Origin: Felis catus | Taxonomy: Eukaryota | Direction: 5' to 3' | Assembly (NCBI RefSeq): GCF_018350175.1 | Contig: NC_058372.1 | Location: 119,226,001 to 119,290,000 of the forward strand | Length of the DNA: 64,000 nucleotides | Shown: piece after piece, positions 1 through 64,000 of the stretch | How positions within the stretch are numbered: the first letter of the stretch is position 1 | Layout of the letters: every line of letters begins with the position of its first letter | The notes under the pieces: model-generated | Told to the model about the DNA's origin: nothing | What the model saw: only the letters and a program-made list of their open reading frames with translations | Databases searched by the model: none | Program-made: the position numbers and the translations under genes

Positions 1-35
1 AATTAAAAAAAAAAAAAAAGCAATTCTATTGGTGT

Positions 36-250
36 TTTATTTTTATTAAAAAAAATTGTTAAATGCTTATTTTTGATAGAGAGAGCACAAGCAGGGGAGG
101 GCAGAGAGACAGGGAGACACAGAATCTGAAGTAGAATCCAGACTCTGTGCTGTCAGCACAGAGCCCAACGCCAGGCTCAAACTCACAAACTGTGAGTTCA
201 TGTCCTGAGCCAAAGTTGGACGCTCAACTGACTGAGCCACCCAGGCGTCC
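36..250 (-). mobile_element. Can-SINE
   Basis: Reverse complement of GGGCGCCTGGGTGGCTCAG head, (CT)n tract and A-rich tail; flanked by ct(a/t)(c/t)tggtgtttt. Confidence 0.92.
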
Positions 251-259
251 CAAGCCTAC

Positions 260-575
260 TGGTGTTTTTAGAACATGCATAAACGTGTGTAGCCATCACA
301 TCACTTTTAGAACATTTCATTACCCCCAAACAAAGCCCACACCTACTAGCAGTCACTTTTCATTTCTCTGCAACCTCTCCAGCTGTAGGCAACCGCTAAT
401 CTACTTTATGTTTTCATAGGTTTGCCTATTCTGTACATTTCCTATGAATGGAATCATATGAGCTCTCTCGTGACTGGCTTCATTCTCTTAGCATGTTGCC
501 AAGGTCCATCCATATTTTGGCATGGATCAATACATCATTCCTTTTCACTGCCAAATAAGACTTCACTGCATAGAT
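260..575 (-). mobile_element. Old L1 3' fragment (L1M-type)
   Basis: Typical antisense L1 3' sequence (ttgcctattctgtacatttc..atggaatcata..ggcttc). Confidence 0.75.
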
Positions 576-1089
576 AGGAGCAATTCTCTCCTGGCTCAAT
601 GACATCTTTCTTTTTCCTTTTCCTCTATCAACTAGATCTCTAGAAAAACTGTCTCACAGCCAACACAGACATAATGAATGAGGAAATGTTTCTCATTGAC
701 TCTCTTCGGGAGGCTCCTTCCCAAACATACATAGATTTATAGCATTCCCCTTAAGCCTCAAAACTCATGCAAGCCTAACCTAAGCCTTCTCTGTGTTTTT
801 TTTCAAGGATCCTTTTTTTCCTCTTCAGAGAATTAGCCAATTATTTACAAACACTACCAGTTTTCCTCATCTCTTTACTCAAGCAACTAAATTAGTGAAA
901 GTTCCTACAGGTGAGATAACTGGGCTCCATTCATCCAAAGAGCTGTTGCTGCTGCTGGATTGGCTGGAATTTCTTTAGAGAAAGGGCACAGTGACTGTTA
1001 ACTCAGCTCTGTGTTGAGTGAAGAATGAAAAGAAATTTGCAAATGATGGAAGAGAAAGATACACAATAATTCAACAAGATTAACCATGG

Positions 1090-1265
1090 CTAACTGGTAT
1101 TTCCAAAGCATTGTTTTACATTTATTTTCTCAGTTGATTCTTACAACAAATCTCTGAGGTAGGTTCACTTGTAATTCTGATATTTCACATGAAAAAATTG
1201 AGGCATAACAAGAATCAGTAACCTGCTTAATCTAAGAGCTAAAATTTGAAACTACATCTTACAGC
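1090..1265 (-). mobile_element. MIR
   Basis: MIR core-like (ttcacatgaaaaaattgaggcat..agtaacctgc). Confidence 0.6.
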
Positions 1266-2654
1266 CCATATTTTTAAAACACTAAACCATATTGCTTCAT
1301 TGTGTAACAAAAACTCAGGGCAGGTGAGCCCAATCCATTAACCTTTTTGCAGACTCTACTCTTAGGATGAGGAAACAGACCTGGGATGACTATATGAGTA
1401 GATCAAGGTAACACAGATGAATAGCTCAGTCCTTTTCTCTCTTATTCTGCCAATAGTGATATCTAAGAGACAACAATGGTTGGTCTTTCTGATGACAAAA
1501 CATGAGAAATAAAGGAGCCAAATGACTTTACTGCAAAAACATATATACAAATAGATGGACTATAATTATAGCTAACTATAAATTGACATCAAAAGCTTAT
1601 GATCATTGCATTTTGGGCTGGAATCAACCATGTTATTCTGATAGCTGCTGTCTACTTCAGTCTCCAGCACCTGGCTGGAGTTAACAAGCACTAAAGCACT
1701 GTTGATGAATATTTTTGAAAGATCAGAATTCCCAGTTTTATTGCTCAGAATAACAATAACTCATTATCTATACCTGCTCTATCAAGTCCTCAAGTATAAC
1801 ATGTGAGGCTAGTAGCTTAGAACAGCCACTGTAGAAATATAGAACATTCTACCACAGCATAAAGTTCTATTGAATAGTGATCATGTAGACATCTCGGCAA
1901 TTACTTTTCTATGAAAACATATAAACACTATAAAGGGAAAGAAGGAAAGAGAGGATCAAAGTGCAATACTCATAATGAGGATATTCTCAAGACTTTCTGG
2001 AGAGCACAAATAAAAGAACAAAGGGAATTGTGAAATTGTAATTGTCAAACACTTCCCCCAGGTAATACCGGACACATTGCAGAATCCTAGATTCCCATTA
2101 AGCATACATCTCATGCTCTATAAATCGAACACAAACGAAGCTATAGAAATAGTTTCACTTTTTGAACTGGGAGTACGAGCATAAAACACTGGACTTCCCT
2201 CCACCCCTTGCGCCCAAAATATACGTTCCCAGAGGGGCAAGACTGTGTATTTTTTGTGAGCTACTCTAGTCTCGCTACCTGGTTATGTAAGAGGTGCTTA
2301 ATAAATATCTGTAGACTGAATGAATAAATGTACCTATTTCCTAAAAGAACACACACCTAGTCTGAGGATAAATAATACCAATTCTAAGATATTAAATGCC
2401 AGTGTCTTCTTTTAGATCCTAAATGTACAGGCTTACTACTGCCTTAGGGCCTTTGAGGAGTTTTCTATCCCTAGAAGGCTCTTCCCGTGATCTCCACATG
2501 ACTGGCTCCTTTACTCCAGCAAGGTCTCATCGCACGCTAGAGAAGTCTTTGCTGACTATTCGGATCTGAAGTGAGAAGTCACCACTCTTGCCACTTTCTG
2601 TTTATCTAATTTCCTTTATCATGGTACTAATCGTCATTTAAAACAATCTAGTTA

Positions 2655-2900
2655 GGGGCACCTGGGTGGCTCAGTCGGTTAAGCGTCCGACTTAGGCTCA
2701 GGTCATGATCTCACTGTCTGTGGGTTTGAGCCCCGCGTCGGGCTCTGTGCCGACAGCTCAGAGCCTGGAGCCTGCTTCAGATTCTGTGTCTCGCTCTCTC
2801 TGACCCTCCCCCATTCATGCTCTGTCCTTCTGTCTCAAAAATAAATAAACATTAAAAAAAAAATTTTTAAAAACCTTTAAAAAAATATAAATAAATAAAA
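2655..2900 (+). mobile_element. Can-SINE
   Basis: Full head, (CT)n and A tail; TSD atctagttag. Confidence 0.95.
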
Positions 2901-4099
2901 TGATCTAGTTAGTGTGTTGTTTATTATCTGTCCCTACCTTGGGGATATAAGCACAAGACAACCTTGTCACCTTGTGGAATTTGCAGTATCAGGTGCATAG
3001 ATGTTCCACGAACATGAAGGTGATCACTCTATGGCCGTGAGCATTCTCTATCTAAACCAAATTAACCCAATACTTTAGCTCAGCATCTCTGTCCGTTGCA
3101 CTATTATACTATTCGGCTTCATTCACAATACCAAGGATTACTTTTCACCCTTCTCATACACTAAACTTTCAAATTAAATGGAATCGTGGCAAACTTTACT
3201 CAGACTTCCTGCAGATGTTTCATATAATTTATTTTTCCACCCCCAGCACTGAACTAAAGTTTGGTATCCTAACCAAAACTATATGTAACTGTTTTATCGG
3301 GAGCAGCACAAACCAAAAGTAGATACAACTGCGTTATCGGGAGAAGCACAAGTAAAAAGCTTAAGAAAAATGATGCAATCATTAATGGGTTACAATGGTA
3401 TTATATTAACTTCTACAGAAAGTTTGAAACTAGAGCATAATTCTTAATTAGTCACAGTCTGAGACGAACTTCTCAAGGCGGCCTGAAAAGCAGAGGGCGT
3501 CCACATCACAAGACACTGCTGAACACCTGCTAGAAGCCTCTGCCCGCGTGAGGCTGAGGCTGCCCCCAGAAGAAACGTCCACCTGCAACATTACTCAACA
3601 GCATGGCACTTCATCATCATTTTCTTCCAGATTCTGTTCGAGTTTTAAATTATATACAGTTACAGCTAAAATACAATTATCTGAATTAAACAAAATATGT
3701 ATAGAAGAGCCAAACAAATACAAGAAACTTGAGAGGAAAAATAAATAAAGCATTTGACCAGAAAGGTAATGTTATTTTTTCCTCTGTGTCTGAATTTTTA
3801 CAAAGTAACGACCTAAAAAACAAGAAGCCGGGGTTCCGGGGAGGACCTTGAAATATTTTACGTGTTTTTAAAGGTCTTCACGTAAACCAATTAATGACGC
3901 GTACGGAGAAGATCAAAGAAAGTTAGGTCGTCTTCAGGCCAAACAAAACCAACTACAAGCTGCCCCCGAATAAATGCATATGGTTCCTTTACTGCAGCAT
4001 CTATTTTCAGTTCCTCTGTATTCGGGAAGAGAACTTTAAACTGTGTCTTCTAACTCTGTAAGTTGCAAAGAGGAAGAGGTCACTCGAAGTCCTGCTCGC

Positions 4100-4660
4100 T
4101 CCAGGCAGAAGCAGGATTCTGGAGCTCCGCCCCAGCGGGCCCCGGCGCCGGCCCCGCCCGAGGGTGCGCGGGAGCCAGCGCGGCCGGGGAGGCGGCGGGG
4201 ATGCGGCGCTGCGGGCGCAGGGCTCGCGGAGCCGGCAAGGCCGGCGGGACCCGCTTGACCGGGGGCGTGAGCAGCGGTGGCGCTCCGGGGCTGGGGCAGC
4301 GCCCGCCTTCCGCCTCCCGACCACAGCCGCAAAGCGCAGGGCGGCGGCCACCTGACCACGCTCACAAACAAGGAGGCGCGGCAGCCGCCGGGAGTTCGCG
4401 CCTCTGGGGCTCCGGGCCAGGGACCACCCCCCTCCCCAGGTTCCTCTTACCCCAGCCTCCTCGGCTTTCTCCTCCTCCTCCGCCGGCCTCAGGCACCCAC
4501 CGGCCCCAGAGCCCCCAGCTAGATTCTCAGCTGATGGGCGGTGGCGCTGGGACGCCCAGTGCGCATGCCCGCAGTACAGCGCTGGGAAGGAGGCGGGCCT
4601 CGCTCCCTTCCCGTTGGCCAGCGGGATTGAGTGACAGCCGTTCTGCTACGCCCCCTGGGT
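4100..4660. promoter_or_regulatory. CpG island / housekeeping promoter of a minus-strand gene (inferred STX7)
   Basis: Very GC- and CpG-rich stretch in an AT-rich background. It has GC boxes (GGGCGG near 4536) and an NRF1-like TGCGCATGC at about 4560-4568. STX7 lies immediately upstream of TAAR9, on the opposite strand, in human and mouse. Confidence 0.8.
4451..4560 (-). other. STX7: Putative non-coding exon 1 of syntaxin 7; the intron runs off the left end of the window
   Basis: Minus-strand donor GGG|GTAAGA at 4450, with an alternative TTT|GTGAGC near 4367, inside the CpG island. No STX7 coding exon is visible in the window. The identity comes from synteny only and the TSS is approximate. 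Confidence 0.5.
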
Positions 4661-5929
4661 TTCTAAGCTGGGAATGGGGGTACTAAGAAAATTGCAAGGG
4701 AGGTTGTTTTTTGTGTTTTTTTGTGGGTTTTTTTTTTTGAGGCCTTGAATTATGGAAGGCTAACGCCTTAGCCAACCTGCAATAAACAAGGTGAGGGAAT
4801 GAAGAAGCCGTCTTTATCGGGTGATGGCGGCCTCCCTACACTCGGGTCTTGAGCCCGCCCCATCAGGTCCTGCCCATCTTGTCCTTAGTCTGCAAGTAGA
4901 ACGTTTTCACAGATACATTAAAAAATACTAACGCAAATATGCAATCCTAGCAGGAACAATGACAGCATAAGTGAAGAGTCACCTCCGTGTGCCCACTTAG
5001 TAGACAAGTTTTCATAGCACGTACAGGCCATTCTAAGAATTTCTGAAGGATAGAGAGTAGTTTTAACGGGGTTTGAAAAGAGCAGAGAATGTTCTGATGA
5101 TAAATATTCAAACGTAATGTAATTGTTAGATAAAAGCATCGATTGCTTTTGGTGAAAGACATATTCGGCAAATTAATTAGAAGATGAAAAGACTTGGCCT
5201 TTGCCTGTATTAAGGCCTCACTCACTATTTTCTGAAAAGATCTTCAGGACATGAAAGGTCTAGATGCACTAACGTGCTAAAAACCACAACCAGAATATTT
5301 TGAATTGGTACCCCCTGAGAAAATTCTAGGTTGTTTAGCATTATACATACATATATACTTAAGGGAGTGAGGTCAGACAGCAATAAGAAACACAAGGGTC
5401 TCTCGGGTTATTTTTAATTGTTCTACTTTTAACAGAAAAATGGGAACAAGAAATGTTTCCTATTTCACATCTTTCCTGAAGAAAACTACAGTGCAAGTGT
5501 TTTAATAAACAACAACTTATATTCTGCCTCTGAAAAGGGGACAATAGAGTGAGAATACTGCCCAAACAGAAGGCACTCATCCCATCTAAAGACAGCACGA
5601 TTCAGCTAGCACCAAGTGCAGACTTCTAGGAAATTCAGATTTTTATGTGAAATGCCCTTTTTCAATATTTTTAAAATTTTATAAAATATTATGAGATCAG
5701 ATAAAGTAAGTATTTCAACTTCTATAATAGGCAATAGTTTCAACCATAGAGTATTAAAAAAAAAACTGGAGGGGTCCTTATAGAAAATCTAGCTCTACTT
5801 CCTCATTTAGGAAGAAGATTATAGAAACTGAAAACCAAAGAAACTTCATCAAAACACACAAATAATTATGAGCAGCACAAGTCCAGATGACTTCATTCAG
5901 AATCCCCAATTCTTCCCACCATTATCTTC

Positions 5930-6900
5930 CACTCAACAAATATTCATTGAGAACCTGCCGTGTGCCAGGTACTGTTCCCAGAGCAGTACATATCCAGGTG
6001 AGTAAGGTGTATAGTATTTTCCCTCAAGGAACTTAAGGAGTGAGATTCTTCCCAGGATAGTGGAAGAGGTGCTGTGATAAAGATTTAGTAGGCAAGTGCA
6101 AACTTTTAGGGATCTCTGTATAATTTTACTTAGATGAAGCATAGGGGATGGGCTGGAGGGACATAAGATTGGAAAGGCAAGTGGAGTTTATATAATGAAA
6201 AGCCTCTACATCGTGTTAGATGAGTATTTATGAGGAGTTAAACTATTAAAGGATTTTAAGCCAAAAGTGTGATATGCTCATAATTCTATTTTATGAAGAA
6301 AACTCTGGAGAAATGGGGGAAATTTAACGGAAATAATATTGAGAATGGAGAGGAAGGGAGAGAGAGAGAGTGAGAGACTGCAGCCTTTTAGAAGGCTACT
6401 GGAATTGTAGCACATCCCCAATTTAGAATGTCCCCAATAGCAGAGATGTTGAAGGACTTCCTAAGGCAAATGCATTGGGAAAGAAACAGTAAGGCCTGCT
6501 TTGCGAAATATTTAGGGAGACTTGGAAATTAATTAGATATGAAAAATGGAAGAGAGGGCTACTATTTTCAGGACTTGCAAAACTGAGTTGAATATGATGT
6601 AGTTATCTGAGATCTAACATTGCTAATAAAGTAATTGCAGTTTGAGGACGAAGGTGGTGGAATGGGGGAGCAAAGCTACCTATGTTTAGCTTTGGACGGG
6701 TTGTAGTTAAGATCCTGGGGAAGTGATATCCAGTTTTGAGATGTGCCTCCCTTCAAGCACCCTCCGGGTACTTGAAAACGTGAACTAGAGTTCAAAGTAG
6801 AGTTCTGGTTGGAGCTGTGGGAGGAGATGAGGTCACTAACTTTAAGTATGGACTGTTATGGACTCCTGGGTTTAAGGGGAGCTGAGAAAGAAAAACTCTG
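5930..6900 (-). mobile_element. LINE-2 fragment
   Basis: L2 3' terminus signature (ccactcaacaaatattcattgag..tgtgccaggtactg) followed by decayed L2 body. Confidence 0.7.
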
Positions 6901-8077
6901 AAAAGGAGTGATCAGACAGTTAGGAAGTAAACCAGGAAAAGGTGAAGTAGAGAATGAAGGAAAACATTTCAAAAAGAGGAAATGCTCTATGATATCACAT
7001 GTCACAGAAAGTTCAAGTAAATTAAGAACCAAAAGTTGTGCATTGGACTTGAGAATTAGGAAATGGTTGGTGAACAGGAAAAGGAACTTCAATCATTCAA
7101 GGAACTATCATGGAAAGAACTCATAAGGCCTGATGCATATTTCAAACTTCCTGTTTCCTTTGAGAGAACCCAGGGCTTTGGGAAGGAAGAAATGCAACAG
7201 AAAACCTGAGGCTAGGTGGCCTCCTTAGGTTATGCTTCTGCTTACCGATTGAACCAGGACAGAGGGTCAGCTGTCTGAATCCTCCTCCTGGGCTCTTTCC
7301 AATTCCTCATGTTTTAAAATATGTTATGAATGGACTCCTTTCGGGTCTTTTGAAAACCTACAAGATGTCACCCCTTTGTATTCAAATGAAAAAAATACGT
7401 AGGGTGTGGGTAACCCTGCGAAATTTAGAGGCACAGAGGGAAAATGAATTCCCAAAGCGTTCCTGACATTTGGAGCGTCCCATCTGAACATCTACCTGCT
7501 ACTGAGACAAATTCAGCCAGCGTCCTTGAACCCAGTAGGGCTCAAAAATTCTGCCTATTTAATTGGCAGTCATTTCACTTCTCAAGCAAATCTTTTACAC
7601 TTGCAGGAGTTACTTACATGTGAAGCCTTGTAATTGGATTTTTGAGAGCTAGTAATTTTGGGAATTTGGGTCTTATTGGAAAGATTTTAAAGGGCATTAG
7701 AAGTCCTTGAGTGGGAATTGTATCAGTGTATTTGTTGTGTCCTTATTAATATAAATACCCCCTCTGCTAGGTAGGATAGGGAACTTTCCCCTGTTCTATC
7801 TCTAGCCTTTGGAAGAAAAATTGTAGTGAATGGAAGGGAATAATTACCTGTTCATTCAATAGTCCATGAACTAAAAATAATTTTTAAAAAACCACCATGT
7901 GATCTTGGGGGAGAGCCAGAGAAGTAAAAGATACAAAAAGAAAAATCTAGCAAGACAAGGAATTTATTGGCAAATGAGAGGTACAATTTGAGTTGTAAAA
8001 GTGTGTTTTTGATTGATAATAAAATGGAAAAACCACAGCTGTTCTAAGAAATCTATGCTAGATTAAAAGGCAGTTTA

Positions 8078-8265
8078 GGGCGCCTGAGTGGCTCAGTCAG
8101 TAGAGTCTGACTCTTGATTTCAGCTCAGGTCATGATCTCACAGTTCATGAGATTGAGCCCCACATTGGGCTCTGAGCTGAGAGCAAGGAGCCTGTTTGGG
8201 ATTTTCTCTCTCTCCCTCTTTCTCTCCTCCCACCCCAAAATAAATAAATAAATGTAAAAAAAAAA
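8078..8265 (+). mobile_element. Can-SINE
   Basis: Head, (CT)n and polyA. Confidence 0.92.
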
Positions 8266-8793
8266 GCAGCTTAAATTAATATCTAATAAATAAGAGTTTG
8301 TTTCATTATTCCTTATTTTTAAGCACCTCCATCCATGTTCCTCTGCTGTTTTCTAAAACCACACAAGTGCCTAGTGATATGCCAAGTACAGAACAGATTT
8401 TTCTGACTTTTAAACACAGATGTAATAGACATCCCATAGAAATCTTACATGAACAATTATAATATGATGATCTGTAAGTTCAATCCTAATTTTGCCTCTA
8501 AATTTTGTTGATATGTCCCTCTGTCTGTGTCTCAGTCTACTGCAGCAGCCTCCTCATTGGTGTCTCTATATACAGTTTTACTCAACCTTATTATCCTCAA
8601 GGCCACCACTGACCATTGGAAGGAGGGATCTCCATCACTCAGGCTTCATGCTTTCCCCATGCCCCCAAATGTACCCTTAAAAATAAAAGTGGTTGAACTG
8701 AGCAGAGGTGGGATGTTGTATAGGTTGGAGGAAGGAATCAGAGAGGGGCATCTATGGAGAACCATCTGGGAAGCCATATTGTGATACATTCTT

Positions 8794-9024
8794 TATTTCA
8801 AAACAAATTTTTTAATGTTTATTTATTTTTCAGAGAGAGAGAGACAGAGCCTGAGCAAGAGAGGGGCAGAGAGAGAAGGAGACACAGAATCTGAAGCAGG
8901 CTCCAGGCTCTGAGCTGTCAGCACAAAGCCCAATGCGGGGCTGGAACTCAAGAACTGGGAGATCATGACCTGAGCTGAATGAAGTCAGATACTTAACAGA
9001 CTGAGCCGAGCCACCCAGGCGCCC
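8794..9024 (-). mobile_element. Can-SINE
   Basis: Perfect 19-bp TSD catattgtgatacattctt (8775-8793 and 9025-9043). Confidence 0.95.
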
Positions 9025-9119
9025 CATATTGTGATACATTCTTGAAGATTCACATAACACATTTGTAAATTAAAGGCTCTGAGATGTGGTTCAGCAAAGT
9101 AACAAGGATAACTTTCTTT

Positions 9120-9318
9120 CTTTGTTTTTTAAGCTTATTTATTTATTTTTAGAGAGAGAGAGCATGGGCAGAGATAGAGGGAGGGAGAGAGTCCCAGGCA
9201 GGCCCCATACCATCAGCGCAGAGTTGGATGTGGGGCTTCAGTTCACAAACTGTGAGACCATGACTTGAGGTGAAATCAAGAGTCAGACGCTTAACTAACT
9301 GAGCTACCCACGCGCCCC
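9120..9318 (-). mobile_element. Can-SINE
   Basis: TSD aaggataactttcttt. Confidence 0.93.
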
Positions 9319-9447
9319 AAGGATAACTTTCTTTAACTTAGTTTTTTCTGTATTTTATATTTATTGGCTGTAAGGACCTTCAAAATACATGTTACAGAAA
9401 ACATTGCTCTCAAAATCAGGTCCAAACCCCTTCTCATGGTGCATTAA

Positions 9448-9590
9448 TAGGGTGACTGGTCATATGTCCTAGTTTGCCTAGGACAGTCCCAGTTTATGCT
9501 TGTTGTCCCAGTCTCTTGTCTGCGTAGCACCCCATTTCATTCTCAAAAGTGTCCCCGTTAGATAATACATTACATGGGTCACTTTATATA
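9448..9590. mobile_element. MER94-like hAT (Blackjack) MITE
   Basis: Termini tagggtgac...ggtcacttta with internal tgtcc..ggacagtccc and ctcaaaagtgtcc typical of MER94 (recalled consensus). Confidence 0.7.
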
Positions 9591-9759
9591 TCAGGACCTA
9601 CCTGATTTGGACCCTGCCCTTCCCTGCATTGAAATTTATGCTTTGGAATATGCCAGCTTAAAGAACTCCATATTTTTCTGCTCTCACCGCCCTCCTACCA
9701 GTGCGAACCACATACCAGGGTTTTTCTTATTTTTGTGCTTTTCTCAGGCAGTTCCCTTT

Positions 9760-9940
9760 TAAAAGAATTTTTTGAGTTTATTTTATTTACTTTGAGAGAG
9801 AAAGAGAGAACATGAGTGAGGGAGGCCCAGAGAGAGAGGGAGAGAGAATCTTGGGGCTCTATCTCATGAACCTTGAGATCAGGACCTGAGCCAAAATGAA
9901 CAGTTGGATGCTTAACCGACTGAACCATCTAGATGCTCTT
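9760..9940 (-). mobile_element. Can-SINE
   Basis: Antisense SINE body, decayed head. Confidence 0.88.
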
Positions 9941-10847
9941 TAGGCAGCTCCCTTTAACCAGAATATGTTCTCTCCTCCTCCTCATTTTTTAAGTAAATTA
10001 TTTAGAATAATTGCAGACTTGCAGAAGACTGGCAAAGACAGTAGAGTTCCCTCATATACCCCACCCAGATTCTCCTAATGTGAACTTAATGATGGTACGT
10101 TTGTCAAAACTAAGAAATTAACACTGGTATAGTAGTAGCAACTAAACTATTGATTTATCTCATTAATGTCCATTTTCTGTTCCAGGATCCAATCCAGGAT
10201 ACCACGTTTTACTTACACAGTATGTTTCCTTTGTCTTCTCCGATCTGTGACAGTTTTCTGTCTTTCCTTTTTTTGTTGTGACCTTGTCAAACTTTTTTAG
10301 AATGCGCCTCAGTTTAGGTTTGTCTGATGATTAGACTGGACTGTAGATTTTTGGAAGGAATACCATGGAGGTGGAGTGTTCTTTTCATATCTTGTCATGG
10401 GATACGTGGTATCAGCAGGATCCATTACTGGTGATGTTAATCTCGATCACTTGGTTAAGGTGATATTTGTGAGGTTTCTCCAAAGTGAAGTTGGTATTTT
10501 TTCCATTTCCATATTATATACTCAGTAGAAGAGAATCACCATGTCCAGTTCACAAGTAAGAGGAGGAGGATTGAATTTCACCTCCAGAGGGGAGAAATGT
10601 TAAAAATTTATGCACATATGTTGAAACTATGACAGTACTTAATAAATATTTGGAGAGAGTTTCTTTGAGGCTGTGCATATATCTAGTTTTCCCTTAAAGT
10701 TTTGCCTACTGGTTTTCGCATTCATCAGTATATTTTGCCTACAACAGCTTTTACTGTTGTGTTCTAAAGGTGATTCTCTATTTCTTCTGTAAGGAATATT
10801 TGTCACTTCTCCCAAATTTATTTTTTTTTCAAGAATTTATTTATATT

Positions 10848-11060
10848 GGGGAACCTGGGTGGCTCAGTTGGTTGAGCTTTGGACTTTGGCTCGGCTCATG
10901 ATCTTACAGTTCATGGGCTCGAGCCCTGTGTCAGGCTCTAAGCTAACAGCTTAGAGCCTAGAGCCTGCTTCAGATTCTGTGTCTCCCTCTCTCTGCCCCT
11001 CCCTTGCTCGTGCTCTCTGTCTCTGTCTCTCTCTCTCAAAAATAAACATGAAAAATAATT
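10848..11060 (+). mobile_element. Can-SINE
   Basis: Head, (CT)n and tail. Confidence 0.92.
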
Positions 11061-11384
11061 TTTGTATCAATATAGATTTATATATATTTATTTTACTTTT
11101 TATGTTATAATTAAGTTACTTTCACCATTGGGGATATTTTTAGGTTAGCTCCTATGTCATTTTTTTTTTTTCCTAGCACTTCTTTACTTGTTACAACAAG
11201 TTGCTCCAAGCTCAGTCATTTTACTATGGAACTATTGTTCCTTTCATCAGAAAATTATATTTAGAGACCAAGGCTGGATTCTCATTGTACTGGGGTATCA
11301 TTACTTTTATGCCCTCTCAATGGACAGAGCTAGGAAATCTATGCATGTTAACTCATGCATACACATGTATCCATAATTTTATCT

Positions 11385-11387
11385 GGT

Positions 11388-11425
<38 letters not shown>

Positions 11426-11452
11426 ATCTATCTATCATCTATCTATCTATCA
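11385..11452. repeat. (CTAT)n microsatellite
   Basis: Direct reading. Confidence 0.95.
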
Positions 11453-11616
11453 ACATAAGTTCACATAGGTATTTCCAACTCTAATCTGACATCACAGCGT
11501 TATTTTTACCCTTCCCTGCTTCCCTATTGTTAGCAAATTTCTCTAACAGTGAGGAACCTGGCTCTCCTTATCTATAACTCAAGTACTTACTTGTGCAATG
11601 TAGCTTCAGAATTCTT

Positions 11617-11836
11617 GTTGTTTTAATTTATTTTAATGTTTATTTTTGAAGCAGAGAGAGAGACAGAGCATGAGCGGGGGGACTGGCAGAGAGAGAGGGA
11701 AACACAGAATCTGAAGCAGGCTCCAGGCTCTGAGCTGTCAGCACAGAGCCCGACACGGGGCTCAGATTCACAAACTGTGAGATCATGACCTGAGCCGAAG
11801 TCAGATGTTTAACCAACAGAGCTACCCAGGTGCCCC
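11617..11836 (-). mobile_element. Can-SINE
   Basis: TSD cttcagaattc. Confidence 0.93.
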
Positions 11837-12059
11837 ACTTCAGAATTCCTAATTCACAGTTCTGTGAATTAAAAACTGGAGGACAGTGTTTATGGGCAAT
11901 TCTTTTTGTCGTTAGCCTTACAATATGGAGTCAAAACAGTGTTTTCCAAAAATTACCAAGATCAGTTCTTTTTCCTCACTCCCTTCATTGAAGTTGTTAT
12001 ATTTGTGTTGCAGTTAGATTCATTTGTCACACATCTGCATTCCACCTGGGAGCCACCAA

Positions 12060-12062
12060 ATT

Positions 12063-12113
<51 letters not shown>

Positions 12114-12173
12114 TATTTTTTAGAGAGAGAGTATGAGCGGGGAAGAAGAGCAGAAGGAGGAGAAGGAGGGAAG

Positions 12174-12212
<39 letters not shown>

Positions 12213-12332
12213 CTGATCCCATGAGCTTGATCCCATGACCCTGAGGTCATTACCTGAGCTGAAATCTAGTTGGATGTTCAACCAACTGAGCTCTAGTTGG
12301 ATGTTCAACCAACTGAGCCAACAAGGCACCCC
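12060..12332 (-). mobile_element. Can-SINE with (TATT)n tail and an internal 27-bp tandem duplication
   Basis: tctagttggatgttcaaccaactgagc at 12265-12291 and 12292-12318. Confidence 0.9.
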
Positions 12333-12397
12333 AATTTTTTTATTTTAAATTTGAGTGAAGTGTACACTTTGTGGTACATAGTTCTATGGATTTTTGA

Positions 12398-12605
12398 AAA
12401 AAAAATTTAATGTCTATTTTTGAGAGACAGAGACAGAATGCAAGTGGGTTAGGGGCAGAGAGAGAGGGAGACACAGAATCCGAAGCAGGCTCCAGGCTCT
12501 GGACTCTCAGCACAGAGCCTGATGCGGGGCTCAAACTCACAAGCCGTGAGATGGTGACCTGAGCCGAAGTCGGGAGCTCAACTGACTGAGCCACCCAGGT
12601 GCCCC
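12398..12605 (-). mobile_element. Can-SINE
   Basis: TSD agttctatggatttttga. Confidence 0.95.
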
Positions 12606-12839
12606 AGTTCTATGGATTTTTGACAAATGCATGGAGTGACCCCAGGACCATGCAGAATAGTTTTATCTCCTTAAAAATTCCCTTTTGCTATAACTTTTAG
12701 TCAGTTTCTCCCCAGCCTTTGTCAACCACTTATGTTTTCTGTCCCTATAGTTTTGCCTTTTCCAAAACAGAAATTGATACAATATGAGGTCTTTTGGACC
12801 TGACTTATTTCATTTAGCAGCTTCCCCCCCCCCCCCCCC

Positions 12840-13143
12840 AAAGGCAGACTGCCCCAGGCAGCACTTCATTTGCATGTGTCTGGAGTCTTAGAACCTTGAC
12901 TACCCTGCTTTCTCCCTACAAAAGGACCCTGAGAGCTTATTTGGAGACTCTAGCAGGGGAGCTCAGCTACCTGTACCTTGACCAAGACCGGCCTCCCTCT
13001 ATGCAGGAGGATCTGACTCTTCAACTGAGTCCGCTGCTTCCAAAGGGACCCACATGCAGCGGTGAGGGAGGAAGGGAACATGCACCAATCCAGCCAGATC
13101 AGCGGAACCAATGCTGGCGATCAATGGGGTGACAGATGTCGCA
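12840..13143 (-). pseudogene. 7SK snRNA retropseudogene
   Basis: The reverse complement aligns along nearly the whole recalled 7SK sequence (TGCGACATCTGTCACCCCATTGATCGCCAG ... CCCTTCCTCCCTCACCGCT ... CTCCCCTGCTAGA ... AAGACTCCAGACACAT ... GGCAGTCTGCCTTT). About 20 nt of the 5' end are missing and there are many substitutions. It is inserted in an L1. Confidence 0.92.
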
Positions 13144-13611
13144 CAACCTACCAGCATTCTTTCAAATATATCCACGTTGTTGTAAAAATCAATAGTTTGT
13201 TCTTTTCTAAGGCTGAGCGGTATTCCATTGTTTGCATGTAACGCTGTTTATTCATTCACTTCCTGGTCGTTTCTAAGTTAGCAATTATTAATAAAGCTTC
13301 TATAAATATCGGCAGGCAGGTGTTGATAAAAATACAAGTTTTCAATTCACTTGGGTAAATATCTGGAAGTAGGATTGTTGGGTTGTATATGTTTAATTTT
13401 GTAAGAAACTGCCAAATTGTTTTCCAAAGTTGTTTTGCCATTTCCAAATTGTTTTGTATTCCCACCAGCAATGAATGAGGATTTTTGTAGCTCTAAATCC
13501 TTGTCACCATTTGATATTGTTGCATTTTCCTTTTATTTCTTTTTAAGTTTCAAATTTAATTTTAGTTTGCATTCTATTAGGTATGTAGTGGCATCTTGCA
13601 GTTTTATTTTT

Positions 13612-13830
13612 GTTACTTTTTTTTAATGTTTAATTATTTTTTGAGAGAGAATGAGAGACAGAATGCAAGTGGGGGAGGGGCAGAGAGAGAGGGAGACACA
13701 GTATCCGAAACAGGTTCCAGGCTCTGAGCTGTCATAACAGAGTCCGATTCAGGGATTAAACCCAGGAACCACAAGATCACGACCTGAGCAGAAGTCAGAT
13801 GCTTAACTGACTGAGCCACCCAGGCACCCC
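13612..13830 (-). mobile_element. Can-SINE
   Basis: Antisense full-length body. Confidence 0.92.
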
Positions 13831-14199
13831 TTGTTTTAATTTCATTTCCATAATGATATTGAATGTTCTTTTTATAAGCATATTTGAAATCCGTATTTAT
13901 TTTTTAGTGAGGTGTCTGTTCAGATCTTTTGCCTATTATTTTTATTGTTGAGTTGTCTTCCTATCGTTGAGTTTGAAAAGTTCTTCATGTATTTTGGTGC
14001 TTTATCAAATATGTCATTTGCAAATATTTCCTCCCATTTTACAGATTGTCTTTTTGTTTTCCTTACAGTGTCGTTCACAGAGCAAAACTTTTTAATTTTG
14101 ATAAAGTTGCCTAGTTTTTCTTTTATGGATCAGGCTTTTAGTGTTGAATCTTTCATCACCAAACCCAGAATTACATAGATTTTTCTCTTATATTTTTTT

Positions 14200-14390
14200 C
14201 TCTTTTTTAAAAAAAAATTATTTATTTTTGGGAGATTGCAAGCAGGGGAGGGGCAGAGAGAGGAGTACAGAGGATCTCAAGTGGGCTTTGCACTGACAGG
14301 CTCACAGCAGCGAGCTGGACATAAGGTTGGAACTCACCAACTGAGTGATCATGACCCGCATCGGACACTTAACTGAGCCACCCAGGTGCC
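14200..14390 (-). mobile_element. Can-SINE (variant subfamily)
   Basis: Antisense body; flanks ctcttatatttt. Confidence 0.85.
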
Positions 14391-15671
14391 TCTCTTATAT
14401 TTTCTTCTTAAAGTTGTATGGTTTTACATTTTACTATAACCCATATTGAATTAACTTTTGTATAATATATGAGGGACATATCAAGGTTCTTTTTTGTTTA
14501 CTTACTTTTTTTTTTTTTGCCTATGGATATGTAATTATTCTAGCACCATTTGTACAGAAGACTATCCTTTCTCCATTGAATTGCCTTTGCACTTTTGTCA
14601 AAAATCAGTTGTCTGCATTTATATGGATCTATTTCTGTTCCATTCTGTTTCGTTGATCGATGTGTCTACTGTCTCACCAACATCATGCCGTTTTAGTCAC
14701 TGAAGCTCTGGAATACGTTTTGAAATTGGGTAACGTGGAGCTCTGGTTTATTTTTTTTTTACCCAGTGTTGTTTGGCCATTTCAGTTCCTTGGACTTTCT
14801 GCACAAATTTTAGTAGCACCTCATCAATATTTACAAAATCTTGCTGGAATTTTGGTGGGGATTGCTTTGAATTGACAGAATGCATTTAGAAGAATTGACA
14901 ATATTGAGACTTCCAACTCATGAACATAGTATTTGTATTTTATTTTATTTTTTATCAGTGTTTTATAATTTTCAGTATAAAGATCCTACACATGTTTTGC
15001 GAGTCAAACATTCATTTATTTTGGTGCTATAATGAACATATTTTTTTAAATTTCAAATTCCACCTGATCTTAACTGATATGTAGAGGTTATTCACATTTA
15101 AAGTTATTATTTGAGCTGAAATCTACCAGCTTTCCAATCATTGTCTGCTCCATTTGTTGTTCCTTCTTCTTTTTCTCTCTTCCCTCGGTTTAATTAAGAA
15201 TTTTTAAATAATTCTATTTTATCTCCTCTATTGACATTTTTCTAAAAGACGTATACATACTTCTTTTAGAATTGATTTATACCTCTTTTAAAAATTAATC
15301 TGAATTTACCTTCAAGTAATGTATTTCTGAAGACATTGTAGCAGTGCATTACCAGGTCTTTTTTCTTTTTTTCTTTTTTTTTTCCATTTCTTTTGCTGTT
15401 GTTGCCATGCATTTCACTTTTACGTAGTCTATAAAAACATAATATATTTTTCTACTTTTGATATAAAGTCATCCCTCTTTTAGAGCAATTTAACACGAGA
15501 GGAAAAAATGACTTCATTTTGGTAAATTATATTTCTGCATCTCTTTATTTCTTTGCATAGATCCCAGTTTATGGCCTATATTATATTCTTTTTACCTGAA
15601 TGATTTTTGTCTTCATCTTGGAGTGAAAAAGACAAGGAAAGCAGAAAACCTAAACAATGATTTATATTTAT

Positions 15672-16261
15672 GACACAGGTAGAGGAGGGGGAAAAAGCTT
15701 TTCCTCTACTCTCTTAAATTCAATAACTGGGGCTTGCGGATTAAGCCAATAAAAGACAGATTCACAGGGCAAAAAGGTTGATTTTGCATGCATATAGGAG
15801 CCCACAAAGGAAGTGGCTAGCTTGTCAAATGGATAGAGCTGAAGGCTTATATACCTGACTAGGCAGGGGAAAGGTAGGGAAGAGAAAAGACTTACGAGGA
15901 AAAAAAATAGGTTTAGTTAGGAAAAACAAATAGATTTTTAGGACAATAGACTGGAGATGAGAAAGCTTGTGGTGATGTTTATCTATACAGTTCTGAGCAG
16001 TTGTAAAACTCCCTTAGAGAAAGGATTTGGAGTAGGTTATATTCATGTTCTCCTGTCTGAGAGTATAACTGCTCTGAAGGGAAATTTTATAGCAGCCTAA
16101 TTTCTTAGAATGTGTTGCTTTTAGTCAGATAAGAGAAGCTTTGGAAAGGCCGCCTCCCTCCCTTTTTTTTTCATTCGTTGAATCTCAAATACCTTCAGCT
16201 GAAAATCCCCTTCATGTCAAAGTGGTATATTTTGGAGTGGCATATTCTGATCCCCTTGACA
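15672..16261 (-). mobile_element. ERV1 solo LTR, MER34/MER39-like
   Basis: The right end reads on the minus strand as GGGGATCAGAATATGCCACTCCAAAATATACCACTTTG..CAGCTGAAGG, the characteristic MER34-family LTR start (recalled). Boundaries are approximate. Confidence 0.7.
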
Positions 16262-16390
16262 CAAAAATTCATAATTTCTTCATTAGAATCATCAACAAAG
16301 TGAAAGAATGACAAATGAAGAGAAAGTATTTACAGGTTCTAATACAAATGGTTTACATCCTGTTATCATTTGTTAAGAAAGACAAATCTC

Positions 16391-17371
16391 GTGTGGTAGA
16401 GGCTACTGATAGCCCAACTAGATTCCTCTTCAAGGCCACTGTCACCAAACCACAGCTGCCATATGGGCTAAGAACAAATCACTCCGGCCTTCTCTGCAGA
16501 ATTGCCTGTGGCTCAAGGGTGTTGCAGGATTTTTGTTTACCACAATACCCGGGATTTGTTGTCTCGCCTCTTTGAAGAATGGAGAGGTGGCCACAAAATG
16601 AGCATAGGCAAAAGTTTATTAGAGTATAAGATCAGAAAGGAAAAATAGTAGGAAAGCTCTCTTTACAGAGAAGGGACATTTGAAAGTGAATGGCCGAAGA
16701 CTATACTCAAGGGTCTTTGTTTTATAAGGTTCTGGTGAGCCCTCCCCCATCCCTTCCCCCAGTTTCTTCTCAGGTTCTGCCCTTATTGGCTTGATAGCTC
16801 TGGGTGCTGGGTTGTCCATTCCTGATGGGCTCTTTTCCATTGCACGAGGGGGGGGGGGGTCTATGGCTGTACTTAGGTCTTTTGTCAAATTCCTGAAGAG
16901 AAACCTGAGGGGGCAAAGGTGGGGTCTGTTACATTCTTAAGAGGAACCTCATGCCTGAGGGGGATTGCTGTGGTCAGACACTCCCAGCATTGTTCCCAAA
17001 TAGGTGTTTTTCCCCACCCAGGGACCTCAGGCCCTAATCTTTCTGTGTCTGCTGAATCGTATTTTCTCCTAGCATAAGGGAGCTGTCCCACTCAGGAGCA
17101 ACATTCCCTGACTCAAGGACTCTGTCGGTGACTGATTGACATCAACTCCTGGGCTTGTGGTGGAACCAATTCTGTGGTTCTGTGGTGTGGTGTGGCTTGT
17201 GTTCCCGATCTTCCATTTGGGATGGACTGAAGCTCTCTGCAGAAGAGACCACATTCCCAGCTTGCCCTTTGCTCACCCAACTTTCCTAAGTCCCTCTCTC
17301 CTGTGAGTATTCTCCCTAACTTGTCTTGTTCCTCACTTCAGTTTCTGCACTGAGAGAAACAGCCTAAGACA
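16391..17371 (+). mobile_element. ERVL-type LTR (LTR16/LTR33-like) split by a younger LTR
   Basis: Starts tgtgg and ends cagcctaagaca, a typical ERVL LTR 3' end; interrupted at 16520-17103. Confidence 0.55.
16520..17103 (-). mobile_element. ERV1-type solo LTR (about 584 bp)
   Basis: Inverted termini TGTTGC...GCAACA. On the minus strand it has CCAAT (about 16785), TATAAAA (about 16720) and AATAAA (about 16615) in the correct U3-R order. The TSD is not clean. Confidence 0.75.
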
Positions 17372-17659
17372 TCGCACTAGAAAAATTAACAAAAGTTCAG
17401 AACGGACAATTCGCAGAAGTGTCTTAATCCGTTTCCTAAAAAATAGAGCCTAAGGCCAAATTTTACATACTAAAGCTTTTTTTTAATTGAAATATATTTG
17501 ACATGTAACAGTAAGTTTAAGATGTACAACGTGTTGTTTTGATACACTTATATATTGCCATATATTGCCATTGTATTGTTAGCCAACACCTAGATTATGT
17601 CACATAATTGCCATTTCATTTTGTGGTGCCAGTAATTAAGATCTTGTGTCTTAGCAATA

Positions 17660-18260
17660 TTGAAATAAATTTCTAAGCCCAACATTAAGCCATTCCTACC
17701 CGGGATGCTTGTGAGCAAACCAAAACTTAGATTAACTTTTGTGTCCTTGTATACGCTCTGCTTGACCGGAGAAGCAGCATTTCCAGTCAGCCAATCCCCA
17801 AATGCCCATCCAACTGTGGGCCTCTTCACTCCAAACAAGGTTGGCTATGTGGCCCCAGTCAATCGGATATTTTTTTTCTCTTCATTGTTCTTTACTCTTC
17901 ATCCTATAAAAGTTTTCTGCCTTCCACCCCATTTTGCAGCTCTCTGAAAGGAGATTGTCCACTACATGAAGTGTTTCTTTTTAATTTTTATTTTTTATTT
18001 GAGAGAGAGAGAGTGTGAGAAGGGAAGGGGCAGAGAGAGAGAGAGAGAGAGAGAGAGAAGGAGAGAGAGGGAGAATCTTAAGCAGGCTCCATGCTTAACA
18101 TGGAGCCCGATGCGGGGCTCAATCCTATGACCCTGGGATCATGACCTGCGCCGGGATCAAGAGTCAGACGTTCACCTGACTTGAGCCACCCAGGTGCCCC
18201 ATGAAGTATTAAATAGCTTTTGTTTCTATCACTTAAACTGTCTTCTTCAATCATGTCTTA
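17660..18260 (+). mobile_element. Solo LTR inside an L1 3' UTR, interrupted by a SINE
   Basis: Plus-strand CCAAT boxes, CTATAAAAG (about 17905) and ATTAAA after the SINE. The L1 3' UTR resumes on both sides. Confidence 0.6.
17975..18199 (-). mobile_element. Can-SINE
   Basis: TSD catgaagt; (GA)n tract. Confidence 0.93.
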
Positions 18261-19097
18261 ATAGCAAGTTTGATGTTTATAATGCAATATTGTTGTCTCT
18301 AATCACTACACTGTGCTCCAGGTTATTTATCTACTGGTTGCAAGTTTGTATCTTTATGCAACATCTCCTTTCCTCCCCCATCCCCATAGTAAAGCTTTAC
18401 AGTAATCCTAGGGCAGCAGGAGCAAGGGGAAAGGGGAAGCCAGGCAGGAGAGAGGGAGAGAAATATAAAGTGGCACATCACCAAGAAAGCATGGCTTAGG
18501 CAGTTGGGACCAGTGGCGTGGGACATCTTCCAGATCGGCCTTTCAGATACCCACAGTGATCTGGAACCAAATCTGGAGAAGCTTGAGGGAAAGGGGAGGA
18601 GGGAGGAGTATTTAAGTTTGCTTCCCTTTTGTCTTTTGATTTTCATGGACCAAAGGTCACCCCATGGGGCGTTTAAGTCCCTCTGCACTTTCGGGTTGTG
18701 TTACCTAAGTTCTAGAAAGTCAGATCCCAAACATAGAACTGTACATTGTTTCAAGGAAAAAGTGAAACAGAGGCCGTGGCCTCTGTGGCTTGGCTTGGCT
18801 TGTGGCTGTGTCCTGTTGTTGCTGTGGCTCACTCAGGGCCCACAATGAAGGCTTTGCAGAAACCCACGTTCATGGTAGGCATGTTGAGAGACCCAGCACT
18901 GTTGAACCAGTGTTGACCCGGTGGCTGGATCTTCTGGGAACAAATGGCTGGAATCCGCTGGGAGTGAGCGAATCTGGGGAGGTTTGTAAACTGAATGAGA
19001 GACACCAAAATAGCCAATAACCACACCTGGAAAGCAAACAAAATTATGCAAAGGAAAGTGAACCAAAACAAGCTGTTTTGCCGTCAACGTTTTGACG

Positions 19098-19713
19098 TGT
19101 CAAGTAAAAAACAAATCTGGACTTAGTAAGGAGAGACTTAACTTAAAAGTTATTGCAATGGGGGAGAGAGGCTGTTGTGATGGGGAGAACCCTCTGACCG
19201 TAAGATCCGCAAATGTCTCAGGAGTCAGGCCATACGACTTTTCTTTTATAGACGGGAGTAAACAGAACTAGAAAGAACTGGGTGTGAGCATTTGGAGTGG
19301 GTAGGAAAACAAGATTGGAAAATGTTTTACCCTGAGACCAGTCTATTCAGCTGGAGAGGCCGGCTGTGTGCTGGCTCAGGCTGAGGGTGGTGGACCAAAG
19401 TTCAGGCACCTGGGGAAGGAGCAAGTGTTAAGCAAAGTTTGGTTAACAAGCATTTTGTTCCAGCTGATCTGTAGAGACCAGAAGTTCAGCTAATCATTTA
19501 TGAAGCAAAGAATGGGAACCTTTTCTTTCCGGCCTTGTCATAGGTAAACGTGGGGGGTGGGGGGGGTGGGGAGACATCTGTGAGTCTTATCTGTGTCATA
19601 TAAGGAAGGGTGGTTATTTCAATAAGTCATTTCCCAGAACACCGAAGGTGTGAGGACCTTAACCATAGCTGTTTTCCAAGATCACAGAGCTCAGGTAAAA
19701 TCCACCGTTGTTA
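19098..19713 (-). mobile_element. ERV1-type solo LTR
   Basis: TG start, decayed end (ttgtta), near-TSD gacg/gacc, minus-strand TATAAAA (about 19245). Confidence 0.6.
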
Positions 19714-20228
19714 GACCTAACAGACTGACAATACGAGAAAGAATAATAATAACACAGTACTGACAGATGTAGGTGTATGGGGGGAATGGACACGCTTACA
19801 AAGTTGTAGCTCTACAGATTGACACAGACCCTGCAAACTTTTAAATGTGATGTACTAGCTCTTCAACCCATCCTTCTCACCTTTAGAAATCTATACTGAG
19901 GAAATGCTTGGGCAACTATAATGAAATGACCTATATTACAGTATTATTATATATGCAATAATATTATACACATATGCACAATATACATACTTATATAAAC
20001 AATAATATGTATAATAATATTATAAAATATTCCATTATATATATTCTTTGGTCTTTATAGTTGAAGAGAGAATGTTTTCCATAAATTCTATTTGTGGTGA
20101 GATTATTCTGGAACGCAGTCTTTGAAAGTTTAAATATCAAAGTATATTAGAAACCATAGTAATCAAAACAGTATGGCATTGTCATAAAAAGAGATACATA
20201 GATCAATGGAACAGAATACAGAGCCCAG

Positions 20229-20440
20229 GGGCGCCTGGGTGGCGCAGTCGGTTAAGCGTCCGGCTTCAGCCAGGTCATGATCTCGCGGTCCGTGAGTTCG
20301 AGCCCCGCGTCAGGCTCTGGGCTGATGGCTCGGAGCCTGGAGCCTGTTTCGGATTCTGTGTCTCCCTCTCTCTCTGCCCCTCCCCCGTTCATGCTCTGTC
20401 TCTCTCTGTCCCAAAAATAAATAAACGTTGAAAAAAAAAA
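20229..20440 (+). mobile_element. Young felid SINE (SINEC_Fc-type)
   Basis: CpG-intact; perfect TSD aatacagagcccag (20215-20228 and 20441-20454). Confidence 0.95.
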
Positions 20441-21309
20441 AATACAGAGCCCAGGGATAAACCTATGCATATCTGATCAGTTAATTTATGACAAAGGAGC
20501 CAAGAACATACAATAGGAAAAAACAATTTCTTTAATGAATTGTGTTAAGTAAACTGAACAACCGCATGCAAAATATTGAACATAAGACCTGAAACCATAG
20601 AACTTCTGGAAGAAAACATTGGGAGTAAGCTCTTAGGCATCAGTCTTGGATTTGACACCAAAGGCAACAAAAGCAAAAATAAACAAGTGGGACCACATCA
20701 AACTAAAAAGCTCCTGGACAGCAGGGGACATCATCGATAAAACAAAAAGGCAAACTATGGAATGGAAGAAGATATTTGCAAATCATGTATTTGACAAATG
20801 GTTTAATATCCAAAAATTACAAAGAACTCATATGACGATAGCAAAAAGATAATCCAACTTAAAAATTGGCAGAATACCTGAATACACAGTTTTCCAAAGA
20901 AGACGCATATATAAGTATATGAAGTGCAGATATTTTTAATCATCAGGGAAATGCAAATCAAAACCACAATGACCTATCTTCTTACTCCCGTTGGAATGGC
21001 TATTATCAAAAATCAAGATATAGCAAATGTTAGTGAGGATATAGAGAAAGACAACCTTCATGCACTGTTGGTGGGAATGTAAATTGACACAGCTACTATG
21101 GAAAATAGCATGGAGGGTCCTCAAAAAATTAAACAAAACTACCATATGATCCACTGATCTACTTCTCGGTATTTATCTGAAAGAAACAAAGTCACTGGTT
21201 TGAAAAGATATCTACATCCTCACCTTCACTGCAGCATTATTTACAATAGCGAAGACAGGGAAATGACCTAATTGTTCACTGATAGATGAATGCATAAAAA
21301 AACTGGGAT

Positions 21310-21362
21310 ACACACACACACACACACACACATATGCACGCACGCACACATACACATGCACA
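21310..21362. repeat. (CA)n microsatellite, imperfect
   Basis: Direct reading. Confidence 0.9.
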
Positions 21363-22149
21363 GTGAAATATTATTTAACCATAAAAAGGAAGGAAATTCT
21401 GCCATTTGCAACATGGATGGAACTTGAGGGCACTATGACTATGCTAAATGAAATAGATTATATAGAGAAAGAAAAACCTGTATGTATGTCACATACATAG
21501 AATTGAAAACAAACAAACAAACTTGAAGGTGCAAACAATAGGTTGGTAGTTGCCAGAGAACAGATTGGTGGTGGCCAGAGGGAGGGGAAGGGGTAGGGGG
21601 GGACAAAATGAGTAAAGGTGGTCAAAAGTTATAAACTTCTAGTTATAAAATAAATAAATCCAGGGAAGAGTGGTTACTATGATTAATAATACTGAATTGT
21701 ATATTTGAAAGTTGCTGAGAGTCCCTGTTAAAAGTTCTCATCACCATTATGTTGTATACTTAGAATTAACACCATCGTAATGTCAATTATATCTCAATTT
21801 AAAAAGCAATACGGTGTTAAAGATTGGAATAAAGATTATTGGAGATTGTAAAAAAAGTGTAAATATTAAAAATAGTGAAGGACTTCCTACAATAGTCAGC
21901 TCATCTATAGTTTAGGAGATAATCAGCTGAGTCTTGGCTTTGAATTCTCCCGGTTATGAGTTCCAATGTCTCTTCTCCTCAAAACTTGCGAAACCACTCT
22001 TTCTCCAACTTCCTTTTTCCTTCCTGAAGTCATCAATTTGATTTTCAGTGCCTCCCTTTTCACAAGCCGCTGAAATGAGGAAGACGGAGATAAAAGGCCA
22101 CTACAAAGTCCTTGTCCTCAGATAGCTTACGGAAAGAGTGGAAATCTAG

Positions 22150-22340
22150 GACAGGTTCATACAAATCCTACTTCTGCACTTTACTCTCTGTGAATCCGGG
22201 GAAGTGAGTCAAAGCCCCTACCTCCATTTTCATGCGTCAGGTAGAAATGATAACATTGCCTCATAGAATTGTGATGCTTAAACGAGTTAACAATGAAAAG
22301 ATGCTTTTGTGAGAGTGCCTAGCACAGGGTAAGTGTTAAT
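22150..22340 (+). mobile_element. MIR
   Basis: ctctgtgaatccggggaag..acctccattttcat..agaaatgataacattgcctcatagaattgtga. Confidence 0.65.
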
Positions 22341-23374
22341 TTTCACTATTGCAGGAATTGTGGGCCAGAAAAAACACTGTGCACGGCTGGTGACCTTGCT
22401 TTAGGAGGGACCTCATGAAGAGGTGTTTGCGGTGCTGGGCTGCGAAGGAGGGAGAATTACCATCCTTCCCTCTGTCTTCTTCTCCTTACCCCTTCCCTCC
22501 ATCTCTGGTCCTTCCCATTTCCTCTCATCTTACATGGTCTCAGCCTGTTTTCCATTTAAACATTTCTTGGGTTTCACTGAAGTTCCACGATCAATGACAA
22601 GGCTACATATAAATGCATTACAGCTTTCCGTTTGGTAGATTATCGTGAAATTATTAAGGAGATTCAGTGAGCAGTTAGGCTCTTACCTGTTTTAGTTGGA
22701 AGAGTAGCAGCTGTCCTTCATAAGGCACCTGCACCCTATGTGTAAATGGGACCATAAAACATTAGGGGGGTGGATCTATCTGGAGTCAGTGAACGGCATC
22801 TTGGGGTCCTTTATTTCACCTGTCACAAACACCACAACCACAGTAAACCCTAAGACACACTGTCAAGTAAAAGCGAAAAGCACCAGAAACAGCCACACAA
22901 TGACAAACCCACAGGCATATAACCCGTCCTTTAGTTATGCAAGTGACCGGGTGAAGCTCAGAGAGTTTGGCGATGTGTGCAGGGTCACAGAAACGGGAAG
23001 CTTAAGTGCCACTCATCCATCCTTCCTAACCCAATTCAGAGTCTCTACCTGGAGAACTTTCTAAGGTAAATGCCATCAAACTGGCTCTCCCCAAGGCCCT
23101 CCCCTACCCCCCTCTACATCTCTGGGAGTGCTCGTCTGAGTCTCTCTTTCCAGAGTTCTTATCTCAGAGCACTGTAATTGTTTACTTGGCCTCTCCCCAA
23201 ACTCAACTATGAACTTATTCAAGTTAGGGATTGTGGCTTTTATCTGCGTTCTTAGCACCTCGCACGGATGCCTGGCACTAGAAGGTGCTCAGCAAGTCTG
23301 AGTGGAATGAATGGACGTGATTTTTCTGACCTAAATTTAGAGTTCTGTCCTTGACCACTGTGCTGATTCCCCTG

Positions 23375-23560
23375 GAGCAGTGTTTCTCAAAAAAGGGGTC
23401 TGTAGAAGAATGACAGAATTGTGTGGGATGCTTGGTTAAAGACGCATATTTCGGGTTTTACTTCAGTGCTAGAGAGAGGTTGGAACTTTGGGGTGTAGCA
23501 CCTGGAGAGCTTAAGAACCTCACATGATTCTAATGAGGACCAAAGTTTGAAAAATTGTCT
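23375..23560. mobile_element. MER5A-like hAT-Charlie MITE
   Basis: cagtgtttctcaaa...catgattctaatg..ccaaagtttgaaaa. Confidence 0.7.
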
Positions 23561-23854
23561 GTTCCTTTGGAGGGCTGGCTTGGAAGAGAGAGTGGAGAGA
23601 GCCACCTACCTGACAAGCTTTCAAAGTGTTTGGTGTAGGGCTTATTGTGCAGAGATGGGGGGAAGGGGCTAATTTTGTTGGCAAAGGGGCTCATTTTTAA
23701 AGAGACACTTCCTTCTGGGCATTTACCGATTTAGCTTTTGTTTGGGCTGCCCAGTACTGTTCAGAGTGACCGCTAAGGGGCAGCAGAGTATGGGGGAAAA
23801 AAATGAGAGCGTCGTAAAAGAGAATGGAGACCTTACTTTTGAGATAGTTCCGTA

Positions 23855-24270
23855 AGAAGGACATGGCGTTCAGCCATCAGAAAGAATGAAATCTTGCCAT
23901 TTGCAACAACATGGATGGAGCTAGGGTGTATGATGCTAAGCAAAATAAATCAGTCAGAGAAAGACAAATACCGTATGATTTCACTCATATGTTGAATTTA
24001 AGAAACAAAACAGATGAACACATGGGAAGAAAAAAAAGAAAGAGAGGGGAACAAACCACAAGAGACTCTTAATGATAGAGATTGGATTGAGAGTTGATAG
24101 AAGAGGTAGGTGGGGGGTGGGCTAAATAGGTGATAGGTGCTAAGAAGGGCACTTGCTATGATGAGCCTGGATATTATATGTAAGTGATGAGTTGCTAAAT
24201 TCTAGTCCTGATACCAATATTACACTATATGTTAAATAACTAGAATTTAAATAAAAATTTGAAAAAAAAA
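23855..24270 (+). mobile_element. Carnivore L1 3' end with polyA
   Basis: gaatgaaatcttgccatttgcaacaacatggatggagctag ... taaataaaaatttgaaaaaaaaaa. Confidence 0.92.
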
Positions 24271-25179
24271 ACATGCCAAGAGGTAATGAGTTAATATGCC
24301 CATTCCCCTTCACATTTTTACCTATTATTTTGGGGATCCAATTTTCAAGCATAATAATTTATATTACTATTAAGTATATGATTTCTAGATTATAAATTAA
24401 ATCCTCTCAAAACCAAGAATATAGTGTTTAGAAACACAGTTTTTTCTTAAAATCAAAGAAACTGTCTCAACTGAAGATATGTTTGACACCAATAAGTCAA
24501 GAAACGGAAATTTTTTTAATGGCTGAAAAAAACCCCTGTAATATCATTTGAACTATGTGACGGAAAATATTGCATCAATAAGATTTTGGTCCAGAGAGAA
24601 TCTAATAATGGAAATTTCATCATTATACCTAGTTTGTTCCATGCTCTACAAAATAAATCTAGCATCTTGGAAAATTTTATTCAGGCCATAATGTGGAATC
24701 GTAAAGTCATTCACTGACTTGTAATTTTATGGTGTTATAGTGACTCTCAGTAGATGTCTGACACATAGTATATTCATAAAAAGTTATTATTCCCTTAGCA
24801 CCGTCAGTTTCCTCAGTGATTGATGATGACATACGATGGTCCCCAATAACACTTGCTAGCCTTTTGCTTCTACACAAATCTGTCCATTTGTCCAGTGGAC
24901 AAGTCCCAGGTTGTTTGTCCATAGGTATCTCAGCTTAAGCAAACCCTGCTTGAAAATCCCCTCCCCTCCCCGATTCCTACCCCAACTTTCTCCTCTGTGG
25001 GTAATCTAAGCCCCAAAGCAAGCAATCACCCTGGAATTCTCATTTTTTCTCATTCTCATTTCTCATTTTAAGTGGTTTTATGGAGAAATTCAACTAATTA
25101 GAAAGGTTTAGGGTAGGCAGGAGATCTCTAGGAAGAGTCTTGAGCTCCAAAAACTACCAGGCATAAAAGGAGATTGGGG

Positions 25180-25270
25180 GGGGGGGCGCCTGGGTGGCTC
25201 AGCTGGTTATGCATCTGACTCTTGATTTCAGCTGAGGTCATGATCTCATGGTCATGAGATCAAGCCCCCA
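25180..25270 (+). mobile_element. 3'-truncated Can-SINE with a poly-G head
   Basis: Only the tRNA-like head is present; there is no (CT)n or polyA. Confidence 0.85.
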
Positions 25271-25699
25271 AATCTCTAGGAAGACTGGAGAACGAGACTC
25301 AGAGAGGAACCAGAGGAAGATTCCTCTGCAGGAATTTTCTTTCTCACCTGGCCTCTGCAACCCTATTAATGGAACAACATTATCGCCTGCTCTTTGGACT
25401 CTACTGCAGCTTCTGTGAAGAACCTCTTATCTGAGTTCTGAATGGATATGTGCATTCACCCTTTGGGCGTTGGTGTAGGGAGAGGGTCATAACACAGGTG
25501 TTGATTTCCCCTAGCTTGGTATCGTCACAATAGGAAGAATATTTGAATACTGGGCATTCAAATTAATACATGTCGCCTACAGTCAACATTCTCTTTTCCC
25601 CATCCTTACATTTTCAAGTGCTTCTTTTTCTCTTCACAGAGTATTCCTTATAAAACCCCACACACATTCACCTCTTACCCAACTGGCAACTCGGTCCTC

Positions 25700-26240
25700 T
25701 TAATTATTACTTCCAGCTCCAAGTTTATGATTTCTGGATGGTATACAATCCTCTCTCAATGTCCAATAGCTTACAGAGTAAATTATAAAGTTAAACACCA
25801 CTAATACACCCTATGTAAAGTAGTGAGATAGAGGGAGATAAAAGAAATGAAAAAGGGAATTATACTATACATGTTTTAAAATTAAGATACTAGGAACATT
25901 ATGTTAAGTGAAATAATCCCCTTTTCTACAATTGATCATGGGGTTGTAGTTGACATATGTCTTTTTTTTTCCCACCACTGATTTCGTCTTCCTTTGCCTT
26001 CAGCCAGTACCTTAGCTGTTAGGTTTATTTACTCAGTGGGGGTGCTTCATTTCTGAGAAAATCGAGCCTTTAGAAATCCTACCTTTATTTGACTAAGTTA
26101 TTTCTTTAACCTTTGCCACTGGTCAAGAGTTCCAACCATATCATTTACTGTGCTCACTACATAGGACAGCCCAGGGTTACTGTTGCAGGAGCAAATATCC
26201 TAACCTCCTTTTTTTTTTTTTTTAGGTTTATTTATTTATT

Positions 26241-26294
<54 letters not shown>

Positions 26295-27100
26295 AGCAGG
26301 GGAGGGGCAGAGAGAGAGGTAGAGAGAGAATCCCAAGCAGGCTCCATCCACACTGTCAGCATGGAGTCTGACATGGGGCTCGATCTCATGACTGTGAGAT
26401 CATGACCTGAGCCAAAATCAAGAGTCAGATGCTTAACCAGCTGAGCCACCCAGGCACCCCCTAATCCCCTTTTATGCCTGGTAGTTTTCAGAGCCCAAAA
26501 TGACCAGATAACAATCTCAGCTTTGAATTAAATGATTACTCACATTTGTTGAAATTAATATGGAAGGATTCTTCTATTGAATGATACATCTCCAAGCTCT
26601 CAAGGGCCACAGTGATTATTATGGGAAGAAGCAATTTTCAAGTGGATGGTCATGGAAGTACCTCTCACATCAGGTGCTTGATAACAAGATGGACACTTAG
26701 GCTCAAGTTTACCTAGTTTCTTAGGTAAAAACTAAGAAACCCTGGTGATTTCTTTTCTCTACTTCACAGTTGCATAACTAACTTTGCTTTTGTAATTTTG
26801 TATTCTTTTTCTAAAGGAAGATCCTGTCCATGAATGTTCCATCTACCTCTTAACATCTTTGCACCTCATTTCTGCTTTATTCATGCATTCTTTCCTAATA
26901 TTGTCTCAATTTTTAGATATTAACATGACATTTGGTTGAATTCTGGCAATTGGTAATGGCTTTCACTATATGGTCACTGAATATACCTACAATGCCTAGG
27001 TTCCTTACATGAAATTCTGGTTCTGTTGGTGTACGATTATATTCTGGTTTTTCAGAAGATAATCTGAAAAACCACTTCAAAGTCAATTTTGGGTAGAAGC
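25700..27100 (-). mobile_element. ERVL internal fragment (decayed)
   Basis: ttctacaattgatcatggg..cttcctttgccttcagccagtacc..ggagcaaatatcctaac resembles the antisense HERVL/MERVL pol 3' region (recalled). Confidence 0.55.
26208..26460 (-). mobile_element. Can-SINE with long (GA)n
   Basis: Antisense full-length. Confidence 0.93.
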
Positions 27101-27519
27101 ACAATTACCATTTCCCTTTCTCTGGTTTCCTAAGTTCCTCCATGATTCACAGCCCTGCCTCTCAGATGGGGCAAACTGTTCCTCCCTATTCTACAACCGT
27201 AGCCACTCAGATAGACTCATTTTATGTTCTCTGTTGTTCACAGAGAAATCATGAAGTTACAGAAATACGAGTGAAGATGTGAAGCGCTGTGCTTCGGGGG
27301 TGTAAAAGGTAGCATTATGTTAAAATGAGATGCATCTCAAGGCTTTCTGCACTTACAGTGGCGGTGTGGACAGGAGAGGTTGGTTCACTCAGGCAGGACA
27401 CCAGAACCACTGCTGGTATAGAGGTTTTCTATGGGCAAGGTGGTGGGGGGTTGAGAGTGGCTTGCACATGATGATGAATAAAAAGGAAGCTACTAAAGGT
27501 CCAAGTTTTCAAAATTGTG

Positions 27520-28419
27520 TTTTGCAAAAGAAAGTTTTTATTTGGAAATAATTTTAAACCCGCAGAGAAGTTGTGCAAAGTTGTACAAAGCACACTTACG
27601 TACTCTTTATCTGGGTTCACCTAGGAAAATTTTGCCCCGTTTGCTTTGACATTTGCTCTCTCTCTCTCCATCTTTGTCGATATGAGAATATAATTTTCTT
27701 CCTGAACCATCTCAGAGTAAGTTGTATACATCACGGCCCATTAGCCCTAAACATCTCAGTAATTTAATACTGACACAAAACTTTTACCGTCTACCACTCA
27801 TATTTCCATTTTTCAATTGGCCCAGTAATACATTCCATTCTAAAACCACACATTTCCTTTAGTTGTCTTGCCCTTCAGTCTTCTTTATTCTGGAAAGGTT
27901 CTTCAGTCTTTTATGACACAAACATTTTTGAAGACTATAACCTTCCCTCCTCCTGCCTTTCAAAAATAGAATGTTTCTCAACTTGTTATTATTTGAAATT
28001 TCTTCATGATTAGATTCTGGTTATGCATTCCTGACTGGAGTACCATATACATCTTATCGTGTGCCTCTCAGAATATCTCTCCAGAGGTATATGTGGCCAT
28101 GTCCTCCTCAATAGACATCATTAGTGATGTTGATTTGATTACCCAGTCAAGGTTTTATTTGGTTTCTTCACTGGATAGCTACTATTTTTATTTCTCTTGC
28201 AACTAATAAGGAGTCAGTAGGAGATGACATTTTATACCATATAAATACCAGATTCTCATCAAAATTCTTCTCCCCTATTCTAAGATTTAGCATCAATAGA
28301 TGATTCTTGCTTTAGTCAATATTAATGTGATGCTTCCACAATTATGATGTTCCAGCTCTAGCACTTTCTCTCTCTATGTCAGTTGTGCTTGGTATTCTAC
28401 TGTAAGGAAGAGCCCTTCT

Positions 28420-28495
<76 letters not shown>

Positions 28496-28640
28496 ATTAG
28501 CATGGCTTTATAGTTTCCCTTTCCCCACACAACACACCCATTTACAACCTTTTATTCTCCCTCATTATTTTGGCATGCAAATTATCCAAATTTGACTAGT
28601 GGGAGTCTATTCAAGTTAGCAAAGGTATCTTTATAAAATG
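27520..28640 (-). mobile_element. L1MC-type 3' UTR
   Basis: ttttatttggaaataattttaaacccgcagagaagttg.. typical of L1MC antisense. Confidence 0.7.
28423..28496. repeat. (TATC)n microsatellite
   Basis: Direct reading. Confidence 0.95.
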
Positions 28641-29533
28641 CCAACATTAAAAAAAATCTCTGTCTTAGTTTCTGATATAAAAATATATTCCAGTTTATTC
28701 CTATACCTTCCCTGTCCCATCACTTGGATGAACCATGTTTTTTTGAAGCTCTATTTTATTTTACTGGTGAAAAGTATTAAGCACAAAGATGTGGGTCTTA
28801 GGAGTACTCGTTACTTCTCAAGGGTCTTTGCTTCTATGGAAGGACACATTTTAAGACCTTCTATAGGACTGAAATCTGTTATTCTAAGGTCTGAGTATGA
28901 AGACCTGAAGAAGGGCTCAGGGTTTTTTTGTTTTTTGTTTTTTTTTTTTTTGTTTTTTGTTTTGCACAGTAGAAGCATTACTTGGACACCAATGAAATGG
29001 CGGGGGGGGGGGGATGGTTAAAGGTTGGGGAGGATATTATCTTTTACATAGACACTCAGACTTTCAGGTAGGGCATCATCTATGGTGGCAATGGTAAAAT
29101 TCCTTTAGTCAGATTGAGAATAAAATAAGAGATCTGGTAGACTTTATCAGGATAGCTGAGGAGGAAGAAGAAAATACAGAGCATGTCAAATGGAGATTTT
29201 ATTGGGTAGACTAACTTGTGAGTACATGGATGCACTCAAGTGGGGAATCCCAGGAGTAAAGATGGGACATAGATTTATGCCATCAAACCAGTGAGGGCCT
29301 AAGTAAAGAATTAAACTGAGAAACAAAAGGAAAAATGAATTGACTTAAAACACCCAGAATGGCAAAGCCTGAAAACACCATGGGTGTATACCCCCGCCTC
29401 CCACACCCCCACACCGACATACCCCTGTACACAAACACTTAAAATTTACAGACTAGTGAATTCTACTACCTGGAGAGTACAGATAAGTAGATAAAAGGTA
29501 TACACACCTATATGTATACATATAGCTTTTTCT

Positions 29534-29754
29534 TTTTTTTTTTTAATTTTTTTAACCTTTATTGATTTTTGAGACAGAGAGAGAGAGCATGAATGGGGGA
29601 GGTTCAGAGAGAGATGGAGACACAGAATCTGGAACAGGCTCCAGGCTCTGAGCTGTCAGCCCAGAGCCCGATGTGGGGCTCAAACTCACAGGCTGTGAGA
29701 TCATGATCTGAGCCGAAGTTGGATGCTCAACCTACTGAGCCACCCAGGCGCCCC
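29534..29754 (-). mobile_element. Can-SINE
   Basis: TSD catatagctttttct. Confidence 0.95.
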
Positions 29755-30162
29755 ATGCATATAGCTTTTTCTAGGATCCTTCACTTTCAACAGAGGTCAG
29801 ACCTATGATATGGGATACATGGCAATACAAATACTCCACTCTCTAGTTCAAACATTAAGATTTAGATGCAAGATTATACCTTTTCATGATTAAATAAAGT
29901 AAAAATTAATTATTCACTGTTATTTGGTGAGATCTGCAAACTGTTTTAAGACTGTGTGTCTCAGGATTAAAAGAAAAACTCTCAGATACCTAAAGAAAGA
30001 AACTTATTGTCTATTTGAACTTTGGGTAACTTTGCTTGAATCCATTCCTGCCAGAGATGTGACTAATCTACAAATTAGATCCAGTGTACTCCAGGGAGTG
30101 CCTAGTTCTCTGTGCTAGTTGTACAACTATACTATTTTGTTTAAGAATGGGGAGGTGAAGGT

Positions 30163-30238
30163 CTAGAGGAATTATTGTTTACTTTAATCAATCTTATCAT
30201 CTAGGGGAATTATTGTTTATTTCAAACAATCTTATCGA
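30163..30238. repeat. 38-bp tandem duplication upstream of TAAR9
   Basis: ctagaggaattattgtttactttaatcaatcttatcat / ctaggggaattattgtttatttcaaacaatcttatcga. Confidence 0.9.
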
Positions 30239-30465
30239 ATTTAGACATCTGACACTAGCTATTAGTCTGGAAAATACTTACACACAAATTATATTAGTAT
30301 CACTTTCTAAGAATAGTTCTGCAAATCATCTCAAGCTGTCCAAACCATGAGTAAATAAAAAAGAAAAAAAAACCACACCCAAACTCTGAAAATATAACCA
30401 ATAGAAGAAGCGTGTTACCTAAGTAAGTTTAGCAAGCTATTATGAACAAATGTTTCCTCGGTCTT

Positions 30466-30489
30466 CACATGCTATACTATAGGGATTTT
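30466..30489 (+). promoter_or_regulatory. Shared TAAR upstream motif, copy 1 (TAAR9)
   Basis: CACATGCTATACTATAGGGATTTT, 19/24 identical to the TAAR6 copy, about 580-600 bp upstream of the ATG. Confidence 0.65.
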
Positions 30490-31064
30490 GAGGTCATAAT
30501 TTGAAGACGTAATTTATTTTTCCCTTCTTGAAAAAATGGAGTATAGCTTGTCATTACTGCTGAAGTAGCTACTCAGGGGAGATAACTTAGTGAATATAAC
30601 TCAACCTTTGGTAGCCTAATTATTTCTCAACTCAGGTGGTTACAGGTGAAATTTCCGAAGGTAAAGTCACACAAAAAAGGGGATTTTTCTAATGATGAGC
30701 CAATTACATTTTAATATATATTAATCTATTATTATCTGATATCAATCTAATACCTAAGATGTACATATATATCGTTGGACTAAATGTATTGCCAATTATT
30801 TGTTTTGTACTATACTTGACTATAATTTAATGGCTTTCTGAAACAAGTTCCCACTCTAAATATATTAAAAACATGGGGATACTTTTTAGAAAGATCAAGG
30901 GGTGGTAGTTAACATGCCAAAAAAAAAAAAGGTAGAAAATTACTAGCCTCCATTTTAACCGGATATTTTCCCCCTCCTAGACACTCTTGAAATTAACCTC
31001 TTCTTGTTTTAAATCGTTTAAATAGGGAATTTGACAACTTTAAAGTAATTCAAACCACAGGGCA

Positions 31065-32111
31065 ATGGTGAACAATTCCGCCCAAGCTGCAGCTGTGGAA
31101 CTTTGCTATGAGAATGTGAATGGATCCTGCATTAAAACCTCGTACTCACCGGGTCCTCGAGCAATTCTGTACACAGTCCTTGGTTTTGGGGCTGTGCTGG
31201 CCATGTTTGGAAACTTACTGGTTATTATTGCTATCCTTCACTTCAAACAGCTGCACACACCTACAAACTTTCTGATCGTGTCCCTGGCCTGCGCTGACTT
31301 CTTGGTGGGGGTGACTGTCATGCCCTTCAGCACAGTGAGGTCTGTGGAGAGCTGCTGGTACTTCGGGGAGAGTTACTGTAAATTTCATACATGTTTTGAT
31401 ACTTCCTTCTGTTTTGCCTCTTTATTTCATTTATGCTGTATCTCCGTTGATAGATACATTGCTGTAACTGATCCTCTGACTTATCCAACCAAGTTTACTG
31501 TCTTGGTATCAGGCATATGCATTGTTCTCTCTTGGTTCTTTTCCATCACCTATAGCTTTTCCATCTTCTACACTGGGGCCAATGAGGAAGGAATCGAGGA
31601 CTTGGTTGTTGCTCTCACCTGTGTAGGAGGGTGTCAGGCGCCACTGAATCAAAATTGGGTTCTACTTTGTTTTCTTCTATTCTTTATACCCACTGTCGCC
31701 ATGGTGTTTTTATATGGTAAGATATTTTTGGTGGCCAAACATCAGGCTAGGAAGATAGAAAGTTCAGCCAGCCATCCTCAGTCTTCCTCAGAGAGTTACA
31801 AAGAACGGGTAGCAAAGAGAGAGAGAAAAGCTGCTAAAACATTGGGTATTGCTATGACAGCATTTCTTGTCTCTTGGCTGCCATACATTATTGATGCCGT
31901 GATTGATGCTTACATGAATTTTATAACTCCTCCTTATGTTTATGAGATTTTAGTGTGGTGTGTTTATTATAACTCAGCTATGAATCCCTTGATATATGCT
32001 TTCTTTTACCCATGGTTTCGGAAGGCAATAAAACTTATCATAAGTGGTAAAGTCTTAAGGAGAGATTCGTCAACAATCAATTTGTTTTCTGAGGAAGCAG
32101 ATATAGAGTGA
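31065..32111 (+). CDS. TAAR9: Trace amine-associated receptor 9 (348 aa, class A GPCR)
   Basis: Intact 7TM ORF starting [22 protein letters not shown], with DRY, CWYFG, D3.32 (CFDTSF), SWLPY and NSAMNPLIY. It closely matches the recalled human TAAR9 at the same length. K61, the site of the human nonsense polymorphism, is an intact AAA (31245-31247). Confidence 0.97.
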
Positions 32112-32539
32112 CAAGATGGCTGCAGGGATTTGGAAACTAACATGGAATTAAGGTCAAGTGTGAAATTAAGCACTTCAATCAACAGAGGCAAGTGTAATCA
32201 TCTGCCAAGTGGGAGGATATTATATTCAACATTTAGTTGTTCTAAAGCATTTGTTGTCCTTATGTACTTCAGCATTTTTTTTTTTGAATTTTGTTATAGG
32301 CCAAAAAAAAAAAAATCCTGATTACTTCCTATTTAGTATTCTTAGTTTTCCTCTATGGGTTTCTAATTTCTATGGTAATTTCTAACATCTTCTCTGAATT
32401 TCCTACTTGTTTCTTCAAACAATTTGAAGCTTTGTAGTTTCTCCCACATTCATTACCAATGTTCAGTTGTCCAAAAAACAGAGAAGCAAAAGAAGAGTTT
32501 CTGCCTAACTTGTAAGTTAGATGCTTTAGGGACAAAAAT

Positions 32540-32730
32540 CTTTTTTTTTTCTTTTAAAGTTTATTTATTATTTACTTAGAGAGAGAGCGTGCTGGGGAGG
32601 GGCAGAGATAAAAAGGAGAGAGAATCTCAATCAGGCTCCACGCTGTGAGAGGGAGCCCCATGCAGGACTCATGACCTGAGCTGAAACCAAGAGTCAGATG
32701 CTTAACCCAACTGAGCCACCCAGGCACCCT
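32540..32730 (-). mobile_element. Can-SINE
   Basis: Antisense body with an internal deletion. Confidence 0.9.
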
Positions 32731-33274
32731 GGGGCCAAAATCCTCTTTAAAATATACTTTGTTTGAAAAGTAAATACAAGATTAAAATTCTTGGAACTTT
32801 TTTTAGTCTAAAAGGACTTTGTAGAGAGTTGAAATATGGAACTTCCTAGTCACTGAACATTGTGCAAAAAACCCTGGAACTCCTGTGTTTTCTGAACGCT
32901 GACAGTGCTTTGTCTCCATTTCACAGAGGCTGCCTTCACAAAAAGCGTGTGTGATGATTATGTGATTACACACTACATCTTACTTTTGGGTAACATAATT
33001 TACTACAATCAAAAAGCAGATGAACAAAAGATGGTTTCTGGACTTCTTGTTTAGAAATTTGGAGTAAAATATGTATAATTTTCACATTCACCAATGTGTG
33101 ACTTTTGAGTCCTTTCTTTGCACCAGACACTGTATTTGACATTGGAAATATAAAGCTGAGTGACCCAAATACAACCAAGTATTATTTTGGAATAGCTAAC
33201 ACCCAAACTGGCCTTATACACTTTAGGAAGAGCTCCAGTTTTCTCATATGATATCTTGTCTTAGCCACATGAAT

Positions 33275-33507
33275 TTTTAAAAATATATGTTTATTTATTT
33301 TTGAGAAAGAGAGGGAGACAGAGAGAGACAGAGACAGAGTGCGAGTGGGGGAGGGGCAGAGAGAGAGGGAGACACAGAATCCGAAGCAGGCTCCAGGCTC
33401 CGAGCTGTCAGCCCAGAGGCTGGCGGGGGACTCGGACCCACGAACAGTGAGATCATGACCTGAGCTGAGGTCGGACGCTTAACTGACTGAGCCACCCAGA
33501 TGCCCCT
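33275..33507 (-). mobile_element. Can-SINE
   Basis: TSD ttagccacatgaatttt. Confidence 0.95.
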
Positions 33508-35574
33508 TAGCCACATGAATTTTAATTCATTTTAACTAAAAGAATATATGTTGACTATTTTAAGGTAGAGTTAAAATTTGAAAGAAACTAATAATAGGGT
33601 GATTCGTCTTCTCAAATCTTTGATTCACAGCCTTAAATCTTTGCTTATTTTCACAGACTGTTCTTTACAAATCTGTTTTATGAAATGAAAAGAAGAGATA
33701 GCTAAGTAAACAGAGGTACATAAACTTTACATGTTACAGATTTTGTAAATAAATTTGTTTGGAAATATTTTATATGAAATTAAGCTGTTTCATATTGGTA
33801 TGTTAATATCTTTCAGACAGAGCTCAGAGAATTTGGGGGGAAGTTAAAGATAACTTAAAGAGGATGAAAGGAATATGAATGAATGCCTTTGTAGCATAGT
33901 ACCTGTTTGTGATTGAGACGGTAAAGTCAAGGAACAGGTGTATTGACCACCTTTCAAAGGCTCACAGCTCAGGTGCCCCGCCCTCATTCCTTCCCTTTGA
34001 TGGTGAGTCAGGAATGTTGTCTTCATAGAAACGTGTCCTTCTCTCAAGTACAAGTGTAAACTTACACTGACACTCATAAGCAATAAGAAAAATCAATCAG
34101 GGAGGCTTAAAAATATATACTAGACTTCTGGTCACTCGCACTAGGTAGAGTGTAATCTTTAGATAAAATTGCAGAAATTCTGTCCAGTGATGTTTTGAAG
34201 CTGTTGTACATATCGGTAAATGGAGAATAATACTTCAAATGTGCTCTCTCTTGTTTATTTTTCTATTCTTCTTGTAGGAAGCTTTTTATAAAAAAATAAT
34301 ACTGGCTTATTTTCCCCCAAATGAACTAGACCATTGCTATAGCATTACTCCCCTCCTCTACACCTCAATTATTTATACAAGTAAGCTATTAATTTATTGG
34401 CTAGCTGCATACCAAACGGCATCAGGGCCATCGATCCATTTGAAACAAGACACATTGGAGATGGGAAACAGGCTTCATTCTGCAAGACTGTCCTCAGAGT
34501 AAAACCTGACCTTGACACTTGTTCCTGAGCTGCGTCTCTTAATCCTAATGAGCTCTGGTTCCCAAGTTGTCTGCTTCAGCCAACGGGAGGCAGCAGAACT
34601 CTTGCAAAGAACTAATTAGACCACTTATGCCCCATGTTGTAGGGTACATAAATACAATGTATGTACTACTATTTAAAATACGTGTTTATTTTTAATTCAT
34701 AAACTAAAAATTCACATAAAAGCCTTACTGAATCCATAATAGCTTTTGTCCACATGTATTTTTCTCAATTTAGTAAATCCTGAAAGTACGGCTGCTACAT
34801 TGTATAAGGTTTTGTATAATTAAAAAAAGAAAAAAGTTGAAATGGAGAGCTCAGACATTGAAAGTCACAGAACAATAGCTGCGGTTCAGATGATCATCAA
34901 TTAGGACATCAGGAATAAATGAGGAAATGCTGTGACAACAGTGCCCAGTTGCACTGCTGGCTCTCTGAAAGCACCTAGTCCTGGTCTACGCTGTCTTTGT
35001 AATGTGTTATTGATGGATTATTCACAGCCCTGCCACTTACTGATAAAGTTGCCCTAAACCCACCCAACATGATATTTTCTGATTAGAAATCAGAGCTCAT
35101 GCAGGAATAACTGCAGCGTTCTGTGGAATGAACCACTTAGCTGGTTCAGAAAATGACGTAAGGTCAAAATAAACCCTTCATGGAGAATAACTTCTCTAAG
35201 TGTATTCATAAGAGTCAAGGAAGGCAGAAATTTAAAAATCTGAATCAAAAACTACATATATCTACATAAATAAAAGGACATGTGTATAAACTGCTTACCT
35301 TGCTTTCCTATTATGTGGATTATGAGGAGTATTTTGTTTTTCTTGCTACTATTAGTCATAGGAATAATTAATGAGGAAACCAGCTCTGCAGAAATTATGT
35401 GCACTAAATGCTGGAGCTACGTATTTAGACCTCTGTCTGTCAGCCTTCAAAGCCATTGCTTTCCTACCATTGTGACCCAGCCAGAAAAACCAACAATATT
35501 TCTCAGAAATGAAAACGCATGAACTATCTTCCCAAGCATTGCTTGGGTGCTGACATATTTATTGTGTTCAAACA

Positions 35575-35575
35575 T

Positions 35576-35611
<36 letters not shown>
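35575..35611. repeat. (CA)n microsatellite
   Basis: Direct reading. Confidence 0.95.
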
Positions 35612-35613
<2 letters not shown>

Positions 35614-37214
35614 CAAATGTAAAGATAAGCCCTCAACTATGTCTCATGCCAAAGGACAAATTTCATTAGCTTCTGAGGTCTGTACTAAGCTAAGGAGTAT
35701 AGACCATTTCAAAGGTAAGAACGGATAAGATCCTTGTTATGACTCATCCTGGTTGCATTTATGGGACAGGCAAATTCCACTTGAGTCCCCAGCCTGCCCT
35801 GCCTCTACTTTCTACTATCTCCTAGGAGCTCCCTTTCACTGCTGGCTGGGAACAACTATTTGTGCTGTGTCCTTTCCCACCAGTAATTTGAGCTCCTAAG
35901 CAATAACCATTGGCTAAATTAATTTAATTGTTCATATTCGAGCATTCACAATAAAACATACTATTCTCAGAGTTTCCCTTTTGAGTGGATGAAGGCCCAA
36001 GAGACACTTTAGGGGACATTCAGAGAGAAGTACTTTAGAAAAAGAATAAAAGGCTAATGAAGAGTGAAGTTCAGGTAGAATAACTTTTTGGTGTCCTTCA
36101 ATTAATGTAATTAGTCAAAACAAAAGTCTTCCTATTGAGAAGATTTTCATCCCTGGGCCAACGCAAGTCTGTAAGGCCACTGCTGTCTATTTTTGGTTTG
36201 CACCCACAGACTGAGACAGCTTATCCATAAACCATGCTAGGTCTTTTCATCCTCTTCAGTCTGCTGAAATGTGAGACGGAAGGGACACTGGTGCAACTGT
36301 GGTGGGTGACATGGGCTCCAGGCTCATGCTGTCCGGCTTTGCTCCTTCTTGGTTCCGGGTGTATAGTTTCCATTTCACCAAGAATTTGCCAGACCCACCC
36401 AACTTTATGACTCTGAAGATTCAAGAAGACCTACATAATCATGGCTAGTAAGACACAGATGATCACTTGGTATCACAATGTCAAGTGTCACATCACTATT
36501 TGGCCTCTATAGCACCCAAAGAGCCATCTTTCAAAAGGTGTTTTATCCTTCGCTGTAAATAGCATAGCCTTGCTCAGAACCCCAGAGGAGTGCATTATAT
36601 TTCTCCCACTGAAAACTTCCATAAAATCTAAACTGCATTTTTTTTTTTTTTTTTACCATTATGAACACCTCTAGCACCACTAGGCCACTAAATTGCATGG
36701 CAATTAACTGTAGCCCAGACCCAGACTCCAACCCCTATACAAATCTGGGATTTTTGTTTTTGTTACTCAGTATATGGACCCGAACAGTTTTCCTAAGGGT
36801 GGAATAAGTTGTTTTGGATCCCGAAGAGGTCTACCAGGTAATGTGCTTCCTTCTTTGCCGTAGAAAACACAAAATTGTGCGCCATCCAATCCGAACCTAA
36901 CCCATCATCTTTCCTCACCAAATGTCATCTTTCTTCTACACACTGTATCTTTCCTGTTGGCAAGTTAAAAATCTGGGAGTCATCCGTGTTTCCTGCCTCC
37001 ATCATACATCCCTGGGGCCCTACATTCTTTCAGCCTTTCAGTTGTGTGTTTCACATTTTCGGTAAGCAGGGAGGCAAAGTTACTGAATTACAGTGGGATG
37101 GAATCAAGTCAGGTTTGAGAATATAAAGAGAAGATAAGATAGTATCACCGAGAAGAATTTGGTGGATGATCAGTTGAATAATTGTTTTCATGTCACACCT
37201 TTAATATCTGTTCT

Positions 37215-37448
37215 GTTCTTATTCCAATATATTTTATTTATTTATTTATCTATTTATCTATTTATTTACTTTTGAGACAGAGAGAGCAAGTGGGGGAGGG
37301 ACAGAGAGAGAAGGAGAGAGAGAATCCCACAGAGGCTCTGTGCTGTCGGTGTGGAACCTGGGCTCCATCCCAACCAAGCGTGAGATCGTGACCCAGACCA
37401 AAACCGTGAGTCAAACTCTCAACAAACTGAGCCACGCAGGAGTCCCCC
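37215..37448 (-). mobile_element. Can-SINE
   Basis: Antisense body with (TATC/TATT) tail. Confidence 0.9.
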
Positions 37449-37814
37449 AATATACTATATCCTAAGTGACAGATCGTATTTGTGTTTTCCAAGTCTTAAA
37501 TATATTGTTGTGGAGGACAGAAGTGTTTAGCACTTCTTATTTGCCTTATAAGATCAAAGGTAGCTTATTTCCTCAGACCCGCAATCTTTTTATGTAGCTT
37601 TCAGTATCTTCAATTTCCTACTTGAGCTCCCTAAATTCCTGTTAATATTGCAAGGGCACCATCTGTGTCAGGAAAGGCTGCTACTATTGGAACTCCCTGG
37701 CTCTCAGCTCCTGCACCTTCCCATCTGGCAGTTTCACTGTCACCCCCGTTGGATTTTCTTTGCTTCATCATTTAATTGCTATTGCAGAACTCATTTAATC
37801 TCTGAAATGAAATA

Positions 37815-38660
37815 GGCAGGGCCCTTCTTTGGGCTCATGAACAGCCCAGTGGCACAGAACTCTGCTATTGGGGTTTGATGCCTGTTTTTGTCATCTTGAA
37901 ATGTTTAAAAATTTTATCTTTGACTTGGAGTTTGCATGTAAAGTCCTAAGACACAACAGAGCATGCATGGGGGGCTTGGAACCCTCAAAACACATTGCAT
38001 GCGATTATCCTGCATTATACAACTTCCCCTGCTCCCTTGGACTAGTTCTTGGCCACCTGTCCCCCAGCCCCTCCACCACCGGCACCTTCAACTTGGTCCA
38101 GCCTCCCCTTCCTCACCCTGACCTACTAAGACTGCCCTCTTGGAGGACCGGATACAGGGCAGGGAGGGTTCAAGCAAGATGGCGCTCTATGGTCTTAGGG
38201 TAAGTCATGGCAGTTGTTATCCTATCCAGGCTGGTAGGTCCACAGCACATTAGAAGGGTGACACAGCAAGTGCAATCCTTTTACCCACCCTCAGCCCACG
38301 TTTTGAGTGGGGCCCAATGTGGAGGTTACAATCCCGAGGGTGTCAGCAATCTGCCTTTGGTTGAGGTGGCAGGCCCAGGGGAAGGGCAGATGCCTTCCTC
38401 GGCTTCCTAGACCCCCCAGTCTGGGCACGCATATTGTTTCAGCAGTTGGTGGGAGGGGAAAACTGGCAATGGGTGGGCCAGGTGTACTGAGTCCTAGGGC
38501 AGGGTCTCCAGGCATCTGTGGGGGTCTGCACTTGCCTTGCAAACACCTCCATATCTGAGGAAGTGGGACATGATAAATAAAAATCAAACATCATAGCAGC
38601 TCAAGAAAGACTGCAGAAAAAACGAAAAAGCTTTATACTCAAGGGCACTTTTGTCCATAT
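37815..38660. mobile_element. MER45-like hAT-Tip100 element
   Basis: Begins caggg(c)cc and contains ggtttgatgc..gtcatcttgaaat..ttt typical of the MER45 family (recalled). The right boundary is uncertain. Confidence 0.5.
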
Positions 38661-38899
38661 TGTTGAAAAAAGATCTCCATGTTTTTATTTTGTCCTGGTT
38701 TCTACAAATTATGCAGCCACTCTTGTAAATAGGTAATATACTGCCAAGTACTGGATGAGGCTATTTTGGGACAGTTGAACTTAAAGAAATCTCTTGGTTA
38801 CGAAAATCACGTCTTTCTGCGACATAATAGAACACCGAGTAATACATTCTGCAGAAAAACTTAACTAATTATAATTAGCAAAAGTTTCCTTTCTGGATT

Positions 38900-38923
38900 C
38901 ACACCTTACACTGTAGGGATTCC
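38900..38923 (+). promoter_or_regulatory. Shared TAAR upstream motif, copy 2 (TAAR8)
   Basis: CACACCTTACACTGTAGGGATTCC, about 520-540 bp upstream of the ATG, with a double TAATTA about 30 bp upstream. Confidence 0.75.
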
Positions 38924-39441
38924 TAGTGAGGATTTATAATGGGTGAAGTTTATTGGCTGGCTTCCTAAAACATTCTAGGTGTTAACTTCTCAGACAATGT
39001 GAAGGTGGAAGTCTATTAAAAGGCGACTTTTCAAATATGTAATTATATTATATGTGATTATTCGTTGCAAGGAAGGACCTCACAGGTATAAAGAATCAGG
39101 AATTTAAATTGCATTTCTTTAATTTTTCAGATACTATGGATTTGGGCTTGATGAAAATTCATAATAGATTAGCTTGGAATTCAGTATCTATGAGCTTTAG
39201 ATGTAATTACAGAAATAATTGCATGCTTTAAAGTCAGAAAGGATGCATTTCTGAGTTTTGAAATTCTTTTAACTTCTCCTTATACTTAAAATGGGGAAAG
39301 GATAGAATAGGAGGCAATACTTAAAAGCAATTGCTCAAATATGCGATTTGATTTTTTTGTTTTTAATTCTCAGAACTGAAAAACTTTATTTCCTACTGCA
39401 AGGAAGGGCAGAAAGACAGCAGGCATCAACCTGCAGAATCC

Positions 39442-40473
39442 ATGCCCGGCCATCTTTCCCCACCTCCTGTTGGGCAGCTTTGCTATGAGAATGTGAACGG
39501 ATCGTGTGTTAAAACTCCCTACTCACTTGGATCCAGGGTGATTCTGTACGCAGTGTTTGGTTTCGCGTCTTTTCTGGCTGTGTTTGGAAACCTGCTGGTG
39601 ATGACTTCCGTTCTGCATTTCAAGCAGCTGCACTCTCCTGCCAATTTCTTGATTGCGTCTCTGGCTTTTGCTGACTTTCTGGTGGGGGTGACCGTCATGC
39701 CCTTCAGCATGGTCAGGTCTGTGGAGAGCTGCTGGTACTTTGGGGCCCGATTTTGTAGCCTGCACAGTTGCTTCGATGTGGCGTTTTGTTACTCTTCTCT
39801 CTTCCACCTGTGCTTCATCTCCATCGACAGGTACATCGCTGTTACTGAGCCTCTGGTCTATCCTACCAAGTTCACGGTGTCTGTGTCGGGGACATGCATA
39901 GGCATCTCCTGGATGCTGCCCCTTGTATACAGTGGTGCCGTGTTCTATACAGGCGTCAATGACGATGGCATGAAGGACTTAGTAAGTGCCCTCAACTGTA
40001 TAGGTGGTTGTCAAATTGTTGTAAATCAAGACTGGATCTTGATAAATTTTCTGTTATTCTTCATACCCACCCTTGTTATGATAATTCTTTACAGTAAGAT
40101 TTTTCTAGTAGCTAAACAACAAGCTATAAAAATTGAAAATACTGGTAGCAAAGCAGAATCATCCTCAGACAGTTACAGATCCCGAGTGGCCAAGAGAGAG
40201 AGAAAAGCGGCTAAAACCCTGGGTATCACAGTGGTAGCATTTATGATCTCTTGGCTACCATATACAATTGATACAGTAATCGATGCCTATATGGGCTTCA
40301 TAACCCCTGCCTATATTTATGAGATTTGCTGTTGGGGTGCTTATTATAACTCAGCCATTAACCCTTTGATTTATGCTTTATTTTATCCTTGGTTTAGGAA
40401 AGCCATCAAAGTTATTTTAAGTGGACAATTTTTAAAGGAGAGCTCATCAACCATCAGTTTATTTGTTGAATAA
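39442..40473 (+). CDS. TAAR8: Trace amine-associated receptor 8 (343 aa)
   Basis: Intact 7TM ORF with TAAR8-type segments ([57 protein letters not shown]). It sits next to TAAR9 as expected. Confidence 0.9.
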
Positions 40474-40864
40474 GTATGAACACTAAGTCGAGAAATTTAA
40501 AAATATTTTAAAAAGGATACATTTATGATGAAATTAGATATAAGAAATGAATAAAGCCTTTCAAAATTGGGGAAATAGCTATATATTTTTCAAATTAGCT
40601 AGGAACAAAATCACAAGAAGATAACTTCATTAAATCATTGCAGAAATATTACTGAATTAAACAGTAAATAATGAAGTGGTTTACATACGTAATCTGCCTG
40701 GGTGCTCTGTACGCGTCCTTGTTATATGCACTTGTCTCTTCCAATTTCATTGAATTCTGAATCTCATTTCGGTTGCGATCTCTCTAATCATTTTCTCTTT
40801 TATGGTCACCTCTCACCTCTCATTTATCTTCAAATGGTCTTTCTTTCCCTGTGTTTTGCAACAC

Positions 40865-41500
40865 TGTATTAATTTCTAGGGCTGTCATAACAAAGTACCA
40901 CAGACTAGGTGGCTTAAACCAGAGCAATTTATTCTGTTCCTAATGATTTCAAAGCTAAAATTCCAAAGTCAAGGTGTCAACAGGTCTGGTTTCATCTGAG
41001 GGCCCCCTTCTTTGGCTTATAGGTGGCTAGCTTCTCTCTGCGTCCTCATATGGTTTATGCCATATGTATGTCTGTGTCCTAATCTCCTTTATTAATACAC
41101 ATTTTAAATGTTTATTTATTTTGAGAGAGAGAGAGAGCATTGCACCCACACATACAAGCACGAGCAAGAGAAGGGGAAAGAGAGAGAGAGAGAGGGAGAA
41201 TCCTAAGCAGGCTCATGCTGTCCGGGCAGAGCCCGACACAGGGCTCAATGACACAAAGCGTGAGATCATGAGCTGAGCCGAAATCAAGAGTCGGAGGCTT
41301 AACCGACTGAGCCACCCAGGATCCCTTTATCTCCTCTTCTTGTAAGAAGGCCAGAAATATTGGGCTGGGGATCACCCTTTAAAACTCTCTTTGATTACCT
41401 TTTAAAAGGTCTTATCTCAGCACATGGTTCCATTCTAAAGTACTAGAGGTCAGGACTTTGATATATGAATTTTGGAAGGATACCATGCAGCCCATAACAG
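40865..41500 (-). mobile_element. MLT1 (MaLR) solo LTR with an inserted Can-SINE (41095-41322)
   Basis: tgtattaatttctagggctgtcataacaaagtaccacagact ... atgcagcccataaca termini. Confidence 0.88.
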
Positions 41501-44269
41501 GCACAAGACCAGAGTTGGTGACACTACCCAAGGGTCTGTTTAGCAAATGATTTGTGATACTGTCTGTACCTTCCAGGAGCTTTTGGGGCAGGAGGTAAGC
41601 CTTTCTTGCTTAATGGCTGGGCAGAATCTTGGAATATTCACCTGTAATATCCTGGGGTCAGTAATTCGGCCTTGGAATCAGGTATTAACTACGGACATTG
41701 CACAGAAGTGAAAAACTGCAAATGGAAAAAATTGCCACAAGAAAGCTGGCCCAGCGATCATTAGCAATTGGAAATTCTGCAAGGGAAAGAATGATCAATT
41801 ATTGCTATCAGTGACACAAACTTTTCTCACCTGAATATACTGCATGCTTCCCTTTCCCAGAATGTTGTGGGGGTGAAAAAGTCTTTGCTGGTGCTGCAAA
41901 AACTTCTAATAAAAAGGATATAAAAAAACGATGCTCTAATTTTACATTTTGCTCTCTGGAATATTTTACATTGTTGATGTAACAAAAGTATTCTGGAATG
42001 CATATGTACAGTATTTTGTATAGTGAAGCTAAATTGTAATAGAGTACTGGTTTCAAAACCATTTTTTTTCTCTTTTTGGTTTATCTTTGGGTCACTCAGT
42101 TAAAATGGTTGAAATCTTTTTTTTTCCCATTGGCATTCACTGAGATTTTTCATTTTTTTCAAGCAAATATTGAGCATAAATTGCAGGCAAGTACCTGAGT
42201 TAGGAACAGCTAACAATAAAAAGAATGTTTTATATAGTATTTTCCTCAAGGAACATGATTTTGTAATAGGGGCTACACATTTTAAATTACATTATTGAGA
42301 ATGAAAAAAGTGTCAGAGATGCTAAGTCTTGTGAACAGAGGACTCACTGTCACTATTTGTCGTAAGGATGGTGTTTGGTGTTGGGCATTTCTAGGACATT
42401 GTCTTCTCACTCACATGTGGTCTCATGAACTGAGGGCTTAAAAATTGTCAAAGACTCTACTTCCTTAGTAGGAGGACCTTTCGATGAGTCTTCAAGCATT
42501 GGACTTTCATAGGCAGACAGGAGTGTGGACATTTTTTGACAGGAGGGTTAATTTCCACAAATAGAGGATTGGCTTGGAAAACCGTATGACAATGAATACA
42601 TTATAGCACAATGACCAATTCATGCTTCCACTTACTATATACTCAATAGATCAGATTGGCTGTCACAGCTTTTAAAAAGGACTTCATGTTCCTTATTTTT
42701 AGAGTATAGAGGACAAACATAGAAAAAAGTAACTGAGAGAGTAGAAGGGTCCCATTTTATAAATGTCTCATAGCATTACATTGTTGCTAAATTACAACGA
42801 ATACGACAGAAGTTCAAAGGCAAATTAAGGATTTTTGAAATTTATCTTATGGGCAAGCAAAATATATTGTGGCAAATGCTACCAAGACTTCCAATACAAT
42901 TCTAAATCTGAAATCTCTGGGTATGTGAAACGTCACAAAGAGAAAAGAAAGAAATTAGATTCTTCCATATATTTCATGATAGTCTTTCCTAAGAATGACT
43001 ACCTGAGATATGGATTCAAAAATTCAGGATTAAATTCTTTGCTGTATTTTATCCTTAGTTTAGGAGAGAATTAACACTTAATATAACTGGCCAAGAAGTA
43101 AAGAAATGTAAAGTAAAGAAATCAACATAAATATGTTTTCAGGATAAAACTAAGTTAAGATCAAGGAAATTGTGGGATGTTGGGAATTTCCGATGTATTA
43201 TGATGTAGAATACAGTGTTGATGATGATATCAAATTTGAAAAAAGGCGTTCTTCAACTTCAATTAAATATTGTTTAGAGTGAGCTTCCCCAAGCATCTAC
43301 AAACAGATTGACTGACGTGGTGAACGAGGTCCTATTTCCTACTGCTGATTCTGCCCATTTCTCTGCTCTGTCACGTTTCTGCTTCCCTGTCTTTGGTGGT
43401 GGTGGTGGTGGGGGTTCGGGAGGGTGGTGAATTTCTTGGTATTTTCACTTTTTATGCTTACCTCCCTGTTAGCTTCAATGCTCATTTTCTTCTTCCTCTT
43501 CTCTATTAATGTCATGTGCTCTTGGCCTTCCCCTAGACTCTTGTTTTTTTCAGCCAACTTTCATTCCAACATTTTCTTTTGCTAGAGTTCTTTTCTTAAA
43601 TCTCCTCAGCTCCCTCTGCTTCATGCTCTAGCAAGGAGTTGAGTTCCTCTTACTCCTCCTCTTCCAACAGTAAGGGAATCAGATGTCACATTCAGATCTG
43701 GCTCAGGCCTGACATTTAATGTTTAGAGGACATTGGACAATTAACCACGACAAAATGATACGTTCACCACAATAAATAGTTCTTCAACATAATTACTTTC
43801 ATGTGGTATGTCACTTCATTTCTTCCTCATGACATGGGAATAATTGCCCTATCATGGCATATTATAAACATCATCTACCGCTGTCATAATTGATCATAAT
43901 GCAAACTTATGATGTCACATAGTCATGAGGAAAGATGAGCCAGTCAAGAAGTTGTGTTTGAATATTTTGATATCTATTTGGGAAAAAAAAAAAGTTCTGA
44001 TTCTCACTCTTCCCTTACACATGTGCCCTTACATACATATTGTTCAGGACAGATCTTAGTGTAAAATATAAAGCCAGGAAAATTTAGAAGATAATGCTGG
44101 AGATTATTTTCATAGTTTCTCGTGGAAAAGATTGCCAGGTTAACTATAGATTTAATATTTCCACATGATAAATCAAAATGTCAAAAAGATAAACTTGAAA
44201 AAAACTCCTTAGAATATTTATTTTATTCTAATGGTTTTCGTTGAAAATGGAGAAAAAAAAAGACGTTTG

Positions 44270-44490
44270 GGGCACCTGGGTGGCTCAGTCAGTTGAGCAT
44301 CCGACTTCGGCTCAGGAAACGATCTCACAGCTCGTGAGTTCAAGCTCCACGTCGGGCTCTGTGCTGACAGCTTGGGGCCTGGAGCCTGCTTCGGATTCTG
44401 TGTCTCCCTCTCTCTCTGCCCTTAACCCACTTTCATTCTGTCTCTGTCTCTCTCAAAAATAAATAAACATCAAAAAAAATTTTTTTAAAG
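44270..44490 (+). mobile_element. Can-SINE
   Basis: Full head, (CT)n and A tail. Confidence 0.95.
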
Positions 44491-44750
44491 AAAAAAGAAA
44501 AAGATGTTTGTTTTCCTGGCCCTTGAGTCTCAAAAGTCTAGGCCCTGGGAGAAAGGAAAAAGAGCCTACCTTGAACAGATTTGGGGAAGTAAGGGCTATA
44601 GAAAAGCTTGCCTACATCCCAGAACAAGAGTAGAAAGATAATTGGAGTACAAAAATAAGTGAGAAAATAGTGAAGGTCTCTGAGGGAGGAGCACCCGATT
44701 TCTCCTGGATACGGTCTGGTTTGAGAAAAGGGGTGATAACTGATATGCAA

Positions 44751-45214
44751 TTGTGGTGGGTTGAATAAGAACCCCACAAAGAGATCCATATCTAGACCCT
44801 GGAACCTATACCTATTAAATATTATTTGGAGAAAAAAATAAAGGTCACTGAAGGTGTGATTGAGATAAGCATCTTGAGAGGGGGAAGTTAGCCTGGATTG
44901 TCCAGGTGGGTCCAAAAGGCCATCACGAGAGTCTTTACAGGAAAGAGGCTGAGAGATATGACACACACGGAAGAGAAGGCAGTGTGATCACACAGGTAGA
45001 GACTGGAGCGACGAGACCACAGCATGTCAGCAGCCAGCAGAAGCAGGGAGAAGGATGGATTGTCCCCAAGCCCCCTCAGAGGGTGCGCCGCCTTGCTTTG
45101 ATGTTGGATGTCATGCTTTCAGCCTCCAAGACTCTACAGGGATAAAATTTCTGTCGTTATAAAAGCCCCCAAGTGTGTGATGAGTTGTTACAGCAGTGAC
45201 AGGAAACTAATATA
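44751..45214 (+). mobile_element. MLT1 (MaLR) solo LTR
   Basis: tgtggtgggttgaat ... aatttctgtcgttataaaagcc ... acaggaaactaatata. Confidence 0.88.
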
Positions 45215-46214
45215 TCAAGTGTGTTTGCAGGGACACGCTCCAAATGCAAGGGGAAACTCATTCTCCTTTCCCTGGACAGAACTCAGTGTGTATAAAGACC
45301 ACCGGGCAGAAATGGCTGCATAGGCTGAGCACGTAGCCTGAGACAGCACCACAGAGCACCTCATTGCTCTGCGTGGTACAGGGACAATAAAAGATTCCTG
45401 AGCCCCTGATTGTGCCTTGGAGTCATGACAGGTCCTAGAAACCCCTCCAAATGTTCCACCGCCCGTGATGCCACAAGTATAGCTGAATTTTTCTGAAAAG
45501 GGAAAGGAATTGGCCGCTACATGTAAGAGCTAAAGAAGCCTTACTGCCAGGTAGGAACGATGACTGCTCTGTGACAGGACTGGGCCAACGTCCAGAGACC
45601 AGGCAGGACATCTCATTGAATATCAGGGAGAGTGGATGGTCCCCCAGACCAGATCTCTAGTCTACAGAGTCATTGGTGATGTGTGGTTGACTCAGAGAAG
45701 AAAGTAGGGAAAGCCCAGATAGACGGAGAGGAAGTTTTTATCACTTGGAAGTTAGGGGCATGGCACAGACCTTAGGTTCATTTATAGTTGTACAACATAG
45801 AGGAGCAGAACACAAAACCTGGAGCTAAACTGCTTGGATACAAATCCCCAGTTACCATTTACTAGAAGTTCATGCTGGGTAAGTGATCAACTTGCAGGGT
45901 TTCAGTCCTTCATCTGCCGAATAGGGTTAGTAGCTATGCTGACCTCATTGGGTTTTGTGTGTGTGTGTCAGTTTAATAACTGAATACATGTAAACTCCCA
46001 AGATATAGCAGGTGTTCAAAAGTTGTCTGCTACTGTGAAAATGATAGTTGCCTAAACAATAAAGTAACACGTTTTGCACACCTGTGCCCTGTGTTCACAG
46101 AAAATACTTGTGGGTCTTTCTAGATTTACTACCATGTTTTAGGAAGCATTTCTGTAAAACAGACAATTAAAAGCCATAAGATAAGAGCTATTACCCAAAT
46201 TATAAGAAAAAAAC

Positions 46215-46431
46215 TTTAAGTTTATTTATTTATTTTGAGAGAGAGAGGGAGAGAGAGAGAGCTTGAGCAGGGGAGGGGCAGAGAGAGGGGCGGGGGTAGA
46301 GGGAGTCTCAAATAGGCTCTTCACCACCAGTGCAGAGTCTGACCCGGGCCTTGAACCCACGATCCGTGAGTTCATGACCTGAGCCAAAATCTAGAGTCAG
46401 ACACTCAACCGACTGAGCCACCCAGGCGCCC
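46215..46431 (-). mobile_element. Can-SINE
   Basis: Antisense full-length. Confidence 0.92.
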
Positions 46432-47384
46432 TTCTGAGAAAACTTGTATAAAGATGTTAGGTAGGTGCTCCGCAGTTACACGTTGAGAAATACCTGGTTA
46501 CTATGATGAGACAGAGTTGAAAGAGAACTTCAGAATGTTTTCAATTTCATGGACGGACACAAGGTATTAGCAGAGGCTGAGCGGAGGCGAGGGAGGGAAG
46601 GAGGGAAGGAAAGCTAGAGAGAAAATGACAGACTACTCTGATGTAACTCAAATCTCTGAGTCAAGGACACCGAAAAGGAAGGGGCTTGAGACTCAGGTTT
46701 AAGACCCTCAATTAATCACTTACTCTCAATGAAAGTGGAGCTCTTTCCTGGGGATAGAGGAAAGACTGATGAGGCTGTGAATTCTGAAAAAGCCAAAACA
46801 GCATGCCATTCACTGAGCCACACCTGGATGGACTGGAGCAGTGTAAGAGGTTGCCAGATTCATAGTCTAGAGGGGGGCTATTGATAAGCACATTATTCAG
46901 AGTTTAGGGTCCTGTGAACATATGATTTTTCATTATGAGATAGACGGCCATTTCATCCTAGAGGACACCTACAAAGACAATCCCAGTCTATGCATGCAGC
47001 ATCGAGGCAGACTGCATAGGACCCTGGAATTTAGAGGAAAGCTTGGAAGAAGACAGTGGGATCCCATGGCATTGGGGCTTACAAGAGAGTTAAAGACATG
47101 TTATCAAAAAACCAAGAAGACTGCCTTCTGTGGTAGGTGAGATCTTCACGTGCTAATATGTATGTTTTCTCTACCTCCACGCACTAGTCATCAGATAAAA
47201 TCTGAAATGATCATTGGGACGTACAAAGCTGTGCACAACATCTGAATCTTTCCCTGTTCTTTACATTAGTACCTTCCTTTCCTCCTCATCCTTCTATCCG
47301 GGCCCTAAATTTACACTCTCAGTGAATTCTATTTATTCACCCCAGTTCTATTAGTTGTTGATGTCATTTCTCACTACACTTTTT

Positions 47385-48150
47385 AAATGTGTTTATTTTA
47401 TTTTATTTTATTTTTTATTGAAATCCAAGTTAGTTAACATATAGTGTAATAATGATTTCAGGATAGAATTCAGTGATTCATCACTTAACATGTAACACCC
47501 AGGGCTCATCCCAGCAAGTGCCCTCCTTAATGCCCATCTCCCATTTAGCCCTCCAGCAACCCTCAGTTTGTTCTCTGTATTTAAGAGTCTCTTATGGTTT
47601 GTCTCCCTCCCTGTTTTTATATTGTTTTTGCTTCCCTTCCCCTTTTGTTTCTTGAATGCCACATATGAGTGAAATCATACGACATTATCTTTCTCTGACT
47701 GACTTATTTCGTTTAGCAAAGTACACTCTCGTTCCATCCACGTTGATGCAAATGTCAAGATTTCATTCTTTCTGATTGCTGAGTAATATTCCATTGTATA
47801 TATATACCACATCTTTATCCGTTCATCAGTGGATGGACATTTGGGCTCTTTCTGTAATGTAATTTGGCTAGTGTCGATAGGGCTGCTATAAACATTGGGG
47901 CGCATGTGCCCCTTCGAATCAGCATTTTTGTATCCTTTGGATAGACACCTAGTAGTACAGTTGCTGGGTCGTAGGGTAGTTCTGTTTTTAATTTTTTGAG
48001 GAGCCTCCATACTGTTTTTCCAGAGTTACTGCACCAGTTGGCATTCCCACCAGCAGTGCAAAAAAAAAGTTCCTCTTTCTCTGCTTCCTCCCCAACATCT
48101 GTTGTTGCCTCCTGAGTTGTTAATGTCAGCCATTCTGGCAGGTGTGAAAC
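47385..48150 (-). mobile_element. Carnivore L1 3' end
   Basis: Antisense ORF2 end (WYIYTMEYYSAIRKNEILTFASTWME) plus 3' UTR. Confidence 0.92.
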
Positions 48151-48496
48151 GGTATCTCATTGTGATTTTACACGTGTTAATTTTAGCTGGAAGCACCGTG
48201 AATTGTTATGTTATGTCTGTCTCTCACGTTAACATGGAAACTCACCCTAAGGGAAGAAGATATTTTGTGTTTATTCCTGTATGTTGAAGACCTTGCACAA
48301 ATAGATGCTTCATAAATAACCAAATATAAATATTGCATTACACAAATGATTGAACCGCAGGCAGATTTATGGGCGTCTTGGGAGAACTTATGTTCCCTGA
48401 ATCTTTTACTAAAGCATCTAAACCTTTTTACTCATCTTGAAGAGAATATTGTCACATTTCAGTATTGAGTGTATCATATGAGATAGGTCCTTTTTG

Positions 48497-48730
48497 TTTT
48501 TTTTTTTTAATTTTTTTTTTAACATTTATTCATTTTTGAGGGTGAGAGAGACAGAGCATGAGTGAGGGAGGGACAGAGAGAGAGGGAGACACAGAATCCG
48601 AAGCAGGCTCCAGGCTCCGAGCTATCAGCGCAGGGCCTGACATGGGGCTCGAACTCATGGACCTTGAGATCACGACCTGAGCCGACATCAAGAGTCGGAC
48701 GCTTAACCGACTCAGCCACCCAGGCTCCCC
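48497..48730 (-). mobile_element. Can-SINE
   Basis: TSD gagataggtcctttttgt. Confidence 0.95.
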
Positions 48731-49145
48731 AGAGATAGGTCCTTTTTGTACAGACCTCTACAGGTACAAAAGACCTCTGGTTTTTTAGAGTAAGCTAAGA
48801 ATTTTTATTGTTAGTAATGAATACAGTTTGAAATTTATCAAATACATTTTTTCACTTCATCAGATGATTGTTAGATTTTAATCTGTTACAATGCTGATTT
48901 GTATTAATAGATTGTCTAATTTCAAAGCAAACTTTCATTCTTGGCATCAACTCGAATGATCTTTTTTATATATTTCTGGATTGAGTTTGTAACAGTTTGT
49001 GTAGGATTTTTTGCATTGTTGCTTATGAGTGAGAGTTTTCTCTCATTTTCCTTTTTCAAATTGTCTCTGGGAGTTTTAGCATTGAGGCTACAGCAAAACA
49101 TAAACTTTAGTGGAGATAATTAAATATAAGTTTCTCGTCCCTGTT

Positions 49146-49169
49146 TACACCTTACGCTACAGGGATTCC
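49146..49169 (+). promoter_or_regulatory. Shared TAAR upstream motif, copy 3 (mosaic TAAR)
   Basis: TACACCTTACGCTACAGGGATTCC, about 560-580 bp upstream of the ATG, with TAATTA about 30 bp upstream. Confidence 0.75.
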
Positions 49170-49725
49170 ACCTTAGCTTTTGGGTGTGGATTTGGGGTGT
49201 GAGATTCAGCAGTGCTTCTGGGGATTTTGTCATTACTCTTCAGACAGTCTTGGGGTGGGTGTAATAAAAGGTAACCGACAGATAACAAATCACACATATC
49301 TCACTAACGTTGACAAAGAGAAATATCCCTGTATCACGACCAGGTAAATAACAGATTATTGACAAATTGTAAGGCAAGAAGAAATCTTTGGGATTAGCAA
49401 ATTGGTAAAAGATGTACTTGAAATTAAACAATTGCACTTAGAAAATGGATTCCAAGTATATTCTAAGGTAAGCAAAATAATGGTAACAATGAATTAAGCT
49501 AAGATTTGTTGAACATTTGAATTGAATATATTACTTCAAGTGTTCAAACATTAAAATTAATAGGAGTATGTGACAGGCCATGGAGATATTGTCCGATAAC
49601 TATAACAAAGGTAGGCAGTTGCAAAGGACCTTTTCTCCGCCTTAGGAAGTAAGAAACTGCTCTGCTTGGTCCGACTGGCCAAGGGCAGAACTTCTCCACG
49701 TTTGCAAGCTGTTTGCAGCAGCACC

Positions 49726-50763
49726 ATGAGCACCAACCCGTCCCCCGCGGCATCCGAGCAGCTCTGCTACCAGAACGTGACCGGATCCTGCGCGAAAGCC
49801 CCCTACTCGCCCGGACCCCGGCTCATTCTCTACACACTGTTCAGCTTGGCGGCTGTGCTGGCCGTTTTTGGAAACCTCCTGGTGGTGATTTCAATCCTGC
49901 ATTTCAAGCAGCTGCACTCGCCAACCAATTTTCTCATCGCCTCTCTGGCCTGCGCTGACTTTCTGGTGGGGGTGACCGTCATGCCCTTCAGCATGGTCAG
50001 GTCTGTGGAGGGCTGCTGGTACTTTGGGGCCAGCTTTTGTAGCCTGCACAGTTGCTTCGATGTGGCGTTTTGTTACTCTTCTCTCTTCCATCTGTGTTTC
50101 ATCTCCATCGACAGGTACATCGCTGTTACTGAGCCTCTGGTCTATCCCACCAAGTTCACGGTGTCCGTGTCGGGGACATGCATCGGCATCTCCTGGATCC
50201 TGCCCCTTGTATACAGTGGTGCCGTGTTCTTCACAGGTGTTCATGATGACGGGCTGGAGGAATTAGTGAGTGCCCTCAGCTGCGTAGGCGGTTGTCGGCC
50301 ACTTATAAATCAATTTTGGATTTTGATAGATTTGCTATTATTTGTCACACCTACTTTTGTAATGATGGTGCTGTACAGTAATATTTTTCTTGTGGCTAGA
50401 AAACAGGCTATAAAGATTGAAAACATTGGTAGCAAAACAGAAGCATCAGGGACATACAAAACCAGGGTGAGTAAGAGAGAGAGAAAAGCAGCTAAAACCC
50501 TGGGTATCACGGTGGTAGCATTTTTGATCTCCTGGTTACCGTACATGATTGATTCACTCATTGATTCTTTTGGGGGGTTTGTAACACCTTCTTATGTCTA
50601 TGAGATACTTTGCTGGTTCGCTTATTATAACTCTGCTGTAAATCCTTTGATCTATGCTTTATTTTATCCTTGGTTTAGGAGAGCAATAAAACTCATTATA
50701 AGTGGTCAAGCATTAAGAGTAGACAGTTCATCAACTATGAATTTGTTTTCTAAAAAACCCTAA
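49726..50763 (+). CDS. TAAR6/7/8-family receptor, mosaic paralog at the syntenic TAAR7 position (345 aa)
   Basis: Intact 7TM ORF from ATG 49726 in a good Kozak context (GCACCATGA); the ORF track's 49666 start is a TTG. It has DRY, D3.32 (D112), D5.43 (D202) and NPLIY. Its segments match different neighbours, so orthology is ambiguous. Confidence 0.93.
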
Positions 50764-51645
50764 ATTTCAAATTGAGGAATTTATTGATATATTGGGAATT
50801 TAATGACCCAGTAAATTGAGGAGGAAAAATGGTACCTCAATTTCAGGGGCATAACTTTTCTGCTTCGTTTTTGTGGTGAACTAAACATCTTCAAGTATTT
50901 GACAGAAATGTGCTTACTAAACAATGGTTGACCCAGAGTTTATATTTCCCAGTTTCTCCAAATCTGTGTACTTCCCTGCTTTGTCGGTTCTTTACTTATG
51001 TTTCATGTCCAGGCCTCCCTTTCAACCTTGTCTTTAAGCCGCTTTCAAAGGTTTCCAGTGAAATCTTGCCCATCCCTGTCTTCTCTGGACTCCGTGTGCT
51101 TGGCTTCCATTTTAAGCTGTTTGTTTCTTGGGGGCCCATCTTTCTGTAGCTCCTGGAGATCTCCGAGCCATACACATCGGTCACTCCAGACTCAGAGCCA
51201 GACTCATATTTTATATCGTTGGAGACATTTTGTGGAATAATTATGAGCAGACCTTGTAAAATGCGTACCAGAGATTGTCCTTTATGTGATTGTCTCTTAT
51301 CCCATGAGGTACGTTGTTTTTCCTTCCAGCCATTGTGGAGGGCCGTTTTCTGCCATTTCTTTTCTCTTTATTACACTATCCAGAGTGGTACATTGTTGGT
51401 GAACTAAATAACAATATATTATAAGTTATGGTAGAAGGATGAACTGTTCAAGAAGGGATGATATGGTATAAAGCTCTTTGGAGAATATTGTTAAACATCT
51501 CATGTCATGCCATTCACAAAAGCAAAGCAAATTTCTTTCAGATGTTAGAAGAGTCAAAGAAAATATTTTATAATTTTTCACTGGAGGAACCCTGACTGAA
51601 ACCGCCTGTAGCTTTCTGCACATAATTTAAATTTTACGACTTCAA

Positions 51646-51850
51646 GGGCGCCTGGGTGACTCAGTCAGTTGAGCGTCCGACTTCGGCTCAGGTCATGATC
51701 TCATGGTTTGTGTGTTTGAGTCCCGGGTCAGACTCTGTACTGCTCAGAGCCTGGAATCTGCTTCCGATCCTGTGTCTTCCCTTTCTCTGCCCCTCCCTTG
51801 TTTGTGCTCTGTATGTCTCTCTCTCTCTCTCTCTCAAGTTAAAACTTCAA
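51646..51850 (+). mobile_element. Can-SINE
   Basis: Head, (CT)n and tail. Confidence 0.92.
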
Positions 51851-52249
51851 AAGAAAACAAATTTGGGGGGAGGGAGGCAAACTTGGGGAAATTACTGGCA
51901 GCAAACATGGTGAAGGGAAGGTTAATAGATTTAAAAACATAGAGGCCTTTTCCAAAACAGGCATAGCTTAACACCTCCCATACAAATAAATAGGCGATTT
52001 TACGGAGGAAAAAAGTATGATTAATAAATACATTAAAATGCCAAACGTACACATAATTTTAAAATGTTAAAATGTGGCAGTGGTTCATATATCAAGTGGG
52101 CAAATATTAGAAGAATAAGAAATACCTGATAACAATTAGGGTGTGGAAAATTGAGCACTCTTGAGAAAGTAGAACTTGTTCACATACATCTCACAAGAAT
52201 ACAACTTAGTATCAGTTTTCGGAGGGGAATTAAATTTTTTTTATAAATT

Positions 52250-52480
52250 TTATTTATTTTTTTTTAATTTTTTTTCAACGTTTTTATTTATTTTTGGGAC
52301 AGAGAGAGACAGAGCATGAACGGGGGAGGGGCAGAGAGAGAAGGAGACACAGAATCGGAAACAGGCTCCAGGCTCCGAGCCATCAACCCAGAGCCCGACG
52401 CGGGGCTCGAACTCACGGACCGCGAGATCGTGACCTGGCTGAAGTCGGACGCTTAACCGACTGAGCCACCCAGGCGCCCC
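52250..52480 (-). mobile_element. Young felid SINE (SINEC_Fc-type)
   Basis: CpG-intact; flanks tttttttataaatttta. Confidence 0.95.
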
Positions 52481-52695
52481 TTTTTTTATAAATTTTAAAA
52501 TACACCTGTCATTTCTAGTAAGGAATCCAAAAAAAAAAAAAAAAGTCAGTCAAGGAAGCAAACATCACAAGGACATTTACTGTATAATTCTTAATTATTA
52601 CTTGGAATAATCTAGGAGCAGTGTGGACTGAATTCAATAAACTATGCTCTAACCACATAATGGGATGTTTTGGTGCCATTAAAAAGCACTAACAA

Positions 52696-52852
52696 GGGGC
52701 GCCTGGGTGGCTCAGTTGATTAAGCATCCAACTCTTGATTTCAGCTCAAGTCATGATCGAGAGATCATGGACATGGAACCTGCTTAAGATTCTCTCTCTC
52801 CCTCTCCCTTTGCCTCTCCCCTGCTCAAGCTCTCTGTCAAGAAAAAAAAAAA
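52696..52852 (+). mobile_element. Can-SINE (short)
   Basis: TSD aaaagcactaa. Confidence 0.92.
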
Positions 52853-53798
52853 AGCACTAATGAGTTCTGCATAAATTGATATATGCATACACTTCCTACA
52901 TGCTTTTACAAAGTGTAACTTTATGTGTAATAGACAGTATGTATCTGGTGGGGGGTGGGGTGGGGTGGAGAATTTGCTTTGTAATTTATCTTTATCATTT
53001 TAATGTATGAAAATGAGATGAAAATATTAAAATAGATATTACAGTAAATGAATAAATAAATAAACAAACAAAAGAGATATTACCCACATGTGTCTACTTT
53101 TACCTGAGCATTGAAGTTAGGTTTATCGATGTATTTGCTTGTTTTATTTCAGGGGAAGATCTTTTGAGTATATATCTCTGCTACATTTTTCTTCCTAAAG
53201 AAATGAAATTGTAGCTGCGTTGGTATATTTCAGGGACTACATCTTAAAGTGATTCAATTATCTTAGGTATTACATCTTAATGTTGTTAAGCATTTGGTTT
53301 TTTATTTGTTTGTTTGTTTTGCAGCAGATCTCTAAGTTTCTCGAACTCTTCCCCTCTAATATTAATAATGTGCTATATTCAGGAGCTATGGGAGCTAGCA
53401 ACAGTCACTTCTCAATCTGTCATTTGTATTTTATTTCTACGCTTTAGGTCCCCTCTTGAAAAGCGAAAACAGCAACAGTGCAGATGTTCAGTCCATCACC
53501 TGCTTTGAGAGACTCAGCTTCCTAGCAGGCTGGAAGGAGCACTTCTCTTCCTGAAGGGGATGCCCCGGGTCTGCTCCTTAGAGGCAGGGAGACAGATTCC
53601 TTAATAGACCTCACAGAACACCCATAGATGCTACTGTGGAGGCCAAGGCCCCTGGAGCTTTGATGTCACACCGGGGCGGGGGACGGGGGGGGGGGGGGGG
53701 GGGAGGAAGGAGTAGAATCCCTAAATTTACTGGGATCTGTTTCTTGTTCCTGGTGGGCTATGAGCCTCTAAGCAATACTTAAGAATATTGTAAAACAA

Positions 53799-53930
53799 GG
53801 GGCAGCTTGGTGGCTCGACTGGTTAAGCCTCTGACTCTTGGTTTCGGCTCAGATCATGATCTCATGAGTTCTGCCCCTCCCCCACTCACACTGTCTCTGT
53901 CTCTGTCAAAATAAATAAATACACTTTTTA
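53799..53930 (+). mobile_element. Can-SINE, internally deleted
   Basis: Head joined directly to the (CT)n and tail. Confidence 0.85.
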
Positions 53931-54079
53931 AAACAGAGCATTACAGAAAAATAAATTGCACTGTAGCACAGCTGAGTAAATAGTAGCCAAGAAATGTACC
54001 TGTCACTGTGTATATTGTATGTCCTCTCCCCTCTCCACACCTTAGTGCACATTGTCCTCTGTGACGATATCCTCCTGGT

Positions 54080-54288
54080 TTTTTTTATGTTTATTTATTT
54101 TTGTGTGTGAGAGACAGCACGCATGTGAGTAGGGGAGAGGCAGAGAGAGGTGGAGACACAGAATCAGAAGCAGGCTCCAGGCTCTGAGTTGTCAGCACAC
54201 AGCCCCATGCCGGGCTCAATCCCATGAACCACAAGATCATGACCTGAGCTGAAGTCGGTCACTTACCCAACTAAGCCACCCAGGAGCC
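54080..54288 (-). mobile_element. Can-SINE
   Basis: Antisense full-length. Confidence 0.92.
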
Positions 54289-54409
54289 TCTGGATATTCT
54301 GTTTTTACCATAAATCTCTCTTCTTAACCGACTAGACACATTTTAAGTTCATCTCCTTGGTAAATTTGCTCCCAACACACTTGGATAAAACTCAGTACTA
54401 TTATTAAAG

Positions 54410-54649
54410 CCTTTATTTATTTGTTTCTTTAATTTTACTTTTAAACTTTATTTATTTTGAGAGAGAGAGTGTGTGCATGTGAGCAAGGACAAGCGGGTAA
54501 GGGGCAGAGAGAGGGACAGAGAGAATCCCAAGCAGGCTCCGTGCTTTCAGCGCAGAGCTCGAAGTGGGCTGGATCTCACCACTGTGAGATCATGACCTGA
54601 ACCGAAATCAGGAGTTGGGCGCTTAACCGACTTACGCACCCAGGTGCCC
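54410..54649 (-). mobile_element. Can-SINE
   Basis: Antisense full-length. Confidence 0.92.
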
Positions 54650-54819
54650 TGATCATTAATGCCTTTATAACAAATAACTGACAACCTTAATTTTGAAGGG
54701 TAGCATAAATACCTTTCAAAATTGAATGCAAAGTAAAAATATTTTTAGATGAATAAAACCCGAGAATCTTCATTGCTGGCATACCCACGCAAAGAGAAGA
54801 ACTAAAGGGAGTGTTTTAT

Positions 54820-55034
54820 TTTAATTTTTAAAAAGTTTTTATTTATTTTTGAGACAGAGAGAGACAGAGCATGAGCAGGGCAGGGGCAGAGAGAGAAGGA
54901 GACACAGAACCCGAAGCAGGCTGCAGGCTCTGAGCTGTCAGCACAGAGCCCGATGTGGGGCTAGAACTCACCAACCGTGAGATCATGACCTAAACCGAAG
55001 TCCGACGCTTAACCGACTGACCCACCCAGGCGTC
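54820..55034 (-). mobile_element. Can-SINE
   Basis: Antisense full-length; flanks taaa(g/a)ggagt. Confidence 0.92.
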
Positions 55035-55539
55035 TCTAAAAGGAGTTTTCAACCTAGAAGGAAAATAATCCCAGAGGAAACACTGTAGTGTGGGAAGTAA
55101 TGAAGTGTGCCACAGAGTGTCAATACCAGAAAAATAAAATGAATGCTAGAAGTAAAAATAAATGTCTTTTTGACTTAAATTATATGCAGAATTAAATGAC
55201 CACGGTAGCAATAAAATGGCCAAGACAAACGGAGTTAAAGTATATATTGAAATGCCTGGCAAGCTTTTGCATTGCCCTGAATTGGCAAAATTATTAACTT
55301 ATTAACTTACTGGAGAATTTAATTAATCATATTAAAACTCTAGGATTCCAACAGAACAAGTATAAGTAAGTCCAATTTATAATTTCATGGGAGAAAAAGG
55401 GTGAATACTAAAAAATAATAATTTAAAATGAGTCCAGAATAATAAAAGAACAAAGAAAAAATGTGAAGAAAAAATATATTTAGTTAGTTTAAACCCAAAT
55501 ACATCAACAATTATATTAAATATATGAGAATACACATTC

Positions 55540-56480
55540 AGATTTTCATCCAATTAAAAGATGACCAGAAGACATGAACAGACATTTCTCCAAAGCAGAC
55601 ACCCAGATGGCCAACAGACACATGAAAAGATACTTAACATCACTCGTCAGTAGGAAAATACAAATCAAAACTACATGAGATATCACCTCACACCTATCAG
55701 AATGACTAAAATAAAAAATACAAGAAACAACAAGTGTTAGCAAGGATGTGCACATAAAGGAACTTGCACTGTTGGTGGAAATGCAAACTGGTGCAGCCAC
55801 TGCAGAACACGCTATGGAGTTTCCTCAAAAAGTTACGAACAGAACAACCCTACAATCCAGTAATCGCACTTCTGGCTACTTACCCCCAAAATACAAAAAC
55901 ACTAATTAACAGGGATACATGCACCCCTATGTTTATTGCAACATTATTTACAGTAGCCAAATTATGGAAGCAGCTCAAGTGTCCATCAACAAATGAATGA
56001 ATAAAGCAGATATGGTATACGCACACACACCACATGCAAATACAATGTAATATCACTCAGCTATAATAAGATAGAAATCTTGCCATTTGCAACACCATGG
56101 ATAGAACTAGAGTGTAATATTAAGCAAAATAAGCCAATCAGAGAAAGACAAATGCCATATGATTTCACTCATCTGTGAAATTTAAAGCACAAAAAAAAAA
56201 TTAGCAAAGAAAAAAAAAAGGAGAGAAAGAAAGTCATGAAATAGACTCTTAATTGTAGAGAACAAACTGATGTTCTCTATAAATAACCGAAGGGAGGTGG
56301 GTGAGGGATGAAGGGTGAACTAGGCGATGGGGATTAAGGAGTACCCTTGTGATGAGTTCCTCCATGATGTATGGAATTGTTCAATCACTATATTGTACAC
56401 ATGAAACTAATATAACACCATATGTCAACTATATTGGAATAAAATCGAATAAAATAAAGTAAAATGAAATAAAATAAAAT
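55540..56480 (+). mobile_element. Carnivore L1 ORF2 end and 3' UTR with (TAAAA)n tail
   Basis: [35 protein letters not shown] remnants; tail at 56440-56480. Confidence 0.92.
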
Positions 56481-58989
56481 TCAATCCAAAAAATGTGTCA
56501 AATAAAACTGAAATGAAGGGCATAACATGATAATAAGACAGAACCTAGTAAGTGTATTTCATTATGACCCATAGATTTGGTTTTGGTAGAAAAGGGAAAC
56601 TGATTAGCTATGCAATTAACAGTGGATGGAATAGTTATTTCGGAGATGAAGACTTATTCTTGGTAGTAAGACTGGAAGGTGTTCTACATCTCATGCACAA
56701 TGCAATTAAACTACTTGATTCTGTTCTAGCTTTAGTTTTGGGGCAATCAGACACCAAGATTTCAAAATTGGGGCATCATATCTTTGGGGTAGGAATGAAT
56801 ACATAAAAATAATACTTGCTATTTTTCTCTAATTTCTAGAATAATGTAAATCAACATTATCTACCAGCACATCATTTCTATTATTATACAAATGCTATGA
56901 AGTGGCAAAACTTCCTGAAATAGTGTGTTATTTCTGACTATACTGTGTTTGTAAGAAACTCTTATCTTTATTGGATTTTACAGATGATTAAAGGCACCCT
57001 AGAATGTTTAGTATCATTTTACCCACAATTCTTCAGTTCCAACACTGAATATCATCAATTTCTTTTGATTCTAGTGGTTTCAGTAGAGTAACTTTTTCTC
57101 ATCCTGTTCTGCAACCTAGAGAATCATCCTGCTGCCTCATTTTAAGAACAAGGAAGCTAAAACCAAAGTCTGGAGAATATCATAAAGCTTCTGGATTCAA
57201 ATAAACACTTTCAACATCTAGTTTAATACATTTACACTTGTCTTTTTTTTAGTGCCTTTCAAAATTAGACAAATCATCTAATTTTACCACTTCCTTTCCT
57301 AGATCAACATATTGTTCTATTTTTGTAAGTTTCTAAAAACTTTCATTATAAAGAAACCAGCTACTTCCCTCATTATTCTCTTCTGTGAACTTATTCTGGT
57401 TGTGTGCTGCCTTTGCTATTGGCCTTTGCATCAGTGAACATTTATTAAGTGCTTCTGTCTGGTATGCAACATGTGGGCTCTGGAACTGGAAAGATATAAC
57501 AATAAAGCCAATTTCAACCTAATAATGATTTATCCATGTCACGGAGTCTTCACTGGGTGCATGGGATCCCTTACCTGCACTCTCAGTCTTCTCAACAACC
57601 CTGTAAGAGGGCAAATATTATTACTTCTATTTCCTAAGTGAGGAGCCTGAGGCTTAAAGAAGTGAGTAGAAGGCCAAGGTAGCATATTTATTCAACAACA
57701 GGATCTTATTCATAGCCAGGCAGACAGAGAGTAAGTGCAGCAAACACCAACTATTCTTCCTTACAGAGGAGACTGTGGCCCCACCTCTGTATTCAGGTCA
57801 TTAGGAGCCATTTGGAACATGGGACTTTCCTTCTACCAAGGGCAGTATGAGCATCATAAAGAAAAGTGCAAAGTTCTTTGGGGAGACGGGGACATCAGAA
57901 GGAGTAATTGATTTGCTCTGGTGTAACATTTTAATCTACAGTTTTTCACTCATCCATACTTCTTCATTCTGGAAATAGCATTTTACCATACAAGGTATTT
58001 CCCCCTCTCTCTGGTCTCTCGGTTATATTTTAGAAATTGTTGGGTCCAGTCAAGGGAGCTGAAGAGGTGGGGCTGGGCACCTACTTTAAGATCTTCCTCT
58101 GTTATGCCTTGGCTCAAAAAATGTAACACTCTGAATTTGTTTTGATCCTGTTGATTGTGGAAGCATTTTCTAAACCTGTCCTAAATTGGACCCTGAAAGT
58201 TGTGGGGGACAGGTGGAAAGGGGAAGAATATAAATCCTAACTGAATATCCTAAGAATTAGCTAAGAGGGAATAATTAGAAATTAGACCCGGTAGAAAACT
58301 GGAAGATGTCTAGCTCTTTGTTTTATAAACTAAGGTACGGAGATCTGGGCTTCTGTCCAGATTCTTCCTGGAACAAGCATCAGGTCTTCCCCTCATTCCT
58401 GCTTTCAGACCACAACAAGACTTTCATCCCTGTCTCTCTGCCTCTGTCTCTGTCTCTCGTCTCTCTGCCTTTTTCTTTTTTGGACATAATATTCCTTTCT
58501 TATTAAGCTACCCTCTGCTAGAAAACATCAGAAAACCCCAGCTATTGTTCTACTCTGTTCTCATTTCCTTTTCCCCCATATATATTATATTAAAATTCTG
58601 TAAATATTGAAGTAGCTTGTTTGCCTTACCCTGTTTGAAGAGACCTCTTTATCCACACCTGCCTAAGGGCTTCCTGCATCATGAGCTACTGTCTTTTACC
58701 TTTTTACTACTTTTCACAATTTGTATTCATATATCCATTTATTTGTTTACTTGCTTAAGGTTTGTTTCCGGCTCAAGATTGCAAACTTCATGAGACAGGG
58801 ATCATGTGTACCCAGATTTTTTGTTCATTCCTTTGTTCATTGCTTTTCACCCAACTCCTGGCACTCAACAAATATATATTGAATTGATTAATGAATGAAT
58901 GAATATATCTCAGAATATGAAGGGAGATATAAAGTTATTTCTCTGTCCTAAATGTGTGCATCATGTATCATTATTTTTTGCCTAGAATA

Positions 58990-59208
58990 ATGTTTCTCAA
59001 TAGGCAGGTCATTGAGACATTTATCTTCCAGAGGACACTTGTCAATGTCTGAAGACATTTTTGATTTATGCTCTTGGGGAAATTTTACTGAAATCTACCA
59101 GCATCTAGTAGCAGGGACGCTGCTAAATCCTGTTCAATGTACAGGACAGATCCTTGCATCAGAGTTATCTGATCTCAAATGTCAACAGTGCTGAAATTGA
59201 GAAAGCCT
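58990..59208. mobile_element. MER20-like hAT-Charlie MITE
   Basis: tgtttctcaa..caatgtctgaagacattttt..gggacgctgctaaatcct..aaatgtcaacagtgctgaaattgagaaa. Confidence 0.8.
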
Positions 59209-60077
59209 GGCCTAGACCTTTGCCTATGGAAACAATTATTATTATTTTACAAAACCAGATTCTCAGGAAATATTAGAAATAATATTAGAAAGAATCTAAT
59301 TTTCTAGATTAGGAAGCAGATGGACAGATGGATTAATAATAATACCTGTGGCACTTTATAATTTGAAAAGCAAGTTCACACATGTGTAGGTCACAGCCCT
59401 GCAGTGGCAAGAGTCTTGAACGTTTCTTCGAGAAGTCTGAGTAATGCTCTGTGGAGTTCAACATTGCAGGGCTAGGAAATTATCAAGGAATTGTGTTCCC
59501 ATTTTCCAACTTTCTGGCCATTATTCCTTATTTGAATTCATTCAGCATCGGAACCGAAGTTCTATCAGTTAGAACCACAAATGTGTGTAGTCAGAGGGCT
59601 CACTGCCCATTTATCACGTGGACAGAGACATCACAGATATGCTTCCAGTGACAATGTCTGAGCAGAGAACCGATCTCCTTTCTACCAGCACTGATAGTCA
59701 TAGTACCTCAGAAGTGCTGGTGTGTCTAAATACCATGCTGTTCTTTAATGCTTGTGTGTGATGTATTTCACCAATCTCAAGCCGTCCTTAATGTATGTTA
59801 TCTTTTTTGTTTCTTGGTAGCCAGTGCAGATACAAGAATGGCTCCTGCCAAGAGAGAAAAAGCCAAGCATTAACTCTCACTATTTACACCATATTGTGTC
59901 TCTGTACAAAAATCCAAAGAGGTACCTCATCAGGACTGACAATAGGGGCAAGATTCAAGTCTAAGAAAAAAGAAATCTTTGACCCAAGAAGCGTGATGAC
60001 TAAGCTAATTTAATGTTAAGAGTTGTTTTATAGAATACCTTTCCTAATCATCACTATTGAAAATAATCTTCCAAGTT

Positions 60078-60101
60078 CACACCTTATACTATAGGGATTC
60101 C
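60078..60101 (+). promoter_or_regulatory. Shared TAAR upstream motif, copy 4 (TAAR6)
   Basis: CACACCTTATACTATAGGGATTCC, about 590-615 bp upstream of the ATG including an intervening SINE. Confidence 0.75.
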
Positions 60102-60366
60102 ATGCAGGGATTTCCCCATTGATAGCGTCTATTTATGTGGAAGGACTGCATGTCTTAGTAACACAGGTCAGACAACACAGAGATAAAGAGGAGGTGATCC
60201 TTCAACTCCACAGTTACATCCCATATCAGCAGCAGTTGCAAAGAAGAACACTAGAGGTAAAAAGAAAACCATATTTTTTATGAATAAAAGGGAATTTTAT
60301 CAAGTTAAAGAAACCAGGCATTATTTAGTTGAAATTAACACCACTAACCTTATACAATATAATTTT

Positions 60367-60549
60367 TAAATGTCTATTTATTTTGAGACAAAGAGCATGA
60401 GCAAGCCTGAGTGGGGAAGTAGCAGAGAGAGGGGGACCGAGAGAGAACCCCAAGTAGGGGACGCAGGGCTCAAACTTAGGAAATGCCAGACAACGACTGG
60501 ACAAAAATAAGAGGTGGATGCTCAACCGACTGAGCCACCCAGGTGCCCC
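60367..60549 (-). mobile_element. Can-SINE in the putative TAAR6 5' UTR intron
   Basis: TSD tacaatataatttt (60353-60366 and 60550-60563). Confidence 0.92.
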
Positions 60550-60693
60550 TACAATATAATTTTGTTCAATTTTAGTTTGTCATATAGAAAGCATTTAAGA
60601 TTTATAATAATAAGTGGAAAGAGGAAAAACATTAGTAATAGTATCTGATAATTTCTTTAGACAACCTGGCGAATTTACGTCTCCACATGCACC

Positions 60694-61731
60694 ATGAGCA
60701 CCAACTCTTCCCCCTCTGCATCCGAGCAGCTCTGCTACCAGAACATGACCGGATCCTGCGCGAAAGCCCCCTACTCGCCCGGACCCCGGCTCATTCTCTA
60801 CACACTGTTCAGCTTGGGGGCTGTGCTGGCCGTTTTTGGAAACCTCCTGGTGGTGATTTCAATCCTGCATTTCAAGCAGCTGCACTCGCCAACCAATTTT
60901 CTCATCGCCTCTCTGGCCTGTGCTGACTTTCTGGTGGGGGTGACCGTCATGCCCTTCAGCATGGTCAGGTCTGTGGAGGGCTGCTGGTACTTTGGGCCGA
61001 GTTTCTGTACCTTCCACACGTGCTGTGATGTGGCATTTTGTTATTCTTCCCTCTTCCACCTGTGCTTCATCTCCATCGACAGGTACATTGCTGTTACTGA
61101 GCCTCTGGTCTATCCTACCAAGTTCACGGTGTCCGTGTCGGGGACATGCATCGGCATCTCCTGGATCCTGCCCCTTGTATACAGTGGTGCTGTGTTCTAC
61201 ACAGGTGCCTATGATGATGGGCTGGAGGAATTATCTCGTGCCGTCAACTGCGTAGGAGGTTGTCAGACCGTTGTAAATCAAAACTGGGTGTTGATAGATT
61301 TTCTATCCTTCTTTATACCTACCCTCGTTATGATAATTCTCTATAGCAATATTTTTCTTGTGGCTAGACAACAGGCTAAAAAGATTGAAGATACTGGGGG
61401 CAAAATAGAATTGTCATCAGCTAGTTACAAATCCAGAGTGGCCAAGAGAGAACGAAAAGCAGCAAAAACCCTGGGTATCACTGTGGTAGCATTTATGATT
61501 TCATGGTTACCGTACAGTATTGACTCATTAATTGATGCTTATATGGGCTTCATAACCCCTGCCTACATCTATGAGATTTGCTGTTGGTGTGCTTATTATA
61601 ATTCAGCCATGAACCCTTTGATTTATGCTTTATTTTACCCGTGGTTCAGGAAGGCCTTAAAAATTATCATGAGTGGTTGGGTTTTCGAGGACAGTTCACC
61701 CACCATGAATTTGTTCTCTGAACAAATGTAA
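60694..61731 (+). CDS. TAAR6: Trace amine-associated receptor 6 (345 aa)
   Basis: Intact 7TM ORF with TAAR6-diagnostic [40 protein letters not shown] and TMNLFSEQ, at the same length as human TAAR6. The N-terminus differs from human TAAR6 and is shared with the third gene. Confidence 0.92.
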
Positions 61732-62254
61732 GCATTTGGACTGACGAAGTTCAATCTTTACTATTTCCATATGACATGAGTTGGTAAAAAGCAAGTAAGA
61801 CTATTAATGAAGAGAAAACCATTTACTCTTCAAATTTAACAGGATAAATCAATGCTTTCCAGTATTAACGGTGCACTTCCTTGTCATTTCTCAAAAAACA
61901 ATTTGCATGACTGGTAAATGTCAAATCCCTATTTGTTAACTTCTACAGAGCTCACCATACCTCCTTTCCTGCACACACTTCTCTCCCTCCCTTTTGCTCT
62001 TTTATTTCATTGATTCTTCCCTTCGTAGCCTGAAAACACCTTTAAAAAAAAAATTCTTTCCTCTTTTCCTTAGAAAGTTTTCTGCTCACTCCCAACTTGT
62101 CAAAAATTTCTCTGTGGTTAGCTTTCACATGGTTGTTGTCCTGTGTTTGTGTTTGTTTTTGTTTTTGCTTTTGTTTGTTTTTGGCTTTGTTTTGCTGCTT
62201 TTCCCAAAGGAAAACTTGGGGCAGCAGTGAAATCTATTATGCTGGATGTCTGCC

Positions 62255-62828
62255 TGGTGTCTGTGTCAGGAATTTGCTTCAGCAGCTCCTGGACCCTGCC
62301 TCTTGTATACAGTGTATACAGTGGGTGCCTCTGAGGATGGGATGAAGGAATTAGTAAGTGCCGTCTGTTCCATACATGGTTGCCAGCTTGTTATAAATCA
62401 ATTCTGGATAGTGATAGAATTTCTGTTATTTTTCACATTTAGCTTTCTTAATATTACATCTAGTAATGTTTTTCTTGTGGCTAGAAAACATACTAAAGAA
62501 ATTGAAAATATTAGTACAAAACAAAATCATTATCAGGAACTGGCAAGGCTAAGATGGCTAAAAGAGAGAAAAACAGCTGATACCCTGGCACAGTATAGCA
62601 GTTTTGGTCTCATGATTACCACATGCAATTGACTCATTCACTGATTCTTTTTAGGGGTTTATGACACCTTCATGTGTTATGAGATATTTTGTTGGGTTGG
62701 TTATTGTAACTCTGCTCTAAATTCTTTGATATATGCTTTACTTTACCCTTGGTTTGGGAGAGCAGGAAAAACTTATTATAAGTAAAAGAGATTCATCGAC
62801 CACAAATTTAATTTCTAAATTAACCTAA
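62255..62828 (+). pseudogene. 5'-truncated TAAR pseudogene (TM4 to C-terminus), related to the 49726-50763 gene
   Basis: Translates in pieces as VSVSGICFSSSWTLPLVYS, GCQLVINQFWIVIEFLLF, NVFLVARKH..IENI and ERK, with decayed NSA-N-LIYAL-YPWFG sequence. It has multiple frameshifts and no 5' half is visible. Confidence 0.9.
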
Positions 62829-62926
62829 ATTGTTAATTTGAGAAAAAAAGACATCAATCTGGTGACGTGTTACAAATTTCCTAATAATTATAAATGTGAA
62901 TTATAGCACATTAAAATGACATTTTA

Positions 62927-63149
62927 TTTTATTTATTTATTTTTTCAACGTTTTTATTTATTTTTGGGACAGAGAGAGACAGAGCATGAACGGGGGAGGG
63001 GCAGAGAGAGAGGGAGACACAGAATCGGAAACAGGCTCCAGGCTCTGAGCCATCAGCCCAGAGCCTGACGCGGGGCTCGAACTCCCGGACCGCGAGATCG
63101 TGACCTGGCTGAAGTCGGATGCTTAACCGACTGCGCCACCCAGGCGCCC
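62927..63149 (-). mobile_element. Young felid SINE (SINEC_Fc-type)
   Basis: Perfect 16-bp TSD ttaaaatgacatttta (62911-62926 and 63150-63165). Confidence 0.96.
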
Positions 63150-63823
63150 TTAAAATGACATTTTAAATGATGGCTGAGAAATGGTACCTCAATTTTAGTA
63201 GCATACCCTATAGGCTTTTACCTCCTTGGTGAAATGAACATCTTTAAGCATTTGATAGAAATGTATTTACTCAATAATGGTTGGCACAAGGGTCCTTAAA
63301 TCTGTGCACTTCCCTGCTTTGTCAGTTGCCGTTTTTGTCTTTCAGGACTCACGTTCCTTTCTTACCTTTCTTTCACCGTGAAAGATTTCCTGGTCCCATG
63401 TTCCCTGTTAGTGTCTTGTATTTCCTGCCTTTTATTGAACTGGATTAACTTGTTTTCATTTGAACAGCTTGTTTCTTGGAGTGGGGGGTGGGGGGTGGGG
63501 GCCAGTTTTCTGAAGCTTCTAAGATGTCTCTCAACCATATAGGTGAGCTATTTCAAACTCAGGACAAGACTCATATTTTATATGTTGGGGGCATATAATG
63601 TAAATGTGGGAATAATCATGAGCAGATGGCACAATTTCTTCAACAGTGATTATCTATTGATATGATAGTTTTCTTATCACGAGGTTTATTTTTTTATTTT
63701 CAATCACCATGGAGGAAAATTTATGTCATTTTTTTTCTATTAAACAGTATCCAAAGTTTATATGTTTTCCACGATAAAAAAAAAGTAACACTGTGTTTAT
63801 GGGAAAAGGATTCAAGAAATGTT

Positions 63824-64000
63824 GATGTGCCTGGGTGGCTCAGTTGGTTAAGCGACCGACTTCAGCTCCGGTCATAATCTCATGGTTCGTGGGTTCGAGC
63901 CCTGCATTGGGCTCTGTGCTGACAGCTCAGAGCATGGAGCCTGCTTCGGATTCTGTCTCCCTCTCTCTCTGCCCTTCCTCTGCTTGCACTCTGTCTCTCT
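63824..64000 (+). mobile_element. Can-SINE (runs off the window end)
   Basis: Head and (CT)n. Confidence 0.92.

Follow-up and report, generated by a model that had tools for sequence, protein, structure and literature searches.

The TM3 island of a cat TAAR gene looks like part of a layered gene-conversion mosaic rather than a protected specificity cassette

Why should a cat TAAR gene be nearly identical to the neighbouring TAAR6 on both sides of a 69-nt block encoding part of TM3, but clearly different from it within that block? The window analysed here is a stretch of 64,000 nucleotides of Felis catus contig NC_058372.1, and the gene in question, the third in the window, is referred to as gene 3. 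A preliminary description of this DNA had attributed the pattern to a conversion between gene 3 and TAAR6 that skipped the ligand-binding TM3. It proposed either that selection had removed conversions erasing ligand specificity or that a later conversion from TAAR8 had overwritten only this segment, and in both cases it regarded TM3 as a swappable specificity cassette. Our analysis confirmed gene conversion itself, as the near-identity is patchy, includes synonymous sites and lies inside old paralogues with divergent flanks; the route of the conversion and its meaning appear to be different. The window contains four intact single-exon GPCR genes, all on the + strand and named after their cluster mates:

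31065..32111, + strand: TAAR9, the control paralogue
39442..40473, + strand: TAAR8, the putative ultimate donor of the island
49726..50763, + strand: gene 3, an intact TAAR of 345 aa, called 'TAAR6-like' in felid relatives and likely the + strand copy of TAAR E1
60694..61731, + strand: TAAR6, whose island equivalent (60997-61065) represents the ancestral TAAR6-type state

Gene 3 is an olfactory-clade TAAR (TAAR5-9) with mTAAR7f and mTAAR9 as the closest solved relatives (E about 2e-155), and Asp3.32 (D112), Trp6.48 (W270) and Tyr7.43 (Y300) are all present. TM3 positions were counted from R130 = 3.50 and checked against mouse TAAR7f, whose Asp127 (3.32) aligns with D112. TM3 corresponds to residues 102-135 in the AlphaFold model of gene 3, whose mean pLDDT of 53 gives rough limits only. 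TAAR8 is the neighbour of gene 3, 9 kb away. A broken TAAR piece at 62256-62845 is a 3' fragment that is closest to gene 3 and its inverted sister, which is described below.

An ungapped comparison of gene 3 with TAAR6 (offset 10,968) yielded 3 mismatches in 279 nt (49750-50028), 16 in 69 nt (50029-50097) and 3 in 133 nt (50098-50230). These are exactly the counts given in the preliminary description, and the island peptides were also as stated there. Uniform scatter of 22 mismatches over 481 nt placed 16 of them within 69 nt in none of 50,000 trials. The region is divided as follows:

49750..50028, + strand: upstream tract, common to gene 3 and TAAR6 (3/279), with the last 75 nt also common to TAAR8 (1/75)
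50029..50097, + strand: island, a TAAR8-type TM3 top, codons 102-124 (3.22-3.44)
50035..50090, + strand: island core, in which gene 3 equals TAAR8 (0/56 differences, synonymous sites included)
50059..50079, + strand: codons 112-118, with D3.32, V3.33, C3.36, Y3.37 and S3.38 the same in gene 3, its inverted copy, TAAR6 and TAAR8
50098..50230, + strand: downstream tract, homogenised among gene 3, its inverted copy, TAAR6 and TAAR8 (pairs that are not identical differ at 3-5/133)

Eleven of the 16 island mismatches and all five amino acid changes between gene 3 and TAAR6 (A102P, S106T, L107F, S109T and F111C) fall in 50029-50058, that is, in residues 102-111 (3.22-3.31), which form the extracellular third of TM3 within the limits of the low-confidence model. 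The last two mismatches (50091 and 50097) occur in gene 3 and its inverted copy alone; because TAAR6 and TAAR8 agree at both positions, the informative island ends at 50082. Over the whole island, gene 3 differs from TAAR6 at 16 positions, from TAAR8 at 4 and from the inverted paralogue at none. Conversion did not skip this segment, as the preliminary description had it: with 0/56 differences from TAAR8 in its core, the island was not spared.

Nor is the downstream tract specific to TAAR6, as gene 3 and TAAR8 differ there at 4 of 133 sites and TAAR6 and TAAR8 at 5 of 133. Between gene 3 and TAAR8, 53/204 differences upstream are followed by 1/75, 4/69 and 4/133 across 49954-50230, and the values for TAAR6 and TAAR8 over the same segments are 1/75, 15/69 and 5/133. 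Therefore, conversion in this zone has been three-way, and what truly forms the island is an old difference between TAAR6 and TAAR8. The longest identical runs between these two genes are 58, 44 and 38 nt, and those of the control TAAR9 are 16 nt with TAAR6 and 26 nt with TAAR8. Within 30 nt (50029-50058), flanked by two strongly conserved blocks, TAAR6 and TAAR8 differ at 12 sites. Their divergence in the island (pS 0.59 and pN 0.119, from 23 codons only) is similar to that in the unconverted parts (pS 0.54/0.48 and pN 0.169/0.138) and, judged from these proportions, appears to be at the background level, not above it.

The GC content at third codon positions reaches 0.72-0.75 where sequence has been converted (49750-50230 and the TAAR6/TAAR8 equivalents); in the 3' halves it is 0.32-0.45, and the 5' half of TAAR9 has a value of about 0.5. 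The raised values are what GC-biased conversion would give. Gene 3 also contains an in-frame 114-nt GT..AG interval (50001-50114, residues 92-129) that comprises ECL1 and most of TM3, with the island, and has a 5-nt repeat at both ends. Gene-3 residues 92-129 are missing from the annotated models of cat (P0013), lion (P0016) and fishing cat (the first part of P0143), and the interval may represent a real exitron, a template-switch artefact or an annotation artefact. Conversion via a spliced cDNA without 50001-50114 was set aside, because the homogenised tracts run into that interval.

A genome search with gene 3 identified a near-perfect inverted match outside the window:

L003:932-1957, - strand: inverted paralogue, an intact gene of 341 aa, 34 kb past gene 3
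49623..50710, + strand: near-identity tract of gene 3 with the inverted paralogue, about 1.1 kb, the left edge being taken from contig loose ends

The two genes show no differences in 596 nt (49672-50267) and four in 1,009 nt (49672-50680), as against 13/80 in the C-terminal tail and about 25% divergence in both flanks. As far as can be judged from sequence, they represent an old inverted duplication carrying a recent tract of about 1.1 kb, and the inverted paralogue would be the proximate donor to gene 3. Cat gene 3 has the letters of this sister at 50032, 50034, 50091 and 50097, where TAAR8 differs. Beyond the inverted paralogue lies a broken TAAR6-like gene, after which come TAAR5 to TAAR1-like genes. 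The blocks of the old inverted duplication (window 43126-55544 versus L002-L003) are 72-85% identical and reach well past the genes, and the horse TAAR cluster has an inverted layout similar to that of the cat. Two broken TAARs were noted: one at L002:3500-4300 on the - strand, closest to TAAR9 among those compared and located where the horse has TAAR7aP, and a TAAR6-like gene with a frameshift at L003:8856-9900, whose 5' part has only 4/203 differences to TAAR6.

Near-identical inverted repeats of 1 kb are hard to assemble, and gene 3 might have been polished or collapsed with its inverted twin; both reference copies have C at 49850, where four other runs have G. Against such an artefact, which we regard as extremely unlikely, stand independent runs from other cats, in which a single contig over about 50210-50666 has ~2x single-copy depth (X2, X4 and X12; run X8 is low-depth over this interval, 13.8 vs 8.3-10.9). 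At most one other letter was found over the interval, and none at codons 295-299 in four of four runs. A contig with the reference letters across the island core has ~2x single-copy depth in five of eight runs (X1, X4, X6, X12 and X13), with TAAR8 adding to the island depth; X11 (depth 62 vs about 2,000), X8 (low depth) and X2 (island piece not displayed) are uninformative for island copy number. The contigs are unphased and drop minor alleles, so that depth indicates presence, not fixation, and the assembly may itself derive from the best-matching run. Both gene 3 and the inverted copy exist and are not an assembly collapse. At 49850 itself, the C of the two reference sister genes encodes Ala42, other felid sister-gene proteins seen have Gly, and the contigs with G come from runs X4, X6, X11 and X13; this may be a polymorphism common to both copies, possibly a sign of ongoing conversion.

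Comparison with other species was made on annotated proteins (15 of 40 cluster members), in which near-identical paralogues can be mis-assembled. Orthologues were sorted by FastTree on residues 170-345 (the C-terminal half), leaving out fused, partial and exon-skipping models (such as P0005, P0007, P0013, P0016, P0137 and P0143) and redundant hits. The gene 3 island is TAAR6-type in all six other felids counted (tiger, clouded leopard, jaguar, leopard cat, cheetah and Canada lynx); the lion gene-3 model is without the island segment and stands outside this count. Homogenisation of felid islands with TAAR6, which the preliminary description had itself named as contrary to its view, is thus what these six species show, and its idea that selection removed conversions erasing specificity fails on the same observation. 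The inverted copy is TAAR8-type in four of five other felids (tiger, leopard, jaguarundi and Geoffroy's cat) and in two hyaenas; fishing cat and meerkat have the TAAR6-type. Among felids, cat and tiger are the only species in which both sister genes were seen. Within the gene-3/inverted-copy clade, meerkat and three bears have a TAAR6-type island, and 23 of the 34 proteins are TAAR6-type (FHT at 107-109). As this is the common state of the clade, the TAAR8-type is derived. A second position bears on the direction of copying:

50617..50622, + strand: codons 298-299, Phe-Ala in cat gene 3; residue 299 is 7.42 and a second marker of overwrite direction

Residue 299 is Gly in 7/7 other felid gene-3 proteins and Ala in the inverted-copy proteins of all six felid species; among felid gene-3 proteins, that of the cat alone has the sister's Ala299. 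Two markers more than 500 nt apart thus agree, suggesting that the sister overwrote gene 3 after the leopard cat line had split off. The split of cat from the leopard cat line dates back about 6 million years. The two sister genes of the tiger have derived Ala47 and Val132 in common, on both sides of the island, yet the island differs. At the protein level, further lineage-specific substitutions are common across paralogues (felid Gly96, Panthera Ala47, jaguarundi Val38 and bear Met132/Cys146). The island has been crossed in cat gene 3, in the fishing cat inverted copy and in striped hyaena TAAR6. The last case, P0198, is a TAAR6-clade protein with a TAAR8-type island, which is either a real conversion or an assembly chimera; spotted hyaena TAAR6 keeps the TAAR6-type. 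An inversion between the sister genes would swap the gene-3 and inverted-copy labels in some species; it cannot explain both cat copies being alike.

From the identities, the inverted paralogue, the old flanks and the states observed in other species, we infer the following direction and order of events. Conversion probably proceeded in two steps, from TAAR8 to the inverted sister and from there to cat gene 3, with a neutral mismatch barrier at the island. An old, short TAAR8 patch would have entered the inverted sister gene, and in the cat lineage the sister would have overwritten roughly 1 kb of gene 3. Conversion among TAAR6, TAAR8 and both sister genes would often have affected the two flanks, the ten codons dense in old TAAR6/TAAR8 differences being crossed by occasional long tracts only. 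The island likely acts as a mismatch barrier, and selection on ligand tuning would not be required. In the available text of PMC3924837, gene conversion is described as needing high similarity and stopping as substitutions accumulate; therefore, 12 differences in 30 nt can persist neutrally. Given the background-level divergence and at least three carnivoran crossings, a neutral mismatch barrier suffices, and selection may still have contributed. The later TAAR8-to-gene-3 conversion of the preliminary description is thereby upheld as to its source, and its direct small patch gives way to a likely overwrite of ~1 kb from the inverted paralogue.

Whether the island affects ligand specificity depends on the positions that changed. 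According to the accessible parts of two studies (bioRxiv 10.1101/2023.07.07.547762 and 10.1101/2025.08.25.669582), the TM3 contacts of mouse TAAR7f are 3.32, 3.33, 3.36 and 3.37 (PDB 8pm2), its other contacts are 5.42, 6.48, 6.51, 6.52, 7.39, 7.42 and 7.43, and the tuning switch between TAAR7e and TAAR7f is 3.37/3.38. All five TM3 positions (3.32, 3.33, 3.36, 3.37 and 3.38) are identical across the four cat genes (gene 3, inverted copy, TAAR6 and TAAR8), and 109 proteins of three clades show almost no variation at 3.32, 3.36, 3.37 and 3.38, but more at 3.33. TM3 as a swappable specificity cassette thus draws no support from the known contact and tuning positions, which are identical in all cat paralogues compared. 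Of the changed TM3 residues, only 3.29 (Ser/Thr), listed as a ligand-binding site in the available text of PMC4786312, is a possible pocket-edge position. A term search of the accessible text of five papers found no mention of 3.26-3.31 as contacts, which means that they are unreported there, not shown to be irrelevant; the literature searched yielded no assay of the changed residues. At 7.42 (window 50620-50622), a contact in mouse TAAR7f, the putative overwrite changed Gly to Ala in cat gene 3, and we predict that retuning of gene 3, if any, is likelier to come from this change in TM7 than from the TM3 patch. In the part of PMC8890504 available to us, cat TAAR6a, TAAR6b (= the inverted gene) and TAAR8 are cloned, and 'Cat TAAR6' is among the deorphaned receptors in Table S3.

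The same copying history could be combined with selection that maintains separate versions of the TM3 top (3.22-3.31) in TAAR6 and TAAR8 and preserves the TAAR8-type in the inverted gene; the proposed reason is a role of these residues in the pocket entrance, in ECL1/ECL2 packing or in delivery to the surface. The persistence of the TAAR6/TAAR8 difference at the TM3 top is what selection would also give, an origin that we consider unlikely but well worth keeping in mind. At 107-109, 32 of 38 proteins of the TAAR6 clade have FHT and 28 of 37 of the TAAR8 clade have LHS, the flanks are converted right up to both island edges, and the felid inverted gene is TAAR8-type in 5/6 species even though TAAR6/gene-3 substitutions have entered it on either side of the island. 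Of 14 mammalian TAAR6/TAAR8 pairs, 13 have a downstream flank with greater similarity within species than across lineages, a pattern that residues 102-111 do not follow on average (pooled within/cross ratio 0.55 versus 1.03, hyaenids left out of the ratio). The pattern also corresponds to the 'peak of divergence' signature published in PMC3924837, as far as that text was available, and the listing of 3.29 as a binding site points the same way. However, the known TM3 contacts are identical, pN and pS of the island do not exceed background, variation among TAAR8 orthologues is highest in precisely this segment (0.335 differences per site), the carnivoran reference genomes contain at least three crossings, and support for the TAAR8 clade is low (0.40). 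In a divergence-peak test, the gene 3 block was not paralogue-specific across species, and the TAAR6 versus TAAR8 difference mostly was. On balance, we judge the full selective account rather unlikely. Still more doubtful is an extended form of it, in which two ancient versions of the TM3 top are held apart by selection across placental mammals and shuffled by conversion into TAAR E1, retuning it, domestic cats having recently lost the TAAR6-type E1 that other felids keep; if this were true, the loss would change which amines domestic cats smell.

A direct small conversion of the segment from TAAR8 to gene 3, later copied from gene 3 to the inverted gene, would fit the adjacency of TAAR8 at 9 kb and the 0/56 identity. 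It is nevertheless very unlikely, as this island is already present in the inverted gene of tiger, leopard, jaguarundi, Geoffroy's cat and two hyaenas, tiger gene 3 is without a TAAR8-type island, and cat gene 3 follows its sister at four positions at which TAAR8 differs (50032, 50034, 50091 and 50097) and has the sister's TM7 residues as well. That a TAAR6-to-gene-3 conversion skipped TM3 because selection purged conversions erasing gene 3's own ligand specificity is almost certainly wrong. The two clean tracts around a divergent island are what it would produce within the window, but the island matches TAAR8 rather than the ancestral sequence of gene 3, and a TAAR6-type island in 6/6 other felids, meerkat and three bears refutes it unless six annotations are mis-assembled.

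Judged from synteny and clade, gene 3 and the inverted copy are likely members of TAAR E1, the comparison with the E1 named by Eyun et al. (2016) being one of position and description. The available part of that study (PMC4786312, Table S2) gives the horse order as TAAR9b, 8b, E1bP (+), 7b, 6, 7aP (-) and E1aP (-). The cat order of TAAR9, 8, gene 3 (+), 6, a broken TAAR (-) and the inverted copy (-) matches the places and strands of horse E1bP and E1aP. The C-terminal halves of gene 3 and its sister fall into a clade apart from TAAR6, 7 and 8 that includes shrew and tenrec genes (support 0.978, 34 proteins). As far as available, the text of PMC4786312 limits E1 to shrew, hedgehog, tenrec and elephant, its table adds the horse pseudogenes, and its authors inferred E1 loss in Euarchontoglires. 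The apparently E1-like clade is intact in felids, hyaenas, meerkat, bears, warthog, bats and rabbit, a wider distribution than that of Eyun et al. (2016). The carnivoran E1-like genes share their 5' half with TAAR6. Such mosaic 5' halves distort whole-gene TAAR6, TAAR8 and 'TAAR6-like' orthology, trees and dN/dS, and may explain the weak support and seeming rarity of TAAR E1. The genes also provide natural chimeras: gene 3 of the cat and that of the cheetah or tiger differ at the TM3 top and at 7.42, so that the effect on amine tuning can be assayed directly.

In the literature searched, with most subscription journals outside its scope, we found no account of conversion or concerted evolution among mammalian TAAR6, TAAR8 and E1, and the word 'conversion' did not occur in the accessible text of PMC8890504 and PMC4786312. 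The mosaic is thus apparently undescribed for the TAAR cluster, though of a known kind. The meerkat, another feliform, likewise has several similar TAAR6/8-like paralogues, of which one primer pair amplifies segment 1 of all five (PMC12659089); in the available text of that study, unlike here, the term 'gene conversion' is absent and no mosaic analysis is given. The mouse TAAR7e/7f switch described above is comparable in that TM3 residues can swap the tuning of paralogues, and 3.37 and 3.38 lie inside the 69-nt island. In the cat, however, these positions are Tyr117 and Ser118 in all four genes, and the changed residues lie 6 to 15 positions further out. Exon 5 of the human red/green opsins (PMC3924837) and frog ATP1A1 (bioRxiv 10.1101/2020.08.04.234435), as described in the parts available, resemble the cat TAARs in having a short divergent block between near-identical flanks in tandem paralogues and species-specific sharing in the flanks. 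In those systems, the retained differences are substitutions shown to set function, whereas the cat TAAR block has identical known contacts and background-level divergence and has repeatedly been crossed. In this comparison, the cat pattern looks like an ordinary layered gene-conversion mosaic and not a protected specificity cassette.
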